In this document: one piece after another, positions 1 through 64,000 of the stretch
How the letters are laid out: each line of letters begins with the position of its first letter
How positions within the stretch are numbered: the first letter of the stretch is position 1
From: Corallococcus exiguus
GTDB lineage: Bacteria > Myxococcota > Myxococcia > Myxococcales > Myxococcaceae
Direction: 5' to 3' (one strand)
Length of the DNA stretch: 64,000 nucleotides
Assembly (NCBI RefSeq): GCF_017302975.1
Contig: NZ_JAFIMT010000003.1
The notes under the pieces: model-generated
What the model was told of the DNA's origin: nothing
The model's input: the letters and a program-made list of their open reading frames with translations, nothing else
Database searches by the model: none
Translations under genes and position numbers: made by a program

Positions 1-1
1 C

Positions 2-1465
2 CAGACGGCCGCCTTCCGGGACAGCGCGGGGGACGTGGGCGGCGACCTCCTCGCCCACTTCGAGCACCAGATTCGCCTTGAGGAAGAGCGGCTGAGCGAC
101 CCGTCGTCGCTGCCGCACGAAGCCCACTTCGCGGTGGGCGCTTCCCTGCTCAAGGCGCGCATCGACGGCATCTCCGGCCGGGGCGGGGCGCTCACCGGCT
201 ACGTGGTGACGTGGACGGACGTCACGGATCAGCAGCGCGCGGACACGGAGTTGGCGCGCCTGAGGGCCATGCTGGAGAACGCGCCCACCTGCGTGATGGT
301 GGCCGACCTGGACCTGAAGATCGTCTACCTGAACCCCGCCTCGCGCCGGCTGTTGCAGCGCGTGGAGAAGCACCTGCCCATCGCCGCGGACCGGGTGCTG
401 GGCTCCCACATCGACGTCTTCCACAAGGACGTGGCGTACCAGCGGAAGATCCTGGCCAACGACAAGAACCTGCCGGTGCGCGCGAACATCCCCATTGGCC
501 CGGAGACCGCGGACCTGCTGGTGACGGCGGTGTACGACGGCCAGGGCCGCTACCTGGGTCCCATGGTGACGTGGGAGCTGATCACGGAGAAGCTCGCCGT
601 GCAGCAGCGCGAGCGGGATCTGGACTCCACCCTGCGCGGCATCTTCCAGGAGGTGACGCAGCACTCGCAGACGCTCGCCGCGTCGTCGCAGGAGCTGTCC
701 AGCGTCAGCCAGCAGATGGTGAGCAACGCGCAGGAGACCGCGGCGCAGGCCACGCAGGTGTCCGCCGGCGCCGAACAAGTCAGCCGCAACGTGCAGAGCG
801 TCGCGTCCGGCATGGAGGAGGTCAACGCGAACATCCGAGAGGTGGCGCGCAACGCGAGCACCGCCGCCAAGGTGGCGTCCTCCGCGGTGAAGCTCGCGGA
901 CTCCACGTCCAGCGTCGTCGGCAAGCTGGGGACGAGCAGCCAGGAGATCGGCAAGGTCATCAAGGTCATCACCTCCATCGCGCAGCAGACGAACCTGCTG
1001 GCGCTCAACGCGACCATCGAGGCGGCCCGCGCCGGTGAGGCGGGCCGGGGCTTCGCGGTGGTGGCCAACGAGGTGAAGGAGCTGGCGCGCGAGACGGCCC
1101 GCGCCACGGAGGACATCGGCCAGAAGATCGGCAGCATCCAGGGCGACACCGAGGAGGTGGTCAACGCCATCCTGGAGATTGGCGCCACCATCGGCCGCAT
1201 CAACGAGCTGCAGACGTCCATCGCCTCCTCCGTGGAGGAGCAGACGGCCACCGCGGGGGAGATCCTCCGCAACGTGGGCGAGGCCGCCAAGGGCAGCCAG
1301 CAGATCTCCGAGAACATGGCTGCCGTGGCGGAGGCCGCGCGCAGCACCACCGAGGGCGCGGGCAGCACGCAGCGCTCGGCGGTGGAGCTGGCCCACATGG
1401 CGCAGTCGCTGCAACGGCTGGTCGTGCAGGTGGACACCTCCGACAAGCAGACGCGGACGAAGTAG
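2..1465 (+). CDS. Methyl-accepting chemotaxis protein with PAS domain (5' partial, runs off window start)
   Basis: Open frame from nt 2 with no upstream stop. The MCP signalling-domain highly conserved region ([31 protein letters not shown]) is present, with a PAS-like segment N-terminal to it. cheB and cheR lie downstream on the same strand. Confidence 0.85.
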
Positions 1466-1499
1466 CGCGGGCGGCGTCAGGACCAGGGAGCCACGGCAC

Positions 1500-3029
1500 G
1501 TGCGAACCGGATTGAAGCGGTGGTGGGAGCTGGGCCAGGTGGCCCGTGCCTCCACGCGTCTGCGGCGGGCGTCCCGGCCCCAGGACGCGGAGCTCGCGCG
1601 ACACGAGTTGGCCCAGCGCCTGTTGGGACTTCGCGGGCTGCCCCAGAAGGTGGGCCAGGTGCTCACGCTCGCGGAGCTGGGCGCGGACACGCCGGGGTTC
1701 GGTTCGCTCGCGGAGGCGCCCTCCCCGCTCGACCCGGAGGCCGCGCTGGCGGAGGTGTCCCGCCGGTTGGGCCGTCCGTGGCGGGAGGTGTTCAAGTCGC
1801 TGGAGGGCACGGGCATCGCCGCGTCGCTGGGCCAGGTGCACCGGGGCGTGCTGCATGACGGGCGCACCGTGGCCGTGAAGCTGCGGCACCCGGGCATCGC
1901 GGAGGCCGTGAAGGATGATCTGCGCGCGCTGGGGTGGCTGGCCGCTCCGTTGGGAGGCTGGCGCGGGAAGCTGGACCTGTCCGCCTACCGCCACGAGCTG
2001 GCCCGCATGCTCCAGGGTGAGTTGGACTATCGCCACGAGGCCCAGGCGCTGCAGGACGCGGGCACTCGCATGGCGGAAGTGCCAGGCGTCATCATCCCCG
2101 TGCCGGTGGATGAGATCACTCGGGAAGACCTGTTGGTGATGACGTGGGTGGAGGGCACGTCGCTCGCGGATGGCTGGCGCGGGAGCGAAGCGGACCGCCG
2201 CGCGCTGTCCACGACGCTGGTGCGGCTGTTCCTCCACGGCTGCTTCACGTGGGGCGCGCTCCACGCGGATCCGCACCCGGGCAACTACCGCGTGTCGCGG
2301 GGAGCGGACGGCAAGCCCGTGCTGGGAGTGCTCGACTTCGGCTGCGTGAAGCCGCTGCAGCCGGAGCTGCCCGTGGGGCTGGCGCGGTTGATTTCACTCC
2401 TCAAGTGTCCGAGCACTCCACCGTGCCCGGAGCAGCTCCTGTCCGCGTGGGTGATGCTGGGCTTCGCGCCGGAGTTGCTGGAGCCCATGGCGGAGGCGCT
2501 GCCCGCCGTCAGCCGCGTGCTGCTGGAGCCCTTCCTGCTGGACCGTCCCTTCGACGCGCGAAGCTGGCGGCTGGGCGAGCGGCTCACCGAAGCACTGGGG
2601 CCACACCGCTGGAACTTCCGCGCGGCGGGGCCCGCGTCGCTCCTGTTCGTCCTGCGCGCGTTCCACGGGCTGGTGCGCCACCTGGACGTGCTGGATGCGC
2701 CCATCGCCTGGGGACCGCTCCTGGATGAGGCCCGCGCCCCTTCGCTGCCACCTCCGCCTTCGCCGCAGGCGGCTCCCGTGGAGGGCACCGCGCGCTACCT
2801 GAAGGTCCAGGTGACGGAAGGAGGGCGCACGCGCGTCGCGCTGACCTTCCGCGCGGACGTGACTGCGCACCTGGAGGACCTGCTGCCGGAGGACCTGCCT
2901 CGCAAGCTTGCCGCTCGGGGCGTGGATCCGGCGGCCATTGGTATCGCGGCGGTCGCGGCGGGTCTGCGGCCGTCGGAGTTGTTCCACCTGGACGAGGGCC
3001 GCCGGCGTGTCCGGGTCTGGCTCGAATGA
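1500..3029 (+). CDS. ABC1/UbiB (AarF) family atypical protein kinase
   Basis: GTG start at 1500 inside a longer ORF that overlaps the MCP. ABC1 kinase hallmarks are present (VAVKLRHPGI, HADPHPGN, LGVLDFG). About 509 aa. Confidence 0.75.
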   Translation: MRTGLKRWWELGQVARASTRLRRASRPQDAELARHELAQRLLGLRGLPQKVGQVLTLAELGADTPGFGSLAEAPSPLDPEAALAEVSRRLGRPWREVFKSLEGTGIAASLGQVHRGVLHDGRTVAVKLRHPGIAEAVKDDLRALGWLAAPLGGWRGKLDLSAYRHELARMLQGELDYRHEAQALQDAGTRMAEVPGVIIPVPVDEITREDLLVMTWVEGTSLADGWRGSEADRRALSTTLVRLFLHGCFTWGALHADPHPGNYRVSRGADGKPVLGVLDFGCVKPLQPELPVGLARLISLLKCPSTPPCPEQLLSAWVMLGFAPELLEPMAEALPAVSRVLLEPFLLDRPFDARSWRLGERLTEALGPHRWNFRAAGPASLLFVLRAFHGLVRHLDVLDAPIAWGPLLDEARAPSLPPPPSPQAAPVEGTARYLKVQVTEGGRTRVALTFRADVTAHLEDLLPEDLPRKLAARGVDPAAIGIAAVAAGLRPSELFHLDEGRRRVRVWLE

Positions 3030-3051
3030 AACACGGACAAGGAGGTGACGG

Positions 3052-3387
3052 ATGGTCACCATCGGCATGAACTACGAAGTGCGTGAGGGCAAGGCGGAAG
3101 CCTTCGAGCGGAAGTTCGCGCTCGTGCTGGAGGCGATGCGCAAGCTGCCGACGCACGCTCACACGGAGCTGTTCAAGAGCGTGGGAGCGCCGGGGCGCTA
3201 CCTCATCGTCTCCGAGTGGCACAGCCGGGAGGGCTTCGACGCCTTCGTCGCGTCCGAGGCCTTCCACCGCGTGACGGACTGGGGCGCCAGCGCCATCCTC
3301 GCGAGCCGGCCGCGCCACGAGGTGTATGGCGAGACGGCCTCCAGTGCCCCCGTGGGCCGCTGCCCGGTCGCGCACGCGGCGCGGTGA
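3052..3387 (+). CDS. Antibiotic-biosynthesis-monooxygenase (ABM) domain protein
   Basis: 111 aa with an ABM-like fold signature (VTIGMNYEVREGKAEAFERKF...VSEWHSREGFDAFVASEAF). Confidence 0.65.
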   Translation: MVTIGMNYEVREGKAEAFERKFALVLEAMRKLPTHAHTELFKSVGAPGRYLIVSEWHSREGFDAFVASEAFHRVTDWGASAILASRPRHEVYGETASSAPVGRCPVAHAAR

Positions 3388-3398
3388 AGCGGGTGCGC

Positions 3399-4463
3399 AT
3401 GAACGCCATCCGGGTCCTCGTGGTCGACGACGCGGCCGTGGTGCGGCGCCAGGTGTCGCTGCTGCTGGGCGCGGCTCCGGGCCTGGAGGTCGTCGCCACC
3501 GCGCCCAACGGCCGCATCGCCCTGGCGAAGGTGGAGCAGTTCCAGCCGGACGTCGTGCTGTTGGACCTGGAGATGCCGGAGCTGGACGGGCTGGAGACGC
3601 TGAAGCTCTTGCGCCAGCGCGCCCCGGAGTTGCCCGTGGTGATGTTCAGCGCGCTCACCGAACGCGCGGGCGTGTTGACCCTGGAGGCGCTCGCGCTGGG
3701 GGCCCGCGACTACGTGACGAAGCCCACGTCCGCGGGCGGGATGAACATCACCGTGGAGGCCGTGCGGGATGAACTGGTGCGCAAGCTCAAGGCGCTGAAC
3801 GTGCGCACGCCGTCCGCCACGCCCTCGCCTCCACTGGTGACGCGCGAGCCGCAGGCCCGGCCGCGAGTGCCCGCGCGGGTGGAGGCCATCGTCGTCGGCG
3901 CATCCACCGGAGGCCCTGGCGCGCTGGTGCGCCTGGTGTCCGCGTTGCCCGCGGACCTGCCGGTGCCGGTGTTCATCGTGCAGCACATGCCGCCCCTCTT
4001 CACCCGGCTACTCGCGGAGCGGTTGCAGGGCGTGACGCCACTCACCGTGCGCGAGGCGATGACGGGCGCATCCGTGAATGCGGGCGAGGTGTGGGTCGCT
4101 CCCGGCGATTTCCACCTGGCCGTGTGCCGGGATGCGACGGGCGTACGGCTGCTCACGCACCAGGGGCCCGCGGAGAACGCGTGCCGTCCGGCGGTGGACC
4201 TGCTCTTCCGCTCCGCGGCGGAGGTGTACGGCGCGGGGGTGCTGGCGGTGGTGCTCACCGGCATGGGCCAGGACGGGCTGCGCGGCTGCCGGCGGGTGAA
4301 CGAGGCAGGCGGTCAGGTGGTGGTGCAGGACCAGGCCAGCTGCGTCGTCGGCAGCATGCCGGGTGCGGTGGAACAGGCGGGGCTCGCGGATGCCGTGGTG
4401 CCCCTGGAGGCGCTGGCCCTGGAGCTGGCGCGGCGCGTGGATGCGCGCGGACGGAGGACTTGA
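3399..4463 (+). CDS. cheB: Chemotaxis response regulator protein-glutamate methylesterase CheB
   Basis: N-terminal receiver domain (VLVVDDAAVVRR...DLEMPELDG) followed by the CheB methylesterase domain (GASTGGPGAL, VQHMPPLFT, GMGQDG). ATG at 3399 follows the upstream stop at 3387. Confidence 0.9.
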   Translation: MNAIRVLVVDDAAVVRRQVSLLLGAAPGLEVVATAPNGRIALAKVEQFQPDVVLLDLEMPELDGLETLKLLRQRAPELPVVMFSALTERAGVLTLEALALGARDYVTKPTSAGGMNITVEAVRDELVRKLKALNVRTPSATPSPPLVTREPQARPRVPARVEAIVVGASTGGPGALVRLVSALPADLPVPVFIVQHMPPLFTRLLAERLQGVTPLTVREAMTGASVNAGEVWVAPGDFHLAVCRDATGVRLLTHQGPAENACRPAVDLLFRSAAEVYGAGVLAVVLTGMGQDGLRGCRRVNEAGGQVVVQDQASCVVGSMPGAVEQAGLADAVVPLEALALELARRVDARGRRT

Positions 4464-4465
4464 AC

Positions 4466-5356
4466 ATGTCCCTGCTTCCCGACGACTTCTCATACCTGCG
4501 GCAGCGCGTGCTGCGCCGCTCCGGGCTCGTGCTGGAGGCCGACACGTACGCGCTGGTGGAGACGCGGCTCACGCCCCTCATGCGCGAGGAGCGGCTGCCG
4601 GACCTGTCCTCCCTGGTCTCGCGGTTGCGCTCTCAGCCGGAGGGCAGTCCGCTGCACCAGCGCCTGGCGGAAGCGCTGGCCAACCACGAGACGGCCTTCT
4701 TCCGTGACGCGCCCGTCTTCGAGGCCCTGCGCACCACGGTGCTGCCCACGCTGCTGGCCAGGCGCGTCCGCACGAGGACGCTGCGCATCTGGTGCGCGGC
4801 ATGTGCCTACGGTCAGGAGCCCTACAGCGTCGCGATGACGCTGGCCGAGGCCGGGCTGCTCATCACCGGATGGACGGTGCGAATCCTCGCCACCGACTTC
4901 TCCACCCGCGCGCTCGTGCGCGCCTGCGAGGCCCGCTACGACGCGAAGGAGATCCACCGGGGCCTGACTCCCGAGCTGCGCCAGCGCTACTTCCACCAGG
5001 AGCGCGACGGGTGGCGGCTGAGTGAACAGGTGCGCAAGCCGGTGGAGTTCCGGCCGCTCAACCTGATGGAGGACTTCCCGCTGGAAGCGCCCGTGGATCT
5101 CGTCTTCCTGCGCAACGTGATGATCTACTGGGACGCGCCCACCCGGCGCGCGGTGCTCGCCCGCGTGCGGCGGATGCTGCACGCGGACGGCTACCTGGTG
5201 CTGGGCGCCGCGGAGGCCTCGCCCCTGGTGGAGGACGGCTTCACGCGGCACCTGATTGGACAGACGAGCTGGTACCGCCCCACGCCCGCCGCGTCTGGCG
5301 TCGGCGCGCCCGTGGAGGACGCGCGGCGCTCGGCCCGCTCCGGCGCTACACCTTGA
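4466..5356 (+). CDS. cheR: Chemotaxis protein methyltransferase CheR
   Basis: CheR N-terminal helical domain plus SAM methyltransferase domain (RIWCAACAYGQEPYSVAMTL, LRNVMIYWD). ATG at 4466 is 3 nt after the cheB stop. Confidence 0.9.
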   Translation: MSLLPDDFSYLRQRVLRRSGLVLEADTYALVETRLTPLMREERLPDLSSLVSRLRSQPEGSPLHQRLAEALANHETAFFRDAPVFEALRTTVLPTLLARRVRTRTLRIWCAACAYGQEPYSVAMTLAEAGLLITGWTVRILATDFSTRALVRACEARYDAKEIHRGLTPELRQRYFHQERDGWRLSEQVRKPVEFRPLNLMEDFPLEAPVDLVFLRNVMIYWDAPTRRAVLARVRRMLHADGYLVLGAAEASPLVEDGFTRHLIGQTSWYRPTPAASGVGAPVEDARRSARSGATP

Positions 5357-6266
5357 GGCGGATGGCGCCCGGCAACAGCGTCATGGTGCAGGGCAGCCGG
5401 CCCGGCGTCTCGCCGTCAACGTCCAGGAACACGTCGCCCGTCAGCGACTCCGCATGGATCGTGCGGCAGCGCAGCCGCCGCGTGCCCTTCCAGGTGACGT
5501 GGTCGCCGTTGTAGACGCCCTTGGACTTGAGGACGAAGTCGGACAGGCCGTAGTTGGACCAGATGGTGACGTCGAAGAGGCCGTCGTGCGTCACCGCGTC
5601 GGGCGCCACGAACATGCCGCTGCCGAAGTAGCGGCCGTTGGCCACGGCCACCGCGGTGACGCTCACCGTCTCCGGCTCGCCGCCGTCCACCGTGAGGCGC
5701 ACCTGCTGCTCCTGGTACTTGATGAGGCCCTTCACGGTGCCCCACATGAAGCTCAGGTTGCCGCCCAGCGCCTTGCTGCCCTGGTTCACCTCGCGGGCCA
5801 CCACCGCGCTCACGCCGAACGAGGCGATGTTGGCGAAGAAGCGCGTGGCCGGCTTGCCGTCGTTGTCCGTGAACTCCAGCCGGCCCACGTCGAAGGGCTC
5901 GGTCGTCTCCGTGCGCAGCCGCTCCAGCGCGGACGTCAGCTCCAGGTCCCACCCGAAGGTGCGGCGGAAGTCGCCGCCCGTGCCTCGGGGCAACAGGCCC
6001 AGCGTGGCCCGGGGGTTGATGACCTGTCCGTCGCGGAAGAAGCCGTTGGTGACCTCGTTGAGGGTGCCGTCGCCGCCCACCGCGACGATGCACTCATAGC
6101 CATCATCGATGGCCTGCCGCGCCAGACGCGCCGCATCCATGCCGCCGCTGGTGAAGCCGTACCCGAAGTCACCGAGCACCTTGCCCACCTGCGCGGATAT
6201 CTCCACCCATCGCTTCCCCGTCTGCCCGTTGGCGCTGCGCGGGTTGACCACGAGGAACGTCTTCAT
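5346..6266 (-). CDS. Diacylglycerol-kinase catalytic-domain lipid kinase (YegS/BmrU-like)
   Basis: DAGK_cat motifs are present (VNPRSANGQ, AVGGDGTLNEV, GLLPRGTGGDF). 306 aa. Confidence 0.8.
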   Translation of the reverse strand: MKTFLVVNPRSANGQTGKRWVEISAQVGKVLGDFGYGFTSGGMDAARLARQAIDDGYECIVAVGGDGTLNEVTNGFFRDGQVINPRATLGLLPRGTGGDFRRTFGWDLELTSALERLRTETTEPFDVGRLEFTDNDGKPATRFFANIASFGVSAVVAREVNQGSKALGGNLSFMWGTVKGLIKYQEQQVRLTVDGGEPETVSVTAVAVANGRYFGSGMFVAPDAVTHDGLFDVTIWSNYGLSDFVLKSKGVYNGDHVTWKGTRRLRCRTIHAESLTGDVFLDVDGETPGRLPCTMTLLPGAIRLKV

Positions 6267-6364
6267 TCAGTGCCTTCTCCCTGCTGCGAGAACGGCCTGT
6301 TTACGCAATTGTGAGCCAAGGCTCCACTCCGTGACCCACGGGAGGGCCTCATCGCCCGGGGTGT

Positions 6365-7099
6365 TTGTCACCCGGCCCCGTCCATGATGGGCTTTTCGCC
6401 CCCCCTTTTCGTCCCAGACCCCGAGTGAACCCCCCGTCCCCCACCGAGCAGCTCGCGCCCCACCGGGAGGCCACGCGCGCCCTGGACTGGGCGCTGCCCG
6501 CGCTCCGGGCGGACCTGGCGGCGGCGCGCCAGCCCTTCCGGGAGACAGGAGCCCAGGAGGACTTCCTGCACCGTCATGACGCACCGGCCCATGAAGCCCA
6601 GGGCCCTGCGCGGACGGAGCGCTTCGAACGGGCCCTGGACCGGGTGCGGCGGCTCGCGGACCTGGGCGAGCCGCTGACCTTCGCCCGGATGGTGGAGGTC
6701 CAGGCGGAACTCCTGGGCGCGCCCACGGGCTTCCGCACCGGGGACGCCTTCGCGCGGGGTGGCGCGCACCGCTATGCGCAAGCACCCGGCCTGGCGGCGG
6801 CCTTCCGCGACAAGGTGGAAGCGGACGCGCGGGAAGAGCGTCATCCCGTGGCGCATGCAACGCGGTTGTACCTGGACCTGTGTTTCTTCCACCCCTTCCC
6901 GGACGGCAACGCCCGCGCGGCGAGGCTGTGGCTGGAATACATGCTGCGCCGGGGCCGGCTGCCCACGCCGCCGCTGGCGCCCGTGGTGCTGTGGCCCAAG
7001 CGTCCGGGGGACGCGGTGAACTACACACGGCTGGCGAGGCTGCTGGCCCGGACCATCGCGGGGCCGGACGCCCCGTGCCCCAACGAGGTGCCCGAATGA
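6365..7099 (+). CDS. Fic/Doc family protein (adenylyltransferase-type fold)
   Basis: Fic core motif HPFPDGNARAARL (HxFx(D/E)GN[G/A]RxxR) near residue 180. 244 aa. The true start may be a few codons downstream. Confidence 0.8.
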   Translation: MSPGPVHDGLFAPPFRPRPRVNPPSPTEQLAPHREATRALDWALPALRADLAAARQPFRETGAQEDFLHRHDAPAHEAQGPARTERFERALDRVRRLADLGEPLTFARMVEVQAELLGAPTGFRTGDAFARGGAHRYAQAPGLAAAFRDKVEADAREERHPVAHATRLYLDLCFFHPFPDGNARAARLWLEYMLRRGRLPTPPLAPVVLWPKRPGDAVNYTRLARLLARTIAGPDAPCPNEVPE

Positions 7100-7761
7100 G
7101 CAGTGACGCTTCGGCTTTCACGTGGCGCGGCATCCGCGACAGCCTGGATGCCTATGCACCGCAAGCGCTGGCGGCCCGGCTGCGGGAGTCCCTGGCTCCC
7201 TTGCGGTCCGGAGTCATTGCGCAAGGCCAGCTCAAGCAGGCGAAGAACGTCGTGCAGGACCTGCTCCGGGCCGAACTGGGGCCCTGGTACACGGAGAGTG
7301 GCCTGCCCCTGGGCAATGAAGTGCTGGGGGGCTATTGCTGGTGTCACTCGTTCTTCAACCAGAACCCGCCGCATCGGACGATGGACGTGGATGCGAACAT
7401 CCAGCTCATGCTGGAGGCGCTGGAGCGGATCCGTTCGTTTCTCTACGCGCTGGATGGCATGTATCAAACCGCGCGCCGTCAGCTCGAGTTGGCGGCCGAC
7501 GACAAGGCTCTCCGGGCGAAGGCGCTCGCGGAAGGGCTGGTGCGGACCGTGGACCTGACGGCGGAGACGACGTCCTGCGAGGAGACCTGGTACCAGGTCG
7601 CGCAGGACGCCATGTCGTGGTGCATCGAGGCGATGGGACTGCCCTTGTCGGATGCCACGCAGGAGCAGTTGGACACAGCCTTCAACTTCACGTCCTGGAT
7701 CGCGCCGCCCCCGGAGGTCCTCCGCGACGCCGCGGCACGGGTCGCGGAGGTGGCCGTATGA
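7096..7761 (+). CDS. Hypothetical protein, Fic-associated paralog 1 (GGYCWCH motif)
   Basis: ATG overlaps the Fic stop (ATGA). 221 aa. Shares the motif block LGPWYTESGLPLGNEVLGGYCWCHSFFNQNPP with the next gene. Confidence 0.65.
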   Translation: MSSDASAFTWRGIRDSLDAYAPQALAARLRESLAPLRSGVIAQGQLKQAKNVVQDLLRAELGPWYTESGLPLGNEVLGGYCWCHSFFNQNPPHRTMDVDANIQLMLEALERIRSFLYALDGMYQTARRQLELAADDKALRAKALAEGLVRTVDLTAETTSCEETWYQVAQDAMSWCIEAMGLPLSDATQEQLDTAFNFTSWIAPPPEVLRDAAARVAEVAV

Positions 7762-8453
7762 GCCGTTCAGCCCTGGGGCACTGGCTGCGCATCCGCGACA
7801 GTCTGGGCGGGTATGAGCCGGAGAAGCTCATCCGGCTGCTGCGCGAATACCTGGCGCCGCGCGTGCCCCCGGGGACGCGCAAGCTCACGGACGAGCAGCA
7901 CGACACGATGGCGAAGCACATCCAGCGGATGCTCAACCAGAACCTGGGCCCCTGGTACACGGAGACGGGCCTGTATCTGGGCAATGAGAGCTTCGGCGGC
8001 TACTGCTGGTGCCACCGTTTCTTCGGACAGAAGCCCACTCCCAACATGAGCGTGGAATACAACATCCAGCTCATCATCAACGCGCTCGAGCAGTCGCGCG
8101 AATGGCTGTTCAAGCTGAACACCCACTTCCAGGCGCTGAAGCGGGACCTGCCGTCCGGCCCCAACGACAATGACATCCGGACGCTGGCGCTGGCGGATGG
8201 AATCGTCACCACGATGAACCTCACCATCGACGCCACCGGCTGCGAGGAGTCCTGGTACACCTTCGCGGACCAGGCGCTGTCCTGGATGTTCGACGCCATC
8301 GAACTGCGCCCCGGCTATCAGGCCGGGAAGCTGATGCGGAAGCTGTTCGCCTTCGAGTCCTGGCACTCGCCGCCCGAGGCGGAGCTGCGCGACTCGGCGG
8401 AGAAGGTGGCGGCGGCCGTCGTGGAAGACGAGGGCCGCCGGCACACGCACTGA
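7758..8453 (+). CDS. Hypothetical protein, Fic-associated paralog 2 (GGYCWCH motif)
   Basis: ATG overlaps the stop of paralog 1 (ATGA). 231 aa. Conserved block LGPWYTETGLYLGNESFGGYCWCHRFFGQKP and similar overall architecture. Confidence 0.65.
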   Translation: MSRSALGHWLRIRDSLGGYEPEKLIRLLREYLAPRVPPGTRKLTDEQHDTMAKHIQRMLNQNLGPWYTETGLYLGNESFGGYCWCHRFFGQKPTPNMSVEYNIQLIINALEQSREWLFKLNTHFQALKRDLPSGPNDNDIRTLALADGIVTTMNLTIDATGCEESWYTFADQALSWMFDAIELRPGYQAGKLMRKLFAFESWHSPPEAELRDSAEKVAAAVVEDEGRRHTH

Positions 8454-8469
8454 CGCACGCGCCCCTCCC

Positions 8470-9138
8470 TCAGTGGATGGGCTTGCCGCGCGTCATCCGG
8501 CGGGCCTGCTCGCGCGAGCCGCCCTTCACCTCGATGCGCTTGCCTTGCGGCAGCGCCTCCGGAAGCTTCAGGGAGACCTCCAGGACGCCATTCTCGAAGT
8601 TCGCCTGGACCGACTCCGTGTCGATGCCTTCCGGGAGCGGGATGGCGCGGCGGAACAGACCGGTGCTGCGCTCCAGGCTCCAGATGCCCTCGGCCTCTTC
8701 TTCCTCCTCCAGTTCGAAGGAGCGTTCGCCTTCGATGATGAGCAGGTCCGGCTGCAGTTCGACGTGGATGTCCTCGTGCCTCATTCCCGGCAGGTCGGCC
8801 TTCACGATGAGGTTTCCGTTCCGCTCCAGCACGTCCACCTGCGGTGACCAGAGGCCCTCGTCCAGCAGGCCGCTCCGAGCGGCGAGGCCCCGGCCTCCGA
8901 AACCGGAGACGAGCCGGTCCATGTCCTCCATCATCCGGCGCAGCAGCCCGAACGGACTGACAGGCGCGGCTTCCCTGCCAATGGCCGGTGCCTGGGAGTC
9001 GCGGCGGCTGATGCCAGCGCCCGTCCTCGGGTCCTGTCCCTGCGAGGTGGCGCCCGGCACCTCGGCCTGGGCGTTCTTGACGACGGGCGAAGAGGAGGGT
9101 CCCCCCTGCGCGCCTGGGTTCCTGTTGTCCGCTGCCAT
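8470..9138 (-). CDS. Hsp20/alpha-crystallin family small heat-shock protein
   Basis: Alpha-crystallin domain (WSPQVDVLERNGNLIVKADLPGMRHEDIHVEL...GVLEVSLKLP). Start taken at the internal ATG (MAADN) at 9138. Confidence 0.8.
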   Translation of the reverse strand: MAADNRNPGAQGGPSSSPVVKNAQAEVPGATSQGQDPRTGAGISRRDSQAPAIGREAAPVSPFGLLRRMMEDMDRLVSGFGGRGLAARSGLLDEGLWSPQVDVLERNGNLIVKADLPGMRHEDIHVELQPDLLIIEGERSFELEEEEEAEGIWSLERSTGLFRRAIPLPEGIDTESVQANFENGVLEVSLKLPEALPQGKRIEVKGGSREQARRMTRGKPIH

Positions 9139-9292
9139 GACGTCCTCCCCCGGTGGAGCCGGCTGGCGCCTGGCCGCCGGACCGCACCGGTCACTCAAGC
9201 GGGGATGGAATCATCCCAACCTCGAACCTGGAGGTGCGCGGCGAGGCCATCAAGGGGCCCGGCCCCGCGGTCCGTCATGCGCGTGAGCCTCG

Positions 9293-10180
9293 CTATGCGA
9301 GCAGCGTGGCGTCCATCACGGTGAGGGCCACTCCACCGACGCGTGCGCGCTCGATGTGGCCTGGCCGGCCGGTAACCTGGATGTCGATGCGGCCCGGCTT
9401 GCCGAGCGTATCGCCCTGTTCGATGCGACCCGACACCGTGCCACCGTGCTCCGGCAGGCGAAGGCTCCCGTGCTCGGCGAGCCAGGCCGCGAGCGGTCCC
9501 GCGGCGGAGCCCGTCACGGGGTCCTCCAGGATGCCGAAGCCCGGGACGAAGTAGCGCGCCTGGGCCACGCTCCCCTCCTCCTTCGCTTCACGGGTGAAGA
9601 GGTAGACGCCGCGCAAGCCGTGCGGCATCAGCAGCGCGTTCATCGCCGCGCCCCGCGGCGTCAGGGCCTCCAGGTCCGCGAGCCGCCGGAGGGGCACCAC
9701 CAGCCGGTGGCCATGGCGGATGACCGGCAGCGACGGGTCCACCTGCGATGCGGTCCCGCCCACCGTGGCCATCAGCGCGTCCAGGGCCACGGGGTTGGGC
9801 TGCGCGGGGGGCGGGGGCGTGGCGATCCACACCCGAGTCCCACGCGTGCCCTGAGGCTCCAGCTCGATGCCGAACGTGCCGCCGGGACACTCCAGCGTGT
9901 ACGTCCCCGGGCTTCGCAGGAGCCCCTTCTCCGCGAGCAGGTGGAAGGTGGCCACCGTGGCGTGGCCGCAGAAGGGAATCTCGTCCACGGGCGTGAAGTA
10001 GCGCAGGCGCACGGTGGCGTCGCCGGGCCGGGACAGCAGGAACGCGGTCTCCGACGCGCTGACGGCCGCGGCGGTCCGCTGCATCGTGGGGACATCCAGC
10101 GCAGCGGCGTCGAGCACCACGCCCGCGCGATTTCCCGCACCGGCGGTGCGGGTGAAGGCATCGATGATGTGGACCTGCAT
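9293..10180 (-). CDS. PhzF family phenazine-biosynthesis-like isomerase
   Basis: The C-terminal 295 aa of an 835-aa ORF has the PhzF/DapF-like fold signature (MQVHIIDAFT...GNRAGVV...ETAFL...FCGHAT). ATG at 10180. The upstream 540 codons look like a non-coding high-GC read-through. Confidence 0.8.
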   Translation of the reverse strand: MQVHIIDAFTRTAGAGNRAGVVLDAAALDVPTMQRTAAAVSASETAFLLSRPGDATVRLRYFTPVDEIPFCGHATVATFHLLAEKGLLRSPGTYTLECPGGTFGIELEPQGTRGTRVWIATPPPPAQPNPVALDALMATVGGTASQVDPSLPVIRHGHRLVVPLRRLADLEALTPRGAAMNALLMPHGLRGVYLFTREAKEEGSVAQARYFVPGFGILEDPVTGSAAGPLAAWLAEHGSLRLPEHGGTVSGRIEQGDTLGKPGRIDIQVTGRPGHIERARVGGVALTVMDATLLA

Positions 10181-10324
10181 GGGCGGACTCCGGACAGGGC
10201 AAGGGCCTGGGAAACAGCGCAGGCATGCTCCGCCTGGACCGTTGGCGTCAAGCGCTGGACCGACGCACCGGAGCCCCCACAACAGGGTTGAACGAGAGCG
10301 CCCGAGCAGGCACAGCACGGACGC

Positions 10325-11101
10325 ATGAATCTCCTGAAGTCGGGTGGGTGGGTGGTGCTGGTGGTGTTGCTCCACGCGAGCGGCGCGGCGGCACAGATCG
10401 TCAATGTGCAGGCGCTCTTCGACGAGAAGGCGGAGCCGGGGCCGGCCGCGGCCATCGAGTTGGGCGGCGACTGGCGCACGGGCAGCACGGAGCTGTTCTC
10501 CATTCGGGGCTCCCTGGTGGGCCAGCTGCGCTCCGAGCGCGACGTCTGGCTGGGCGTCATCCGGGGTGAGTATTCGTTCGCCAGCGGCGAGCGCATCGTC
10601 AGCCAGGCGCTGGAGCACGTGCGCTACCGGCGCAAGCTCACGGACACGGTGTCGGGCGAGATCTTCGCGCAGCACGAATACAACGAGTTCCGCCGGCTCC
10701 AGCTCCGGATCCTGCTGGGCGCGGGACCGCGCTTCATCCTGCTCAACGAGGACAGCATGGGGCTCACCTTCGGGGTGGCGCTGATGCTGGAGCACGAGCG
10801 GCTGCGCAAGGACGGCGAGCCGGACGCGGGAGACCGCTACACGGATCCGCGAGTCTCCAGCTACCTGCTGGGACGGATAAAGCTGATGGAGAACATCAAC
10901 CTCGTGGAGACGGTCTACATCCAGCCGCGAGTCACCCGCCCCTCCGACCTGCGCGTGCTCAACGAGACGATCTTCGCGGTGACACCCAACCCCCGCGTCA
11001 CGGTGGGCATCGGCTTCAACCTCACCTACGACAGCGCGCCGCCCGCGACAGTGCCCGCCCTGGACACGCAGCTGCGCACCACGGTGGGCGTGAAGCTTTG
11101 A
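10325..11101 (+). CDS. DUF481-type outer-membrane beta-barrel protein (YdiY-like) with signal peptide
   Basis: Signal peptide (VVLVVLLHASGAAAQ). The sequence looks like the DUF481/YdiY outer-membrane family (recalled, not searched). 258 aa. Confidence 0.65.
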   Translation: MNLLKSGGWVVLVVLLHASGAAAQIVNVQALFDEKAEPGPAAAIELGGDWRTGSTELFSIRGSLVGQLRSERDVWLGVIRGEYSFASGERIVSQALEHVRYRRKLTDTVSGEIFAQHEYNEFRRLQLRILLGAGPRFILLNEDSMGLTFGVALMLEHERLRKDGEPDAGDRYTDPRVSSYLLGRIKLMENINLVETVYIQPRVTRPSDLRVLNETIFAVTPNPRVTVGIGFNLTYDSAPPATVPALDTQLRTTVGVKL

Positions 11102-11495
11102 GTGGATTGCAACGACCGCGTTGACGAACCGGGCGCGGAAGCCAGGCTCGAAAGGAAGCGTCTTCCCCAACGTCAACGGCTCATCCACGGTCACCGCGCG
11201 CGGCGTACGCATGGGGCGCGGCACCACCAAACCCCGCGCCGCGATCCACCGAAGCGCGTCGCGCGCTGTGTCCCGGAATACGGAATGGAGACGCTCCAGC
11301 TTCGCTTCCGAGCCGAACCGCGCACGGGCCGGCAGTCCCCCCAGCGAAAGCCCACGCTCAAACCGCGCCCCCACATCCGCCACGCCCCCCACTCGCACCA
11401 TCCCCATCCCCTCTTCGTCCCAGCGTCGCCATCCAACCACAGGGGTCTGACATGGGCGCGACGGCCCACGGTCCGCGTCACCCGCCAAGGCAGCG

Positions 11496-11573
11496 CGCCC
11501 CCGGGCCCCGTGCGCCGAAAACCTGTCCGACTGTCGGACAGGTTTTGAAGGAACCAGCCCCGGGTGGGCGCCG
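11496..11573. repeat. Intergenic ~77 bp repeat copy 1 containing perfect palindrome AAACCTGTCCGAC-T-GTCGGACAGGTTT
   Basis: Seen directly. Sequence CCGGGCCCCGTGCGCCGAAAACCTGTCCGACTGTCGGACAGGTTTTGAAGGAACCAGCCCCGGG. The GC-rich stem is flanked by AAAA and TTTT. Confidence 0.8.
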
Positions 11574-11635
11574 CTGTCCAAGCCCTCACCTGGACTTCGC
11601 TCACGCATGACATTGCGCACCCGCCGGGCCGGCAC

Positions 11636-11711
11636 GGCCCCGGGCCCCGTGCGGCGGAAACCTGTCCGACTGTCGGACAGGTTTTGAGGAAACCGGCCCC
11701 GGGAGGGCGCC
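11636..11711. repeat. Intergenic ~76 bp repeat copy 2 (same palindrome core)
   Basis: About 90% identical to copy 1 and lies 62 bp downstream of it. Sequence CCGGGCCCCGTGCGGCGGAAACCTGTCCGACTGTCGGACAGGTTTTGAGGAAACCGGCCCCGGG. Confidence 0.8.
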
Positions 11712-11855
11712 TCTCTTCGTGGGCCCGCCCCGCCGTCCGCTCCTTCACCACGTCGAGCCCTATTGCCGCACCCCGCCAAGGGACGCGCCGCCGCGAACAC
11801 CGGATCACGGATTCTGTTGGAGAGCTCCTGGCGGCCTACCTGAGGTTAGGCTTCA

Positions 11856-12710
11856 GTGATGGCGTCCCACTCCATTCCCGCCCCCGTCGTCCTATTGGGG
11901 GGCGGCAAGATCGCCGAAGCCCTCATCCTGGGACTGTTGCGGTCCGGCCATGTGCGTCCGTCGGACCTTCGCGTCACGGTGCGCCGGCCCGAGCGCGGAG
12001 AGGAGCTGCGCTCCCGACACGGCGTGCACGTCCTCATGGACAACGCGCAGGCGGTGCGGGGTGCGGCCGTAGTCGTGCTGGCGGTGCGACAGGCGCAGCT
12101 GCGGGACCTGATGGAGGTCATCTCGCCTGCCTTGGAACCTGGGCAGACCGTGGTGTCGCTCTCCGCGGACGTGCGACTCGCGCAGTTGGAAGCGGCGCTG
12201 CCCTCCAGCGTCTCTGTCATCCGCGCACTGCCCCATACGCCCGTGCGCGTGGGAGCAGGCGTGACGCCCCTGACGGCCGGGAGCCGGGCGACGGAAACCT
12301 CAAGGCTGGCCACCGAGGCCGTCTTCGCGGCGACGGGACGGCCCATGTGGATGACCGAGGAAGCGCTCACGGTCTGCACCGGCGTGTGCGGCACGGGCCC
12401 CGCGTATGTCTTCCGCTTCGTGGAGACCCTGGCCCAGGCCGCGATGGCGCACGGAATGGACGCGGCGGAAGCGGCGGCGCTCGCGAAGGAAACGCTCATT
12501 GGCGCGGCGAAACTGTTGGCCGAACCCGGCGCCACCACCCCTCGCCTCATCACGGAGATCGCGACCCCGGGAGGCATCACCGAGGCGGGGCTGATGGCGA
12601 TGGACTCCCACGGTCTGCCTCGCGTCGTGGGCGAAGCGGTCTCCGTCGCCATCCAGCGCACCCGGGAGCGCGCGGACGCGAACGCCGCGGCCTACAGCGC
12701 TCCGAAGTGA
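11856..12710 (+). CDS. proC: Pyrroline-5-carboxylate reductase
   Basis: NADP-binding N-terminus (VVLLGGGKIAEALI) and the ProC C-terminal dimerisation domain (TPGGITEAGL). 284 aa. Confidence 0.85.
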   Translation: MMASHSIPAPVVLLGGGKIAEALILGLLRSGHVRPSDLRVTVRRPERGEELRSRHGVHVLMDNAQAVRGAAVVVLAVRQAQLRDLMEVISPALEPGQTVVSLSADVRLAQLEAALPSSVSVIRALPHTPVRVGAGVTPLTAGSRATETSRLATEAVFAATGRPMWMTEEALTVCTGVCGTGPAYVFRFVETLAQAAMAHGMDAAEAAALAKETLIGAAKLLAEPGATTPRLITEIATPGGITEAGLMAMDSHGLPRVVGEAVSVAIQRTRERADANAAAYSAPK

Positions 12711-13375
12711 CGCTTGATCCCCCGCTGGCCTCCAGGCGTGACGATGAGGCCGCGAGAGTCGGGCTGACGTTCCACCCATCCCAATGAGAACACCCGGGCG
12801 GCGAGCGCCGCGCCCAGCGCCCCCGCGAGGTGGTCGCGCCGCTCGCTCCAGTCCAGGCAGCGGTGGGCGAAGTGGCGCCGCTGCTCGCGCACGGGCTCCA
12901 GGTCGATGCCGAAGTCCTGGAACCACGCCTCGCCACTCGGGGTGAGCGCGAACGCGCGTTTACGAAGGGCGAGATGCCCGGCCCGCAGGAGCGCGTCGGT
13001 GATGCCCATGCCCAATCTGCCCGCCAGATGGTCGTAGCAATAGCGCGCGGCACGCAGGGGTTCCGGAGTCAATGACGCACGGGGGCCCCGGACCGCCACG
13101 GTCATCAGCGCTTCCACCATCCGCGCCACGGTGGGCGTGGCGATCCGGAACACCTTGTTGCGTCCCTGCTTGGTGGCGCAGACGAGCCGGGCCTGCTCCA
13201 GCCGCTGAAGGTGCGCGGTCGCCGTCGCGGGGCTGACGCCCGTGCCGAACGCGAGCTCCTTCGCGACGAGCGCCCGTCCCTCCATGAGCAGCTCCAGCAT
13301 CCGGATCCGCGTGGCGTCCCCCACGGCCGTGGCCAGCGTCGTGAGGTCCGGCCCTGCATTCATCGTTCGGTCCAT
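12692..13375 (-). CDS. ArsR-family HTH transcriptional regulator with C-terminal extension
   Basis: ArsR-type winged helix (RIRMLELLMEGRALVAKELAFGTGVSPATATAHLQRLEQARLV). ATG at 13375 (MDRTMNAG). Divergent from the P450 gene. Confidence 0.7.
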   Translation of the reverse strand: MDRTMNAGPDLTTLATAVGDATRIRMLELLMEGRALVAKELAFGTGVSPATATAHLQRLEQARLVCATKQGRNKVFRIATPTVARMVEALMTVAVRGPRASLTPEPLRAARYCYDHLAGRLGMGITDALLRAGHLALRKRAFALTPSGEAWFQDFGIDLEPVREQRRHFAHRCLDWSERRDHLAGALGAALAARVFSLGWVERQPDSRGLIVTPGGQRGIKRHFGAL

Positions 13376-13438
13376 GACGAACCATTTTCTAGCACACGGA
13401 CACGGCAACGGCAGCAGAGTGCCCAACCACGAGGACCG

Positions 13439-14560
13439 ATGACACCGCCCACCGACCCGTATCAGGCCGTCACCCACCCCGACCCGTACCCCTACTACGC
13501 GGAGCTTCGCGCCCGCGGAGGACTGCACCGCGTCCCCGGCTTCGGGCCATGGATCGCGGCGGATGCGGCCACCGTCCGCGCGGTGCTCTCGAGCGAGCAC
13601 TGCCGGGTCCGGCCACTGTCGGAGCCGGTGCCTCCGCATCTGGTGGGCACCTCCGCCGGGGCCCTCTTTGGACGGCTGGTGCGGATGAACGACGGTGGCC
13701 CCTACCCCGCCGTGAAGCAGACGCTTTCACGTGCGCTTCCGGAGGCCCTGCGAGAGGTCGAAGCGGAGAGCCACCGCTGGGCGGCACGGCTGTTCGCAAC
13801 GCCCTCGCTTTCTCGGCTTCCGGACGCCGCCCTCCAGCTTCCCGTGTTCGTGCTGGGGTCGCTGCTCGGCTTCCCGGAAGACACGCTCGCGGCGAGCGTG
13901 CAGGACGTGGACGCCTATGTCCGCTCGGTCGCGGGCCCTCCCGCGGGCAGTGAAGGCGCGGCGAGGTTGAACGAACGCACGGCGGCCTGCTTCCAGTCCT
14001 CGGCGAGGACCGCGTTCACGACGCGGCTTCTGCAAGGCCATGGCTCGGAGGACCTGCGCATCCCGAACGCCGTGGGCCTGCTCACCCAGGCGTATGAAGC
14101 GACAGCCGGACTCCTGGGCTCGACGCTGCGGGCCTTCGCTCGCGTGCCCGGGCTGCGCGAGCAGCTCTTACATGGCGCGTGCACGATGGACGACGTGGTC
14201 CAGGAAGCGGCTCGATACGATTCGCCAGTCCAGAACACGCGACGCTTCATCCATGCCGCAGCGACCGTCGCGGGTCAGGCGCTGGAGGCCGGCGCGACCG
14301 TGGTCGTCGTGCTCGCCGCCGCGAATCGGGATCCGCTGGAGAATCCCCAGCCCGACGCCTTCCTACCAAGGCGCGCACGGCGCCAGATCTTCACCTTCGG
14401 CCTGGGCTCGCATGCCTGCCCTGGGCCTCTGCTCGCGACGACGATGGCCACGGCAGCGGCGGAGCGTGTACTCGCGAGCGGCCTGGACCTGTCACCGCTG
14501 TCGGGCTCCGTCACCTGGCGTGCTTCCACCAATGCCCGCGTCCTGGGAGGACCGGAATGA
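13439..14560 (+). CDS. Cytochrome P450
   Basis: Heme-binding loop FGLGSHACPG (FxxGxxxCxG) and an I-helix-like AGxxT region. 373 aa. ATG at 13439. Confidence 0.85.
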   Translation: MTPPTDPYQAVTHPDPYPYYAELRARGGLHRVPGFGPWIAADAATVRAVLSSEHCRVRPLSEPVPPHLVGTSAGALFGRLVRMNDGGPYPAVKQTLSRALPEALREVEAESHRWAARLFATPSLSRLPDAALQLPVFVLGSLLGFPEDTLAASVQDVDAYVRSVAGPPAGSEGAARLNERTAACFQSSARTAFTTRLLQGHGSEDLRIPNAVGLLTQAYEATAGLLGSTLRAFARVPGLREQLLHGACTMDDVVQEAARYDSPVQNTRRFIHAAATVAGQALEAGATVVVVLAAANRDPLENPQPDAFLPRRARRQIFTFGLGSHACPGPLLATTMATAAAERVLASGLDLSPLSGSVTWRASTNARVLGGPE

Positions 14561-14901
14561 TTGCTGTCATCTTCGAGGTCTGGACACACGAAGCGCATCG
14601 GCAGCGATACCTGGACCTCGCGGCGGAGCTGCGCCCCCTGCTGGCGGACATCGACGGCTTCATTTCCATCGAGCGGTTCCAGAGCCTCGGCACACCGGGG
14701 AAGCTGCTGTCCCTGTCCTACTGGCGCGACGAGGCGGCGGTGGCGGAGTGGCGGCGACAGGAGGCCCACCGTGAGGCCCAGCGCGAAGGCCGAGAAGGCG
14801 TATTCAGCGACTACCGCCTGCGCGTGGCTCACGTCGTGAGGGATTACGGATTGAAGGACCGGGCGGCCGTGCCCGCCGACAGTCGCACCGTGCACGACTG
14901 A
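14557..14901 (+). CDS. ABM-family monooxygenase-like small protein
   Basis: ATG overlaps the P450 stop (ATGA). 114 aa. ABM-like sequence (IAVIFEVWTHEAH...SIERFQS...YWRDEAAVAEW). Confidence 0.7.
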   Translation: MIAVIFEVWTHEAHRQRYLDLAAELRPLLADIDGFISIERFQSLGTPGKLLSLSYWRDEAAVAEWRRQEAHREAQREGREGVFSDYRLRVAHVVRDYGLKDRAAVPADSRTVHD

Positions 14902-14984
14902 CGCGGCCAGCGCACGGCGGCTGTCTTCCCGCCCGTCCCTCCCATGCGGGCCATGACTCCCCCACCTTCTCTGGGGGGTGAACG

Positions 14985-15383
14985 ATGAAGCGAGTCCATT
15001 GGAGAGGTGCCTGGGGGCTGGCTGCCGCGCTGCTCGGGCTTCCGGCGCTGGGGCAGATGGAAGGCCCACCCGAGGGTGCGTCGCAATACTCCTGCTTCGA
15101 AGCGGCGCGCCAGGGCAGCTCGGTGAGCGAGAGCATCGCTGCGCAGCTCTGCCAGGGTGCCCGTTCCGACACCCCGGCACAGTGCTTCCTCCGGGTGCAG
15201 GAGAAGGGCTTCCTCGCCGACCCGCAGGCGCTCCAGCTCTGTCAGTACGCCCAGCCCTCGGATGATCCCGCGGCCTGCTTCTTCAAGGCGCGGACGTCCT
15301 CGTTCCTGGACGAGACACAGCTCCTGGAGCTCTGCCGCCCGCCCATCGCGCAGATGCTGAAGATGTGTCCCTACGGTCCGTGA
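14985..15383 (+). CDS. Small secreted protein with three Cys-containing repeats
   Basis: Signal peptide (WGLAAALLGLPALGQ) followed by three units of roughly 30 aa each (CF...(A/L)QLCQ / LELCR). 132 aa. Confidence 0.5.
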   Translation: MKRVHWRGAWGLAAALLGLPALGQMEGPPEGASQYSCFEAARQGSSVSESIAAQLCQGARSDTPAQCFLRVQEKGFLADPQALQLCQYAQPSDDPAACFFKARTSSFLDETQLLELCRPPIAQMLKMCPYGP

Positions 15384-15401
15384 GGCTTCAGGCCCTGGGG
15401 C

Positions 15402-18086
15402 TCACCGGGCGCGGAGGAACGCCTTGATGCTCGGGGACTGGAGCTTCTGGGACTCGATGCACAGCCGGATGGACTCCAGGGCCCGGGTGAGCGCGCGCGG
15501 TCCGCCTTCAATCTTGTCCACGCGGGGCGTGAGGAACGTCTCCACCTGCGCCAGGTGGATGTCATCGCAGAAGCCCCCCGTCTGGCCAATCAGCCGGCCC
15601 AGCTCATCCGAACGCAGCCGCTGGGTCAGCGCATCGAAGTGCGTCTGGTAGAAGTTCCACGCCAACGACTGCGACTCCGGCGACATCAACGCCATCCGGA
15701 GGATGATCTGCGAGTCGCGCACGTCGAAGTCCGGCGACACCACGAGCCCCAGCGCCCGCCACAGCAGGTCCGGGTTCCGGAAGTAGCCCAGCGACATCAG
15801 CAGCCGGGAACGCTCGGTGCGGTCCTGTTCCTTCTTCGCAGCCTCCAGCAGCGCGTCGAACAGCGCCGCATCCCCGTGCGTCGCCGCTCGGGGCAGCGCG
15901 GCACCGAACGCCTCCGGGTCCACCGACTTCCGGTCCGCCAGCCATGCGCGCACCAGGGGAAGCGCCTCCTTCACCAGCCGAGGGTCATCGCCCAGACCTC
16001 CGGCCAGCCGGAGGAACAGGGAGCGTGAATCCTTCATGGAGTCATCCTCGCCCGGCTTCGGCACCCAACCCATGGCCCGCGCGCGCGCCGAGTAGAGCGA
16101 GGCCACCCACGCGCGGAAGCGCTGGCGCTCCTCGGGCGTGAGCTGATCCAGGCGCACAAGCTCCAGCAGCGAGGCGCCGCTCTGCACCACGAGCCGGTTC
16201 GTCGACTTCGCGGAGGCAGGCACCGCCTTCAGCGCCTCCCCCAGCGGCAGGTCGCCCCGGCTCACCGCCGCATCCACATCCGCCCAGAGCGCCATCTGCT
16301 CCGCGGGAGTGAAGGCCGCGACCGGAGTCGCGAGCAGCTTCGTCAACTGCTCGCGGGTGTAACCGGCGCGGTAGTAACCCGTGCCGCCCGCGTTGAGCAG
16401 CACCCACGCCGGGCACTGCTTCGAGGGCAGCGCGACCTCCGTCGAGGGCCCTTGCACCATCGAGCACACCCGCGACGACTGCGTGCCCGTTCCCACGCGA
16501 AGACACACGGGCACCTGCCACTCCTGCCGCGAGTCCGCCTTGGAGCCCACGGGCAGGTACCGCTCCTGAGACAGCTTCACGGACGGAGCGCCGCCCGCCG
16601 GGCACGACAGCTGCGCGGTGATCCGAGGCGCCCCGGTCCGCTCGATGAACCCGCCAAAAGATTGCGCCACCTCCGGCCCCGCCGCCTGGGACAGGTCCGC
16701 GAGGAAGTCCTCCATCGTCGCGACCTTCCACTCGTGCTTGCGGACATAGCCCCGGAGGAAGTCGCGGAAGCGCTCGGGGCCCATCCAGGCCTCGTACATG
16801 GCGATGACGGACGAGCCCTTGTCATACGTCGTCCCGTTGTCGAACGAGCCCACGATGTCGTCATTGCTCTCCACCGGCTTGCGCACGGGCAGCGCCGACG
16901 CCAGCTCGTCCGACGCCAGCGCGGACCGGGTCGCGGACATGGCGCGCTCCTGCAGGTAGTCCCAGGACGGCTCCAGCCGGTCCACGGTCTGCCGGTCCAA
17001 CCACGCGGTGAAGGACTCGTTGAGCCAGATGTCGTTCCACCAGGAGCAGGTGACGACGTCCCCGAACCAGTAGTGGCCCAGCTCATGGTTGGCGATGACC
17101 GCGTACGACTTGCGGCGGGCCAGCGTCTCCTCGCCGGGCGGGATGAGCGTGAGCGGCTGTCCGAGCGCGACGATGCCCGGGTGCTCCATGGTGCCCCAGT
17201 ACCGTGGCACGACCGCCACATCGAGCTTCTCGTACGGATACGGCTGGTCGAAGAAGTCCTCCAGGCCCTTCACGATGCGAGGCGTGATGCTCGCGGCGTA
17301 GCGCGTCTCCGCGCCCCGGCCCCTGGGGACGACGAAGCGCAGAGGAACGTTCGTGCGTCCCACGGTGCCGGCCTCCACCACGTCGAACGGCCCCACCATG
17401 AAGGCCACGAGGTAGCTGGGCATCGGCTTGCTCTCCGCGAAGGTGACGCGCTCCAGTCCGTCCGCCAGCGGCTCGCGCGACACGACGGGATGGTTTGCCA
17501 GCGCCACGTGTCCGGCCTTCACGGTGAAGCGCAGGCGCCACGGCACCTTGAAGGTCGGCTCGTCGAAGCACGGGAAGGCGCGGCGCGCGTCGATGGGCTC
17601 GAAGAACGTGTAGAGGTAGGGCTCACCGCCCTCCTCCACCCCGTAGATGCCCTGGCTGCGCTCGCGGTCCACCTTGCCGGTGAAGTCGAGCAGGAGCTGG
17701 GCCTTGCCCACCGGCAGTTCCTCCGGCAGCAGCAATCCCAGACGTCCTTCAGGCGCGGTGACAGGCTTCGCATCGAACGTGCGACCCGCCACGGTGACAC
17801 GAGCCCGCGTCACGTCCACGTCCTGTGCATGAAGCCACACCTGGCGCACGGGCTCGCGGACCTCCACGTCGATGGTGACGCTCCCCGGGTACGTGTCCTC
17901 CGAGGGCACGAGCTTCAGGTCCAGCGCGTAGTGCACGGGCCGCACGGTGTCCGGCAGCCGCAGCGCGGGAGGCAGGGCCTCCGGCCACGAAACGGCGGGC
18001 GGCGCGGATGCAGTCGGCGCGGCCTCCGGCGCGTGGGCGCAGCGGACGGTCAACACCACCAGGGCGAGGAGTGGGAGCAGTCGCAT
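15402..18086 (-). CDS. M1-family aminopeptidase N (secreted)
   Basis: Gluzincin motif HELGHYWFGD...18 aa...NESFTAW (HExxH-18-E) and a GxMEN-like region. Signal peptide after the ATG at 18086 (MRLLPLLALVVLTVRCAHA). 894 aa. Confidence 0.85.
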   Translation of the reverse strand: MRLLPLLALVVLTVRCAHAPEAAPTASAPPAVSWPEALPPALRLPDTVRPVHYALDLKLVPSEDTYPGSVTIDVEVREPVRQVWLHAQDVDVTRARVTVAGRTFDAKPVTAPEGRLGLLLPEELPVGKAQLLLDFTGKVDRERSQGIYGVEEGGEPYLYTFFEPIDARRAFPCFDEPTFKVPWRLRFTVKAGHVALANHPVVSREPLADGLERVTFAESKPMPSYLVAFMVGPFDVVEAGTVGRTNVPLRFVVPRGRGAETRYAASITPRIVKGLEDFFDQPYPYEKLDVAVVPRYWGTMEHPGIVALGQPLTLIPPGEETLARRKSYAVIANHELGHYWFGDVVTCSWWNDIWLNESFTAWLDRQTVDRLEPSWDYLQERAMSATRSALASDELASALPVRKPVESNDDIVGSFDNGTTYDKGSSVIAMYEAWMGPERFRDFLRGYVRKHEWKVATMEDFLADLSQAAGPEVAQSFGGFIERTGAPRITAQLSCPAGGAPSVKLSQERYLPVGSKADSRQEWQVPVCLRVGTGTQSSRVCSMVQGPSTEVALPSKQCPAWVLLNAGGTGYYRAGYTREQLTKLLATPVAAFTPAEQMALWADVDAAVSRGDLPLGEALKAVPASAKSTNRLVVQSGASLLELVRLDQLTPEERQRFRAWVASLYSARARAMGWVPKPGEDDSMKDSRSLFLRLAGGLGDDPRLVKEALPLVRAWLADRKSVDPEAFGAALPRAATHGDAALFDALLEAAKKEQDRTERSRLLMSLGYFRNPDLLWRALGLVVSPDFDVRDSQIILRMALMSPESQSLAWNFYQTHFDALTQRLRSDELGRLIGQTGGFCDDIHLAQVETFLTPRVDKIEGGPRALTRALESIRLCIESQKLQSPSIKAFLRAR

Positions 18087-18248
18087 GGGGGCGCAGCGTA
18101 GACCATGCGCAAGTCGCTCACCGCACCTACGTCTCGACTCGCACCCACAGCATTCTCGAAATGTCTCCAATCCGTGAATCAGTGCTTTCAGCCCTGCGAG
18201 CCGCTACGGTCCTGCTCCCCCCGCATCACCCTCTAGCCGAGGAAAAAC

Positions 18249-19139
18249 ATGTTTCGTCGCAGCAGCGGTCTTCCCTCCCTCCTCGTGTCCCTGCTTTTCG
18301 TCATGGGCTTCGCGTCGTCGGCAAGCGCTGACACCTACCAGACCTATGTGACGCCCACGGTCAATGGCTATCAGATTGGTACGTACCTCCCCAACCAGCC
18401 CACCGGGAACTACAGCAGCGCCGCCGACACCGCCCGCCGGTTCTGTCAGGACCAGGGCCACAGCGGAGCGCAAAGCTTCACCACCGCCATCCGTGGCTCC
18501 GCCTTCTCGTTCATCGTGGGTACGAATGGCGTGGGCAACTGGGGCACCACCGGCAATTCCAACGTGACCATGCTGGAGACCGTCACCTGCTTCACCTCCG
18601 ACTCGGGCGTCACCTACACGACTCCCACGGTCAATGGCTATCAGATTGGTACGTACCTCCCCAACCAGCCCACCGGGAACTACAGCAGCGCCGCCGACAC
18701 CGCCCGCCGCTTCTGCCAGGACCAGGGCCACACCGGCGCGAGCAGCTTCACCACCGCCATTCGCAGCTCCACCTACTCGTTCATCGTGGGTACGAATGGC
18801 GTGGGCAACTGGGGCACCACCGGCAATTCCAACGTGACCATGCTGGAGACCATCACCTGCTTCGACGCGACGGTGCTCACGTACACGACGCCGAAGGTCA
18901 ACGGCTACCAGATCGGCACCGTCCAGCCCAACGTCCCGTCCGGCAACTACAGCACCCCGGCGGCGACCGCCCGCCGCTTCTGCCAGGACCAGGGCCATGT
19001 CAACGTGAGCAACTTCACCACCGCCGTCCGCGGCTCCGCCTACTCGTTCGTCGTGGGCACGAACGGCGTGGGCAACTGGGGCACCACCGGCAACTCCAAC
19101 GTGACCATGCTCGAAACCGTCACCTGCATCACCCAGTAG
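18249..19139 (+). CDS. Secreted protein built from three tandem ~90-aa repeats (2 Cys each)
   Basis: Signal peptide (LLVSLLFVMGFASSASA). Three units of TPTVNGYQIGTYLPNQPTGNYSSAADTARRFCQDQGH...GTNGVGNWGTTGNSNVTMLETVTC. Confidence 0.7.
   Translation: MFRRSSGLPSLLVSLLFVMGFASSASADTYQTYVTPTVNGYQIGTYLPNQPTGNYSSAADTARRFCQDQGHSGAQSFTTAIRGSAFSFIVGTNGVGNWGTTGNSNVTMLETVTCFTSDSGVTYTTPTVNGYQIGTYLPNQPTGNYSSAADTARRFCQDQGHTGASSFTTAIRSSTYSFIVGTNGVGNWGTTGNSNVTMLETITCFDATVLTYTTPKVNGYQIGTVQPNVPSGNYSTPAATARRFCQDQGHVNVSNFTTAVRGSAYSFVVGTNGVGNWGTTGNSNVTMLETVTCITQ
18336..19138. repeat. 3 x ~270 bp near-identical tandem DNA repeats (coding)
   Basis: Units begin at about 18336, 18606 and 18876. Units 1 and 2 are identical over >100 bp stretches (ccacggtcaatggctatcagattggtacgtacctccccaaccagcccaccgggaactacagcagcgccgccgacaccgcccgccg). 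Confidence 0.85.
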
Positions 19140-19302
19140 CAGCCTCCGCATGAACGAGGGGAGCCCACGCGGCTCCCCTCCGCGGGGTATTCACAGACCC
19201 CGATCGGGTTTGGACAGACACCGCCACCACCCACAACATGTCTGTCTTCATGTTTCCAAACTGATAGATCGCCCTTTCCTCTCACTTCGCCAGGAACGTG
19301 CG

Positions 19303-21648
19303 ATGCGCCGACAAGCCACACTGCCTCGGGTTTTGTTTTACTCACTAATCATTGCTGTCATTTCTGTCACGGCTTGTGACAATGGCAGTGAACCGGAGCG
19401 GGAGACCGGCAACGTCCGGTTCGTCAGCGCGGTGCCCCAGGCGCTCGCGGGCGATGAGATCACCCGCGTGACCGTCACCCTGACGGCTTCCGGCGTGCCT
19501 TCCGCCACCACCGTGCTCACGAAGGGCACGGATGGCTGGAGTGGCACCATGTACCAGGTGCCCGCCGGCACCCAGCGCACCTTCACCGCGGAGGCCTTCG
19601 CCGCGGACGGTGCCCTGCGCTACCGGGGCGTGGCCTCGGACGTCACCATCACCGCGGGCACGACCTCCATCGTGGCCATCACCCTTCAGGCGCTGGATGT
19701 CCCGGGCCCGTTCGACAACTCGGCCCCATGCATCGACTCGCTCGTGGCTTCCGCGAGCAGCGTCCTCCCCGGGGGCACGATCTCCCTCCAGGCCACCGCG
19801 CATGATCCGGATGCGTCCGACTCCATCACGTACGCCTGGACGGCGGCGGATGGCACCTTCGGTTCGCCCACGCTCACGTCCACGACCTGGACGGCTCCCG
19901 CGACCCCGGGCGTCCATGCGCTGACGCTGACCGTCACCGACTCGCGCGGCGCCACGGCGACCATCCGCATCGACATCACCGTCATCTCCAAGGACGGCGG
20001 CACCACGGCCGGCACCGCGGAAGTGTCCGTCACGTTCAACATCTCCCCCGCCGTCACCCGCGTCACCGCGTCCCGCTCCCCCGTGCCCGTGGGCCAGAGC
20101 ACCACCGTCACCGCGGACGTGACGGATCCGGACGGCGACGCGCTGACCTACCAGTGGGCCGCGTCCTGCGCGGGCACCTGGGCCGATGACACGTCCAACG
20201 TCGCCTCCTTCACCCCGTCCGCCGTGCCCGCTGGCGACTCGTGCGGAAACTGCGCGCTCACCGTCACCGTGAAGGACCCGAAGGGCGGCCAGACGCAGGG
20301 CACCCTGCGCATCTGCGTGGGCGACGGCGCGACCGCCAACGTCCCCCCGCGCATCGTCCTCGCACACCAGAGCAGCGCGTCCGTGGTGGGCGACAGCACC
20401 GTGACGTTCCGCGTCCTCGCCGAGGACGGCAACGGCGGCGCCCTCACCTTCAACTGGGCCTCGAGCACCGGCACGCTCGCGGCACCCACGTCCGGATTCA
20501 CCTCCAGCGAGGTCTCCTGGAAGGCCCCCACCTGCGCGCCCACCGGCGGGAACGCGACCGTCACCGCCACCGTCACCAACGCGCAGGGCTTCTCCGCGTC
20601 CCAGGCCTTCACCGTGGCGGTGCAGAACGCCCCCGCGTGCACGCCGCCCACGACGGTCGCGCGGTGGGACCTCACGGCCAGCCTGACGCAGCGCCGCTTC
20701 GGCGCGAGCCTCATCCCCCTGCCCTCCGGGAAGATCCTCGTCTTCGGCGGGACGGTGAGCTCCAACCCCATCCTGGGCACCGCGGAGCTCTACGATTCGG
20801 CGACGGCGACGTGGTCCTCCGCCGGCACGATGGGCACCTCGCACTACAACCCAGCCGTGACGCTGCTGCCCTCCGGCAAGGTCATGGTCACGGGCGGCTT
20901 CGCGTCATACCCGAGCACCACCGCGCTGCGCGCCGTGGAGTTCTACGACCCCGCGACCAACACCTGGACGGCGGGCCCGCAGATGGCCTTCGCGCGCGGA
21001 GCCCACACCGCGACGCTCCTGCCCAACGGCAAGGTCCTGGTCGTCGGCGGCGTCAACACGGGCGACAGCGTCGCCAACCGCGTCGTGGAACTCTACGACC
21101 CCGCCACGAACAGCTGGGTGCCGGTGGCGAGCATGGCCAACGCCCGGTCCAACCACCGGGCGGTGCTGCTGCCCTCGGGGAAGGTGCTCATCCTGGGCGG
21201 CAGCCTGCCGTCGGAGCTCTATGATCCGTCCAACAACACCTGGAGCGGCGCCACGGGCATGACGACGCGGACGTTCACCGACGCGTTCCTCCAGCCTTCC
21301 GGCAAGGTCGTCCTGGTGGACGGGACGCTGGTCGCGACGTACGACCCGGTGCTCAACGTCCAGGCCACGCTGGGCCACTTCACCTACGAGCGTGCCAACT
21401 CCTCCCTGGTCCAGCTGAACTCCGGGAAGCTGCTGCTCGCGGGTGGGAACTCCACGGTGGGCCTGACGACGGAAGTCTTCGACCTCGCGACGGGGACCTC
21501 CGCGTTCTCCACCAGCATGGCGTCCAACCGCTACCTGATGGCCACCACCGTGCTGCCCAACGGCAAGGTGCTCTTCATCGGCGGGTGGGACCCTGCCACC
21601 CCCGCGAGCGTCAGCGCCGTGCTCGTCTACACGCCCGCGAGCCCCTGA
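19303..21648 (+). CDS. Lipoprotein with Ig/PKD-like domains and C-terminal Kelch-type beta-propeller
   Basis: ATG at 19303. Lipoprotein signal (LIIAVISVTAC). Repeated Kelch blades (LLPSGKVMVTGG, LLPNGKVLVVGG, LLPSGKVLILGG, VLPNGKVLFIGGW). 781 aa. Confidence 0.75.
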   Translation: MRRQATLPRVLFYSLIIAVISVTACDNGSEPERETGNVRFVSAVPQALAGDEITRVTVTLTASGVPSATTVLTKGTDGWSGTMYQVPAGTQRTFTAEAFAADGALRYRGVASDVTITAGTTSIVAITLQALDVPGPFDNSAPCIDSLVASASSVLPGGTISLQATAHDPDASDSITYAWTAADGTFGSPTLTSTTWTAPATPGVHALTLTVTDSRGATATIRIDITVISKDGGTTAGTAEVSVTFNISPAVTRVTASRSPVPVGQSTTVTADVTDPDGDALTYQWAASCAGTWADDTSNVASFTPSAVPAGDSCGNCALTVTVKDPKGGQTQGTLRICVGDGATANVPPRIVLAHQSSASVVGDSTVTFRVLAEDGNGGALTFNWASSTGTLAAPTSGFTSSEVSWKAPTCAPTGGNATVTATVTNAQGFSASQAFTVAVQNAPACTPPTTVARWDLTASLTQRRFGASLIPLPSGKILVFGGTVSSNPILGTAELYDSATATWSSAGTMGTSHYNPAVTLLPSGKVMVTGGFASYPSTTALRAVEFYDPATNTWTAGPQMAFARGAHTATLLPNGKVLVVGGVNTGDSVANRVVELYDPATNSWVPVASMANARSNHRAVLLPSGKVLILGGSLPSELYDPSNNTWSGATGMTTRTFTDAFLQPSGKVVLVDGTLVATYDPVLNVQATLGHFTYERANSSLVQLNSGKLLLAGGNSTVGLTTEVFDLATGTSAFSTSMASNRYLMATTVLPNGKVLFIGGWDPATPASVSAVLVYTPASP

Positions 21649-21744
21649 AGTCCCCCTGACTCTCTGTCGACGAGCGGCCGGTCCCACCCGGGTCCGGCCG
21701 CTCCGGGCATTGCGGCGCCGCGCGATTGAGCGAGGATGCGGCCC

Positions 21745-22566
21745 ATGTCCAACCTCCAAGGCAAGACCCTCTTCATCACCGGCGCCAGCCGCGGTATCGG
21801 CAAGGCCATCGCGCTGCGCGCGGCCCGCGACGGCGCCAACATCGTCATCGCCGCGAAAACCACGGACCCGCACCCCAAGCTGCCCGGCACCATCTACACG
21901 GCGGCGAAGGAGATTGAAGAGGCCGGCGGCAAGGCCCTCCCCTGCGTGGTGGACATCCGCGACGAGGCGCAGATCCACGCCGCCGTCGCCAAGGCCGTGG
22001 AGACCTTCGGCGGCATCGACATCCTGGTGAACAACGCCAGCGCCATCAGCCTCACCGGCACGCTGGAGACGCCACTCAAGCGCTTCGACCTGATGCACGG
22101 CATCAACACGCGCGGCACCTTCGCGTGCTCGCAGGCGTGCATCCCGTACCTCAAGAAGTCCTCCAACCCGCACATCCTCAACAACTCGCCGCCGCTCAAC
22201 ATGGAGCCGCGCTGGTTCGGCCCCCACGTGGCCTACACCATCGCGAAGTACGGCATGAGCCTGTGCGCCCTGGGCATGGCGGAGGAGCTCAAGGACGACG
22301 GCATCGCCGTCAACACGCTGTGGCCCCGCACCGTCATCGCCACCGCCGCCGTGCAGAACCTGCTGGGCGGCGACGACACCATCAAGGGCAGCCGCACGCC
22401 GGAGATCATGGCCGACGCCGCATACACCATCCTCACCAAGCCCAGCCGCTCCTTCACCGGCAACTTCTGCATCGACGATGAAGTGCTGCGCGCCGCCGGC
22501 GTCACCAACCTGGACAAGTACCAGTCCGTCCCCGGCGCGGAGCTGCTCCCCGACTTCTTCCTCTAG
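21745..22566 (+). CDS. Short-chain dehydrogenase/reductase (SDR) family oxidoreductase
   Basis: TGASRGIG cofactor motif, NNAS, and the YxxxK catalytic pair (YTIAKYG). Confidence 0.85.
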   Translation: MSNLQGKTLFITGASRGIGKAIALRAARDGANIVIAAKTTDPHPKLPGTIYTAAKEIEEAGGKALPCVVDIRDEAQIHAAVAKAVETFGGIDILVNNASAISLTGTLETPLKRFDLMHGINTRGTFACSQACIPYLKKSSNPHILNNSPPLNMEPRWFGPHVAYTIAKYGMSLCALGMAEELKDDGIAVNTLWPRTVIATAAVQNLLGGDDTIKGSRTPEIMADAAYTILTKPSRSFTGNFCIDDEVLRAAGVTNLDKYQSVPGAELLPDFFL

Positions 22567-22580
22567 CGCGTCTCGGCCCC

Positions 22581-23501
22581 ATGCCCCCGCGCAAGCTCCA
22601 GCGACACCTGGTCTGGCTCGAGTCCTTCACCGCCGCCGTGGAGGCCGGCAGCATCGACGCCGCCGCGGAGCACCTGGGCGTCGCCCGCTCCGTCGTGAGC
22701 GAGCACATCCGCGCCCTGGAGGAAGCGCTCGCGGATGGCGCCGCCCTGCTGGAGCGGGGGCCGGGCCGGCGCCTGCAACTGTCCGCGCGCGGTGAGCGCC
22801 TCTACGCGGGCACCCAGACGCCGCTGCACCAGCTGGACGTGAAGCGGCTGATGGACCTGGCCCGCGTGGAGCCCACCCTCCGCCTGGGCCTCAACCCCAC
22901 GCTGTCCATGTCGCTGTTGGGCGGCATCGCGCAGGACGCCGCCGCCGCCGACCTCAAGCTGGTGGTGGGCTTCGGCGGCTCGCACGAGCTCATGCGGCAG
23001 GTGCAGACGCGGCAGCAGGACCTGGCGCTCGACTTCACCCCCCTGCCCCCGCACGAGGGCGTGGACACCGAGTCCCTGCTGCGCATGTCCTTCGCGGTCA
23101 TCGCGGGCCCCGACTCCCCGCTCGCGAAGGCGCACGCCTCCCGCCGCACCCTGGACGTGAAGGATCTCCAGGGTCAGCGCTTCGTGGACTGGCTGCGGGA
23201 TGACCCCTATGGCGGCGCCAACAGCGCGCGCTTCGCCGCTCACGGCGTCTCCGTCACCGAGGTCGGCCGGGTGGAGAGCTTCCTCCACCTCTACGAGCTG
23301 CTGCGCGCCTACAAGGCCTGCACCATCGCCCCCGACGTGCGCCCCACCCAGCCGTTCCCCCCCGACCTCCACGTCTGGCCCCTGCGCGAACAGGAGCCCC
23401 AGGTCGTGGAGGTCGTGGCCGTGTGGCCCTCCGGAGGCCTCAGCCCCGCCGTCCAGGCCGTCCTCGACGGGGTGCGCCGCCGCCTGGGGAAACGGCGATA
23501 A
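22581..23501 (+). CDS. LysR-family transcriptional regulator
   Basis: N-terminal LysR HTH (LESFTAAVEAGSIDAAAEHLGVARSVVSEHIRALEEAL) plus a substrate-binding domain. 306 aa. Confidence 0.8.
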   Translation: MPPRKLQRHLVWLESFTAAVEAGSIDAAAEHLGVARSVVSEHIRALEEALADGAALLERGPGRRLQLSARGERLYAGTQTPLHQLDVKRLMDLARVEPTLRLGLNPTLSMSLLGGIAQDAAAADLKLVVGFGGSHELMRQVQTRQQDLALDFTPLPPHEGVDTESLLRMSFAVIAGPDSPLAKAHASRRTLDVKDLQGQRFVDWLRDDPYGGANSARFAAHGVSVTEVGRVESFLHLYELLRAYKACTIAPDVRPTQPFPPDLHVWPLREQEPQVVEVVAVWPSGGLSPAVQAVLDGVRRRLGKRR

Positions 23502-23594
23502 TCCGACGAAGACGTCGAAATCTGCCGGATTTCCGTCTTGCAGTGGGGTGCGTATTCTTCAGGAGTCCTGCATCTCCTGAAGGAGCCGCTCGCG

Positions 23595-25190
23595 ATGACG
23601 CCCACGGAACGGACCATTGCCCGCCTTCCCGCCCACCTGCGCCGCTACGTGGTGGGCCAGGACTACGCGGCGTACACGCCCCGGGATCAGGCGGTGTGGC
23701 GGCACATCCTGGGGCAGCTGCGCGAGCACCTGAGCGACAAGGCGCACCCCGTCTACCTGGAGGGCCTGGAGGCCACGGGCATTGGCGCGGAGGCCATCCC
23801 CAGCCTGGACGAGATGAACGAGAAGCTGTCCAAGCTGGGCTGGGCCTGCGTGGCGGTGCGCGGCTTCATTCCGCCGGCCGTCTTCACGGAGCTGCAGGCG
23901 CTGGGCGTGCTGGCCATCGCGGCGGACATCCGCACGCACGAGCACATCCAGTACACGCCCGCGCCGGACATCGTCCATGAGAGCGCGGGCCACGCGCCCA
24001 TCATCGCGAACGCTCGGTATGCCCAGTACCTCAAGGCCGTGGGGCTGGTGGGCTTCAAGGCCATCGCCAGCGTGGAGGACCAGGCCGTCTTCGAGGCCAT
24101 CCGCAACCTCTCCGTGGTGAAGGAGGACCCCACCTCGACGGAGGAGGAGATTTCCCACGCTCAGGCCCGCCTGGAGGCCGCCAACGCCAGCCACCGCTAC
24201 ATCAGCGAGAGCACCCGCGCGAGCCGCCTGTACTGGTGGACCGCGGAGTACGGGCTGATTGGCGACCTGAAGCACCCGCGCATCTACGGCGCGGGCCTGC
24301 TGTCCAGCATCGGCGAGGCCCGGCACTGCCTGACGTCCGCCGTGCACAAGCTGCCCCTGGGCGTGGCGTGCGCGGACACGGACTACGACATCACCCGCAT
24401 GCAGCCGCAGCTCTTCGTGGCGCGCGACTTCGAACACCTCTTCGAGGTCCTGTCCGAGTTCGAGTCCACGCTCGCGTGGAAGCGCGGCGGCGACCTGGGC
24501 CTCAACGAGGCGCTGCGCGCGCGCACGGTCAACCACCTGGTGCTCGCGGACGGCCGCGAGGTGACAGGCAAGGTCGTGGAGCTGCTGCCCGCCGCGAAGG
24601 ACGTGGCCCCGGGCCTGTCCACCGCGCTGGCCCGGATGGAGGGCCCCATCCTCACGTCCATGAACGGGCACGCCCTGGACAAGCCGTTCAGCGGCGCGGC
24701 GCTGGTCGCCTTTGGCCAGGGCACCCTGCCGGAGCGCGGGAGCTTCACGCTCACGCTCGACAGCGGGCTGGTGCTGGAGGGCTTCGCGGTGGGCGGCGGA
24801 GAAGTGATTGCCCTGCGCGGCACGCTGGCAGGACAGGAGCTGACGCTGCCGTCCATGGCGCGCCTGTACCTGACGGAGCGGCTGCCGTCCGTGGCGGGTG
24901 GCCCCGCCGACCCGGGCACGTGGGACGAGTGGTTCGGGGAGATGGACGCCTTCACCGCGGGCGACGGCGAGGCCCAGGCCCGCGAGCGCAAGGCGCAGGC
25001 CCTGCCCCCGTCGCTGGCCGCCCTCTACACAGAGGTGCGCCGCATCCGCGAAACCGGGCAGCTGGCCTCCGAGCGGCTGGAGCAGATCGCCCACGCGTCC
25101 ACGGACTTCCCCACCGACTGGCTCCTGCGCGCAGAGGTCGCGGAGCTGCGCGGCGAGGTTCCCGCGCGGCGCGAGGCGGCGCAGGCGTAG
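23595..25190 (+). CDS. Biopterin-dependent aromatic amino acid hydroxylase (PhhA-like) with ~230-aa C-terminal extension
   Basis: AAAH catalytic core with iron-ligand region PDIVHESAGHAPI (compare PDxxHExxGHxP) and the downstream YWWTAEYGL...RIYGAGLLSS block. Total 531 aa, versus roughly 270-300 aa for typical bacterial PhhA. Confidence 0.7.
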   Translation: MTPTERTIARLPAHLRRYVVGQDYAAYTPRDQAVWRHILGQLREHLSDKAHPVYLEGLEATGIGAEAIPSLDEMNEKLSKLGWACVAVRGFIPPAVFTELQALGVLAIAADIRTHEHIQYTPAPDIVHESAGHAPIIANARYAQYLKAVGLVGFKAIASVEDQAVFEAIRNLSVVKEDPTSTEEEISHAQARLEAANASHRYISESTRASRLYWWTAEYGLIGDLKHPRIYGAGLLSSIGEARHCLTSAVHKLPLGVACADTDYDITRMQPQLFVARDFEHLFEVLSEFESTLAWKRGGDLGLNEALRARTVNHLVLADGREVTGKVVELLPAAKDVAPGLSTALARMEGPILTSMNGHALDKPFSGAALVAFGQGTLPERGSFTLTLDSGLVLEGFAVGGGEVIALRGTLAGQELTLPSMARLYLTERLPSVAGGPADPGTWDEWFGEMDAFTAGDGEAQARERKAQALPPSLAALYTEVRRIRETGQLASERLEQIAHASTDFPTDWLLRAEVAELRGEVPARREAAQA

Positions 25191-25293
25191 GGGCTGGCGC
25201 TTCGAATCACGGACGGATGAAGTGGAACGGCCCGGTCGACCTCTTCACGAGGTCGCCGGGCCGAATCACTTCCAGGGGCTTTCGCCGCTGGGA

Positions 25294-26901
25294 CTACTTG
25301 TTGATGCGCACCATGGCCACGTCGTAGTGGCGCTCGGTCACGTAGCCGTTCGCGGCCTTGCCGGGGCGGTACATGTTCCCGGTCTTGTCATCCACGTAGA
25401 AGCGGTTGTTCGGGTTCGTGTCCTTGCCCGTGCTGGCGTTCTTCGTGCCCGGGTCGTGGAACGTGTAGTAGGTGCGGCCCTTGTCGTCGACGCCGCGGCC
25501 CGTGATGGTCACGAAGTGGTCCGTGAGGCCGTCCGCGTTGTAGCTCGCGTCCTTGTGGCTCACGCCCACGACCACCGGCTTGCCGGCCTCCAGCTGCTTG
25601 TCGATGTAGCTGCGGCCCTCGGCGGCCTTCTTCGAGTCCACGTTGAGCGCGCCGACGCCGTTCTCGCTCTTGCCCACCTGGATGCGGCGGTCCGGGCCCA
25701 GCACGGTCGCGCCGGAGTCACGCGCCATCGCCGTCGCGGCCTTGAAGCACGCCGTGTCGCTCGCGGTGTAGCCGTGGCCGTTCTCGAACTGGCTGTAGTA
25801 CGGCACCTTCACGTGCACCGCCGGCTTGTCCTTGGACGGGGCCACCTGCTCCGTGTTCGCGGGGGCCGCCTCCGTGGTGGGCTTGGAGGTGTTCGTGCCC
25901 TGCGTCGTGGGCTTGCCTTCCGTGGTGCCCGGCTTCGAGCCGTTGCTCACCGACGGGGGAACCACACCCGTGTTGGTGTTGGCCGGCTTCGTCGTGGTGC
26001 CCTCCTTCTTGAGCAGGGCGAGCGCGTCCTTCGCCTCCGACTTGAAGCGGTTGGCCACGCCCTTCTGCACGTCCTTGGAGCTGCCGGAGAAGTGCACCAG
26101 GGTGCCGCTGGCGTTGGTGCGGCCGCGCTCGGCGTAGATGTCCTTGATGAGCTGCTCGTCGCTCACCTTCGCCGGGTCGCGACCGTTGAGCGCCTTCTTG
26201 AAGATGTCATCGGCCTTGCCCGGGCCGTGCTGCACGGAGGTGGACCAGGCCACGTCCCGCAGCGCCGCGGAGCGCTTGTCCAGGTCGATGCCCGTCGCCT
26301 TCTTGATGTTGGCGGCGCCCGCGTCGTAGTGCGTGGTCTTGATGTAGTCGTGCTGCGCCTTGTCGAAGCCCTTCGGGTCCTTCGCCGCCAGCTGCTTCCA
26401 CGCGGCGGAGAACTCCGCGGTGCCCGGCTTGCTGCCCGACAGCGCCTTGTGGAAGTCCGGGTTCGTCTTCTTCAGCGAGTTGACGAACGACTGCGCGGAC
26501 CCGTTCGCGGAGGCGAACTGGTAGGAGCCGTAGGACACGCCGCCCTTGTCGCCCTTGCCCGTGGAGACCGTGCCGGGGCCGCGCGCCTCGTACTTGCGGC
26601 TCAGCCCGCCCAGCTCCGCGCCCGACGTGCTGCTGGAGGACGTGTTCGTCGCGGGCGTCGTCGCCTTCGCGCCGTCGGTGGACTGCGTGAAGCTGTCGCC
26701 CGACGTCTTCGTCCCCGCGCTCGACTGCTTCGCGCCCTTCGTGTCGAAGCCGTCCTGCACCTTCAGCGTCTGGCCGGCCAGGATCTTGTTCGGATCCTTG
26801 ATGTTGTTCGCCTTGGCCAGCGCATCAACGGTGGTGTTGTAGCGCTTCGCGAGGCCGGAAAGCGTGTCACCCGACTGGATGCGAACGTTGGAGACGGTCA
26901 C
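25294..26901 (-). CDS. Modular LysM / putative glycosidase (GH23-like E...YGSYQ) / C39-like papain-fold peptidase protein, no signal peptide
   Basis: N-terminal LysM ([29 protein letters not shown]...GQTLKV). Central region with a KYEA(E)...[11 protein letters not shown] pattern reminiscent of lytic transglycosylases. C-terminal VPYYSQ...SDTACFKAA...DHFVTI...HDPG is a C39-like Cys/His peptidase signature. Lys/Ser/Thr-rich and lower GC than its neighbours. Confidence 0.7.
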
Positions 26902-27093
26902 GGAGAGACCCCTCTATGTCTGGCCGCGAACAGAGGCTTCGCGGACGTGCTTGGATTGACCGGATTATCGAAAGGCAATGCGATCAGTTTCGCATTCCCA
27001 GTCACAATCGTGTGAAACCAGTGATTCCAGTAACTTCAGTTTCAACGGATCGATCCGCTGAGACTGGAGAACCTGCCCAGGAGGACCAGTCCG

Positions 27094-28128
27094 ATGTCCA
27101 GGATCCAACCGGAATTCAAAAGTTTGGCATTACTGTTTGCCATTTGCGTCACGGGCGCGGTCCCGGACGCCTCGGCTCAGGGGCCCGAGGGACTCACGGG
27201 GGTCTATTCGAACAAGGGCGGGACGCTCGCCATCGTCGAGGGCAGCAACGAGACGCTCGTGCACTTCTCGGGCTCGTTCCCGCAGGGCAGCAGCGCGGGC
27301 ACCTGCGATTGCGCCCTGGTCGTCCAGAAGAAGACAGTCACGAATTGGTCACTTCATCAGGCGGGTGAGGAAGACGCCTGGACGCTGCGCGTCAATCCCA
27401 AGCAATTCGTCCTGGAGTCGGGTCCGTCACCGTCCTGTTGCGGCGCCGGGTACTCAGGCAAGGACACGTTCGCCCGGAGCACCTCCAAGCCGCTGAGCAT
27501 CTGCAAGGTGAAGGTGTCCAAGGCGGGCTTCCACGCGTCGGACGCGGCCAACACGCCGCGCAAGGCGTTCGTGGTGTCCGGCGACGCGGTGGAGGCCTAC
27601 GTCGACCCGGTGGAGCCGGACTTCCTCGCCGCGCGCTTCCAGGGCCCCCAGAAGGCCACGGCGGGGCTGCTCAAGCGCGAGGACCTGGACTGCGCGGCGG
27701 AAGGCGCGCCCACGGCCGCGAAGGCTCCCGTGGCCGCGGACAAGCTCCAGCCCTTCGCGGGGACGTGGGTGGAGTTGACGCGGCAGGGCAAGGGCTTCGT
27801 GGTGCTCAAGCCCTGCTCGGCCGCGACGCGCAGCTTCACCGTCAAGCCCGCGACGGGCGAGGTGGAGGTGCAGCTGGGCCAGGAGGCCACGACGATGAGG
27901 GTGACGTCCGTGGAGGCCGGCAAGGGCGCCGGGGCCTGGGTGCTGGGGCTGACGGCCGCGGACGGCAAGCCGGAGGCGCTCCAGTGGAAGACGGCCGACG
28001 CCGCGAAGGGCACCGTGACCGTGAACAGCCCGGACCTCTTCTCCCAGAGCCACGACTACGTGCGCCAGGAGAAGAAGTCCGCCTTCCCGTCCAAGCAGGA
28101 GACGGGGTGCGACGAGTTCGAGCGCTAA
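27094..28128 (+). CDS. Secreted hypothetical protein (signal peptide, 8 Cys), divergent from the LysM gene
   Basis: Signal peptide (LALLFAICVTGAVPDASAQ). 344 aa. No recognisable catalytic motif. Confidence 0.6.
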   Translation: MSRIQPEFKSLALLFAICVTGAVPDASAQGPEGLTGVYSNKGGTLAIVEGSNETLVHFSGSFPQGSSAGTCDCALVVQKKTVTNWSLHQAGEEDAWTLRVNPKQFVLESGPSPSCCGAGYSGKDTFARSTSKPLSICKVKVSKAGFHASDAANTPRKAFVVSGDAVEAYVDPVEPDFLAARFQGPQKATAGLLKREDLDCAAEGAPTAAKAPVAADKLQPFAGTWVELTRQGKGFVVLKPCSAATRSFTVKPATGEVEVQLGQEATTMRVTSVEAGKGAGAWVLGLTAADGKPEALQWKTADAAKGTVTVNSPDLFSQSHDYVRQEKKSAFPSKQETGCDEFER

Positions 28129-35383: not shown

Positions 35384-38300
35384 CTACCGGCGCGCCTTGC
35401 GCGCCGGCTTGCCCCGAGTGGTCTTCTTCGCCGCGGCCTTCTTCGCGGCGGTCTTCTTCCCCGCCGCCTTCTTCGCCGAAGCCTTCTTCGCAGGAGCCTT
35501 CTTCACCGCCGCCTTCTTCGCGGCCGTCTTCTTGCCCGCCGCCTTCTTCGCGGAAGCCTTCTTCGCAGGGGCCTTCTTCGCGGCGGACTTCTTGCCCGCC
35601 GCCTTCTTCGCGGAGGCCTTCTTCGCAGGAGCCTTCTTCACCGCCGCCTTCTTCGCGGCCGTCTTCTTGCCCGCCGCCTTCTTCGCCGGGGCCTTCTTCG
35701 CGGAAGCCTTCTTCACCGGCTCCGCCGAACCCTCCGGCGCCTCGCGGGCGTCGCCGCCCTCCTTGGCCCGGTCGAACTCGCGCATCGCGTCGTCCACGAG
35801 ACCCATGCTCATGTACGCGACGCCCAGGTCGTGGTGGTCCGCCGGGGACAGGCCTTCCTTGGTGCCCTCGCGCAGCTTGTTGAGGGCTTCCTCCACCATC
35901 GGATCCGCGGCCTGGGGCGCCTGCGAAGCCTCTTCGGCTTCAATCTCGCCCTTCAGCTCCTGGCCCAGGTTCACCGCTTCGTCCTTCGGTGCCTGCGGCT
36001 CGGCGGCGACCTTGACCTGCACGCTCTCAGGCACCTGGGCGCTCTCGGGCGCGGGGGACTCGGACGCTTCAGGGGCTTCGGACTCGGTGCTGCCCGGCAA
36101 CGGCGACGGCGTCTCGGACATGGGGGGCTCCGGGGCGATGCGCTGGAGGTGATCCTGCAGCTTGACCGTGCGCTCCTGGAGCTCCGCCACCCGGGCCTTG
36201 TCCTTCTCCACCACGTCCGGCGGAGCACGGGCCACGAAGTTCGGGTTGTCCAGCTTGCGCTGCAAACCGGCGAGTTCCTGCTCGGAGCGGACGATCTCCT
36301 TCTTCAGGCGGTCGCGCTCCGCGTCCAGGTCCACCAGGCCCGCCAGGGGCACGTAGATCTCCAGGTTGCCGCTCACGAACGCCGCCGCCTGCGGAGGCTT
36401 GGCGCCCGGGGGGCCCACCACCACCTCGGACAGGCCCGCGAGCGGCATCAGGTACGCGCGCCACCGCTCCAACAGCTCGCGCGTCGTCGCGTCCGGGCTC
36501 TGCACCACCGCCTTCACCTTGGCGGACGGCGGCAGGTTGCTCTCGCCGCGCAGCGTGCGCAGGCCCTCGATGGCCGCGATGACCGGCGCCATCTCGCCTT
36601 CCGCGGCCGCGTCCACCCACGCCGCCTCCGGCTCCGGGTACGCCGCGATGCAGATGCTCTCCGTGGGCCGGGACATCGGCAGCTTCTGCCAGATCTCCTC
36701 GGTGATGAACGGCATGAACGGGTGCATCAGCCGCAGGATGCGGTCCAGGCACGTCACCAGCACCGCGCGCGTGGTGTCCTTGGCCTCCGCGTCCTCGCCG
36801 TACAGCGAGCCCTTCGCCAGCTCGATGTACCAGTCGCAGAACTCCGCCCACAGGAACTGGTACAGCGTGGACGCGGCCTCCGCGAAGCCGAACGCCTCCA
36901 GCGACGCGCGCGTCTCCTCGGTGGCCTTCTGCAGCCGGGAGAGGATCCACCGGTCCGCCAGCGTCAGCTTGCGGCCTTCCAGCGGCGTCTTGTCCAGGTT
37001 GAAGTCGCCCATGTTCATCAGGGCGAAGCGGCTGGCGTTCCACAGCTTGTTGCAGAACGCCTTGTAGCCACCCAGGCGGTCCATCGACAGCTTGATGTCA
37101 CGGCCCTGCTGCGTGAGCGACGCCAGCGTGAAGCGCAGCGCGTCCGCGCCGTGCGCGGGCATGCCCTGCGGGAAGCGGTTGCGCAGCGACGGCTGCAGCG
37201 ACTCCGCCTTCGCGCCGAGGATGACGTCCAGGGGATCGATGACGTTCCCCTTCGTCTTGGACATCTTCTCGCCCTTCTCGTCGCGCACCATCGCGTGCAG
37301 GTACACGGTGCGGAAGGGCACGTCGTTCATGAAGTGCAGGCCCATCATCATCATCCGGGCGACCCAGAAGAAGATGATGTCGTGGCCCGTCTCCATCACG
37401 GACGTCGGGTAGAAGGTCTGGAGGTCCGCCGTCTGCTTCGGCCAGCCCAGCGTGGAGAACGGCCACAGCGCGGACGAGAACCAGGTGTCCAGCACGTCCG
37501 GATCCTGCGTCAGCTCCTTGCCGCCGCACTTCGGGCAGGACTCCGGCGCCGTGCGCGACACGATGACGTCCGCCGTGTCCTTGGAGCGCTCCTCCGCCGG
37601 GGTGCACGCAGCGCAGTACCACGCCGGAATCTGGTGGCCCCACCACAGCTGGCGGCTCACGCACCAGTCGTGGATGTTGTTCATCCAGTGGAAGTACGTG
37701 TTCGTCCACGACTCGGGGACGAACTTGGTGCGGCCCTCCTCCACGGCCTGGATGGCCGGCTTCGCCAGCGGTTCAATCTTGATGAACCACTGCGGCGACA
37801 GGCGCGGCTCCACCACCGTGGTGCAGCGCTGGCAGGTGCCCACGTTCAGCTTGTGCGGCTCCTCCTTCTCCAACAGGCCCAGCTCCGTCAGGTCCGCCAG
37901 CACCTGCTTGCGCGCCTCCCGGCTCTCCAGGCCCGCGTACTTGCCGGTGTCCTTCGTCATCCGCGCCGCTTCGTCCAGGATGGACAGCATCGGCAGCTTG
38001 TGGCGCAGGCCCGTCTGGTAGTCGTTGAAGTCGTGCGCGGGCGTGACCTTCACCACGCCGGTGCCGAACTCCATGTTCACCAGCTCGCCGTCCGCGATGA
38101 CCGGAATCTCACGGTCGGTGAGCGGCAGCGCCACGCTCTTGCCGATGAGGTCCTGGTAGCGAGGGTCCTCCGGATGCACGGCGACGGCCGTGTCGCCCAG
38201 CAGCGTCTCCGGGCGTGTCGTCGCCACGGTGAGGAAGCGCTCCGTGCCCTTCACCGGGTAGCGGATGTGCCAGAGCGAGCCGTTCTTCTCCTCGTGCTCC

Positions 38301-38881
38301 ACTTCCAGGTCGGAGAGGGCCGTGCGGCAGGACGGGCACCAGTTGATCAGCTTCTGGGCCCGGTACATCAGGCCCTCTTCGTACAGCCGGACGAACACCT
38401 CGCGCACCGCGGCCGAGGACTGCTCGTCCATGGTGAAGCGCTCGCGGCTCCAGTCCAGGGACGCGCCCAGGTAGCGGTGCTGCTCACCGATGCGCGCGCC
38501 GAACTTGCCCTTCCACGTCCAGACGCGCTCGAGGAACGCCTCGCGGCCCAGGTCGTGGCGGCTCTTGCCCTCCGTCTTCTTGAGCTCCTTCTCCACCACC
38601 ATCTGCGTAGCGATGCCCGCGTGGTCCGTGCCCGGCAGCCAGAGCGCGTTGAAGCCGCTCATCCGCTTCCAGCGCGTGAGGATGTCCTGGATGGTCGCGG
38701 TGAGCGCGTGGCCGATGTGCAGGCTGCCCGTCACGTTGGGCGGCGGCAGCACGATGCTGAACGGCGGCTTGGAGGAAGGGGCTTCGGCGCGGAAGTAGTC
38801 GCGCTCCAGCCAGTGGTTGTACCACCGCGCCTCCACTTCGGAGGGCTCGTAGGCCTTGGACAGTTCAGTCGTGTCAGTCAT
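35384..38881 (-). CDS. valS: Valyl-tRNA synthetase with ~280-aa C-terminal Lys/Ala-rich histone-H1-like extension
   Basis: Class I aaRS motifs HIGH (SLHIGHAL) and KMSKS, a ValS editing domain, and a C-terminal coiled coil. Then a Glu/Pro/Ser acidic linker and about 12 AKKA(A/P)GKK repeats. 1165 aa. Confidence 0.9.
35397..35700. repeat. Tandem ~36-45 bp coding repeats (gccttcttcgc[gc]g...) encoding the AKKA tail
   Basis: Seen directly as reiterated cgccttcttcgcggaagccttcttcgcagg units. Confidence 0.8.
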
Positions 38882-38934
38882 TGCAAGCGGCCGGCCCCCG
38901 ACGGGGCCGGCGGGGAATCAGAGGGGACTGCGAA

Positions 38935-40197
38935 TCAATGCTGGGTCTCGCGGTCCTTGATGAGCCGCTCCAGCTCTTCCCGGATGATGGTCTCCGCCAG
39001 CTGCGGTACGACCTCCCAGGCAATCTTCTCGATGACCTCGCGGGACGCCTTCGACAGCGCCTCGCGCAGCAGGGCCTCGCCGCCATCCGCGGCCGGACGG
39101 GCGCGCGCGGGCGGAGTCGCCGGCGAGGGACCGCCGATGTCCAGGGAGATCTCCTCCGCGCCGGAGGGCTCGGGCAGCGAGTCCTCGATGCGGATGCTCT
39201 CCGTGCGGGCCTGCGCGGCGGGAGGGGCGGCCGGTGCACCCAGCCCGAACGGATCCCGGGCACGGGCGGCCGGAGGCACCGCGGCGGGCGGGGGCGCGGA
39301 CGGCAGCGGCGCGGCGCCCGGAGGACGCGGGAAGCCGCCCGGGATGTTCGGGGCGCCAGGGCCCGGAGGACGCGCGGCCATGCCCGGAGGCGGCGCACCC
39401 GGAGGACGCGCGCCCGGCGGCACGGCACCCGGCGGAGGACGCGCACCCGGCGGCATGGCGCCCGGAGGCGGCGCACCTGGAGGACGCGCACCCATGCCCG
39501 GAGGCGGCGCACCCGGAGGAGGACGTGCACCCGGCGGCATGGCGCCCGGAGGCGGCGCACCCGGAGGACGCGCACCCGGAGGAACAGCGCCCGGCAGCGG
39601 ACGCGCCGCGCCCGGAGGAGGCGGAACACCGGCGCCCGGAGGACGCGCGCCCGGCGGCACGGCACCCGGCGGAGGACGCGCACCCGGCGGCACGGCACCC
39701 GGAGGCGGTGCACCCGCGGGACGCGCACCCGGCGGCACGGCGGCGGCGGGCGGCGGGCTGACCGGAGCGCTCGGGGCGGAGGTCTGGGGCAGCACGCGCG
39801 TCGCGGCGGACGCGGGCATCGTGTTGGACTTCTGGCCCACCAGCGCCTTCACCTTGTCGAGGAGGATCTGGCTCTCGAAGGGCTTGGTGATGTGGTCATC
39901 CGCCCGGGCGGCCTTCGCGCGGTTCTCGTCGAACGCCTCGAAGGTTCCGGCCAGCAGCAGCACCGGGATGGCCTGCGTGGAGGGGTCGCTCTTGAGCGCC
40001 TCGCAGACCTCGTAGCCGCTCTTGCCCGGCATCATCACGTCGGCGAGCACCACGTCCGGACGCAGCTCGCGCGTGCGGGAGATGGCGTCCAGCCCGTTGT
40101 CCACCGCGGTCACCTGGAAGTCTTCCGTCGCGAAGATCATCCCGATCACCTTGCGGATGGTGAGCGAGTCGTCGGCGATCAGTAGATTCTTGGGCAT
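38935..40197 (-). CDS. RomR-like response regulator (receiver + Pro-rich linker + acidic C-terminal domain)
   Basis: Receiver domain (LLIADDS...DVVLADVMMPGKSG...KPF), roughly 170 aa of PPGARPPGA repeats, and a conserved Glu-rich C-terminus. ATG at 40197 (MPKNLLIADDS). This architecture matches M. xanthus RomR as recalled. Confidence 0.6.
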   Translation of the reverse strand: MPKNLLIADDSLTIRKVIGMIFATEDFQVTAVDNGLDAISRTRELRPDVVLADVMMPGKSGYEVCEALKSDPSTQAIPVLLLAGTFEAFDENRAKAARADDHITKPFESQILLDKVKALVGQKSNTMPASAATRVLPQTSAPSAPVSPPPAAAVPPGARPAGAPPPGAVPPGARPPPGAVPPGARPPGAGVPPPPGAARPLPGAVPPGARPPGAPPPGAMPPGARPPPGAPPPGMGARPPGAPPPGAMPPGARPPPGAVPPGARPPGAPPPGMAARPPGPGAPNIPGGFPRPPGAAPLPSAPPPAAVPPAARARDPFGLGAPAAPPAAQARTESIRIEDSLPEPSGAEEISLDIGGPSPATPPARARPAADGGEALLREALSKASREVIEKIAWEVVPQLAETIIREELERLIKDRETQH

Positions 40198-40314
40198 CGG
40201 CTCCGGCCTCGGGGGGCGCATACCCCCCTGAATTCGTTTGAGATTTCGGGCGAGCAAGCCTGCCTGCACGCCCTGTGTCAATCGGAGAAGCTTAGGATTC
40301 GCGCTTTGGGCCGA

Positions 40315-41181
40315 TCAAGAAAACATGCGCTGCAGGTCCAGTAACATCACCGGATCCGGCAGCCCCGGCGCCCGGAACGTTCCGGGAAGCTCGGCCGGCT
40401 TGAACTTCTGCAGCACACCAAGCACCCGGGTGGCCGCCAGCCCCACGTTCCGCCCCGCCAGTTCCGTGAGGACGAACAGCTCCTCCGCCTGGGCCGGCGC
40501 ACCCAGCAGCGCTGGAATCGAACAGATGGGCCACAGCGCCTGCGCGTGGGGATAGACGCCCGCCACCGGCCCGCTCTGCACCGGGAGCACGCTGAACGCC
40601 TCGCCCCGGGGCACCACCTGGGAGACGCAACCCAGGGGGACGCCGAACAGCACCCCCTGGGACTCCAGCACCAGCGCCCGCTCTGGAGGCTCGTCCGCGT
40701 AGTGCACGGGCCGGGGCTCCGGCGGGGTCGCCCGGGGGCCCGCCCGGTGCGGCAGCGCCTCCACGATGAGCTCCAGGTACAGCCGGTCCTTGTGCAGCAC
40801 CGCGCCCCGGCTCAGCGGCGCCAGCGAGTCCGCCAGGCCCGGCGGCAGCAGGAAGAACGGGTCCCTCGCGACGTCCGCGACCTCCACCACGGCGCGCACC
40901 CGCACCGCGAGCGTGGGGCTGACATCCAGGACCACCACCATGCCCGGCACTTCCTCAGGCAGGCCGCCGAGCAGCGCGGCGAGGTCCTTCACTTCCAGTA
41001 CGCCGCGCAGACTCGCTCCGCGAGCGCCCGGCATCGCGACCTCGATGACGGACGTGGCCTCTACCGCGTAGCGCGTCTCTCCGGCCTCCACCAGCAGGCA
41101 GAGCCGCCGTCCGCTTTCAAAGGGCACGGCCCGGGACCCTAGCAGCCTTCCAGCGTTGGGTGCTAAGCCCTGAACAGTCAT
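40315..41181 (-). CDS. Tandem CheW-like domain protein (start uncertain)
   Basis: Two CheW-like segments (RRLCLLVEAGETRYAVEATSVIEV... and ALVLESQGVLFGVPLGCVSQVV...). The possible ATG at 41181 would overlap the divergent start at 41180, so the real start may be internal. Confidence 0.4.
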   Translation of the reverse strand: MTVQGLAPNAGRLLGSRAVPFESGRRLCLLVEAGETRYAVEATSVIEVAMPGARGASLRGVLEVKDLAALLGGLPEEVPGMVVVLDVSPTLAVRVRAVVEVADVARDPFFLLPPGLADSLAPLSRGAVLHKDRLYLELIVEALPHRAGPRATPPEPRPVHYADEPPERALVLESQGVLFGVPLGCVSQVVPRGEAFSVLPVQSGPVAGVYPHAQALWPICSIPALLGAPAQAEELFVLTELAGRNVGLAATRVLGVLQKFKPAELPGTFRAPGLPDPVMLLDLQRMFS

Positions 41182-42568
41182 GGCGCGACTGCTCCTCGTC
41201 GACGACGAAAAGATCGCCCGCAATCTCTACGGCGACTACCTCACGGCCGCGGGACACCTGGTCACGGCGGTGCCCACCGTGGCGGATGCGAAGGCCGCCC
41301 TCTCCGCGGCGCGTTTCGACGCGGTGGTGACGGACCTCATCCTCCCCGGCGGCGACGGCATGGAGGTGCTTCGCCACGTGCGCGAGCGCTACCCCGGCGT
41401 GGAGGTGCTGGTCATCACCGGCCTGGACAAGGTGGCCCCCGCGGTGCGCGCCATCAAGAGCGGCGCGGCGGAGTACCTGGTCAAGCCCGTGGCGCCGGAG
41501 GCCCTGGAGCACGCGCTGCGCCGCGCGCTCACCACGCGCGACCTGATGCGTGAGAACGCGTCCCTGCGCCAGCACGTCGCGCTGCTGGAGGCGGGCCAGC
41601 GCATCGCCACCACGCTCGACCGCGAGCGGCTGTCCACGGCCGCGTCGGACGCGCTGGAGTCCATGGCCAACGCCTCCGCGGTGATGCTCCTGGAGCGGGA
41701 CCCCGGCGGCACGGGCTTCCGCTCGCACGGCATGCGCGGGCTGCCGGTGGACCTGCACGAGGCGCTCGTCCCTCAACTCATCGAGCGGCTTTCGGGCACG
41801 CGCACGCCGGTGGAGCTCGACGGACTTCAAGTTCCCTGGCCGCGCACCCTCTCCTTCCCCGCCGTGGACGGAGAACTGGTGCTGGGCCACGCGGTGCTCT
41901 TCCACGACAGCGCGCCCGCGGAGCACCACGCGGAGACGGTGGGCTTCCTCGTGCGCAACTGGGCGCTGGCGCTGCGCAACCTGGGCCGCTTCGCCGCCGT
42001 GGAGGACCTGGCCTACGTCGACGACCTCACCCGCCTGTTCAACACGCGCTACCTGCACCTGGTGCTGGACCGCGAGGTGAACGAGGCCCTGCAGACGGAG
42101 CGCCCCTTCTCCCTGCTGTTCCTGGACCTGGACCGCTTCAAGGCCATCAACGACACGCACGGGCACCTGGTGGGCTCGCGGGTGCTGGTGGAGGCCGCGC
42201 GCGTGCTCAAGGGTTGCGTGCGCGACCCGGACGTGGTGGCGCGCTTCGGCGGCGACGAGTACGTGGTGCTCCTGCGCGGCACGGACTCCGGCGGGGCCCT
42301 CAAGGTCGCCGAGCGCATCCGCCGCACCATGGAGACCCATCAGTTCCTGGGCCGCGAGGGGCTGGCCCTCAAGCTCACCACCTGCATCGGCGTGGCCAGC
42401 TTCCCGGAGCATGCCCAGGACAAGGACCACCTGCTGGACCTGTCCGACCGGGCCATGTACCGGGGCAAGCGTGGCACCCGGAACGTCGTCTACATGGCGG
42501 CGCAGGACCTGGAAGCCACCCCGGCCGAGCGCCGTCAGAATCCCCCGCCCCCGCAGGGCCAGGGCTGA
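41180..42568 (+). CDS. Response-regulator receiver / GAF-like / GGDEF diguanylate cyclase
   Basis: MARLLLVDDE receiver domain. GGDEF domain with RFGGDEYVVLL and an RxxD I-site-like region upstream. 462 aa. Confidence 0.85.
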   Translation: MARLLLVDDEKIARNLYGDYLTAAGHLVTAVPTVADAKAALSAARFDAVVTDLILPGGDGMEVLRHVRERYPGVEVLVITGLDKVAPAVRAIKSGAAEYLVKPVAPEALEHALRRALTTRDLMRENASLRQHVALLEAGQRIATTLDRERLSTAASDALESMANASAVMLLERDPGGTGFRSHGMRGLPVDLHEALVPQLIERLSGTRTPVELDGLQVPWPRTLSFPAVDGELVLGHAVLFHDSAPAEHHAETVGFLVRNWALALRNLGRFAAVEDLAYVDDLTRLFNTRYLHLVLDREVNEALQTERPFSLLFLDLDRFKAINDTHGHLVGSRVLVEAARVLKGCVRDPDVVARFGGDEYVVLLRGTDSGGALKVAERIRRTMETHQFLGREGLALKLTTCIGVASFPEHAQDKDHLLDLSDRAMYRGKRGTRNVVYMAAQDLEATPAERRQNPPPPQGQG

Positions 42569-42583
42569 AAGCAGGGCTTCGCG

Positions 42584-42973
42584 CTACTTGCGCAGGCTGC
42601 CCACGGTGAGCCGCTTGGGCAGCTCCACTTCCGCGGCCTCGCCGCCGCCACCCTCGCTCACCGCCTCCACCTCTTCGTGAGACGCGCCGGTGGTGATGAG
42701 GCGGTACTTCTGCGACGCCTCGCGGTCGTGCTGGGCCTGCTCCGGATCCAACCGCGCGATGAGCTGCCAGAAGAGGGCCGCGTGCTCGCGCTCCTCGTCC
42801 ATGACGTGCCGCAGGATGGCCTTCGCCTCCTCGTTGTCCGTCGCGTCCAGGTGCGCGGCGTAGAGGTTGATGGCGTCCAGCTCCGCCTCGATGTTGAGCC
42901 GGATGGAGCGGGCCAGTTCGGAGTCCGTCAGCTTCCGGGGCACCAGCGAGTGGAACGGGTTCGTCTGCGGCAT
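42584..42973 (-). CDS. Encapsulated ferritin-like cargo protein (EncFtn) with C-terminal encapsulin targeting peptide
   Basis: EncFtn-like core (LNIEAELDAINLYAAHL...NEEAKAILRHVMDEEREHAALFWQLI with an ExxH motif), a Gly-rich linker, and a C-terminal LTVGSLRK targeting motif. ATG at 42973. Confidence 0.7.
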   Translation of the reverse strand: MPQTNPFHSLVPRKLTDSELARSIRLNIEAELDAINLYAAHLDATDNEEAKAILRHVMDEEREHAALFWQLIARLDPEQAQHDREASQKYRLITTGASHEEVEAVSEGGGGEAAEVELPKRLTVGSLRK

Positions 42974-43131
42974 GAGGACCTCAGCGACAGGGAGGGTTTC
43001 CAGCAAGCGAGCGGGCAGCTGCATTTTCCGTCAGGCCAGGCCGGAAGGCGTGCGCGAGCATCCGTTCGGTCGCGAGCGCGGTCAACCGAATCCCGCTGGG
43101 GGTGCGTTGCGCGTGAACACCTGCCTCCGCC

Positions 43132-44661
43132 ATGCTCCCGCGCATGGAGACCCCCTCGCCGCTCGCGCAGCTGCTCCAGGCCCTGGACGCGGGGGACCTG
43201 GAGAAGGCACGGCTCGCGGCCGTGGCGCTGCAACGCGCCAACGCCCATACCCATCAGGTCGCCGCGGAGGTCCTCCACGAGCTGCGTCAGCCCCTGCTGG
43301 GCGCGAAGGCCTACGCCCAGCTGCTGGCCGAGGAAGGAGGCTCCAGCGGCCCGCTGAAGCTGCTGCTCGCGCAGGTGGAGCGGATGGAGCAGATCGTCTC
43401 CGACTTCATCCGCCTGGCCAGCGAGCGGCCGGCCCCGCAGCAGCGGCTGTCCCTGGCCGCGCCCATCTGGGCGGCGGCGAAGGTGTTCAGCGTCAACCCG
43501 GACTCGGCGCGCATCTCGCTGGAGGTGGAGGCCCCCGAGGACCTCACCATCCAGGGCAACGCGCGGCTGATTGAACAGCTCACGCTCAACCTGCTCAACA
43601 ACGCCCGCGACGCCATGTCCGGCCGGGGCCGCGTGAAGGTGACGCTCACGCGCGATGGCGCCTCCGCGGCCCTCTACGTGTCCGACTGGGGACCGGGCAT
43701 CCCGGACGAGCTGAAGACGCGCATCTTCGAACCCTACGTCTCCGCCAGCAAACGCGGCACGGGCCTGGGGCTCGCCGTCTGTCGTCGCATCGCGCAGGAG
43801 CACCACGCGCAGATTGCCCTGGTGCCGCCCACGACGCTGCGCGAGGTGCCGCCCCCGGCCACCGTGTTCCGCGTGCTCTTCCCGCCCACGGACGCGCCGC
43901 GCCCGCCGCGCAAGCGCCTGCTGGTGGTGGACGACGAGGGCATCATCCGGATGGTCTTCAAGGACCTGATGGACAAGGAGTGCGAAGTCATTGAAGCGGC
44001 CACGGGCGAGGCCGCGCTCGAAATCCTCCGCTCGTCGCGCGTGGACCTCATCGTCACGGACAAGAACCTGCCCGGCATCTCCGGCCTGGAGCTGGCCCAG
44101 CACGCGCGGAAGCTGGACCCCGCGTCGCGCGTCATCCTGATGACGGGCTACCCCTCGCTGGTGACGACGCAGCAGGCGCTGCAGCTGGGCGTGGTGGACT
44201 ACCTGCTCAAGCCCTTCGACGACATCCGCCAGGTGCGCGCGCTGTTGCGGCAGGCGCTGTACACGCCGGCCGCGCCGCCTGTCTCCGCCCCCAGCGCTGG
44301 CGTGCGCCGGGTGGACGTGCTGGAGGACAACCCGGCCACCGCGCGGCTGATTTCAGAGGCGCTGACGCTGCTGGGCCTGGAGGCGCGCGTCGTCGCGGGC
44401 GCGGAGGTGGCCACGATGGAGCCGCCCGTGGGCGTGGTGGTGTCGTGGGACTTCGCGCCGGCCTACGGCAAGAAGGCGCTGGAGCTGGCCCGGGCCTTGA
44501 GCCAGGGCGCGCCCTTCGTCGTCCTGGCCGAGCACCTCACCATGGAAACGGCGCTGGCGTCGCTGCGCGCCGGGGCCGCCGCGTGCCTGCCCAAGCTGCT
44601 CTCCGACACCACGGCGCTCAGCCGCGAGCTGGGCCTGGCCTTCAAGAAGACCGCTTCCTGA
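43132..44661 (+). CDS. Hybrid sensor histidine kinase (HisKA + HATPase_c + receiver + second degenerate receiver-like domain)
   Basis: H-box (HELRQPL), G-boxes (DWGPGIP, GTGLGL), and a receiver (LLVVDDEGIIRMV...DLIVTDKNLPGISG...KPF). Confidence 0.8.
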   Translation: MLPRMETPSPLAQLLQALDAGDLEKARLAAVALQRANAHTHQVAAEVLHELRQPLLGAKAYAQLLAEEGGSSGPLKLLLAQVERMEQIVSDFIRLASERPAPQQRLSLAAPIWAAAKVFSVNPDSARISLEVEAPEDLTIQGNARLIEQLTLNLLNNARDAMSGRGRVKVTLTRDGASAALYVSDWGPGIPDELKTRIFEPYVSASKRGTGLGLAVCRRIAQEHHAQIALVPPTTLREVPPPATVFRVLFPPTDAPRPPRKRLLVVDDEGIIRMVFKDLMDKECEVIEAATGEAALEILRSSRVDLIVTDKNLPGISGLELAQHARKLDPASRVILMTGYPSLVTTQQALQLGVVDYLLKPFDDIRQVRALLRQALYTPAAPPVSAPSAGVRRVDVLEDNPATARLISEALTLLGLEARVVAGAEVATMEPPVGVVVSWDFAPAYGKKALELARALSQGAPFVVLAEHLTMETALASLRAGAAACLPKLLSDTTALSRELGLAFKKTAS

Positions 44662-44670
44662 AAAAGACTC

Positions 44671-44713
44671 CGGCCCCGGGCGCCCCGCTTTCGCGGAGCC
44701 CACCGGGGCCGGA
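44671..44713 (-). terminator. Hairpin terminator candidate downstream of groEL
   Basis: CCGGCCCCGG...CCGGGGCCGG 10-bp stem. On the minus strand it is followed by a T-run (agtcttttt). Sits between convergent genes. Confidence 0.4.
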
Positions 44714-44746
44714 AAACCTACGAAGCTACGGAGCCGTCACGTCGGC

Positions 44747-46438
<1,692 letters not shown>

Positions 46439-46465
46439 TTAGCACTCGGCCATGTCGAGCGCCAA
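46439..46465 (-). promoter_or_regulatory. CIRCE (HrcA operator) inverted repeat upstream of groEL
   Basis: TTAGCACTC-N9-GAGCGCCAA, matching the consensus TTAGCACTC-N9-GAGTGCTAA with two T-to-C substitutions in the right arm. It lies 49 bp upstream of the groEL ATG. Confidence 0.7.
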
Positions 46466-46569
46466 CATAAGGGCCGCATCGACGATGTCAACGGAAAGGG
46501 GCAGCCGTGTGGGCCTGAGGACGCCTTCTGGCCCGCCCGGGTGGGGGGCCCGGACGGCCCGGGAAGGCC

Positions 46570-46926
46570 CTACTCCGCGAAGCGCACGAGGTTGAGCAGT
46601 TGCCCCATGTCCAGGGGCTTCTGCAGGGTGATGGCGACGCCCTTGCGCAGGCCCCGGTCGGAGATGTTGGCGTCCGTGCTGGCGGTCATCATCAGGACGG
46701 AGATGCTCTGGAAGCGGGGGTCCGCCTTCAGCATCTCCGTGAAGTGGATGCCGTCCAGGTGGGGCATCAGGTAGTCGGTGATGACCAGCCCCACGGGATG
46801 ACGCTCCATGATGTCCAGGGCCTGGAGCGCGTCCGACGCCGAGAACACGGTGTAGCCATGCATCTCCAGGTAGCGAGAGAGCATGGTGCACAGCTCGTAA
46901 TCGTCGTCGACGACCAGGATGTTCAC
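46570..46926 (-). CDS. Single-domain CheY-like response regulator
   Basis: MNILVVDDD...DYLMPHLDG...T...K motifs. 118 aa. Confidence 0.8.
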   Translation of the reverse strand: MNILVVDDDYELCTMLSRYLEMHGYTVFSASDALQALDIMERHPVGLVITDYLMPHLDGIHFTEMLKADPRFQSISVLMMTASTDANISDRGLRKGVAITLQKPLDMGQLLNLVRFAE

Positions 46927-47014
46927 GGGGTTCGGGCCGAAACGGGGCGCTGGAAGGTAACAGCGACGCCGGTCGTTGACAACGCGAAGGACGGCTTCTT
47001 AGCTGCCGGCCCGA

Positions 47015-48088
47015 ATGGCGAAGCGCATGGCGAAGCAAGGGGAGGCGCGAGGCGTGGACGCGCGGCTGGAGGGGCTCGCTGACGCCTTCGAGGCGCGGGA
47101 CTTCGAGGCCGCGCTTGCCAGCGCCGACGCCCTGCTCCGGGACGTTCCGGACTCACCAGAAGCCCTGCACTACCGGGCCGCCGCGCTGGTGGAGGTGGGA
47201 CGCCTGGAGGACGCGGGCAAGGCCTATGGCGCCGCCCTCAAGATGGCCCCGGAAGACCTGGAGATTCTTTTCGGCGCGGCGGAATTCCTCGTGTGCCGCA
47301 CCGGCGAGGACCGCGAGGCGGTGGAGGAAGGGCTGGAGTGGTGCGGCCGCGGGCGGAAGCTGGCGCAGCGGGCCGATGACGTGGAGCTCGTCTACGAGTT
47401 CCTCCTCCTGGAGGGCATGGGCCTCAACCAGCTGGGGGAATGCGAGTCCGCGCTGAAAATCCTGGACCAGGCGCTGACGCACATGCCGCGCTCGACGGAC
47501 GCGCAGCTGGAGCGGGGCATCGCGCTGTTCGAGTTGTGCCGCTTCGCGCCCGCGCAGGAGTCCTTCGAGCGGGTGTTGAAGGACGCACCGGACGAAGCCT
47601 GGGCGCACCACTACCTGGGGCTCGTCGCGGAGCGGCGCCAGGATGCGAAGGAGGCGAAGAAGCGCTTCTCCCGGGCGCAGGCGCTGGCCCCGGAGGAGCT
47701 GCCGCCGCCGGTGGCGCTGGAGGAGGCGGCGTTCGACCGCGCGGTGGAGGACGCGATGCGCGCCCTGCCCTCCCAGGTGAAGCAGTACATGGACAACGTG
47801 ACGCTGGCGGTGGAGGACCTGCCCTCGGATGAGGACCTGCTGGGTCAGCAGCCGCCGCTGTCGCCATGCATCCTGGGGGTGTTCCGGGGCACGCCCGTGG
47901 GCGAGCGCAGCGTGATGGACGCGGCGGATCACTTCCCGCCCTCCATCGTGCTGTACCAGAAGAACCTGGAGCGCTTCGCGCGCACCCGTGAAGAGCTCAT
48001 CGAACAGATTGGCATCACGGTGATGCACGAAGTCGGTCACTTGATGGGTCTGGATGAAGACGACCTGTGGGAGCGGGGGCTGGACTAG
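47015..48088 (+). CDS. TPR-repeat protein with C-terminal zincin-like metallopeptidase domain (HExxH)
   Basis: TPR helices in the N-terminal half. C-terminal ITVMHEVGHLMGLDEDDL matches the zincin-like (PF06262-type) motif. Confidence 0.65.
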   Translation: MAKRMAKQGEARGVDARLEGLADAFEARDFEAALASADALLRDVPDSPEALHYRAAALVEVGRLEDAGKAYGAALKMAPEDLEILFGAAEFLVCRTGEDREAVEEGLEWCGRGRKLAQRADDVELVYEFLLLEGMGLNQLGECESALKILDQALTHMPRSTDAQLERGIALFELCRFAPAQESFERVLKDAPDEAWAHHYLGLVAERRQDAKEAKKRFSRAQALAPEELPPPVALEEAAFDRAVEDAMRALPSQVKQYMDNVTLAVEDLPSDEDLLGQQPPLSPCILGVFRGTPVGERSVMDAADHFPPSIVLYQKNLERFARTREELIEQIGITVMHEVGHLMGLDEDDLWERGLD

Positions 48089-48111
48089 CGCCGTTCTCCC
48101 CTGCCCTGATG

Positions 48112-48411
48112 CGCGCCATGCATGCATGGACGAAGCTGGGGCTGATGGCGGTGCTGGGCCTGACGGGCTGTCTGGGCGACGACGACGAAGAGCCCCGCAC
48201 GTGTCCGCAGGTGGTGGTGTTCGCGCGCTCGGACAGCGAGACGTGCCAGTCCTTCCCGACGCCGTGTGACGTGCCGGAGGGGTACGTCGAGTGCTGCGGC
48301 GGGCTCTTCGGGGGCTGCGCGGGGAACGTGTCCGGGAACACCTGCGTGGATGATCCATCCGACACGTGCCAGCCCGGGGGCAGCGCGGACTGCCCGGGCA
48401 TCTGCCAGTAG
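48112..48411 (+). CDS. Small Cys-rich lipoprotein
   Basis: Lipobox LGLTGC, then 12 Cys in about 80 aa. The start among MRAMHAW is uncertain. Confidence 0.45.
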   Translation, partial: RAMHAWTKLGLMAVLGLTGCLGDDDEEPRTCPQVVVFARSDSETCQSFPTPCDVPEGYVECCGGLFGGCAGNVSGNTCVDDPSDTCQPGGSADCPGICQ

Positions 48412-48414
48412 GCG

Positions 48415-50371
48415 TCAGGCGGCGCGCGAGCCCTTGTCCTCGAAGTAGGCGCGGCGGGCACGGGCGCAGGTGGGGCACTGCCACTGCACCAGGGTGAGGT
48501 GGCGATCGCCCAGGATGACGGCCTCGTGGCGGAGCGACTCCCGTGGGGCCTCGCGGGTGGCTCCGCAGGCGCAGCGCAGCCGGCCCAGCGTGGACAGCAG
48601 CTCCTGCGGGCTGGTGATGGGGATGGCGGTTCCCGCGCTGTCGCCCCGGTGATCCGCGTCGAACTTGCGTGCGAAGGCGCGGCGCCGGCCCCAGGCGCGG
48701 CCCTTGCGCCAGAGCGCCACCGGGCCGCCCTGCGCGATGACGAACCACAGCACGAGGCATGTCGCGATGACGCCCAGGAGGATGGCACCCGCCTCGCCGG
48801 ACGGCACGGACGAAGCCTGGTCGCGGGCGGCCCGGCTCCTGAGTTGGATGGCGTAGCCGCGCTGGGCCTCGGTGGCGCGCACGGCCTTCACGTACTCGGC
48901 GATGCGCTCGGGCGGGACCGAGTCCGCGGTGCTGCGGTAGCTGTAGTCGAGCAGCAGCGTCTTGCCTTCGGCGCGGGTGTCGGCCACGAAGCGGAAGGCC
49001 GGACCGTCCACGACCTCGTACTCCGTTTTGACAGGGGGCAGCTCGCCGGCCTTCAGCGTGATGCGGTGGCGGGCGAAGACGGGGTGCTCCACCTCCAGCG
49101 GGAAGGCGCGGTGGGAGTAGTTCGGCACGGCGAGGTACTGGCGCAGGCCATGCGCGCGGAACTCCCGGCGACCGTCCGAGGACCAGAAGTCCTCGATGCG
49201 GTAGTGCTCCTGCGTGACGAGCACGTTCGTCACGGTGTCGTCGTCCACCGTCAGGGGCTTCGCGATGGAGATGTCCGCGTCCGTCTTCGCGTAGTAGTTG
49301 AAGTAGAGGCGGGACACCTCGGACAGGGACGTGCCCGCGAGCGCGCGGCGCATGGAGTTGGCGGCCGCCCCCGTGCGCGTGGTGACGACGTCGAGTGTCG
49401 AGGCCCCGTCGCGGCCCATCGAGACGTAGGTCTCGTCCACGAAGATGGAGGGCTCCGTCAGCGTGGGCGTGGGGATGACGGAGAGCGCCGTGGTGGAGGG
49501 GGCGACGAGGAGGGCCCGGCCGTAGGAGGGCGGCTCGTAGCTGTCCAGCCCGCCGCGCTCCAGCGTCGCCGTGGGATCCACCCACAGCTCGCGGCCGGCC
49601 ACGGTGGCGTGGACGATGACGTGGTTGAACGCGGTGGAGGTGGGACGCAAGCCGTCCAGCAGCTGCGTGAGGTCCGTGCTCACGAGCGCCGGCTGCGCTT
49701 CGATGCCCAGCCCCTTGAGGAGCGACACCAGGAGGAGTGACTTGTCCTTGCAGTCGCCGAAGCGGCGCTGGAGGACCTCGTCGGGCGGATGGGGCTGGTG
49801 GGAGTTGGGGCCCATCTCGATGCCCAGGTAGCGCACCTCGTCCTGGACGAAGCGAAGCGCGGCGAGGAAGCGCGCCTCCGGGGTGGGCTCCTTCGACAGC
49901 CGACGGACCTCCTGCTCCAGCGACTTCGAGCGGGCGGGCACCTGGAACAGCGTGGAGGCCCAGCGCGCGACGTCGTTCCAGTCCTTGTATTCGCTGAACT
50001 GGATCCACGGGTAGACGGGCTGCCAGCCGGGGACGTCGTCCTCGTGGCGGACCGCGGGCACGTGGTGGCGCTCCAGGATGATTTCACGCTCGCCGTTCAG
50101 CATCGACTCCGAGCGCGACAGGCCCGGCGCGGCGAAGTCCCGGATGAAGAGCGTGCGCCCCCGCCCTTCCGGCCACAGCAGCCGGAAGGGCGGGGGCTGG
50201 AGGAATGGGAAGCGGCTTCACCCACGCGGCGGGAGGCCCGACGCGGAACGGCCTGGCGTTCGTCGCCGCCGGTGCTGCCCCGGCGCTCAAGGACAGACAC
50301 AGACACAGCAGCAGGACGGACACCGGAAAGAAGCCCGGTGCCAGGAGGACGGAACGGAAGGTTCGGCGCAT
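48415..50371 (-). pseudogene. Transglutaminase-like (DUF3857 + TGase core) protein, apparently frameshifted near 50200-50220
   Basis: The main frame (48415..50103, extendable to 50217) carries the TGase core RRFGDCKDKSLLLVSLLKGLG but lacks an N-terminus. A +1-frame ORF (50084..50371) supplies a signal peptide and PFRVGPPAAW. Both frames read naturally on opposite sides of about 50210. Confidence 0.5.
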
Positions 50372-50549
50372 GGAGGAAGGGCACTCATCATGAAGCCCGG
50401 ATGACGCGCCGGGCAAGGCGCCCCCTGGGACACCTGGCGAGCGGCCCCGCTTCATTCACCAGTGAAAACCGTCATGCAGGCCAAGCCTGGAATTGCCGTG
50501 ACACGGGCTAGGGTTCCGGCCATCGGTTGGAAGGCCCAGGAGGCTTGGA

Positions 50550-51518
50550 ATGGTCAACGTGAGGCAGGTCGCGACGCGGCTGAAGAGTGCGTTCCTGGCG
50601 GACCCGGAGCGCTTCTATACGAACGAGACGGGAGCCTGGGTGGCGGGGATGCCGGCGCCGCGGGACATCCGGGTGACGACGGGCCGGGAGCCCTTCTGGA
50701 TCAACCTGGGCTACTGGAAGCACGTGGAAAAGGTGGACGACGCCAACGTGGAGCGCGTGGGGGAGCTGTTCCGGTCCGCCCAGGCGGAGATGGCGCGCCT
50801 GTTGGCGAGGACGGCGAAGCTGGGGTCTGGGGATGCCGTCTTGGACTGCGGCTTCGGGTACGCGGACCAGGACCTGCTGTGGGCGGAGGAGTTCAAGCCC
50901 GCGAGCATCGTCGGGGTGAACATCACGCCGAACCAGGTGAAGGTGGGCCGGGAGCGGGTGAAGCTGACGGGGTTGGAGGGCGTGGTCCGGCTGGAGGTGG
51001 GGAGCGCGACGGCGCTGCCTGGGCCGGAGGGAGCGTTCGACGTGGTGTTCGCGCTGGAGTCCGCGATGCACTTCCGGATGCGGCAGGACTTCCTGCGCGA
51101 GGCCTTCCGGGTGCTGAAGCCGGGAGGCCGGCTGGTGATGGCGGACATGGCGCAGAAGACGGACCGTGAGGCTGGAGCCGGACTCCGAGCGCGGCTGCGC
51201 TACCGCTACTGGCGGGGGCTGATTGCGTTTCCGGAGGAGAACGTCTGGTCGACGGAGCGCTACCGGGAGGAGCTGCGGCGGGCGGGGTTCCAGGACGTGA
51301 AGGTGGAGTCCATCGCGGAGGATGTGTACCCGGCGGTGAACACGGCGCTGGTGGCGCTGCGGGGCATGACGCAGCTGGAGCGCAATCCGGGGAGCACGTC
51401 CCTGCACCAGGTGCGCGCGGACGTGCACAAGGCGATGCGGATGACACCGGAGCAGCTCCAGTGGCCCGCGCTGTTCAACTGCGACGAGTACGCCGTGGTG
51501 TCCGCGCGCAAGCCGTGA
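50550..51518 (+). CDS. Class I SAM-dependent methyltransferase
   Basis: Motif I VLDCGFGYADQD, motif post-I, and LKPGGRLVMAD. 322 aa. Confidence 0.8.
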   Translation: MVNVRQVATRLKSAFLADPERFYTNETGAWVAGMPAPRDIRVTTGREPFWINLGYWKHVEKVDDANVERVGELFRSAQAEMARLLARTAKLGSGDAVLDCGFGYADQDLLWAEEFKPASIVGVNITPNQVKVGRERVKLTGLEGVVRLEVGSATALPGPEGAFDVVFALESAMHFRMRQDFLREAFRVLKPGGRLVMADMAQKTDREAGAGLRARLRYRYWRGLIAFPEENVWSTERYREELRRAGFQDVKVESIAEDVYPAVNTALVALRGMTQLERNPGSTSLHQVRADVHKAMRMTPEQLQWPALFNCDEYAVVSARKP

Positions 51519-51560
51519 CGGTGGTTGACGGACCGGGGCGGAGCGGCGGTAATCGGAAGC

Positions 51561-51659
51561 GGTAGGGCCTCCGGACCTGGTGGCCGGCCCGGTCTTCAAA
51601 ACCGGTGAGGGACTGCGAGAGCAGTCCCTGGCGAGTTCGATTCCCGTGCCCTACCGCCA
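51561..51659 (+). tRNA. selC: tRNA-Sec (anticodon TCA), 99 nt
   Basis: 8-bp acceptor stem GGTAGGGC/GCCCTACC, G discriminator plus CCA. Anticodon arm CCGGT-CTTCAAA-ACCGG. 8-bp long extra arm GGGACTGC-GAGA-GCAGTCCC. T-loop GTTCGATTC. Overall layout resembles E. coli selC as recalled. Confidence 0.7.
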
Positions 51660-51770
51660 ATACTTCCGAGGGGTTACGCCCCCATACTGCCACCTTGGCA
51701 GTACTGGACTCGTCCACACGCGTCCGCATGAGTCTACCCGACGTCGTTAGCGTGTCGTTAGCGCAGGACG

Positions 51771-52685
51771 CTATGGAAACGTCACGTTGCCGAGGGTGAC
51801 TGTGCGCGGTCCGGTCTCCTCCCACAGTTTGAGGGTGAAGGTCGCTCGGGATGACGCAACAGTGGATTCAGCCTCCACAATGACGCGGGCTGGAACACCG
51901 GGCGTGATGGGTTCCCCCTGCCACACTCGCAGAATCGTCAACTCCTCACCGGTCTTGCTCTTGAGCGTCGCGCCCTTTGCCGTCCAAGGCGATGCACCGG
52001 CCTTCACGGAAAGCCCGACCTCCACCGCCACCCGCGAAGTGGATCGGTAGGACTGGAGCATGGTCGCGTCAACTCCATTGCCAGACACCTGGGAGATGGA
52101 ATTGGTCATGATGCGTACTGACACACCTTCAGCATTCATGGCCCCTGTAGAGATGAGCCCGGTCAGCCCCCCCGGCGCAGCACGTTCAGCAATCAATCGG
52201 GCATTCTCTTCCTGATAGCGCAACGCAACCGCGCGAGCTTCCCGCGCTTCCTGTTGATACGTCTCTATCGTCCTCTTCTCTCGATACACTTCGACAAGGG
52301 GCTCCGCTTTCGCAGGATGCACCTTCAGCAAGAACGACGCGTTCGCAGGCGCTGCACCGTCTCGGAAGCGCACCGTCAGAAGAAACCGCTCGCCAGGAGT
52401 GACCTGCGATGAAGGCATCACTCGAATGACCGTTTGCCCGGCATCCAAAATGGAGAAGGACTCACTGCCCTCTAGCGCCACTGCATCGCGCACAAGCTCA
52501 GCATCGAAGAACAGACCGGTTGAGAGGCCAGGGCTCACAATAATTTCCGGCGTCACCTGACCACCTTCCGGCATCAATTCAATGCGGCGGATCGCCTGCG
52601 CCGAAACCGCAGGTTCAGCCTGTGCGAGGGTCGCGCCGCTCGGCAGAAAAAGCCCCAGGAGGAGTACCCATGAACAAGAAGACAC
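51771..52685 (-). CDS. Secreted hypothetical protein (possibly the Myxococcus-specific paralogous family often paired with kinases)
   Basis: Signal peptide (WVLLLGLFLPSGATLAQA). 304 aa. Lower GC. Lies 26 bp downstream of the kinase gene. Confidence 0.55.
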   Translation of the reverse strand: MSSCSWVLLLGLFLPSGATLAQAEPAVSAQAIRRIELMPEGGQVTPEIIVSPGLSTGLFFDAELVRDAVALEGSESFSILDAGQTVIRVMPSSQVTPGERFLLTVRFRDGAAPANASFLLKVHPAKAEPLVEVYREKRTIETYQQEAREARAVALRYQEENARLIAERAAPGGLTGLISTGAMNAEGVSVRIMTNSISQVSGNGVDATMLQSYRSTSRVAVEVGLSVKAGASPWTAKGATLKSKTGEELTILRVWQGEPITPGVPARVIVEAESTVASSRATFTLKLWEETGPRTVTLGNVTFP

Positions 52686-52711
52686 GCTGCGGTTACTCCT
52701 GAGTGAACGTG

Positions 52712-54553
52712 CTACTCGAACTCGCTGACGGCTCGGACAGCGGCAGCGGAGAAAATACGAGCACGAGTAGGAGAGTCATCACCGGCTTCTCGCTCCATCC
52801 CCTTAACTCCCTCTACACTGAGCAGTTCAAAACACACTGGGAAGCCATCTCCCTGCGGAGGAGTGGCCCAAGTGAAGCGGCCATAAACACGATCACTCAC
52901 GACAGCACGACCCGACAGCACCGTACCCGCCGGCATACCTGCTTCGTCATAGAGATGAACTTCAATAGGTCCATCTCCCACAGAAACAATTTTGGGTCGG
53001 CCTAGGACAATAAGCGCATGGAGCCTGCGTCCGACCTTAACTTCCCGTTTCGCCATGGCCTTCACGGCCCCCTCCGGGCACTGCTCGGGAGGAGGTGCCG
53101 GGCGCACCTGCGGCCCCGGGCACGCGAGCGCCGTACATGCTGCCGCCGTGCCGACAGCACGGGCCATGACGCTCATGCCCTTCTTCGCGGGCTTTGAGGG
53201 GAGCTGAAGGGGCTGCGTCTCTTTCGGCTGCATCGTCACGGTGGCTGAAACCTCCTGGAGCGTCGCGGGGAGAGCGACGGCCGCAGCGGTGGCCTCCGGC
53301 CCGGTGGGAGCTGCGGCGCGGTCAGCTTGAGGTGACTTGCCAGAGGGCGCTACTTCCTGACGGATGAGGACCAGACCAACGACGCGTGACGTCCCAAATC
53401 CCCACACTGCCCCCGCCAGAACGAGCACCACTGCAAGCGCTGCCCAAGCGCGCAAGGCTCCACGCCGCGCAGGCGTCACACGCTCGGTCGTCGCGGGAAG
53501 CGGTGTCGCGTCCGCAGCAGCCGCGCCCACCGCTGGCACCTGCTTTCGGGGAATGCGTTTGCCTCGACGAGGGCGGTGGCGTGGCTGGTGCCGCCACTGC
53601 TCGAAGCTGTCGATGTCCTCTCCTTCCGTCGTCGCGGAGTCCTCGTCGTAGGCGTCGCAGAGCGGCACGTCCCACGTCGCGTCCGCGCCGCGTAGCGTCT
53701 GCTCCAGCGACTCGCAGAGAGTCTGGGCGCTGGGCGTGCGCGCCTCGGGGGTCTTCTCCAGCAGCCGCAGGCACACGTCGCTCAGCGCCCGAGGCACCCG
53801 CTCGTTCTCCTCGTGCGGCAGCGTGGGTGCGCTGGAGAGAATCGCCTCCGTCAAGCTGGCGCCGTCCTCGCCATCGAAGGGGAATCGCCCCGTCAGCAGC
53901 CGATAGGAGACGAGGCCCAGCGCCCACAAGTCGTCCGCCGGGCCGGCTGTGTAACGGGCGTCCGGTGCCTCCCGGTGTGCACGCAGGAAGCGCCATGCCT
54001 CCGGGGCGCGGTAGTCCACCGTCCCAGGAGGGAGGATGTCCGCCGTCAACTCACGCGCGCCCGTGTAGTCGCCGATGCCGAAGTCCACCAGCTTGGCCAG
54101 GCCGTCCGAGGCGCGCACCATGACGTTGGCCTCCTTCACGTCCCGGTGCACCACCCCATCCCCATGGGCAGCGGCGAGCGCCCGCGCCACGCCCAGCAGC
54201 GCGCGGGCCGCCTGCCTCGCCGTGGGGTTCTCCGCGTCGGCCCAGGCGTCCAGCTGACGCCCTTCCACGTGCTCCATGACGATGACGACGAATTGCGGCT
54301 GGGCCACCGGCCAGTAGCCATGGCCCAGAATCCGCACCACGTTGGGGTGGTGCAGGCGAGTAAGGATGGAGACTTCGCGCTCCGCCCGCTCCCCTACGCG
54401 CGGCACATGCAGCAGCTTCAGGGCGAAGCGCTGGCCTTCGCAGTGCGCGAGGTACACCGTGCCGAAGCCGCCCTGCCCCAGCTGGCGCTCCACCGTGTAG
54501 CCCAGCACCTGGGCCCCAGGAGACAGCACGGCCGGAGGTGGCCCGCACATCAT
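52712..54553 (-). CDS. Transmembrane Ser/Thr protein kinase with extracytoplasmic C-terminal domain
   Basis: Kinase subdomains GQGGFGTVY, ALK, HRDVKEANV, DFG and APE. TM helix (ALAVVLVLAGAVWGF). About 200-aa C-terminal domain. Confidence 0.8.
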   Translation of the reverse strand: MMCGPPPAVLSPGAQVLGYTVERQLGQGGFGTVYLAHCEGQRFALKLLHVPRVGERAEREVSILTRLHHPNVVRILGHGYWPVAQPQFVVIVMEHVEGRQLDAWADAENPTARQAARALLGVARALAAAHGDGVVHRDVKEANVMVRASDGLAKLVDFGIGDYTGARELTADILPPGTVDYRAPEAWRFLRAHREAPDARYTAGPADDLWALGLVSYRLLTGRFPFDGEDGASLTEAILSSAPTLPHEENERVPRALSDVCLRLLEKTPEARTPSAQTLCESLEQTLRGADATWDVPLCDAYDEDSATTEGEDIDSFEQWRHQPRHRPRRGKRIPRKQVPAVGAAAADATPLPATTERVTPARRGALRAWAALAVVLVLAGAVWGFGTSRVVGLVLIRQEVAPSGKSPQADRAAAPTGPEATAAAVALPATLQEVSATVTMQPKETQPLQLPSKPAKKGMSVMARAVGTAAACTALACPGPQVRPAPPPEQCPEGAVKAMAKREVKVGRRLHALIVLGRPKIVSVGDGPIEVHLYDEAGMPAGTVLSGRAVVSDRVYGRFTWATPPQGDGFPVCFELLSVEGVKGMEREAGDDSPTRARIFSAAAVRAVSEFE

Positions 54554-54928
54554 GGCGTCCGTCCTTCGGGATCCCAGGCCTCTCGCATGCGGCGTCCTCC
54601 CAGCGGGGCGCGGACCCTACCAGAAGCGTGAGAAGCCCAGGAATCCCTCCCTCTGGCTGTACCCTCCAGAAAGGACTCATGGAGTCTATCCAACTCCACC
54701 TGACCTCCAGCATTCACCCTTGGCCGACCTTTGTGCTGCGCGCTGGGCGTCACCCAGACGAGCTGATGGGCCCTGCGCCCGCTTCCAGCGACTCCCCTGC
54801 GCGGCACCAACTCCTCCTGCGTGTGTGCACCCTGGAAGAGCCCCGGGTGCGGGCGCTGCTCCTTCTCCTGCCCGAGTCCCGGTAAGCGGCCCGGCCGTGC
54901 ACGCCCTCGGCTACGCTGCGCGCCCGCC

Positions 54929-55288
54929 ATGAACGAAGAACTCGGCATCACCATCGGCACGGAGGCCCGAGCGGCCCGCCAGCACCTGGGCCTGACGCAG
55001 GCCGAAGTCGCGGAGCGCATTGGGCTGGTGCACCCCGTCTACAACCGCCTGGAGCGAGGGAAGATGCTTCCCAGCGTCCCCTCCCTCTACCGTCTCTGCC
55101 GGGAGCTGCGCGTCTCTCCCGAGAAGCTGATGGGACTCACCGCGACGGGCGACGTGCGTAAGGGCACGAAACCCAAGCCCAAGGAAGAGGACGCCCCGGA
55201 GCTGCGGCGCCTCCTCCACCTCGCACGCAAGCTGGATGAGGAAGGCCTCGCGGCCCTCCTCCACGTCGCCTCGGCCCTGGCGCGCTGA
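54929..55288 (+). CDS. XRE-family HTH regulator
   Basis: HTH_XRE (ARQHLGLTQAEVAERIGLVHPVYNRLERGK). ATG at 54929. 119 aa. Confidence 0.65.
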   Translation: MNEELGITIGTEARAARQHLGLTQAEVAERIGLVHPVYNRLERGKMLPSVPSLYRLCRELRVSPEKLMGLTATGDVRKGTKPKPKEEDAPELRRLLHLARKLDEEGLAALLHVASALAR

Positions 55289-55292
55289 AGCC

Positions 55293-56462
55293 TTACTCCC
55301 GCTTCAAGCCCTCCAGTTCGTGGGACTCCAGCCCCTCGGGAAAGAAGCCCTCCTCGCCGAACTCCACCTCGTCACGAAGGGCGCTGCCTTCCGCTAGCAC
55401 CTGGGCCCACTCCGCTGCGGCTTCCTGCCGGCCGTAGCCCGGGTGGCGCCTCGCCAGGGCGACGCGCATCGCATCGCGCATGTCCGCTGCCGTAGCGAAT
55501 CGCTTCTCGGGCTTGGCGCGCAGCGCGACATGCAGCATGGCCTTCACGTCCGGGGAGAGTGAGGCCACGACCTCCTCGACATCCTCCGGGCCGAAGCTGG
55601 CCAGCAGCACCTGCATTTGCGTCAGCGGCAGGGAGGGGATGATTTCCGGCTGGAGGTTGAGCATCCCCTTGAGCGGGCCCGGCACGTCCTCCACGTCGAA
55701 GAGGTGCTTGCCGGTGAAGAGTTCCACCAGCAACACGCCCAAGCCAAAGACGTCGGAGCGCGGAGAAAGCGGCTGCCGCGTCAGGTACTCCGGAGAGGCG
55801 TAGGCCACGTCTCCACGCACGAGGCTGGCGGGTGACTCCTCGCGCCCGACCACCAGCGAGTAGGCCGCGCCGAAGTTCGTCAGCTTCACTTCGCCTTGAG
55901 TCCCCACGTAGACGTGCCGGGGGTTGACGTCGCGGTGGATGACGCCCAGCGACTTGCCGTCCACGTCCGTCAGAGTGTGCGCGTGGTGCAGGGCCTCCGC
56001 GACTTCCGCGCCGACATAGAGGGCGAAGGCCTCGGAGACGGGCCGGCCACGCGCCACCCCCGCACTCACCAGCGTCTCCAGCGAAGGGCCGTCCACGTAC
56101 TCCATGACGGCGTGCAGGGCGCCTTTGTGCACCTTGCGGTGGAAAACCGTGGCGATGGCCGGGTGGCGCAGACGGAAGGCCAGCTGAATCTCCTCTCCCA
56201 GCCGCGTGCGCTGCATGAAGGTGGAGGGGTTCGCCAGCCGCCGCACGAAGCAGTAACCGGGCAGCTTGTTGCCGCGCTCCGTGAAGCGCTGGGCCAGCAT
56301 CAGCACCTCGCCCGTCTCCATCCGCACCAACTCGCGGACGGCCTCGTAACGGATGCCGTCAATGGTGAAGAGGTGCAGGGGGCGCTCAGGCGTCGGCGGA
56401 AGCTGCCTGCGGCGCGCGGAGGTTTCGGTGCGCGCCAGGTCGTCAGTTGTCGTGTCGGGCAT
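55293..56462 (-). CDS. Ser/Thr-kinase-like protein, predicted pseudokinase (NFG instead of DFG, no beta3 Lys)
   Basis: HRDVNPRHVYV catalytic-loop-like region, KLTNFGAAY, and ASPEY. No GxGxxG/VAIK equivalents found. Confidence 0.65.
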   Translation of the reverse strand: MPDTTTDDLARTETSARRRQLPPTPERPLHLFTIDGIRYEAVRELVRMETGEVLMLAQRFTERGNKLPGYCFVRRLANPSTFMQRTRLGEEIQLAFRLRHPAIATVFHRKVHKGALHAVMEYVDGPSLETLVSAGVARGRPVSEAFALYVGAEVAEALHHAHTLTDVDGKSLGVIHRDVNPRHVYVGTQGEVKLTNFGAAYSLVVGREESPASLVRGDVAYASPEYLTRQPLSPRSDVFGLGVLLVELFTGKHLFDVEDVPGPLKGMLNLQPEIIPSLPLTQMQVLLASFGPEDVEEVVASLSPDVKAMLHVALRAKPEKRFATAADMRDAMRVALARRHPGYGRQEAAAEWAQVLAEGSALRDEVEFGEEGFFPEGLESHELEGLKRE

Positions 56463-56560
56463 GGCTCCTCGGAAGGCGGGAGAATGGCGCGGCGGCGCCT
56501 CCCGAGGAGTTTGAGTCTAGTTGACTTTTAAAGTCCATATTCATGAACTCCAAAAGTTAA

Positions 56561-56857
56561 TCACATCATCTGGGCGAGGGCGAAGCCTGCCCCGGCGCCG
56601 AGTACCACGGCCAGCACCACAACCAGGACAGGGACGGAGCGCGGCTGCTGACGGAGCACCTCGTTCTCCGCCTGGAGGCGCCGCAGCTCGCGGGCAGTGA
56701 GGATGCAGCGCTCCGTGGACAGCCAGCATCCCTCGGACACGGCCACCGTGCGCCCATCCTGAAGCCTCACGGTGGCACGGGCCACGTCCAACACTTCGCC
56801 TTCCGCACGCGCACGCCCTGCCACCAGCAGGGCTAACGCCAGCACCAGGCCCCTCAC
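56561..56857 (-). CDS. Small membrane/secreted protein
   Basis: Signal peptide (LVLALALLVAGRARA) and a C-terminal TM helix (VLVVVLAVVLGAGAGFALA). 98 aa. Confidence 0.4.
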   Translation of the reverse strand: MRGLVLALALLVAGRARAEGEVLDVARATVRLQDGRTVAVSEGCWLSTERCILTARELRRLQAENEVLRQQPRSVPVLVVVLAVVLGAGAGFALAQMM

Positions 56858-56886
56858 CGCGCAGCAGCGCCCCCAACGCTTCGCCA

Positions 56887-57177
56887 GTGAGCCCTTGGGC
56901 CGCCACCCTGTCGGTCTGCCTTATCGCTTACCTGGGGGTGGACTCTGCTTGGAATCTGATCGCGGGGTGGCGGCAGCTTGCCAAGGACGTGGCGGTCGCC
57001 ACGACCTTCGACGAGGTACGCACGGCTGGCGAAAAGTACGGCAAGGTCATGGGCGAGAACGCGGCGCGCGTCTTCGTCATGCTCGCGACCGCCGCCATTG
57101 GGAGCACCGCAGGGCTGGCGATCAAGGCACCGGGGCTTCCGGGCTCGGTACAGGCGGTGAGGAAGGGGCTTTGGTGA
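56887..57177 (+). CDS. Hypothetical small protein
   Basis: 96 aa. Its stop overlaps the next gene's ATG (TGATGA). Confidence 0.4.
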   Translation: MSPWAATLSVCLIAYLGVDSAWNLIAGWRQLAKDVAVATTFDEVRTAGEKYGKVMGENAARVFVMLATAAIGSTAGLAIKAPGLPGSVQAVRKGLW

Positions 57178-57527
57178 TGAAGTTGCAGGACCTTGTCGAG
57201 CAGTTCGCCGAGAACGTGGTCGCGCAGAACGAGGCCATCTTCCGGGGAGACGCCAAGACTGGAAACAAGCACGCCAGGAAGTACGGTGCCGCCGTCGATA
57301 AGCTCCTGGCCCACGGTAATGCCGGACGTGACGCGCTCTGCGTACTGCTCAAGCATGAGCGCATGGACGTGCGCGTGATGGCTGCCGCGCATCTGCTCCG
57401 CTATCGGACGGCCGAGGCCAAAGCGGTCCTGGAGGAAGCGGCCAAGGGGCAGGGCCTGGTCCCGTTCGGAGCGCAGCAGGCATTGAAACGCTGGGAAGAA
57501 GGAACCTGGGCGCTCGATCCAGAGTAG
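57177..57527 (+). CDS. Hypothetical helical-repeat (HEAT-like) small protein
   Basis: 116 aa. Helical repeat character (RDALCVLLKHERMDVRVMAAAHLLRYRTAEAKAVLEEAA). Confidence 0.45.
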   Translation: MKLQDLVEQFAENVVAQNEAIFRGDAKTGNKHARKYGAAVDKLLAHGNAGRDALCVLLKHERMDVRVMAAAHLLRYRTAEAKAVLEEAAKGQGLVPFGAQQALKRWEEGTWALDPE

Positions 57528-57701
57528 CCGTGAGCGCAGCCGATGGCCCCTGACCCTGCCGACCCCACCCTCGTACCCAAGCTGTACCCAAGATGAACGG
57601 ACGTGGGTGGACCTCCATGGACGCTCCACCTACCCCGCTCCAGAAGGAAACCGGCCGACCCTCAATCCCTCCGGGCACCTCGCGGATCGGGGTGGCGGGG
57701 A

Positions 57702-57769
57702 TTCAACACCGGTGAGGGGCTGCGAGAGCAGTCCCTGGCGAGTTCGATTCCCGTGCCCTACCGCCAATA
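57702..57769 (+). repeat. Partial direct copy of the 3' ~65 nt of tRNA-Sec (att-like)
   Basis: ACCGGTGAGGGGCTGCGAGAGCAGTCCCTGGCGAGTTCGATTCCCGTGCCCTACCGCCAATA is identical to 51601..51662 except for one base. The 5' half of the tRNA is absent here. Confidence 0.85.
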
Positions 57770-57896
57770 TCAATGCGAGACAGATTGACGTCCCGGAATG
57801 AGACACCGGCGGCCGGCAGGCGGCCGTGAATCCGGGAAGCGTGGCGCACGATATCTGCATGCAGGGCGTGTCCTCCGTTGAGGACTCCGGCCTGCC

Positions 57897-59099
57897 ATGC
57901 TCACGCCCCCCGACGTATCCACTGAAACGCGCGCTGCACGGGTTCGCAAGGCGCTCTCCGAGGAACTGTTCTTCGTCCGCGGCGTCAGCCTGCTTCTCGT
58001 GGTGCTGGTCCATGTGATTGGCGTGGAGCCCTTCCAGGGGTTGCGCAAGCTCTTCTCCCCGGAACGCGCGGAGCTGCGTTTCGCAGCGGAGCTCATCCAC
58101 AGCTTCAACATGGCCGTGATGATCATCGGCTCGGGTGTGGCGGTGTCACTCTTCGGCGCGCCGGAATCGTCCTTCCGGGAGTTCGCGCACAAGAAGCTGC
58201 GCAAGCTCGTCGTCCCAATGTTGGTGTGGGCCCCCGTCTTCCTCTACACCCATGAACTCTCCCAGGCGCGCCCGCGGACGCTTGAGGGATGGCTGGTGCT
58301 GCTGGGCCAGTTCCCTGCTGCGTGGTTCCCTCCGTACGCCATCTTCTGGTTCATTCACGCCCTGGTGGGCTGTACCTGTCTGGCGTGGGTGTATCAGCGC
58401 ATCGTGCCTGCCCGGTACCACTGGAACGGGCTGAGCTACCTGGCCCTGTCCTGGGTGCTTTATGCCGCTGTCGAGGCCCTGGACTCGCCCCTGTCTGGAA
58501 TTGGGATGAGATACCTCCGCTTCATCCTCTTCTGGAACTGCCTCTTCGGTCTGGGAATGAGCCTGTCTCCCTGGCTCGAACTGGCGCGCAGCCGGCTGTC
58601 CCTGTTGCCTCTGACGCTCCAGGGACTGGTGCCCTTGGGGTTCCTGGGACTGCTGGTCTCGTTCCATGTCTCGGGGCTCGCGGAGGGACATCTGGATCCG
58701 CGACTGATCACGGGGCCGCTGGGCTTCTGCATGCAATTCACCCTGACCCTCTTCTTCCTGGGTGCCGCGTGGAAGGGATTGGCGAGCCGGATTGTCTACC
58801 TGGGCTCGATCAGCATGCCCCTCTATCTCTTTCACATCTATTTCGTGTCCGGGATGCGACTGGCTTTGGGCAAGGTGCTGCCAGGAGCGCCGCTCGTGCT
58901 GCACCTGGCGCTGGGCGCTCTCGTCGGACTGTTGGGCCCCCTGGGCCTCTACCTCCTCCTGGAGAGGAACCGTGCCTTCCGCTGGAGCATCGGTCTGCGG
59001 GGTGTCCCTTTGGACACGCCCGGCCTCGCCGCAGATGAGTCCCCTGGCACCCGGCCACGGCGGGTGGAGGCATCAACCATGAAAGGGGCTGACGTATGA
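57897..59099 (+). CDS. Acyltransferase family 3 (membrane O-acyltransferase)
   Basis: About 10 predicted TM helices with conserved N-terminal FFVRGVSLLLVVLVH and SMPLYLFH motifs. 400 aa. Confidence 0.75.
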   Translation: MLTPPDVSTETRAARVRKALSEELFFVRGVSLLLVVLVHVIGVEPFQGLRKLFSPERAELRFAAELIHSFNMAVMIIGSGVAVSLFGAPESSFREFAHKKLRKLVVPMLVWAPVFLYTHELSQARPRTLEGWLVLLGQFPAAWFPPYAIFWFIHALVGCTCLAWVYQRIVPARYHWNGLSYLALSWVLYAAVEALDSPLSGIGMRYLRFILFWNCLFGLGMSLSPWLELARSRLSLLPLTLQGLVPLGFLGLLVSFHVSGLAEGHLDPRLITGPLGFCMQFTLTLFFLGAAWKGLASRIVYLGSISMPLYLFHIYFVSGMRLALGKVLPGAPLVLHLALGALVGLLGPLGLYLLLERNRAFRWSIGLRGVPLDTPGLAADESPGTRPRRVEASTMKGADV

Positions 59100-59221
59100 A
59101 CCCAAATGAAATGTTGACTGCTTGACAAAATGTTTGTGTTTCAGGGAGGGACGGCCATGCTGGCTGGCTAAACCAAAGTTCATGGGGGCCCCTCTGAGCG
59201 CCTCCATTCCCCGGAGTTGTC

Positions 59222-62200
59222 ATGGACGTGATGCGAGCCAGCAGGGCCCTGCTGCTGGGACTGGTCTGTGTTGCAGCAGGCTGTAGTAGCAAGCCTCCAG
59301 AAGAGAAGACGCTGCCCCACAGCGCTTCGCCGTTGGTGGTGGAGGGGTGGACCGAGACCGCGCCCATGGCGGAGGCTCGGAAGTACCACGCGGGTGTCGT
59401 GCTGCCTTCCGGCAAGGTGCTGGTGACGGGCGGATACAACGCCAGTGGCTATCTCTCCTCCTCCACGCTCTTCGACCCCGCGACCGGTGCATGGACAGTG
59501 GCCGCGCCCATGCCGGAGGCCCGACAGAGCCACGTCCTGACGCTGCTGCCTTCGGGCAAGGTGCTCGTGGTGGGCGGAGAGAATGCGACGGGCCGCCTGG
59601 CTTCCGCGGCGGTGTATTCCCCGGACACCAATACCTGGGCCTCCGCGGGAAGCTTCGCCACGGGCGTGGCTCGGGCGGCCATGACGGCGACGGTGCTGCC
59701 CTCGGGCAAGGTGCTGGTGGCCGGCGGTGGCAACGGTACGGGGGCGTCCTTCCGGGTGGATGTGTATGACCCGGCCTCCGGAAGCTGGAGTGTCGGCCCC
59801 AACCTGGGCGCGCCGCGTCGCAACCACACGGCGACACTGTTGCCTTCGGGCCAGGTGCTGGTGGCGGGCGGCGTCGAGAGCGGGAGCCTGGCGACTGCCG
59901 AGGTGTACACCCCCACGAGCAATACCTGGACGGCGACGGGGAGCCTTGCGACAGCGCGCTACGACCATACGGAGACGCTGCTGCCTTCGGGCAAGGTGCT
60001 GGTGGTGGGTGGCCGTAACAGCAGCGGGCTGCTGGCGACAGCGGAGGAGTATGACCCGAGCACCGGGCAGTGGAGTGCGACGGGCGCGCTGGGCGCGGCC
60101 AGGATGCTGCACACCGCCACCCTGCTGAGCACCGGGAAGGTGCTGGTGGCCGGCGGAATGTCTGGCAGCGCCGCGACGGCTGCCCTGGCGAACACGGAAC
60201 TGTACGACCCTGGCACCCGGCAGTGGAGCGCGGCGACGCCGATGGCTGGTGCGCGGTATTCGCATGTGGCGGTGTCGCTGGGGGCGCATGCCAAGGTGTT
60301 GGTGGTGGGCGGTATCGGCACCAACGCCGCGAGCCAGAAGACGGCGGAGGTGTATGGGTATGACGCGTGCGCCGGAGTGACGTGCAACAACTCCCCAGGG
60401 TCCTGCCATGAGGCGGCGGGAACTTGCAGCAATGGGGTGTGCAGCTACGCGCCAAAGGCGACCGGGGCCACCTGTGACGACGGCAATGCGTGCACCGGGG
60501 CGGACGTGTGCAACGGCGCGGGCGTGTGCGCGGGGAGTGCCACCCAGTGCGGCAGTCCTCCGGGGCAGTGCTACGAGACGGCGGGAACGTGCAGCGAGGG
60601 GACGTGCTCCTACTCGTACAAGGCGACGGGCGCCGCGTGTGATGATGGGGATGCGTGTACGGTGGACGAGACGTGCAACGGGGCGGGCGGGTGCTCGGGC
60701 ACGCCGGTGACGTGCAACAGCCCGCCGAGCCAGTGCTTCGAGTTGGCGGGGACGTGCAGCGATGGGACGTGCACCTATGCGCCGAAGGCGACGGGCACCG
60801 CTTGTGATGATGGCAATGGGGGCACCATCAATGACGTCTGTAATGGGACCGGCGTCTGCGCCGGAGTTCCGGCCTGCACGACGCCGCCGGACGCCTGCCA
60901 TGGCTCCCCGGGCACTTACTCCAACGGGGCGTGCACATACCCGCCGAAGGCCGCGGGCACCCTTTGCGATGATGGCAACGCTTGCACGACCGGTGACGTC
61001 TGCAACGGTTCTGGCTCCTGCGGCGGCTCGGCACTGAGCTGCAACAGTCCGCCCAGCCAGTGCTACGAGGCCGCGGGCACCTGCTCCAATGGCACCTGTA
61101 GCTATGTGCCGAAGTCCTCGGGTGCGAGCTGCAATGATGGAAACGCCTGCACAACGGGAGACGTCTGCAACGGCGCTGGCACCTGCGGCGGCGCGGCGCT
61201 GAACTGCAACAGTCCTCCCAATCAGTGCTACCAGTCCGCGGGCACCTGCTCCAATGGCTCGTGCTCCTATGTGCCGAAGGCCGCGGGCGCCAGCTGCGAT
61301 GACAGCGACTCGTGCACGACGGCCGATGTCTGCAACGGTGCGGGCTCCTGTGGCGGCTCCCCCCTGAGTTGCAGCACCGCGAGCACCAACTACTGCAGCG
61401 GCAATGACATCCGGCGGACTACTGGCACTGGCACCTGCAGCGGCGGATCCTGCCAGTCCACCGACGTCCTCGTGCAGACGTGCCAGACCGGCAGCAGCGG
61501 CCCCTACTGCAGCGGCAACGGCGCCTACCAGACCGTCTATGGCGGCTGCTCCAACGGGGCCTGCACGTCCTCCCAGCAACTCATCGAGTCGTGCTCCACC
61601 TCCAGCAGCAACTACTGCAGCGGCAACACCGTCCGGAAGCTCACCGGCACGGGTTGCAGCGGCGGCAACTGCGGCTCCTCCGACACCCTCGTCCAGACGT
61701 GCTCCACCTCCAGCAGCAACTACTGCAACGGAAATGACGTGCGGAAGACCACCGGCACCGGCTGCAGCGACGGCAACTGCGGCTCCACCGACACCCTCGT
61801 CCAGACGTGCCCTACCGGCACCAGCAGCCCCTTCTGCAGCGGCAGCAGCGTCTACCGGACCCTCAATTCCGGCTGCAGCGGAGGCTCCTGCGCGTCCAGC
61901 CAGCAACTCATTGAGACGTGCTCCACCTCCAGCAACAACTACTGCAGCGGCAACACCGTCCGGAAGACCACCGGCACCGGCACTTGCAGCGGCGGCTCCT
62001 GCGGCTCCACCGACACCCTCGTCCAGACGTGCTCCACCGCGAGCAGCAACTACTGCAGCGGCAATGACTTGCGGAAGACCGCGGGCACTGGCACCTGCAG
62101 CGGCGGTTCCTGCGGCTCCACGGACACCCTCGTGCAAACGTGCCAGACCGGCACCAGTGGCCCCTTCTGCAGTGGCAACGGGGCCTACCGGACCGTCTAT

Positions 62201-63118
62201 GGCGGCTGCTCCAGCGGTGCCTGCACTTCTTCCCAGCAACTCATCGAGTCGTGCTCTACCTCCAGCAGCAACTACTGCAGCGGCAACACCGTCCGGAAGG
62301 TCACCGGCACTGGATGCAGCGGCGGCTCCTGCGGCTCCACCGACACCGTCGTCCAGAACTGCGCCACCGGCAGTAGCAACTACTGCAGCGGCAACACCGT
62401 CCGGAAGACCTCCTACACCGGTTGCAGCGGTGGCTCCTGTGGCGTCACCGACACGCTCGTCCAGACGTGCGCGACGGGCACCAGCAGCCCCTTCTGCAGC
62501 GGCAACAGCGTCTACCAGACCGTCAATGGCGGCTGCAGCGGAGGCTCCTGCTCGTCCAGCCAGCAGCTCGTCCAGACGTGCTCCACCACGAGCACGAACT
62601 ACTGCAGCGGCAATGATGTGCGGAAGAGCACCGGCACCGGTTGCAGCGGCGGCTCCTGCGGTTCATCCGACACCTTCGTCCAGACGTGCTCCACCGCGAG
62701 CACTACCTATTGCAGCGGCAATAACGTGCGGAGGACCACTGGCACCGGTTGTAGCGGTGGCAACTGTGGCTCCACCGACACCTTGGTCCAGACGTGCTCC
62801 ACCGCGAGCACGACCTACTGCAGCGGCAACACCGTCCGGAGGACGACTGGCACGGGTTGCAGCGGCAGTGGTACCTGCGGCTCCACGGACACCCTGGTCC
62901 AGACGTGCAACAGCCAGTTCGAGATGTGCAGCGACGGCGCATGCGTTTCCAACGATGGGCTCTGGCAGTTGGTGGGTTCGTGCAGCACGAGGTGCCCATC
63001 CAATGAATGCTGGCCCCCCGTCAACCCGGACGGACAGGACTGCAGGCCGGTGGGTTCTACCTGCTTCGCTTACGGCGGTCCCACCGGTCGTAACGAATGG
63101 AAGTGCGCGCCGTACTGA
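59222..63118 (+). CDS. Giant lipoprotein: Kelch beta-propeller + ~7 myxo-type Cys-rich repeats (CDDGNACT...CNG) + ~18 short Cys/Ser/Gly repeats
   Basis: Lipobox LVCVAAGCSS. Kelch blades (VLPSGKVLVTGG repeated 7 times). About 48-aa repeats C..SPP.QC.E.AGTCS.G.C.Y.PKA.G..CDDGNACT..DVCNG.G.C. About 36-aa repeats CSGN.VRKTTGTGCSGGSCGSTDTLVQTC.TSSSNY. 1298 aa. Confidence 0.8.
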   Translation: MDVMRASRALLLGLVCVAAGCSSKPPEEKTLPHSASPLVVEGWTETAPMAEARKYHAGVVLPSGKVLVTGGYNASGYLSSSTLFDPATGAWTVAAPMPEARQSHVLTLLPSGKVLVVGGENATGRLASAAVYSPDTNTWASAGSFATGVARAAMTATVLPSGKVLVAGGGNGTGASFRVDVYDPASGSWSVGPNLGAPRRNHTATLLPSGQVLVAGGVESGSLATAEVYTPTSNTWTATGSLATARYDHTETLLPSGKVLVVGGRNSSGLLATAEEYDPSTGQWSATGALGAARMLHTATLLSTGKVLVAGGMSGSAATAALANTELYDPGTRQWSAATPMAGARYSHVAVSLGAHAKVLVVGGIGTNAASQKTAEVYGYDACAGVTCNNSPGSCHEAAGTCSNGVCSYAPKATGATCDDGNACTGADVCNGAGVCAGSATQCGSPPGQCYETAGTCSEGTCSYSYKATGAACDDGDACTVDETCNGAGGCSGTPVTCNSPPSQCFELAGTCSDGTCTYAPKATGTACDDGNGGTINDVCNGTGVCAGVPACTTPPDACHGSPGTYSNGACTYPPKAAGTLCDDGNACTTGDVCNGSGSCGGSALSCNSPPSQCYEAAGTCSNGTCSYVPKSSGASCNDGNACTTGDVCNGAGTCGGAALNCNSPPNQCYQSAGTCSNGSCSYVPKAAGASCDDSDSCTTADVCNGAGSCGGSPLSCSTASTNYCSGNDIRRTTGTGTCSGGSCQSTDVLVQTCQTGSSGPYCSGNGAYQTVYGGCSNGACTSSQQLIESCSTSSSNYCSGNTVRKLTGTGCSGGNCGSSDTLVQTCSTSSSNYCNGNDVRKTTGTGCSDGNCGSTDTLVQTCPTGTSSPFCSGSSVYRTLNSGCSGGSCASSQQLIETCSTSSNNYCSGNTVRKTTGTGTCSGGSCGSTDTLVQTCSTASSNYCSGNDLRKTAGTGTCSGGSCGSTDTLVQTCQTGTSGPFCSGNGAYRTVYGGCSSGACTSSQQLIESCSTSSSNYCSGNTVRKVTGTGCSGGSCGSTDTVVQNCATGSSNYCSGNTVRKTSYTGCSGGSCGVTDTLVQTCATGTSSPFCSGNSVYQTVNGGCSGGSCSSSQQLVQTCSTTSTNYCSGNDVRKSTGTGCSGGSCGSSDTFVQTCSTASTTYCSGNNVRRTTGTGCSGGNCGSTDTLVQTCSTASTTYCSGNTVRRTTGTGCSGSGTCGSTDTLVQTCNSQFEMCSDGACVSNDGLWQLVGSCSTRCPSNECWPPVNPDGQDCRPVGSTCFAYGGPTGRNEWKCAPY

Positions 63119-63325
63119 ATGAATGTGTGAGTCGGAGTCCGCCCACTCACACCAGTTGAACTCAGCGTGGAAGCCTCCGTGCGCCATCAACGCACGGAGG
63201 CTTCGCCTTGACGGGGTGCTCCGCGGCGCCCAAGAGTTCGGCGTGGATGAGTCTGTCGCCATGCTGGCGGGCTCAACCAAATTTCATGGAGGCCCCTCTG
63301 TGCGCCTCCATTCCCTGGAGTTGTC

Positions 63326-64000
63326 ATGGACGCGTGGAGAGTCAGCAGGGCTCTGCTGTTGGGGCTGGTCTGTGTCGTCGTGGGCTGTAGTAGCAAACCA
63401 CCAGAAGAGAAGACGCTGGCTCACCAGGCTTCGCCACTGACGGTGGAGGGGTGGACCGAGACCGCGCCCATGGCGGAGGCTCGCAAGTACCACGCAGGCG
63501 TCGCGCTGCCGTCAGGCAAGGTGCTGGTGACGGGCGGGTACAACGCCAGTGGCTATCTCTCCTCCTCCACCCTCTTCGACCCCGCGACGGGCTCCTGGAC
63601 GGCGGCCGCGTCCATGCCGGAGGCCCGGCAGATCCACGCGCTGACGCTGCTGCCTTCGGGCAACGTGCTCGTGGTGGGCGGAGAGAATGCGACGGGCCGT
63701 CTGGCTTCCGCGGCGGTGTACTCCCCGGCCACCAATACCTGGGCCTCCGCGGGAAGCTTCGCCACGGGCGTGGCTCGGGCGGCCATGACAGCGACCGTGC
63801 TGCCCTCGGGCAAGGTGCTGGTGGCTGGCGGTGGAAACAATACGGGGGCCTACTTCAAGGTGGACCTGTATGACCCGGCCTCCGGAAGCTGGAGTGCCGG
63901 CCCCAATCTGAGCGCGCCGCGCCGCAACCACACGGCGACGCTGCTGCCTTCGGGCCAGGTGCTGGTGGCGGGCGGCGTCGAGAGCGTAAGCCTCGCGTCG
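63326..64000 (+). CDS. Paralogous Kelch lipoprotein (3' partial, runs off window end)
   Basis: About 90% identical N-terminus (MDAWRVSRALLLGLVCVVVGCSSKPPEEKTL...). The ~120 bp upstream region, including the RBS context, is also duplicated. Confidence 0.75.
   Translation, partial: MDAWRVSRALLLGLVCVVVGCSSKPPEEKTLAHQASPLTVEGWTETAPMAEARKYHAGVALPSGKVLVTGGYNASGYLSSSTLFDPATGSWTAAASMPEARQIHALTLLPSGNVLVVGGENATGRLASAAVYSPATNTWASAGSFATGVARAAMTATVLPSGKVLVAGGGNNTGAYFKVDLYDPASGSWSAGPNLSAPRRNHTATLLPSGQVLVAGGVESVSLAS

Follow-up and report, generated by a model that had tools for sequence, protein, structure and literature searches.

A palindrome repeated upstream of proC in Corallococcus exiguus: probable operator core of a decayed multi-copy FadR/GntR regulator cassette

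Several described systems resemble the repeat considered here. Neisseria intergenic mosaic elements (NIME) consist of 50–150-bp RS units separated by a 20-bp palindrome, dRS3, which is a target of phage integration and recombination and is not known to have an associated regulator cassette. Rickettsia palindromic elements (RPE) are 100–150-bp insertions that add peptide segments. REP/BIME/REPIN-RAYT systems are found in Enterobacteria and Pseudomonas, and a repetitive element of Myxococcus xanthus was reportedly described by Fujitani, Komano and Inouye in J Bacteriol in 1991. Among transcription factors, the GntR family has the palindromic motif NyGTNxACNy, and the FadR subfamily the motif TKGT-N3-ACMA with a 3-nt spacing between GT and AC (PMC4494728).

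The present repeat lies between a DUF481 gene and proC in a 64,000-nucleotide stretch of Corallococcus exiguus DNA, the whole of which is called the window below. Its core, named PAL, is a perfect 27-bp palindrome (13+1+13), AAACCTGTCCGAC-T-GTCGGACAGGTTT. The original prediction placed it upstream of proC, as an element of a gap free of ORFs. This framing missed the main point, which is that the element is part of a decayed regulator cassette on the opposite strand; the position of PAL beside proC is an accident of insertion. The explanation that accounts best for the observations as a whole, and that we hold to be fairly probable, is that PAL is the conserved core of a decayed multi-copy regulator cassette and the operator for the cassette regulators. 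The literature search found no paper describing the palindrome, its arrays or the multi-copy cassette, nor pertinent work on myxobacterial REP, MITE or RAYT sequences.

The DUF481–proC gap in the window

The features of the gap are as follows.

11102–11841, unstranded: whole inserted segment, its extent taken from comparison with C. caeni and C. praedator, where the DUF481–proC junction is empty
11168–11401, minus strand: pseudogene, truncated and degenerate; N-terminal ~78–80 codons (~2–79), the winged helix-turn-helix region, of a FadR/GntR-family regulator
11408–11461, minus strand: promoter/5'-UTR box of the cassette, from paralog alignment; reads ..CCCATGTCAGACCCCTGTGGTTGGATGGCGACGCTGGGACGAAGAGG on the minus strand
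11479–11575, minus strand: repeat unit copy 1, PAL1 with imperfectly complementary GC-rich arms, from direct- and inverted-repeat search
11519–11545, unstranded: PAL1, perfect palindrome, centre 128 nt upstream of the regulator-remnant start; 0 differences from the ortholog in Corallococcus sp. AB045
11618–11714, minus strand: repeat unit copy 2; the promoter segment with PAL has been locally duplicated in tandem
11658–11684, unstranded: PAL2, same palindrome as PAL1; it precedes the remnant start by 267 nt and the proC ATG by 175 nt, and has 0 differences from the ortholog

PAL is exact at both of its sites, which are the only ones in the 64-kb window. The PAL pattern with up to three mismatches had 0 occurrences in 100 dinucleotide-preserving shuffles of the window, so no such match is expected by chance, and the claim of a perfect palindrome occurring twice in the gap stands. 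Two of the accompanying figures needed revision: the copies are 139 bp apart from start to start, not 138 bp, and the directly repeated unit is ~97 nt long with 87% identity, not ~77 bp. The 139-bp period is about twice the 70 bp usual in the family; locus L056 (L numbers denote fetched loci) has seven units like those of the window at 134–139 bp, with two wider spacings of 252 and 276 bp. The regulator-facing arm of copy 1 is homologous to the same arm of other cassettes in the paralog alignment. Each copy had also been placed within a larger imperfect inverted repeat. This holds for copy 1, which lies between 42-nt arms that are 74% complementary and has a folding z-score of -4.5, and less well for copy 2, with z-scores of only -1.9 and -1.45.

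The gap had been described as 750 bp without a credible ORF. A GC3-based gene caller indeed finds no intact gene in 11102–11841, but the minus-strand pseudogene fragment at 11168–11401 was overlooked: it is 58% identical to the regulator protein of L068 (tblastn, E 1.4e-16). The fragment has no Pfam match, its GC3 is 0.80 vs 0.87 in intact copies, and it ends ~65 nt from the DUF481 stop codon. The adjoining promoter box contains a third half-site-like sequence, TGTCAGAC, and abuts a Shine-Dalgarno-like run; it is kept across the aligned paralogs and recognisable even in a homolog with 49% amino-acid identity.

The orthologous gap of Corallococcus sp. AB045, whose ProC is 94% identical to that of the window, allows decay and constraint to be compared. 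Over the whole gap 140 of 763 aligned columns differ (18%), and the remnant peptides share only ~66% of their residues, a sign of neutral decay. None of the 54 PAL positions differs and the ~55-nt promoter box is nearly unchanged; their maintenance thus does not depend on the dead gene beside them. An exact-protein search gave no identical database record for the ProC and DUF481 proteins of the window.

Two further observations concern gene calling in the window. An 835-codon ORF on the minus strand (9293–11800) is a high-GC run-on artefact that joins a real PhzF-family gene (9293–10180), the antisense of the DUF481 gene, the GntR remnant and both PALs; ORFs read through PAL because it has no stop codon in any frame. 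The only Rfam match in the window is a selenocysteine tRNA gene at 51561–51655 on the plus strand (RF01852, 71.5 bits).

The regulator cassette and its insertion beside proC

Window positions 11163–11545 are 70–77% identical to more than 20 other PAL loci (blastn against fetched loci), and the sequence common to them is a FadR/GntR-family regulator gene, present by tblastn in 23 loci and the window. The cassette protein matches Pfam GntR (PF00392, E 2e-13) and has a NanR/FadR-like C-terminal region; NCBIfam NanR/FadR models and E. coli FadR (PDB 1hw1) align as far as about residue 200, FadR over residues 8–206. In an intact cassette, ~1.7 kb long, the leader of ~170 nt comes first and PAL second; the promoter/5'-UTR that follows (~130 nt) includes a conserved ATGTCAGACC..GGATGG box. 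Then come the regulator gene of about 330–420 codons (a ~235-codon conserved core, then a variable tail) and, after a conserved stop codon, a short trailer. The left end is sharp, ~300 nt upstream of the start (AGGTCGCCAGAAGTTCGT...), and often directly follows the stop codon of the neighbouring gene. A strongly conserved box, TCCATGTCAGACCCCTCTGGTTGGATG, includes a PAL-like half-site in the paralog alignment, and GGAGG stands 9 nt before the ATG.

In every one of the 24 copies the PAL centre precedes the start codon by about 100–130 nt, and in 18 the distance is 127–132 nt. Many cassettes have a second PAL ~0.9–1.3 kb downstream, in frame within the poorly conserved, weakly coding C-terminal tail of the regulator ORF (peptide GNLSDCRTG); this PAL, e.g. 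L068:6587–6613 and L100:1575–1601, is more degenerate than the invariant upstream one. Upstream of PAL, the leader carries a conserved 10-bp inverted repeat, CTCCGCGAGG-N7-CCTCGCGGAG (e.g. in L100 and L070, about -240 to -210), which could be a transcription insulator, a terminator or a binding site.

At least 11 paralogs occur in C. exercitus SDU142 among the fetched loci. The protein database holds 266 relatives, of which the best 120 are all Corallococcus proteins annotated as "FadR/GntR family transcriptional regulator", and SDU142 alone accounts for at least 13 distinct 90%-identity clusters. Differences between paralogs at codon positions 1, 2 and 3 number 1190, 751 and 2186, and the winged helix-turn-helix region is best conserved; the third-position bias is the pattern of purifying selection and marks the copies as functional genes. 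Core coding sequences are 96–97% identical between some paralog pairs, and some cassette copies are recent duplicates. The GntR gene is the sole recurrent family among 214 proteins encoded beside PALs, where no transposase or recombinase recurs.

The metagenome scan gave only one relative, a soil homolog at L129:1395–1470 with 49% identity and the same recognition helix (GVSRGTVREA). It keeps half of PAL (CTCTCCGACTGT), at -93, as well as an ATGTCAG box, while the rest of its upstream DNA has diverged. This half-PAL suggests that PAL arose from a promoter site already present in the ancestor. PAL is absent from viral contigs and the cassette from phage and plasmid collections, and a phage or plasmid origin was accordingly rejected.

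The orthologous junctions (L121–L128, matching window 11099–11861) differ in content between species.

C. caeni and C. praedator: 15–16-bp gap, TAG GAGTAGACTCC..ATG, no insert
L127: 165-bp gap with one stand-alone-type PAL element (~150 bp)
C. aberystwythensis: the same PAL element as in L127, with a HigB/HigA toxin-antitoxin pair (L128:2448–3154)
Strain EGB: ~3 kb with an intact 421-aa GntR gene, PAL at -133, and a degenerate PAL array of 50-bp period
Strain EGB: IS630-like transposase debris beside the GntR cassette (L122:1840–2640)
AB045 and the window: truncated regulator remnant with two PALs

This variation is direct insertion polymorphism at a junction that is an insertion hot spot, and it identifies the window copy as a cassette that was inserted and later decayed. 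The comparison shows that one Corallococcus lineage gained a cassette, or a PAL element and then a cassette, in the space between the DUF481 stop and proC. The gene had been reduced to ~80 codons in the common ancestor of the window and AB045, both of which have the PAL-bearing promoter piece as two tandem units. The window copy is 74% identical to the EGB cassette at the same site, no more than to paralogs elsewhere, so that a single shared insertion is not thereby established. The right-hand flank of the window insertion resembles the element of L127 and L128 only ambiguously. By the insertion proC was parted from the DUF481 gene and now lies 740 bp from it, while the two are near-contiguous in related species. 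At L127, the one junction examined for ends, clear terminal inverted repeats are absent, the only candidate target duplication is a possible 3-bp AGG, and no parent IS was found.

Copies and arrays of the palindrome across genomes

The copy-number search called for by the original prediction was made with the 21-nt core CCTGTCCGACNGTCGGACAGG, one genome per species, in 8-kb blocks. The core occurs in at least 120 blocks, nearly all from Corallococcus; C. exercitus SDU142 contributes at least 38 of them and C. coralloides KYC2213 at least 15. Among the matches listed, a few blocks come from Hyalangium, one Archangium MAG and two other myxococcal MAGs, and none from Myxococcus. The fetched loci, ~1 Mb in total, contain 164 exact 21-mer cores and 291 25-mer copies with up to four mismatches. 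At least 97 of the 120 listed blocks have no GntR gene within the 8 kb.

A home-made GC3-based gene caller assigns PAL to 93 intergenic gaps, of which 26 lie between convergent, 44 between co-directional and 23 between divergent genes; in 11 further cases PAL falls inside called genes. Stand-alone clusters have a median distance of 77 nt from gene 3' ends vs 206 nt from gene starts, and are nearer the upstream stop in 31 of 34 co-directional gaps. Most copies belong to tandem arrays with a dominant period of 69–73 bp or its double, and also 50, 84, 92 and 125 bp. Arrays reach 13 units, e.g. L034:629–1758, L116:6462–7079 and L052:802–1372; for these three and many other stand-alone arrays no associated gene was found. 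Within an array the ~43-nt spacers resemble one another, and a directional spacer consensus, ccgcYgcYcggatggagcgg..gccgcggtcctcc, is common to different loci. Pairwise identity within arrays is 0.92 for PAL vs 0.66 for spacers.

At one end, many stand-alone arrays carry a conserved segment, GTGCGGTGCGCCGCC...TTCTCACCTTCTCATCC, with a GGACA..TGTCC hairpin (23 loci). No fixed relation of this segment to neighbouring genes was found, and its derivation from the cassette was rejected since local alignment scores did not exceed those of shuffled controls. The central base of PAL is A or T about equally often. Orienting copies by this base was abandoned when the flanks failed to align, the central base not being an orientation marker, and orientation was taken from the spacer/arm consensus instead. 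A CRISPR reading of the ~70-bp arrays was also rejected: the spacers are 0.66 identical pairwise and have a consensus across loci, and the tandem units match at 73–93%. PAL arrays may nevertheless be mistaken for CRISPRs or sRNA genes, and ORFs running through PAL inflate gene calls.

PAL is further found in frame inside genuine NRPS genes (L091:3861, L093:7367 and L085:3267), where GC3 stays high. In L091 and L093 it occupies the A2–A3 loop of the adenylation domain (peptides PVRQSDRF and PVRLSDRL), and in L085 it is in the condensation domain. The A2–A3 distance with PAL is 75 residues, as in paralogous domains without it, which indicates that PAL replaced sequence there and was not added. 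Another arrangement is seen in an uncultured myxococcal MAG, CAVYSY (L007, L009, L015, L020, L027 and others), in which single PALs lie within a longer near-perfect palindrome of ~75 bp, cccgggcgcg-ttttcag-PAL-ttgaaaa-ccgcgcccgg. In their flanks the window copies are similar to this arrangement, and no GntR gene was seen in the CAVYSY blocks.

Function of the palindrome and known systems

Four identities had been offered for the repeat: an operator of a dimeric regulator, a REP/MITE-like element, a bidirectional terminator and a small structured RNA. The first two gained support from the analysis, and the last two were weakened by it. PAL is most likely the operator of the FadR/GntR cassette regulators. 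It carries two FadR-type boxes (CTGT-N3-ACAG), CTGTC-C-GACAG and CTGTC-G-GACAG, which overlap at the centre, where the A or T decides which of them is perfect. In CTGT-CCG-AC and GT-CGG-ACAG it matches the FadR motif at six of eight specified positions per 11-mer, with the outermost positions mismatched, a match that is only suggestive because the GT-N3-AC motif is short. Together with these boxes, the fixed distance upstream of the regulator gene in all 24 cassettes supports a dimeric-regulator operator, and the boxes, the half-PAL of the 49% homolog and the GntR gene as sole recurrent neighbour favour the operator reading. Dimers of the cassette regulators would bind PAL; in intact cassettes a regulator bound there would regulate its own gene, and the proteins encoded by the many intact paralogs would bind in trans to the orphan PALs of the window. 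Beyond the cassettes, the PAL core would have multiplied in the intergenic DNA of Corallococcus, both as lone copies and as tandem arrays of ~70-bp period. If PAL is the operator, more than 10 near-identical FadR-type sensors with divergent effector domains and tails would share one common site scattered in hundreds of copies and arrays, a natural co-expansion of a transcription factor and its site that could serve as a model for regulon birth or factor titration.

Several observations speak against the operator and bring in its main rival. Most PAL blocks have no GntR gene, clusters lie near gene 3' ends and about a quarter of the gaps are convergent, a distribution typical of REP-like DNA and not of promoter operators. 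Hundreds of perfect 25–27-bp copies, arrays and long imperfect outer arms are atypical of transcription-factor sites; the two boxes, 8 bp apart from centre to centre, have an unusual geometry for two dimers; and PAL occurs in frame inside NRPS genes. PAL might instead be a REP/MITE-like selfish hairpin, copied in trans by a transposase of the RAYT/IS200 type or another kind, in which case the GntR gene would only have picked up PAL within its promoter and its tail, and conservation would come from recent copying or homogenisation. We regard this as possible though unlikely. It would fit the high extragenic copy number (the 38 or more blocks in one genome included), the arrays, the ~150-bp element present in L127 and missing from the empty sites, the preference for the region just after stop codons, the embedding in longer imperfect palindromes, symmetric compensated variants such as AACTGGTCC..GGACCAGTT, and the in-frame NRPS copies, which are reminiscent of the Rickettsia elements. 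The stand-alone elements also have their own terminal segment (TTCTCACCTTCTCATCC and the GGACA..TGTCC hairpin), unrelated to the cassette. By their 3'-end setting, arrays, terminal segment and compensated variants they have REP/MITE-like traits, and the selfish hairpin stays a serious rival. However, no transposase recurs among the 214 neighbour proteins, there is no GTAG-type REP head, the arrays are direct and not inverted REPIN pairs, and the examined junction has no clear terminal inverted repeats or target-site duplication. Recent copying cannot explain the absence of change in orthologous PALs amid an 18%-diverged context, nor a half-site at the same promoter position in the 49% homolog, and the unaltered length of the NRPS domains does not agree with simple insertion. 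If PAL is nevertheless such a hairpin, it represents a REP-like family in Myxococcota of which no report was found, linked to a regulator and not to a transposase. A more speculative reading, which we think improbable, is that regulator and operator propagate themselves together: the cassette and its PAL site would spread through Corallococcus genomes as mobile or selfish DNA of a new kind, in which the regulator stands where RAYT stands in REP systems. The regulator might draw host enzymes of recombination or replication-repair to PAL hairpins, and the hundreds of orphan sites so produced would rewire or buffer the network formed by the more than 10 regulator paralogs.

It is very unlikely that PAL is the core site of an attC/dif-type site-specific recombination, at which cassettes and spacer units integrate and excise. 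The 10-bp arms AAACCTGTCC/GGACAGGTTT around the 7-bp centre GACWGTC, readable directly from the sequence, have the look of such a site, the cassette carries two PALs 1.0–1.3 kb apart, array units are separated by PAL, and the same junction has a PAL-only element in some species and PAL with the cassette in others. Yet no integrase or recombinase gene was found beside PALs among the 214 proteins, and the near-palindromic centre gives no directionality. The PALs do not bound the unit either, since the second lies inside the ORF with homology continuing for ~260 nt beyond it, and the left end of the unit is ~170 nt outside PAL. A bidirectional intrinsic terminator, or a hairpin stabilising mRNA 3' ends, is very unlikely indeed. 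PAL as RNA would form a 13-bp stem (-19.9 kcal/mol, z = -5.5) flanked by A3–4/T3–4, and the median distance of 77 nt after stop codons and the 26 convergent gaps of 93 agree with this role. A terminator scan of 11000–12000 nevertheless gave 0 sites because the U-tract is too short (a T-run of 3–4 vs at least 5 needed). About 25% of the gaps (23 of 93) are divergent, PAL is upstream of the gene start in 24 of 24 cassettes, and 418 nt separate PAL1 of the window from the DUF481 stop. Variant copies have 81 wobble-type, 223 broken and 9 compensated pairs among those that changed, roughly as under unconstrained substitution and with no excess of structure-preserving changes. The lack of excess wobble or compensatory changes weighs also against a small structured regulatory RNA encoded in the gap, which can be nearly discounted. 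The hairpins are stable, and the ~55-nt box, kept in both the window and AB045, could be RNA, but the conserved pieces are accounted for as promoter and operator of the cassette gene, and the scan for sigma-70-like promoters and terminators found neither. The Rfam search proposed with the original prediction gave no family at the gathering threshold in the region, also with a permissive E-value, or in 18 array-bearing loci; the best match, Rhizobiales-2, scored 26.9 bits vs a gathering score of 40 (E 0.7).

Among known systems, the FadR-subfamily GntR regulators (E. coli FadR, PdhR, LldR and DgoR) are alike in the GntR winged helix-turn-helix, the FadR-like helical C-terminal domain, the 3-nt spacing of GT-N3-AC, the site upstream of the own gene and an additional half-site-like box nearby. 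In contrast to these systems, the cassette gene and its site are present in at least 11 copies per genome (C. exercitus SDU142) in unrelated contexts. FadR operators are degenerate A/T-rich 15–17-mers, whereas PAL is a perfect GC-rich 27-bp palindrome that also has hundreds of orphan copies and arrays and occurs once inside the regulator's own ORF.

The REP/BIME/REPIN-RAYT systems share with PAL the hundreds of extragenic palindromes clustered after 3' ends, lineage-specific vertical inheritance and one characteristic linked protein-coding gene. The gene linked to PAL is, however, a multi-copy transcription regulator and not a single-copy HUH transposase; RAYTs (Y1 HUH transposases) are single-copy, and none was found among the 214 proteins encoded beside PAL. 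PAL is also symmetric (AAACC..GGTTT), has no GTAG/GTGG head, and forms direct ~70-bp tandem arrays instead of inverted doublets. NIME are similar in that a conserved short palindrome punctuates arrays of more variable 40–120-bp intergenic units, although the sequence of PAL is unrelated to dRS3. RPE are similar as palindromic repeats in frame within protein-coding genes, but the 21–27-bp PAL sits in NRPS loops with no change of length. The M. xanthus repeat of 1991, as described, is likewise a dispersed intergenic repeat of a myxobacterium. PAL apparently combines an operator-like function, as in the FadR family, with a distribution like that of REP, BIME and NIME, and the two palindromes of the window are an ordinary fossil of an unusual and, it seems, undescribed genus-wide system.

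Follow-up and report, generated by a model that had tools for sequence, protein, structure and literature searches.

Tails resembling histone H1 are carried by several bacterial proteins, including mycobacterial and Streptomyces HupB, actinobacterial TopA, the Ku protein of M. smegmatis with its PAKKA repeats, Pseudomonas AlgP and PhaF, and chlamydial Hc2. The ligands described for these tails are DNA, polyphosphate and RNA, with no strict preference for sequence (PMC5714199, PMC9239181, PMC3553676, PMC12818456), and the disordered KPAA-repeat region of PhaF binds RNA directly (PMC12818456). The pentamers of chlamydial Hc2 are reported to be polymorphic in number between strains (PMC2848022). 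Lysine-rich nucleic-acid-binding appendages of aminoacyl-tRNA synthetases (aaRS) are usually cast as a eukaryotic innovation. In yeast ValRS and GlnRS they act as auxiliary tRNA-binding domains in cis (PMC3306390), and non-specific tRNA binding in cis is described for a wider eukaryotic set that includes LysRS and AspRS (PMC3306390, PMC6213541). In cyanobacteria, ValRS carries the lineage-specific CAAD domain, which is reported to shift the location of the enzyme and not its catalysis (PMC4893482). CAAD is a transmembrane insertion, unrelated in sequence to the soluble polycationic ValRS tail described here. Myxobacteria themselves possess CarD, an RNA-polymerase-binding transcription factor with a basic H1-/HMGA-like C-terminal domain that adjoins an acidic stretch. 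The basic disordered H1-type region of CarD suffices for its function in M. xanthus, as reported with reference to Garcia-Heras et al. 2009 (PMC8156234).

Here, a lysine-rich appendage is found on an essential synthetase of a whole bacterial family. The valS gene of Corallococcus exiguus lies in a 64,000-nucleotide (64-kb) stretch of DNA that was analysed as a whole and is referred to as the window (Table 1). As proposed in the original prediction, its reading frame runs on into an AKKA-repeat tail resembling H1 and AlgP, within a continuous ORF of 1165 aa for which an identical protein exists at NCBI. The tail shares composition, pentapeptide-type repeats, disorder and strong basicity with the other bacterial H1-like tails, and like the Hc2 pentamers it is polymorphic between strains. 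Unlike them it sits on an aaRS, after an acidic block and a TPR-like module, and the likeness is one of composition that does not in itself demonstrate homology. The eukaryotic aaRS appendages are also lysine-rich, largely disordered and missing from ordinary bacterial homologues. However, they have no tandem AKKA repeats, acidic block or TPR-like module and are of independent origin, and those of yeast ValRS and human LysRS are N-terminal, whereas the myxobacterial tail is C-terminal. The comparison with CarD is one of features alone. A literature search found no paper on this ValRS extension or its function. Taken as a whole, the best explanation, to which we give a probability of roughly 0.6, is that of a lineage-typical extension with an origin in a small gene, serving as a polyanion-binding accessory arm.

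By signature motifs, domains and full-length similarity the valS product is a class Ia valyl-tRNA synthetase. The HIGH motif occupies residues 55-58 and the KMSKS-type motif KMSKT residues 539-543, with H55, G57, H58, K539, M540 and K542 invariant in 73 homologues. Pfam assigns tRNA-synt_1 (E 1.3e-150), Anticodon_1, Val_tRNA-synt_C and HC2 to the product. PF13603, PF08264 and PF10458 are matched for the CP1 editing, anticodon-binding and coiled-coil regions, and the NCBIfam models NF011492, NF004349 and TIGR00422 each score above their own cutoff (for TIGR00422, 1137 bits against 612). The T. thermophilus ValRS structure 1GAX aligns to residues 6-915 (E 1.7e-240), and the AF2 pLDDT of the body is mostly 80-97. 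Helices predicted by AF2 at 852-878 and 888-915 make up the coiled-coil arm, and residue 861 of the 862 in 1GAX pairs with residue 915, which marks the end of an ordinary bacterial ValRS. Because the canonical coiled coil stops there (Pfam 851-915), the true C-terminal extension has 250 aa (residues 916-1165, from the final 750 nt of valS), rather than the continuation of about 280 aa from near residue 880 that was first described.

Some relatives do have the tail as a separate ORF, and false splits do arise in error-rich assemblies, which might suggest an artefact in which a missed stop or frameshift has joined a truly separate tail ORF to valS in this genome. This is extremely improbable. 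In the ORF list the window frame is single and open from an ATG start, with zero stops or frameshifts ahead of the tail, and the product is 100% identical to the NCBI protein WP_206883538.1, a valine--tRNA ligase of Corallococcus exiguus. The in-frame junction is common to 17 independent Corallococcus alleles and 80 species loci, and a continuous frame shared by independent assemblies refutes a missed stop or frameshift. The notion of the tail as a separate ORF therefore fails for the window, although it holds for some relatives (L087, L088, and P0093 with P0160). For annotation, the long valS is correct and not a frameshift artefact, and its length polymorphism represents gain and loss of 15-nt units.

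Table 1. Features of the valS locus and its neighbours in the window.
Feature	Position	Strand	Basis or remark
CheW-like protein, upstream neighbour	40315-41223	(-)	Pfam CheW
Response regulator, upstream neighbour	38935-40281	(-)	Pfam Response_reg
valS CDS	35384..38881	(-)	1165 aa plus stop TAG at 35384-35386
Catalytic, editing and anticodon-binding body (aa 1-850)	36332..38881	(-)	Motifs, Pfam, AF2, 1GAX match
Canonical C-terminal coiled-coil tRNA-binding arm (aa 851-915)	36137..36331	(-)	Pfam PF10458 851-915; AF2 helices
Acidic Pro/Glu/Ser-rich disordered linker (aa 916-955)	36017..36136	(-)	Composition, AF2, alignment
Junction GGAG (36128-36131), 6 nt, ATG (36119-36121)	36119..36131	(-)	Sequence; comparison with species and split loci
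Conserved helical module (aa 956-1043)	35753..36016	(-)	Family alignment, AF2, hhalign
Short spacer (aa 1044-1055)	35717..35752	(-)	Sequence
20 tandem pentapeptides [AVG]KK[AT]x (aa 1056-1155)	35417..35716	(-)	15-nt units; TRF; Pfam HC2/NCBIfam H1-like matches
Internal duplication	35481..35686	(-)	Exact 71-nt copies 35616-35686 and 35481-35551
Conserved basic C-terminal end (aa 1156-1165)	35387..35416	(-)	Identical in Corallococcus alleles
nadC (quinolinate phosphoribosyltransferase)	34496..35374	(-)	Pfam QRPTase_N and QRPTase_C

The extension is charge-segregated, running from an acidic disordered linker through a helical module to a basic disordered tail. AF2 predicts disorder for both linker and tail (pLDDT 30-45), with values below 50 across residues 920-992 in the linker region. 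An acidic Pro/Glu/Ser linker had been correctly recognised in the original prediction; the acidic block of the extension has a net charge of -22, and in 66 long homologues the linker shows a mean identity of 0.23 with 39% gaps. What was described there as a short helical segment is indeed helical, but is not an incidental helix as it forms part of a conserved module of ~75-88 aa. This module contains V-K-V-A-x-x and has four predicted helices, the last two of which form one TPR-like hairpin, with an AF2 pLDDT of ~95 for the hairpin and of 60-87 in the full-length model. Family identity is 72% (0.72) for the hairpin versus 76% (0.76) for the ValRS core, and the module is conserved about as strongly as the catalytic core.

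The closest known counterparts of the module are found among TPR proteins. Using hhalign it matches a segment of a large TPR protein with a probability of 97.5% over 74 columns, and the C-terminal 285 aa match the NCBIfam SgmX model (E 2.5e-9). The hhalign partner is the segment ...FDLASELRDEL...HYNLGVAYKEMGLLDDAIEEF of P0200, a 1130-aa multi-TPR protein that represents the large deltaproteobacterial TPR proteins of the SgmX family. Compared with these proteins the ValRS module has one hairpin and no array, and Pfam TPR_2 remains below threshold (E 0.059, 14 bits against a cutoff of 27). With a single hairpin and the Pfam threshold missed, the module falls outside TPR proteins as usually defined by at least three tandem 34-residue repeats. 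A Foldseek search of the module against the PDB gave no significant match (best E 0.98) and returned only 30-residue superpositions on generic single TPR hairpins with an rmsd of 0.4, which provide no lead to function. The extension sequence found only weak low-complexity matches in the PDB, to the Streptomyces SigA N-terminal region and eL14.

The basic tail is assembled from 15-nt units. At 35423-35718 TRF reports a period of 15 with 19.7 copies (score 291) and a period of 75 with 3.9 copies (score 360). The 15-nt units match at 76% and a repeat search gives one 15-nt register family. Slippage-prone tandem repeats are thus present as claimed, but not as perfect units of 36-45 bp, and the supposed 12 or so copies of AKKA(A/P)GKKT/S are in fact the 20 pentapeptides of Table 1. 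Among exact repeats the longest spans 71 nt, its two copies lie 135 nt (nine units) apart, and the pair is a recent internal duplication; the remaining exact repeats are of 27 nt or less. AAG accounts for 42 codons in the 122-codon tail (aa 1044-1165), the basic block is 38% K and 37% A with a net charge of +46, and the AF2 pLDDT of the repeat tail is ~30. A six-frame scan of all 64 kb, in which any 40 aa with 10 or more K counted as K-rich, found no other such stretch.

Pfam HC2 (PF07382) covers residues 1057-1162, which bears out the H1-like composition originally proposed. Against a cutoff of 40, the whole protein scores 38.5 bits and thus falls short, whereas its C-terminal 285 aa on their own score 41.4 bits. 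NF038053 reaches 47-52 bits against a cutoff of 80 and NF038052 32-35 bits against 135. On whole-protein score the product lies outside the Hc2 family as represented by PF07382, NF038052 and NF038053, and the likeness of the tail to this histone H1-like family is compositional only. A database search with the KA tail alone finds its best matches in the tails of HupB, in phasins and in proteins with SWIB- and DksA-type domains (PF02201, PF01258). These matches, mainly to HupB and phasins, are compositional and say nothing on ancestry.

Repeat number differs between strains, in agreement with the polymorphism anticipated for slippage-prone DNA. The Corallococcus alleles have 17-21 KK units in proteins of 1150-1170 aa, and M. 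xanthus valS alleles encode 1274-1306 aa. The array gains or loses 15-nt units, singly or in blocks, and tail length therefore differs between strains. Across homologues the median values for the basic block are a charge of +43 and 31% K, with repeat identity of only 0.40 and 31% gaps. Constraint seems to fall on the composition of the basic block and not on its sequence. The C-terminal dipeptide is RR, KR, RK or KK in nearly all homologues. Acidic and basic charge across homologues give a Spearman rho of -0.63, a value uncorrected for phylogeny, so that the homologues are not independent points. The variation in repeat number and sequence among strains, the recent exact 71-nt duplication and the loss of the tail in some lineages would all suit a functionless low-complexity expansion, whereby a slippage repeat drifted onto the valS 3' end and is merely tolerated. 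Such a passive origin is improbable given that K content, strong positive charge and the basic C-terminal dipeptide are kept in at least 80 species despite complete sequence turnover, and that the adjoining module is conserved like the catalytic core. GC3 in the annotated frame (0.97 in the core, 0.89 in linker and module, 0.92 in the tail) and codon usage also fit a translated sequence.

The original prediction regarded such a tail on an essential aaRS as unusual and suggested comparing valS lengths, a comparison which finds the long form to be typical. A genome scan by module pattern confirmed 104 loci, and the figures given here rest on 80 of these, all from Myxococcaceae/Archangiaceae. The module is present in 80/80 of the loci kept where, barring partial or error-ridden contigs, it sits in a ValS ORF of ~1040-1390 aa and is followed by a tail of 23-53% K ending RR/KR. 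Nearly all close ValS homologues are 1040-1332 aa long, and the extension is at least 100 aa in 95 of the 120 closest ValS clusters. The product also belongs to NF011492 (PRK14900, long-form ValRS), scoring 1831.1 bits against a curated cutoff of 1783, with residues 1-1109 matched to profile positions 3-1020 of 1044. The match to this myxobacterial long form extends across linker and module into the first part of the K-rich tail, and NCBI annotates its orthologues as valine--tRNA ligase; the family only names the long-form protein and its name gives the extension no function. As it is carried by every sampled family member, the extension counts as lineage-typical rather than novel, an outcome that the original prediction had itself named as a refutation and that applies here to the family sampled. 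It is typical of Myxococcaceae ValRS and not unusual for the lineage.

Exceptions occur among uncultured relatives known from metagenome contigs. Some have a tail-less ValS with the same synteny. In others the tail is a gene of its own. Two loci (L087 and L088) read valS (918 aa)-TGA-ACT-GGAGGA-ACG-ATG, where the ATG opens an acidic/basic ORF of 136 aa that precedes nadC. The in-frame TGA follows ...SRI, the small ORF begins MSE at an ATG homologous to that of the window, and spacing and frame at the junction equal those of the window. The two are 91% identical in nucleotide sequence and share a valS product (P0118) that occurs on 21 contigs. A 24.7-kb contig has a 925-aa ValS (P0093) followed by a 172-aa protein with module and KA tail (P0160) and then nadC. 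A tail encoded separately between valS and nadC in one uncultured lineage, with other uncultured relatives tail-less, is new here. A homology search with P0160 gave only seven matches, one of which (P0413/L092) is an artefact, the word index being swamped by low-complexity words. Several apparent stand-alone tail genes were rejected. P0141 is really a ValS fragment at a contig end, P0413/L092 results from a frameshift-ridden assembly, and L084 and L086 lie on contigs too short or odd to serve as evidence. A further locus (L085) shows an ATGA overlap in a different frame, which could be a 1-nt sequencing error and is weak evidence.

The split loci direct attention to the junction in the fused gene. 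In the window a GGAG-N6-ATG encodes P-E-x-x-M five codons past the coiled coil, and it recurs at the same spot in 44 of 79 fused species loci, with x-x variable. The Pro codon is CCG in 48/49 versus a background of 62%, and the SD-spacer-ATG is conserved within a linker that is otherwise only 23% identical. The element may represent a vestigial or still-used putative ribosome-binding site and start codon of a formerly or alternatively separate tail gene. Conservation of P-E-x-x-M could also reflect protein rather than RNA constraint. About 30 Archangium-like loci are without the Met and without the acidic linker (RIAPVEVKIAPP...), so that the acidic block and internal ATG are not universal.

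Our results suggest how the extension originated. Both parts are found separate and adjacent in relatives with a homologous junction (L087 and L088; P0093 with P0160), which is the arrangement of a Rosetta-stone fusion. The extension was probably acquired when a small adjacent gene became fused to valS, and would be the product of a gene lying between valS and nadC that in one uncultured sister lineage may still be separate, or separate again. Given that GGAG-N6-ATG is retained at the same spot in many fused genes, fusion or fission needs only a stop-codon change. The split relatives point to gene fusion, or to easy fission. Midpoint rooting of an NJ tree places the short and split forms within the fused ones, with fused forms on the deepest branches, which favours secondary fission and loss. 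With its putative ribosome-binding site and ATG, the junction is a clean test case for how one altered stop codon can fuse or split genes, and for initiation that may occur internally.

The same junction bears on whether attachment to ValRS matters at all. The acidic/TPR-like/basic protein may have a job of its own, such as that of a small protein associated with the nucleoid or with RNA. It would be made free in some lineages, and in the fused ones may also be made free from the internal GGAG-N6-ATG. Its attachment would then be tolerated read-through of co-transcribed neighbours with little effect on ValRS. The separate ORFs of relatives, the SD-spacer-ATG kept in a poorly conserved linker and the viability of tail-less lineages are consistent with this incidental fusion, as is a contig (L083) on which a module and basic-tail ORF adjoins nadC while the valS core is absent. 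However, the fused state persists across the 80 species genomes sampled, those of the class lacking the internal ATG among them, which argues that the fusion itself is maintained, and some apparent stand-alone ORFs are contig-end or error-rich-assembly artefacts. We consider incidental attachment possible but unlikely. More doubtful still is a fusion that works as two genes, in which the internal start drives a free acidic/TPR-like/H1-like protein of ~27 kDa that also exists tethered to ValRS, the module docks it to ValRS or to itself, and the tail connects the charging of valine with nucleic acid associated with the nucleoid, ribosomes or polyphosphate. If true, such a two-genes-in-one valS would be a bacterial counterpart of eukaryotic synthetase scaffolds.

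By analogy with the systems above, the extension would most likely serve as a disordered polycationic arm with RNA, DNA or polyphosphate as its ligand. The K/A tail would act as a sequence-independent polyanion-binding arm, as do the tails of HupB, actinobacterial TopA, Ku, AlgP and PhaF. Most plausibly it would help the synthetase to capture tRNA or other RNA locally and to retain it, and it may hold ValRS close to nucleic acid of the nucleoid or ribosomes. The case for tRNA capture is built on the eukaryotic analogy, since among bacterial H1-like tails those that have been characterised have DNA or polyphosphate, not tRNA, as their usual ligand. Within one molecule, the basic tail is probably masked or tuned by the acidic block, and the TPR-like module may provide a surface for protein docking or self-association. 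The extension is likely to be accessory and non-essential for aminoacylation, given the related lineages without it.

Tethering of ValRS to nucleoid, polyphosphate or RNA, as suggested in the original prediction, is plausible. In an alternative reading the tail may be mainly a localisation tether that holds ValRS at the nucleoid or at granules of polyphosphate, for instance in starvation, development or sporulation, with no help to tRNA binding and catalysis unaffected. The nearest compositional matches, HupB, phasins and AlgP-like proteins, are DNA- or granule-associated (PMC9239181, PMC5714199), and the basic block has a net charge of +46. The reported relocalisation of cyanobacterial ValRS by its inserted domain indicates that ValRS can tolerate localisation modules (PMC4893482). 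Nevertheless, DNA, polyphosphate and RNA are all candidate ligands on present results, and the dispensability seen in tail-less and split relatives suits tRNA capture as well. A tether to the exclusion of tRNA binding is a tentative proposal, less likely than the general polyanion-binding arm. Since fused, split and absent states occur in one neighbourhood, the socially developing Myxococcaceae offer a natural comparative system for tail function, with tRNA capture, nucleoid or polyphosphate tethering and condensate formation as candidate functions to compare.

The surroundings of valS are shared across these states. nadC is the downstream neighbour in tail-less, split and fused relatives alike, and in the window its GTG start lies 9 nt past the valS stop. 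Terminator-like matches on the (+) strand at 35428-35659 were rejected as by-products of the repeat, falling on the antisense strand of the coding region. Upstream, the order of response regulator and CheW-like gene is also found in relatives.

The valS gene and its H1-like tail form a single in-frame unit, as the original prediction held, with neither a stop nor a frameshift inside the 1165-aa ORF. GC3 in the annotated frame is 0.97 in the core (the ValRS body), 0.89 in linker and module and 0.92 in the tail, and the product is 100% identical to NCBI WP_206883538.1 (Corallococcus exiguus), which places the window in Corallococcus. As the alignment with the T. thermophilus ValRS structure 1GAX (862 aa) spans residues 6–915 and no further, the canonical enzyme ends at residue 915 and the rest is the extension. 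A 1812-aa ORF on the plus strand (34577-40015), antisense to valS and the directly downstream nadC, was rejected as a typical spurious frame of a 69% GC genome and has no Pfam match in the tested part (38881-40185). Terminator-like plus-strand matches at 35428-35659 are repeat by-products.

Features of the valS product, its extension and the separate tail ORF
Feature	Residues	Position (window unless stated)	Strand	Remarks
valS ORF		35384..38881	minus	1165 aa, ATG start, single frame
tRNA-synt_1	20-599			Pfam
Anticodon_1	643-792			Pfam
Val_tRNA-synt_C (ValRS tRNA-binding arm)	851-915			Pfam
Extension	916-1165	35387-36136	minus	250 aa
Acidic Pro/Glu/Ser-rich linker	916-955
GGAG-N6-ATG inside valS		36119-36131	minus	five codons after coiled coil
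Helical module	956-1043
Short spacer	1044-1055
20 pentapeptides [AVG]KK[AT]x	1056-1155	35417-35716		15-nt unit each
HC2 (H1-like family)	1057-1162			Pfam
C-terminal end	1156-1165			then TAG stop
In-frame TGA, 12 nt and separate tail ORF		L087 5755-6180; L088 5755-6180		tail ORF of 136 aa, nadC next

The extension is a charge diblock, with −22 in its acidic part and +46 in its basic part (38% K, 37% A). The tail DNA is tandemly repeated, TRF giving a period of 15 in 19.7 copies (76% matches) and of 75 in 3.9 copies (85% matches). The perfect 36–45 bp units and about 12 copies originally described were imprecise, because only one exact repeat exceeds 27 nt (71 nt, offset by 135 nt), though the tandem arrangement had been rightly recognised. 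The expectation of slippage-prone repeats is borne out by strain differences: 17 Corallococcus alleles (1150–1170 aa) carry 17–21 KK units in tails of 111–128 aa, with indels mainly in multiples of five residues and lying for the most part in the array's N-terminal half; a 6-aa linker indel also occurs. The M. xanthus alleles encode products of 1274–1306 aa. In an AlphaFold2 model of the full-length product, run with 73 homologues, the ValRS body is confident, residues 920–992 and 1043–1165 have pLDDT <50 and helices at 994–1041 reach 60–87. Modelled alone, the module is predicted to form four helices, the last two (pLDDT ~95) making one TPR-like hairpin.

Foldseek of the module against the PDB gave no significant match, its hits being confined to TPR hairpins that superpose over 30 residues. 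A module profile searched against 1.84 billion representative sequences placed C-terminal fragments of ValS at the top and multi-TPR proteins behind them, 74 columns aligned with one 1130-aa TPR protein at an hhalign probability of 97.5%, and the NCBIfam SgmX model matches the C-terminal part of the valS product (E 2.5e-9). These matches indicate that the module derives from a helix-plus-TPR unit common in deltaproteobacteria. A search with the KA tail alone brings up the tails of actinobacterial HupB, PhaF-like phasins and proteins with SWIB- or DksA-type domains (PF02201, PF01258), the generic bacterial class of H1-like tails. The whole valS product stayed below the Pfam and NCBIfam thresholds for H1-like families, and the resemblance is therefore compositional.

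Extensions of at least 100 aa occur in 95 of the 120 closest ValS clusters (these ValS being 1036–1332 aa long), from Corallococcus, Myxococcus, Pyxidicoccus, Citreicoccus, Hyalangium, Stigmatella, Melittangium, Archangium, Aggregicoccus and many MAGs. When one genome from each GTDB species was scanned for the module pattern Y[ML]xMGLVDD, 104 loci were confirmed. Of these, 80 were kept, every one from Myxococcaceae/Archangiaceae; on complete contigs without obvious errors, the module always shares the reading frame of a ValS-sized ORF and precedes a tail with 23–53% K that ends in RR, KR, RK or KK. A dedicated NCBIfam equivalog for the long form, NF011492/PRK14900 (1044 positions), scores the valS product at 1831 bits (cutoff 1783), its match reaching into the K-rich tail. 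The tail had been called unusual for a synthetase; since relatives throughout the sampled Myxococcaceae/Archangiaceae share it, the extension is instead typical of its lineage. A Myxococcus-type long valS (1363-aa open frame, tail end RAKPKARAKTRR) lies on BNCN01000007.1 (locus L020), titled Comamonas sp. KCTC 72670, a record that looks mislabelled or contaminated.

Mean identity to the window's valS product over 66 long homologues is 0.76 in the core, 0.66 in the coiled coil, 0.23 in the acidic linker (39% gaps), 0.72 in the TPR-like hairpin and 0.40 in the KA repeats (31% gaps). The basic tail, with a median charge of +43 and 31% K, is conserved in composition and charge rather than in sequence, a pattern typical of functional disordered polycations. 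In one clade (Melittangium, Archangium and relatives) the module is lost and the acidic and KA parts are retained. The alternative that the tail is a functionless repeat expansion is disfavoured, as both the composition of the tail and the adjoining module are conserved.

The extension also varies in its linkage to valS. The conserved gene order is GGDEF response regulator / CheW / response regulator / valS / nadC / phosphodiesterase, a set of neighbours unusual for a gene encoding a housekeeping synthetase, and the same neighbourhood (window 38935-41223, minus strand) was observed in fused, split and tail-less relatives (loci L081, L087, L089 and L091). In L081, L089 and L091, valS encodes 918–934 aa and is followed directly by nadC; the cores of tail-less uncultured relatives are ~70% identical. 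The extension is accessory, because such relatives exist. A 918-aa ValS (protein P0118) represents a split lineage and occurs on 21 contigs, of which loci L087 and L088 (91% nucleotide identity to each other) were sampled. Here valS ends ...LSRI at an in-frame TGA, followed by 12 nt including GGAGGA (ACT GGA GGA ACG) and the ATG of a separate tail ORF, which begins MSERTPEE and continues through Gly/Met-rich and K-rich parts to an Arg-rich end. Low-level read-through of this TGA would restore the fusion. In a second case, a 24.7-kb contig encodes a 925-aa ValS (P0093), a 172-aa protein of module plus KA tail (P0160) and nadC, in that order. Error-rich assembly can imitate such fission: a 115-aa stand-alone tail (P0413; L092, GCA_964268505.1, CAXWKM010000007.1, 2400-5350) was rejected as false, valS being broken into several frames on this 6.1-Mb MAG contig; the apparent split at locus L085 may be a 1-nt error; and several other stand-alone matches are contig-end fragments. 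Separately, a metagenome contig (L083, 1824-2852) carries a 342-aa ORF of module plus R/K/P-rich tail with a repeated GTGKTLPLPPSPLLK motif, flanked by a Pro-rich response regulator and nadC; the stretch separating these two contains no valS core.

The window junction, ATC GCC CCG GAG CCC CCC ATG TCC GAG, has the frame and spacing of L087 (GGAG, six nucleotides, ATG). GGAG-N6-ATG lies exactly five codons past the coiled coil in 44 of 79 scoreable species loci (kinship ignored). It is kept within a highly variable linker, and the two residues encoded between GGAG and ATG differ freely among loci (PP, PS, PA, AA, TA, DD, KT and others). Proline at the site of the first G is encoded by CCG in 48 of 49 cases, compared with 62% elsewhere in the same genes (kinship ignored). 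In ~30 Archangium-like loci, RIAPVEVKIAPP runs directly into the module, with neither Met nor acidic linker. Together with the split relatives, the matching junction suggests that the extension stems from a unit able to exist as a separate gene, whose ribosome-binding site and start codon appear to be retained. GGAG-N6-ATG could serve as a translation start within valS or be what remains of one, and a rival explanation is that the extension is a small protein in its own right, simply joined to ValRS by the fusion and possibly also made from that start. As to direction, a neighbour-joining tree of cores (midpoint-rooted, without outgroup, deep nodes short) places the short and split forms within the fused group, and a degenerate remnant (P0087, ...EQYELGVSYLGG...) falls in the short/split clade, leaning towards secondary fission and loss.

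Characterised bacterial H1-like tails bind polyanions without strict sequence specificity (PMC5714199, PMC9239181, PMC3553676, PMC12818456). TopA lysine repeats stabilise the enzyme–DNA complex (PMC5714199), AlgP is associated with polyphosphate granules (PMC9239181) and the PAKKA repeats of Ku modulate how it binds DNA (PMC3553676). In M. xanthus, a basic disordered H1 region is enough for CarD to function (PMC8156234). In PhaF, the disordered KPAA-repeat region makes direct contact with RNA as its ligand and activates translation (PMC12818456), and the lysine-rich appendages of synthetases from yeast (ValRS and GlnRS) and from higher eukaryotes are cis-acting auxiliary non-specific tRNA-binding domains (PMC3306390). 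The valS tail shares its kind with both the H1-like tails of bacterial nucleic-acid enzymes and the synthetase appendages, combining two known architectures. By analogy, its most likely role would be that of a flexible polycationic arm, increasing how much tRNA or other RNA is captured locally or, alternatively, holding ValRS close to nucleic-acid-rich regions. A rival reading is that the tail purely tethers ValRS to nucleoid or polyphosphate. For a polycationic arm, the acidic block may tune the basic tail, acidic and basic charges co-varying across homologues (rho −0.63, kinship ignored), and the TPR-like module could provide a protein-contact surface.

The valS sequence is already public, correctly named and under a curated model; searches of the literature turned up neither a description of the extension nor work on its function. 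The most useful leads are the fused, split and absent series and the conserved junction RBS-ATG. Elsewhere in the window, ~1.4 kb downstream of nadC, a 758-aa ORF (30843-33119, minus strand) carries Major Vault Protein repeats (Vault, Vault_2, Vault_3, Vault_4) and an MVP shoulder domain (E 9e-45 to 3e-6) ahead of a long, coiled-coil-like, E/R/A-rich C-terminus, and encodes a bacterial MVP-like protein.

What the first reader, a model, noticed from the sequence alone, without database searches (positions are those of the whole stretch)
51561..57769. tRNA-Sec gene followed by a ~6.1 kb insertion bounded by a 65-bp direct repeat of the tRNA 3' end (integrase-less island)
A 99-nt tRNA with anticodon TCA, an 8-bp acceptor stem and a long extra arm (tRNA-Sec features) sits at 51561..51659. 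Its 3' 62-65 nt are repeated almost perfectly at 57702..57769 (one mismatch). This is the classic attL/attR signature of site-specific integration into a tRNA gene. The first ~1.4 kb after the tRNA has visibly lower GC than the roughly 70% background. The cargo is unusual for an island: a TM Ser/Thr kinase with a secreted partner, an XRE regulator, a DFG-less pseudokinase and two small coupled ORFs. No integrase or excisionase is present, which suggests a decayed or satellite element, or integrase loss.
Basis: seen in the sequence. Interest (0 to 1): 0.7.

Follow-up and report, generated by a model that had tools for sequence, protein, structure and literature searches.

The report
Decayed prophage scar at tRNA-Sec
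The stretch after the selenocysteine tRNA gene of this Corallococcus genome is wreckage from at least two mobile elements that inserted into that tRNA gene, mainly the surviving end of a dead prophage carrying a kinase signalling cassette; this is a real but ordinary kind of genomic scar.

Summary
A tRNA-Sec gene lies at 51561-51659. Its last 65 nt plus 3 downstream nt are repeated at 57702-57769 (68 nt, 2 mismatches, not 1). The lowest GC of the whole window lies just after the tRNA.

"Integration scar without integrase" is right, but this is not one island.
- **Left part, 51663-56860:** the att-proximal arm of a siphovirus-like temperate phage. C. exiguus and C. coralloides KYC2213 continue from the same genes into endolysin, tail fibre, tape measure and major tail genes. 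A C. exiguus contig holds the attP-type junction: integrase, P arm, the same 68-nt core, P' arm, DUF2381.
- **Deletion:** the window lost everything from a phage lysis gene through the integrase.
- **Right part, 56861-57769:** a truncated sitA5 toxin gene, a DUF2019 gene in the immunity position, and a tRNA remnant. Its flanking arm matches a second element type, with integrase next to the tRNA, and not the phage.

The "odd cargo" is a kinase-like/XRE/kinase/DUF2381 cassette that recurs across Myxococcaceae and sits at the att end of several prophages. No empty site was found; the closest strain carries 2.4 kb of other debris. This is a new member of a known kind, of modest interest.

The parts
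51561..51659 (+). tRNA-Sec (selC) gene, the integration target
   Evidence: ARAGORN; Rfam RF01852 at 71.5 bits. It follows the methyltransferase gene in 11 Corallococcus loci including the window.
51595..51662 (+). Left copy of the 68-nt core repeat (the attL core), running from the anticodon loop to 3 nt past CCA
   Evidence: Homology of the window to the attP-type contig L028 ends at 51594.
51663..51770 (.). Phage P' arm, the spacer between the core and the DUF2381 gene
   Evidence: Shared with L001, L027 and the attP-type contig L028. Absent after the tRNA in the other species.
51771..52685 (-). Secreted DUF2381/TIGR02268 protein, 304 aa. Low GC (0.60) and allelically variable.
   Evidence: TIGR02268 at 285 bits (cut-off 76) and PF09544 at 150 bits. 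97% aa identity to L001 but 56-60% to L025, L026 and L027.
52712..54553 (-). Ser/Thr kinase, 613 aa, with an intact catalytic set, a transmembrane segment and a variable extracellular C-terminal domain
   Evidence: Pkinase at 139 bits. GQGGFG, HRD and DFG motifs present. Kinase domain 93-94% identical but ectodomain 71-73% identical to L025-L027.
54745..54885 (+). Remnant of the second XRE gene: only the last 46 codons remain
   Evidence: tblastn with the 115-aa XRE of L027 matches residues 70-115 only. About 210 nt present in L001 are missing here.
54929..55288 (+). XRE-family HTH regulator, 119 aa
   Evidence: HTH_3 at 51 bits. 96% identical to the L027 gene.
55293..56462 (-). Kinase-like protein, 389 aa, a likely pseudokinase (NFG for DFG, HRDVNPRH, no Gly loop). 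Member of a large paralogous family.
   Evidence: Pkinase at 93 bits; motifs. 320 homologues with E<=1e-30, several per genome.
56561..56857 (-). 98-aa ORF with a signal-like N-terminus and a hydrophobic C-terminus. It is the last gene of the phage lysis region that survives.
   Evidence: In L025, L026 and L027 it follows the endolysin and a 167-aa gene. 91% aa identity. No family match.
56858..56886 (.). Deletion junction. Homology to the prophages of L001, L026 and L027 ends at 56860.
   Evidence: blastn end points.
56887..57177 (+). Stub of a sitA5 polymorphic-toxin gene: only escort-domain positions 191-261 of 262 plus 21 residues. No lipoprotein signal and no toxin domain.
   Evidence: NF050093 SitA5_escort, E 4e-33, 115 bits, below the 160-bit full-length cut-off. 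A differently truncated copy is in AB038B.
57180..57527 (+). Intact DUF2019/HEAT-like gene in the position of the cognate immunity gene (orphan sitI-like)
   Evidence: PF09450 at 29 bits. It starts 3 nt after the sitA5 stop. Deleted copies lie next to tRNA-Sec in L004 and L020.
57536..57701 (.). P arm of a different ('type A') element, adjacent to the remnant
   Evidence: 92% identical to L021 7158-7323, about 90% to L020, 76% to L002. Unrelated to the phage P arm of L028.
57702..57769 (+). Right copy of the 68-nt core: the displaced 3' part of tRNA-Sec (attR-type remnant)
   Evidence: The same remnant is present in L021 (66 nt), cut to 21 nt in L020 and degenerate in L002.
57897..59099 (+). 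Acyltransferase_3 gene, the right-hand flank outside the repeat
   Evidence: PF01757. Shared flank in AB038B and L021. Itself patchy among myxobacteria.

Best explanation
The interval is a composite scar of at least two tyrosine-integrase insertions into the 3' half of the tRNA-Sec gene of a Corallococcus chromosome (C. exiguus group).

How the phage integrates. A siphovirus-like temperate phage carries an attP of the form integrase, P arm, 68-nt copy of tRNA-Sec (from the anticodon loop to 3 nt past CCA), P' arm, DUF2381. Recombination between this core and the tRNA gene rebuilds an intact tRNA from the phage-borne 3' half. It puts the phage's accessory cassette (DUF2381, transmembrane kinase, two XRE genes, kinase-like protein) next to the tRNA. 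It leaves the integrase at the far end beside a displaced tRNA 3' copy.

What happened here.
- Only the P' arm, the cassette and one lysis-region ORF survive (51663-56860).
- A deletion removed the rest of the prophage, its integrase and its own attR.
- The deletion ended inside a sitA5 toxin gene of an older resident island.
- That older island's DUF2019 immunity-like gene, att arm and tRNA remnant (57180-57769) remain.

Shown: the tRNA gene, the repeat, the mosaic break at 56860, the prophage context in relatives, the attP-type junction, the absence of an integrase, and the mismatch between the two att arms.

Inferred: the order of events, and that the segment can no longer move on its own.
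For: - tRNA and repeat.
- Synteny to ten Corallococcus loci is conserved up to the tRNA 3' end. Eight of them diverge there, and the downstream content differs even between two C. exercitus strains.
- Window 51660-56860 is collinear with C. coralloides KYC2213 (L001, 90-93%) and C. exiguus (L027, 84-90%). Both continue into a 167-aa gene, M15 endolysin, J-like tail fibre, tape measure, major tail protein and tail terminator.
- L028, from the same C. exiguus assembly, reads: DUF2381 of the window's allele (89% nt), P' arm, 68-nt core, 93 nt, 378-aa integrase, DNA methylase, DNA polymerase A. It has no tRNA gene. Its homology to the window stops at 51594.
- That integrase is 44% identical to the PF00589-positive integrase that sits next to tRNA-Sec in L006 and L017. 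It keeps the RHSFATW and GH..TT..Y motifs.
- The window arm 57536-57701 matches L021 at 92% but not the phage P arm.
- L006 and L021 overlap at 97% identity. Together they give tRNA-Sec, integrase, primase-like gene, cassette, PIN_12, remnant, then the acyltransferase flank.
- AB038B (98% core identity) has the sitA5/DUF2019/arm/remnant debris but not the phage attL junction.
- No integrase in the window.
Against: - No lysogen with both ends of this phage was captured, so the phage's own attR was not seen directly.
- L028 could be a free circular genome, a junction between tandem prophages, or less likely an assembly artefact.
- A variant of the phage with a different integrase/P-arm module and a sitA5-DUF2019 pair at its integrase end would also give the window's structure in one integration plus one internal deletion.
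- The type A element is reconstructed from two assemblies, not from one contig.
- Homology between AB038B and the window in the debris is 87-92% over short stretches, lower than the 97-98% of the core. Strict orthology of the debris is therefore not proven.
Confidence: 0.75

Rival explanations
1. One element, one event. The whole 6.1 kb between the repeats is the internally deleted remnant of a single prophage. Its integrase end carried a sitA5-DUF2019 pair and a P arm of the 57536-57701 type.
For: sitAI loci are often on mobile elements (PMC8546572). The same P-arm family occurs in L021 together with a kinase cassette. Both repeat copies end in the same 3 nt (ATA) past CCA, as in the phage attP of L028.
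Against: The only attP-type junction seen has an unrelated P arm. AB038B has the sitA5/DUF2019/arm/remnant block with a different, non-phage junction at the tRNA. In the L006+L021 composite, this P arm ends an island whose integrase lies next to the tRNA.
Confidence: 0.15
2. A mobilisable element without its own integrase, satellite-like. The 6.1 kb is still a unit that a related phage's integrase can excise and move in trans, because both att cores are 97% intact.
For: 66 of 68 core positions are identical. Phages with a matching core and integrase circulate in the genus.
Against: There is no replication, packaging, excisionase or regulatory takeover gene. The two arms come from different element types, so arm-type binding sites probably do not match. 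KYC2213 and AB038B each share only one part of the segment, not the unit.
Confidence: 0.07
3. Not an integration scar. The second copy arose by local duplication or by gene conversion of the tRNA 3' end, and the genes between the copies are ordinary chromosomal genes.
For: The cassette also occurs at sites without tRNA-Sec or phage genes (L023, L024). Its genes evolve under purifying selection, with dN/dS 0.07-0.22.
Against: The repeat boundary coincides with the attP core boundary in L028. Integrases sit at this tRNA in other species. Occupancy of the site varies between and within species. The GC minimum of the window lies here.
Confidence: 0.03

Closest known systems
Islands and prophages integrated at selC/tRNA-Sec in other bacteria (E. 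coli LEE and other selC islands; Pseudomonas Pf phages)
   Same: The target gene is the same. An intact tRNA at one end and a displaced 3' copy at the other mark the insertion. Occupancy is highly variable, and some occupants are small and lack an integrase (abstracts of PMC6174562, PMC7545054 and PMC7549136 seen; otherwise my own knowledge).
   Different: The phylum is different (Myxococcota) and so are the integrase lineage and the cargo. Here two unrelated element types use the same core and the scar is a chimera of both.
Cryptic (defective) prophages that keep only accessory genes next to the att site, such as E. coli K-12 remnants and the lambda b region (my own knowledge)
   Same: Deletion removes the structural and lysogeny modules. 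Att-proximal accessory genes stay intact and under purifying selection.
   Different: The retained module is a five-gene kinase/XRE signalling cassette rather than single-gene morons. The phage family has no relative among 50,697 deposited phage records for its tail fibre.
Ser/Thr kinase + HTH-Xre + DUF2381 gene clusters of Myxococcus xanthus (PMC3986340; bioRxiv 10.64898/2026.08.28.747804)
   Same: The genes are of the same kinds: kinase-like protein, Xre genes, kinase and a DUF2381/TIGR02268 protein. They occur in multiple paralogous copies per genome. In M. xanthus, expression of several such kinase and Xre genes changes in tan-phase variants.
   Different: Those clusters were described as chromosomal duplications, not as phage cargo. 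No function has been shown for any member. One-to-one orthology with the window's cassette was not tested here.
SitA5/SitI outer-membrane-exchange toxin-immunity loci of myxobacteria (PMC8546572)
   Same: The stub matches the SitA5 escort-domain model and is followed at 3 nt by a small gene in the immunity position. Such loci often lie on mobile DNA.
   Different: Only the last ~70 residues of the escort domain remain. There is no lipoprotein signal and no toxin domain, so it cannot be a working toxin. The SitI5 immunity proteins mentioned in the preprint are Imm11-family, not DUF2019, so the immunity role here rests on position only.
Myxophage Mx8-type integration into a tRNA gene (my own knowledge, not tested here)
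   Same: A temperate myxophage uses a tyrosine integrase and an attP that shares sequence with the 3' part of a tRNA gene.
   Different: The tRNA is different (tRNA-Asp for Mx8, as I recall). Here attP lies between the integrase and the cassette. No sequence similarity to deposited phages was found.

Membership tests
tRNA-targeting integrative element or prophage (tyrosine integrase) | Intact tRNA gene at one boundary | tested here: met
   tRNA-Sec at 51561-51659 by ARAGORN and Rfam.
tRNA-targeting integrative element or prophage (tyrosine integrase) | Direct repeat of the tRNA 3' part at the other boundary | tested here: met
   68 nt, 97% identical, 0 expected by chance.
tRNA-targeting integrative element or prophage (tyrosine integrase) | Integrase gene inside the element | tested here: not met
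   No PF00589 hit among the ORFs of the interval. 71 family integrases give no credible tblastn match in 64 kb.
tRNA-targeting integrative element or prophage (tyrosine integrase) | A free or junction form carrying attP with the same core | tested here: met
   Met in a relative, not in the window: L028 reads integrase, P arm, 68-nt core, P' arm, DUF2381.
tRNA-targeting integrative element or prophage (tyrosine integrase) | Variable occupancy of the site in related genomes, including an empty site | tested here: inconclusive
   Occupancy varies in every genome compared. No truly empty site was found; the minimum is 2.4 kb in AB038B.
Tailed-phage prophage | Structural, lysis and replication modules | tested here: not met
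   None in the window. They are present only in the collinear relatives L001, L025-L027 and L028. The window holds a remnant, not a prophage.
SitA5 polymorphic lipoprotein toxin | Lipoprotein signal, full escort domain and C-terminal toxin domain | tested here: not met
   Only model positions 191-261 of 262 plus 21 residues. 115 bits against a cut-off of 160.
SitI-type immunity gene | Small gene immediately downstream of sitA that protects against the cognate toxin | not testable with these tools
   The position is met: the gene starts 3 nt after the stub and hits DUF2019. Protection cannot be tested in silico.
Myxococcus TIGR02268/DUF2381 kinase cluster | TIGR02268 protein above the curated cut-off, next to a Ser/Thr kinase and Xre genes | tested here: met
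   285 bits against a cut-off of 76. Adjacent 613-aa kinase, one intact and one truncated XRE gene, and a 389-aa kinase-like gene. The same five-gene order is in L021 and L023-L027.
Phage satellite (PICI/P4-like) | Own integrase, replication initiator or primase, and genes that redirect helper packaging | tested here: not met
   None of these was found by Pfam, NCBIfam or PADLOC.
PD-T4-6 kinase anti-phage defence | Specific membership rather than general kinase-domain similarity | tested here: inconclusive
   Both kinases hit many PD-T4-6 profiles (up to 195 bits) and other kinase models alike. This is generic Pkinase similarity, and PADLOC has no curated cut-off here.

The most novel reading that the evidence does not exclude
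The five-gene cassette (kinase-like protein, two XRE regulators, transmembrane Ser/Thr kinase, secreted DUF2381 protein) is a phage-borne, allelically diversified sensing module.
- The kinase ectodomain and DUF2381 co-vary as a matched pair in two allele classes, while the cytoplasmic parts stay 93-96% identical.
- The cassette rides at the att end of two unrelated elements that target tRNA-Sec.
- It is kept under purifying selection after the prophage dies.

If so, part of the large myxobacterial Ser/Thr kinome, including the M. xanthus clusters tied to phase variation, would be domesticated phage cargo. Its original role might have been superinfection exclusion or recognition of kin or phage.
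Probability: 0.2. Interest if true: 0.6.

Novelty: new member of a known kind. Interest (0 to 1): 0.33.

Why it matters
- **Integration hotspot:** tRNA-Sec is an integration hotspot in Corallococcus, as selC is in enterobacteria. Two integrases 44% identical to each other use the same 68-nt core from opposite sides.
- **Possible genetic tool:** the attP and integrase pair (contig JABEKZ010000427) is a candidate site-specific integration tool for Corallococcus, in the way Mx8 and Mx9 are used in Myxococcus.
- **Origin of the kinase cassette:** the Ser/Thr kinase/Xre/DUF2381 cassette, so far treated as a chromosomal paralogous family, also occurs as prophage cargo with a co-varying extracellular pair. 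That gives a testable lead on its function.
- **Annotation caution:** two att repeats do not prove a single element between them.

Tried and rejected
- **Exact-protein look-ups:** the window's methyltransferase and acyltransferase are not in the collection, so this genome is not on record. One integrase representative (P0221) was also not on record.
- **IMG/VR scan:** the 30-nt tRNA 3' end gave no viral contig with this core.
- **Deposited phages:** tblastn of the prophage tail fibre found nothing. The kinase-like protein gave only distant kinase hits.
- **PADLOC:** only generic kinase and HTH similarity, no defence-system call.
- **Solved structures:** no match for the phage integrase, and Pfam misses it too. 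Its family assignment rests on 44% identity to the PF00589-positive L006 integrase and on conserved motifs.
- **Empty site:** sought through the acyltransferase's homologues. That gene is itself patchy (two close relatives only), and neither has an empty site.
- **Weak integrase-like hit at 29991-30224:** it lies in a lipoprotein with a TDAGT repeat and was rejected.
- **Satellite reading:** considered and rejected for lack of any replication, packaging or recombination gene.
- **Literature on DUF2019:** nothing on immunity.

Full report
**1. The observation**

ARAGORN finds one tRNA gene in the 64-kb window: tRNA-SeC (anticodon tca) at 51561-51659 on the + strand. Rfam's tRNA-Sec model matches 51561-51655 over its full length with 71.5 bits, against a gathering score of 47.

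The repeat is 68 nt, 51595-51662 versus 57702-57769, with two mismatches. It starts at the U before the anticodon and ends 3 nt after the encoded CCA. The 30-nt 3' end occurs exactly twice in the window. None of 100 shuffles gave a match, even with three mismatches allowed.

An alignment of tRNA-Sec genes from nine other Corallococcus loci explains the two mismatches.
- The A at 51612 is peculiar to the window's functional gene. All other species, and both remnants, have G.
- The C at 57707 is peculiar to the window's remnant.

The GC dip is real. The 1.5-kb block from 51501 is the lowest of the whole window, 0.601 against 0.690 +/- 0.025.

**2. Genes between the repeats**

GC3 frame analysis with Pfam and NCBIfam gives the following order.

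| Coordinates | Strand | Feature |
|---|---|---|
| 51771-52685 | - | Secreted DUF2381/TIGR02268 protein (285 bits, cut-off 76) |
| 52712-54553 | - | 613-aa Ser/Thr kinase with complete catalytic motifs, a membrane segment and an extracellular C-terminal domain |
| 54745-54885 | + | Last 46 codons of a second XRE gene |
| 54929-55288 | + | Intact XRE gene |
| 55293-56462 | - | 389-aa kinase-like protein lacking the Gly loop, with NFG for DFG |
| 56561-56857 | - | 98-aa ORF with no family match |
| 56887-57177 | + | 96-aa ORF matching only positions 191-261 of the 262-position SitA5 escort-domain model |
| 57180-57527 | + | DUF2019/HEAT-like gene, starting 3 nt after the previous stop |

No ORF matches an integrase. 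71 integrases of the relevant family give no credible tblastn hit anywhere in the window.

**3. The site in relatives**

One scan of species-representative genomes with the upstream methyltransferase returned 19 loci. Further loci came from look-ups of homologues.
- The window is a Corallococcus of the C. exiguus group: 98% nt identity to Corallococcus sp. AB038B and to C. exiguus in the core genes.
- In ten other Corallococcus loci, the methyltransferase is followed by tRNA-Sec and synteny with the window runs up to the tRNA's 3' end. Eight diverge there. KYC2213 and C. exiguus continue through the shared 5.2 kb.
- What follows the tRNA differs in nearly every genome, even between two C. exercitus strains.
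- In C. llansteffanensis (L006) and C. interemptor (L017), a 381-aa PF00589 integrase sits directly after the tRNA, followed by a DUF3854/DUF5906 primase-like gene.

The site is therefore an integration hotspot.

**4. The left 5.2 kb is one arm of a prophage**

Window 51660-56860 is collinear with C. coralloides KYC2213 (L001, 90-93%) and C. exiguus (L027, 84-90%). Homology stops at 56860, three bases beyond the start codon of the 98-aa ORF.

In those genomes the sequence continues into a 167-aa gene, an M15 endolysin, an 800-aa J-like tail fibre, a tape measure protein, a major tail protein and a tail terminator. Related prophages with the same cassette at the same end lie at other chromosomal sites (L025, L026).

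The decisive piece is a 4.8-kb contig of the same C. exiguus assembly (L028). Its order is:
- DUF2381 gene of the window's allele (89% nt);
- the spacer 51663-51770;
- the 68-nt core;
- 93 nt of unrelated sequence;
- a 378-aa integrase, a DNA methylase and a family-A DNA polymerase.

L028 holds no tRNA gene, and its homology to the window's attL ends at 51594. This is the attP arrangement, seen either in a free phage genome or at the junction of tandem prophages. The integrase is 44% identical to the L006 integrase and keeps the RHSFATW and GH..TT..Y motifs.

Integration at the core therefore puts the cassette beside the tRNA, and the integrase at the far end beside a displaced tRNA 3' copy. 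The window has lost everything beyond the 98-aa ORF.

**5. The right 0.9 kb is something else**

The arm left of the window's remnant (57536-57701) is unrelated to the phage P arm. It is 92% identical to the arm left of a 66-nt remnant in L021.

L021 overlaps L006 at 97% identity. The two together reconstruct a second element of about 15 kb: tRNA-Sec, integrase, primase-like gene, a divergent copy of the kinase cassette, a PIN_12 gene, the remnant, then the same acyltransferase flank as the window.

The same arm and remnant occur elsewhere. They are cut down to 21 nt in AB038B and degenerate in C. carmarthensis.

AB038B, the window's closest relative, lacks the phage junction at the tRNA. It holds 2.4 kb of debris:
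- two DUF2019 gene ends;
- a SitA5 escort fragment (positions 127-207) fused to a DUF2019 end;
- a scrap of the primase-side sequence of the second element.

C. aberystwythensis has an internally deleted DUF2019 gene next to its tRNA-Sec.

The simplest reading has three steps. An older island left sitA5, DUF2019, its arm and the remnant. The phage then integrated into the intact tRNA. A deletion then ran from the phage's 167-aa gene through its integrase and attR into the sitA5 gene. On this reading the two repeat copies of the window come from different events. A one-event alternative, a phage variant with a different integrase-side module, is not excluded, because no lysogen with both ends was captured.

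**6. The cargo**

The order kinase-like, XRE, XRE, kinase, DUF2381 recurs in the following places:
- in prophages (L001, L025-L027, with the DUF2381 end of it at the attP junction in L028);
- in the second element type (L021);
- at sites with no phage genes: L023, next to a tRNA-Leu gene and a DUF6310/DUF5953 pair, and L024, next to a Tox-REase-5/Imm52 pair.

The kinase-like protein has 320 homologues at E<=1e-30, several per genome. In M. xanthus, kinase and Xre genes of such clusters change expression in tan-phase variants (PMC3986340). A recent preprint attributes to those authors the idea that Ser/Thr kinase/DUF2381 clusters regulate phase variation.

Among the prophage-borne copies, identity to the window varies sharply by part.

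| Part | Identity in L025-L027 | Identity in L001 |
|---|---|---|
| Kinase-like protein, XRE, kinase domain | 93-96% | 93-94% |
| Kinase ectodomain | 71-73% | 95% |
| DUF2381 | 56-60% | 97% |

These two variable parts are exactly the low-GC stretch. dN/dS of the cassette genes is 0.07-0.22. Synonymous divergence of the cassette from the C. exiguus copy (0.25-0.27) is several-fold that of the neighbouring core gene (0.07). The two lineages therefore acquired related phages independently. PADLOC gives only generic kinase similarity.

**7. Comparison with known systems, and verdict**

Integration into selC/tRNA-Sec with a displaced 3' copy is classical. So are variable occupancy and remnants without an integrase (for pointers; otherwise my own knowledge). 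Prophage decay that spares att-proximal accessory genes is classical too.

What is specific here:
- the phylum;
- two integrases 44% identical to each other using one core from opposite sides;
- an undescribed phage family, with no tail-fibre match in 50,697 phage records;
- a chimeric scar;
- a kinase cassette with a co-varying extracellular pair as phage cargo.

I rate it a new member of a known kind, interest about 0.33. The cassette is the one lead worth following.

Noticed in passing
window 51771-53359; compared with L001, L025, L026 and L027: The secreted DUF2381 protein and the extracellular C-terminal domain of the adjacent kinase diverge together in two allele classes (56-60% and 71-73% identity). 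The kinase domain, the XRE regulator and the kinase-like protein stay 93-96% identical. The variable part is also the low-GC part. This suggests a co-evolving interacting pair.
   Followed up: partly
window 48415-50455 (- strand): The DUF3857/transglutaminase-like gene is 827 aa in AB038B. Here it is split into two frames by a deletion of about 443 nt at 50188-50191 (residues 89-237 missing). Eight related loci all keep that stretch. It is a likely pseudogene or an assembly error.
   Followed up: partly
window 59222-63118 and 63258-64000 (+ strand): Two tandem paralogous giant genes (1298 aa, and a second that runs off the window). Each has N-terminal repeats of about 144-150 nt (Kelch-like by eye, not tested), 165-nt repeats, and many 108-111-nt Cys-rich repeats. 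Their first 300 nt are 88% identical. Both are conserved in AB038B and L021.
   Followed up: no
L028 (C. exiguus JABEKZ010000427) and L027 (JABEKZ010000024): One assembly holds a prophage at tRNA-Sec with one DUF2381 allele. It also holds an attP-type junction with the other allele. This implies two related phages in one strain, either in tandem or with one episomal.
   Followed up: partly
L023 9529-15133 (C. praedator): A copy of the kinase cassette lies about 400 nt from a tRNA-Leu(taa) gene, beside a DUF6310/DUF5953 gene pair. It may be another tRNA-associated remnant.
   Followed up: no
L018 7076-10527 and L004 17850-20113: In C. exercitus AB043A and C. aberystwythensis, the region downstream of tRNA-Sec contains genes whose N-termini look to me like contractile-tail sheath and tube proteins, which might mean an extracellular contractile injection system. 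No family search was run on these ORFs.
   Followed up: no
window 57897-59099: The acyltransferase_3 gene just outside the repeat has lower GC (0.64) and a patchy distribution. The only close homologues are in AB038B and in one ENA assembly (with its matching Logan contig); the next are Pyxidicoccus and Hyalangium at 74-75%. The variable region may therefore extend beyond the remnant.
   Followed up: partly
protein P0178: The integrase that sits next to tRNA-Sec in L006 and L017 is 93% identical to a UniProt entry from Archangium disciforme (Q5ZPC0). This element type therefore crosses genus boundaries.
   Followed up: no
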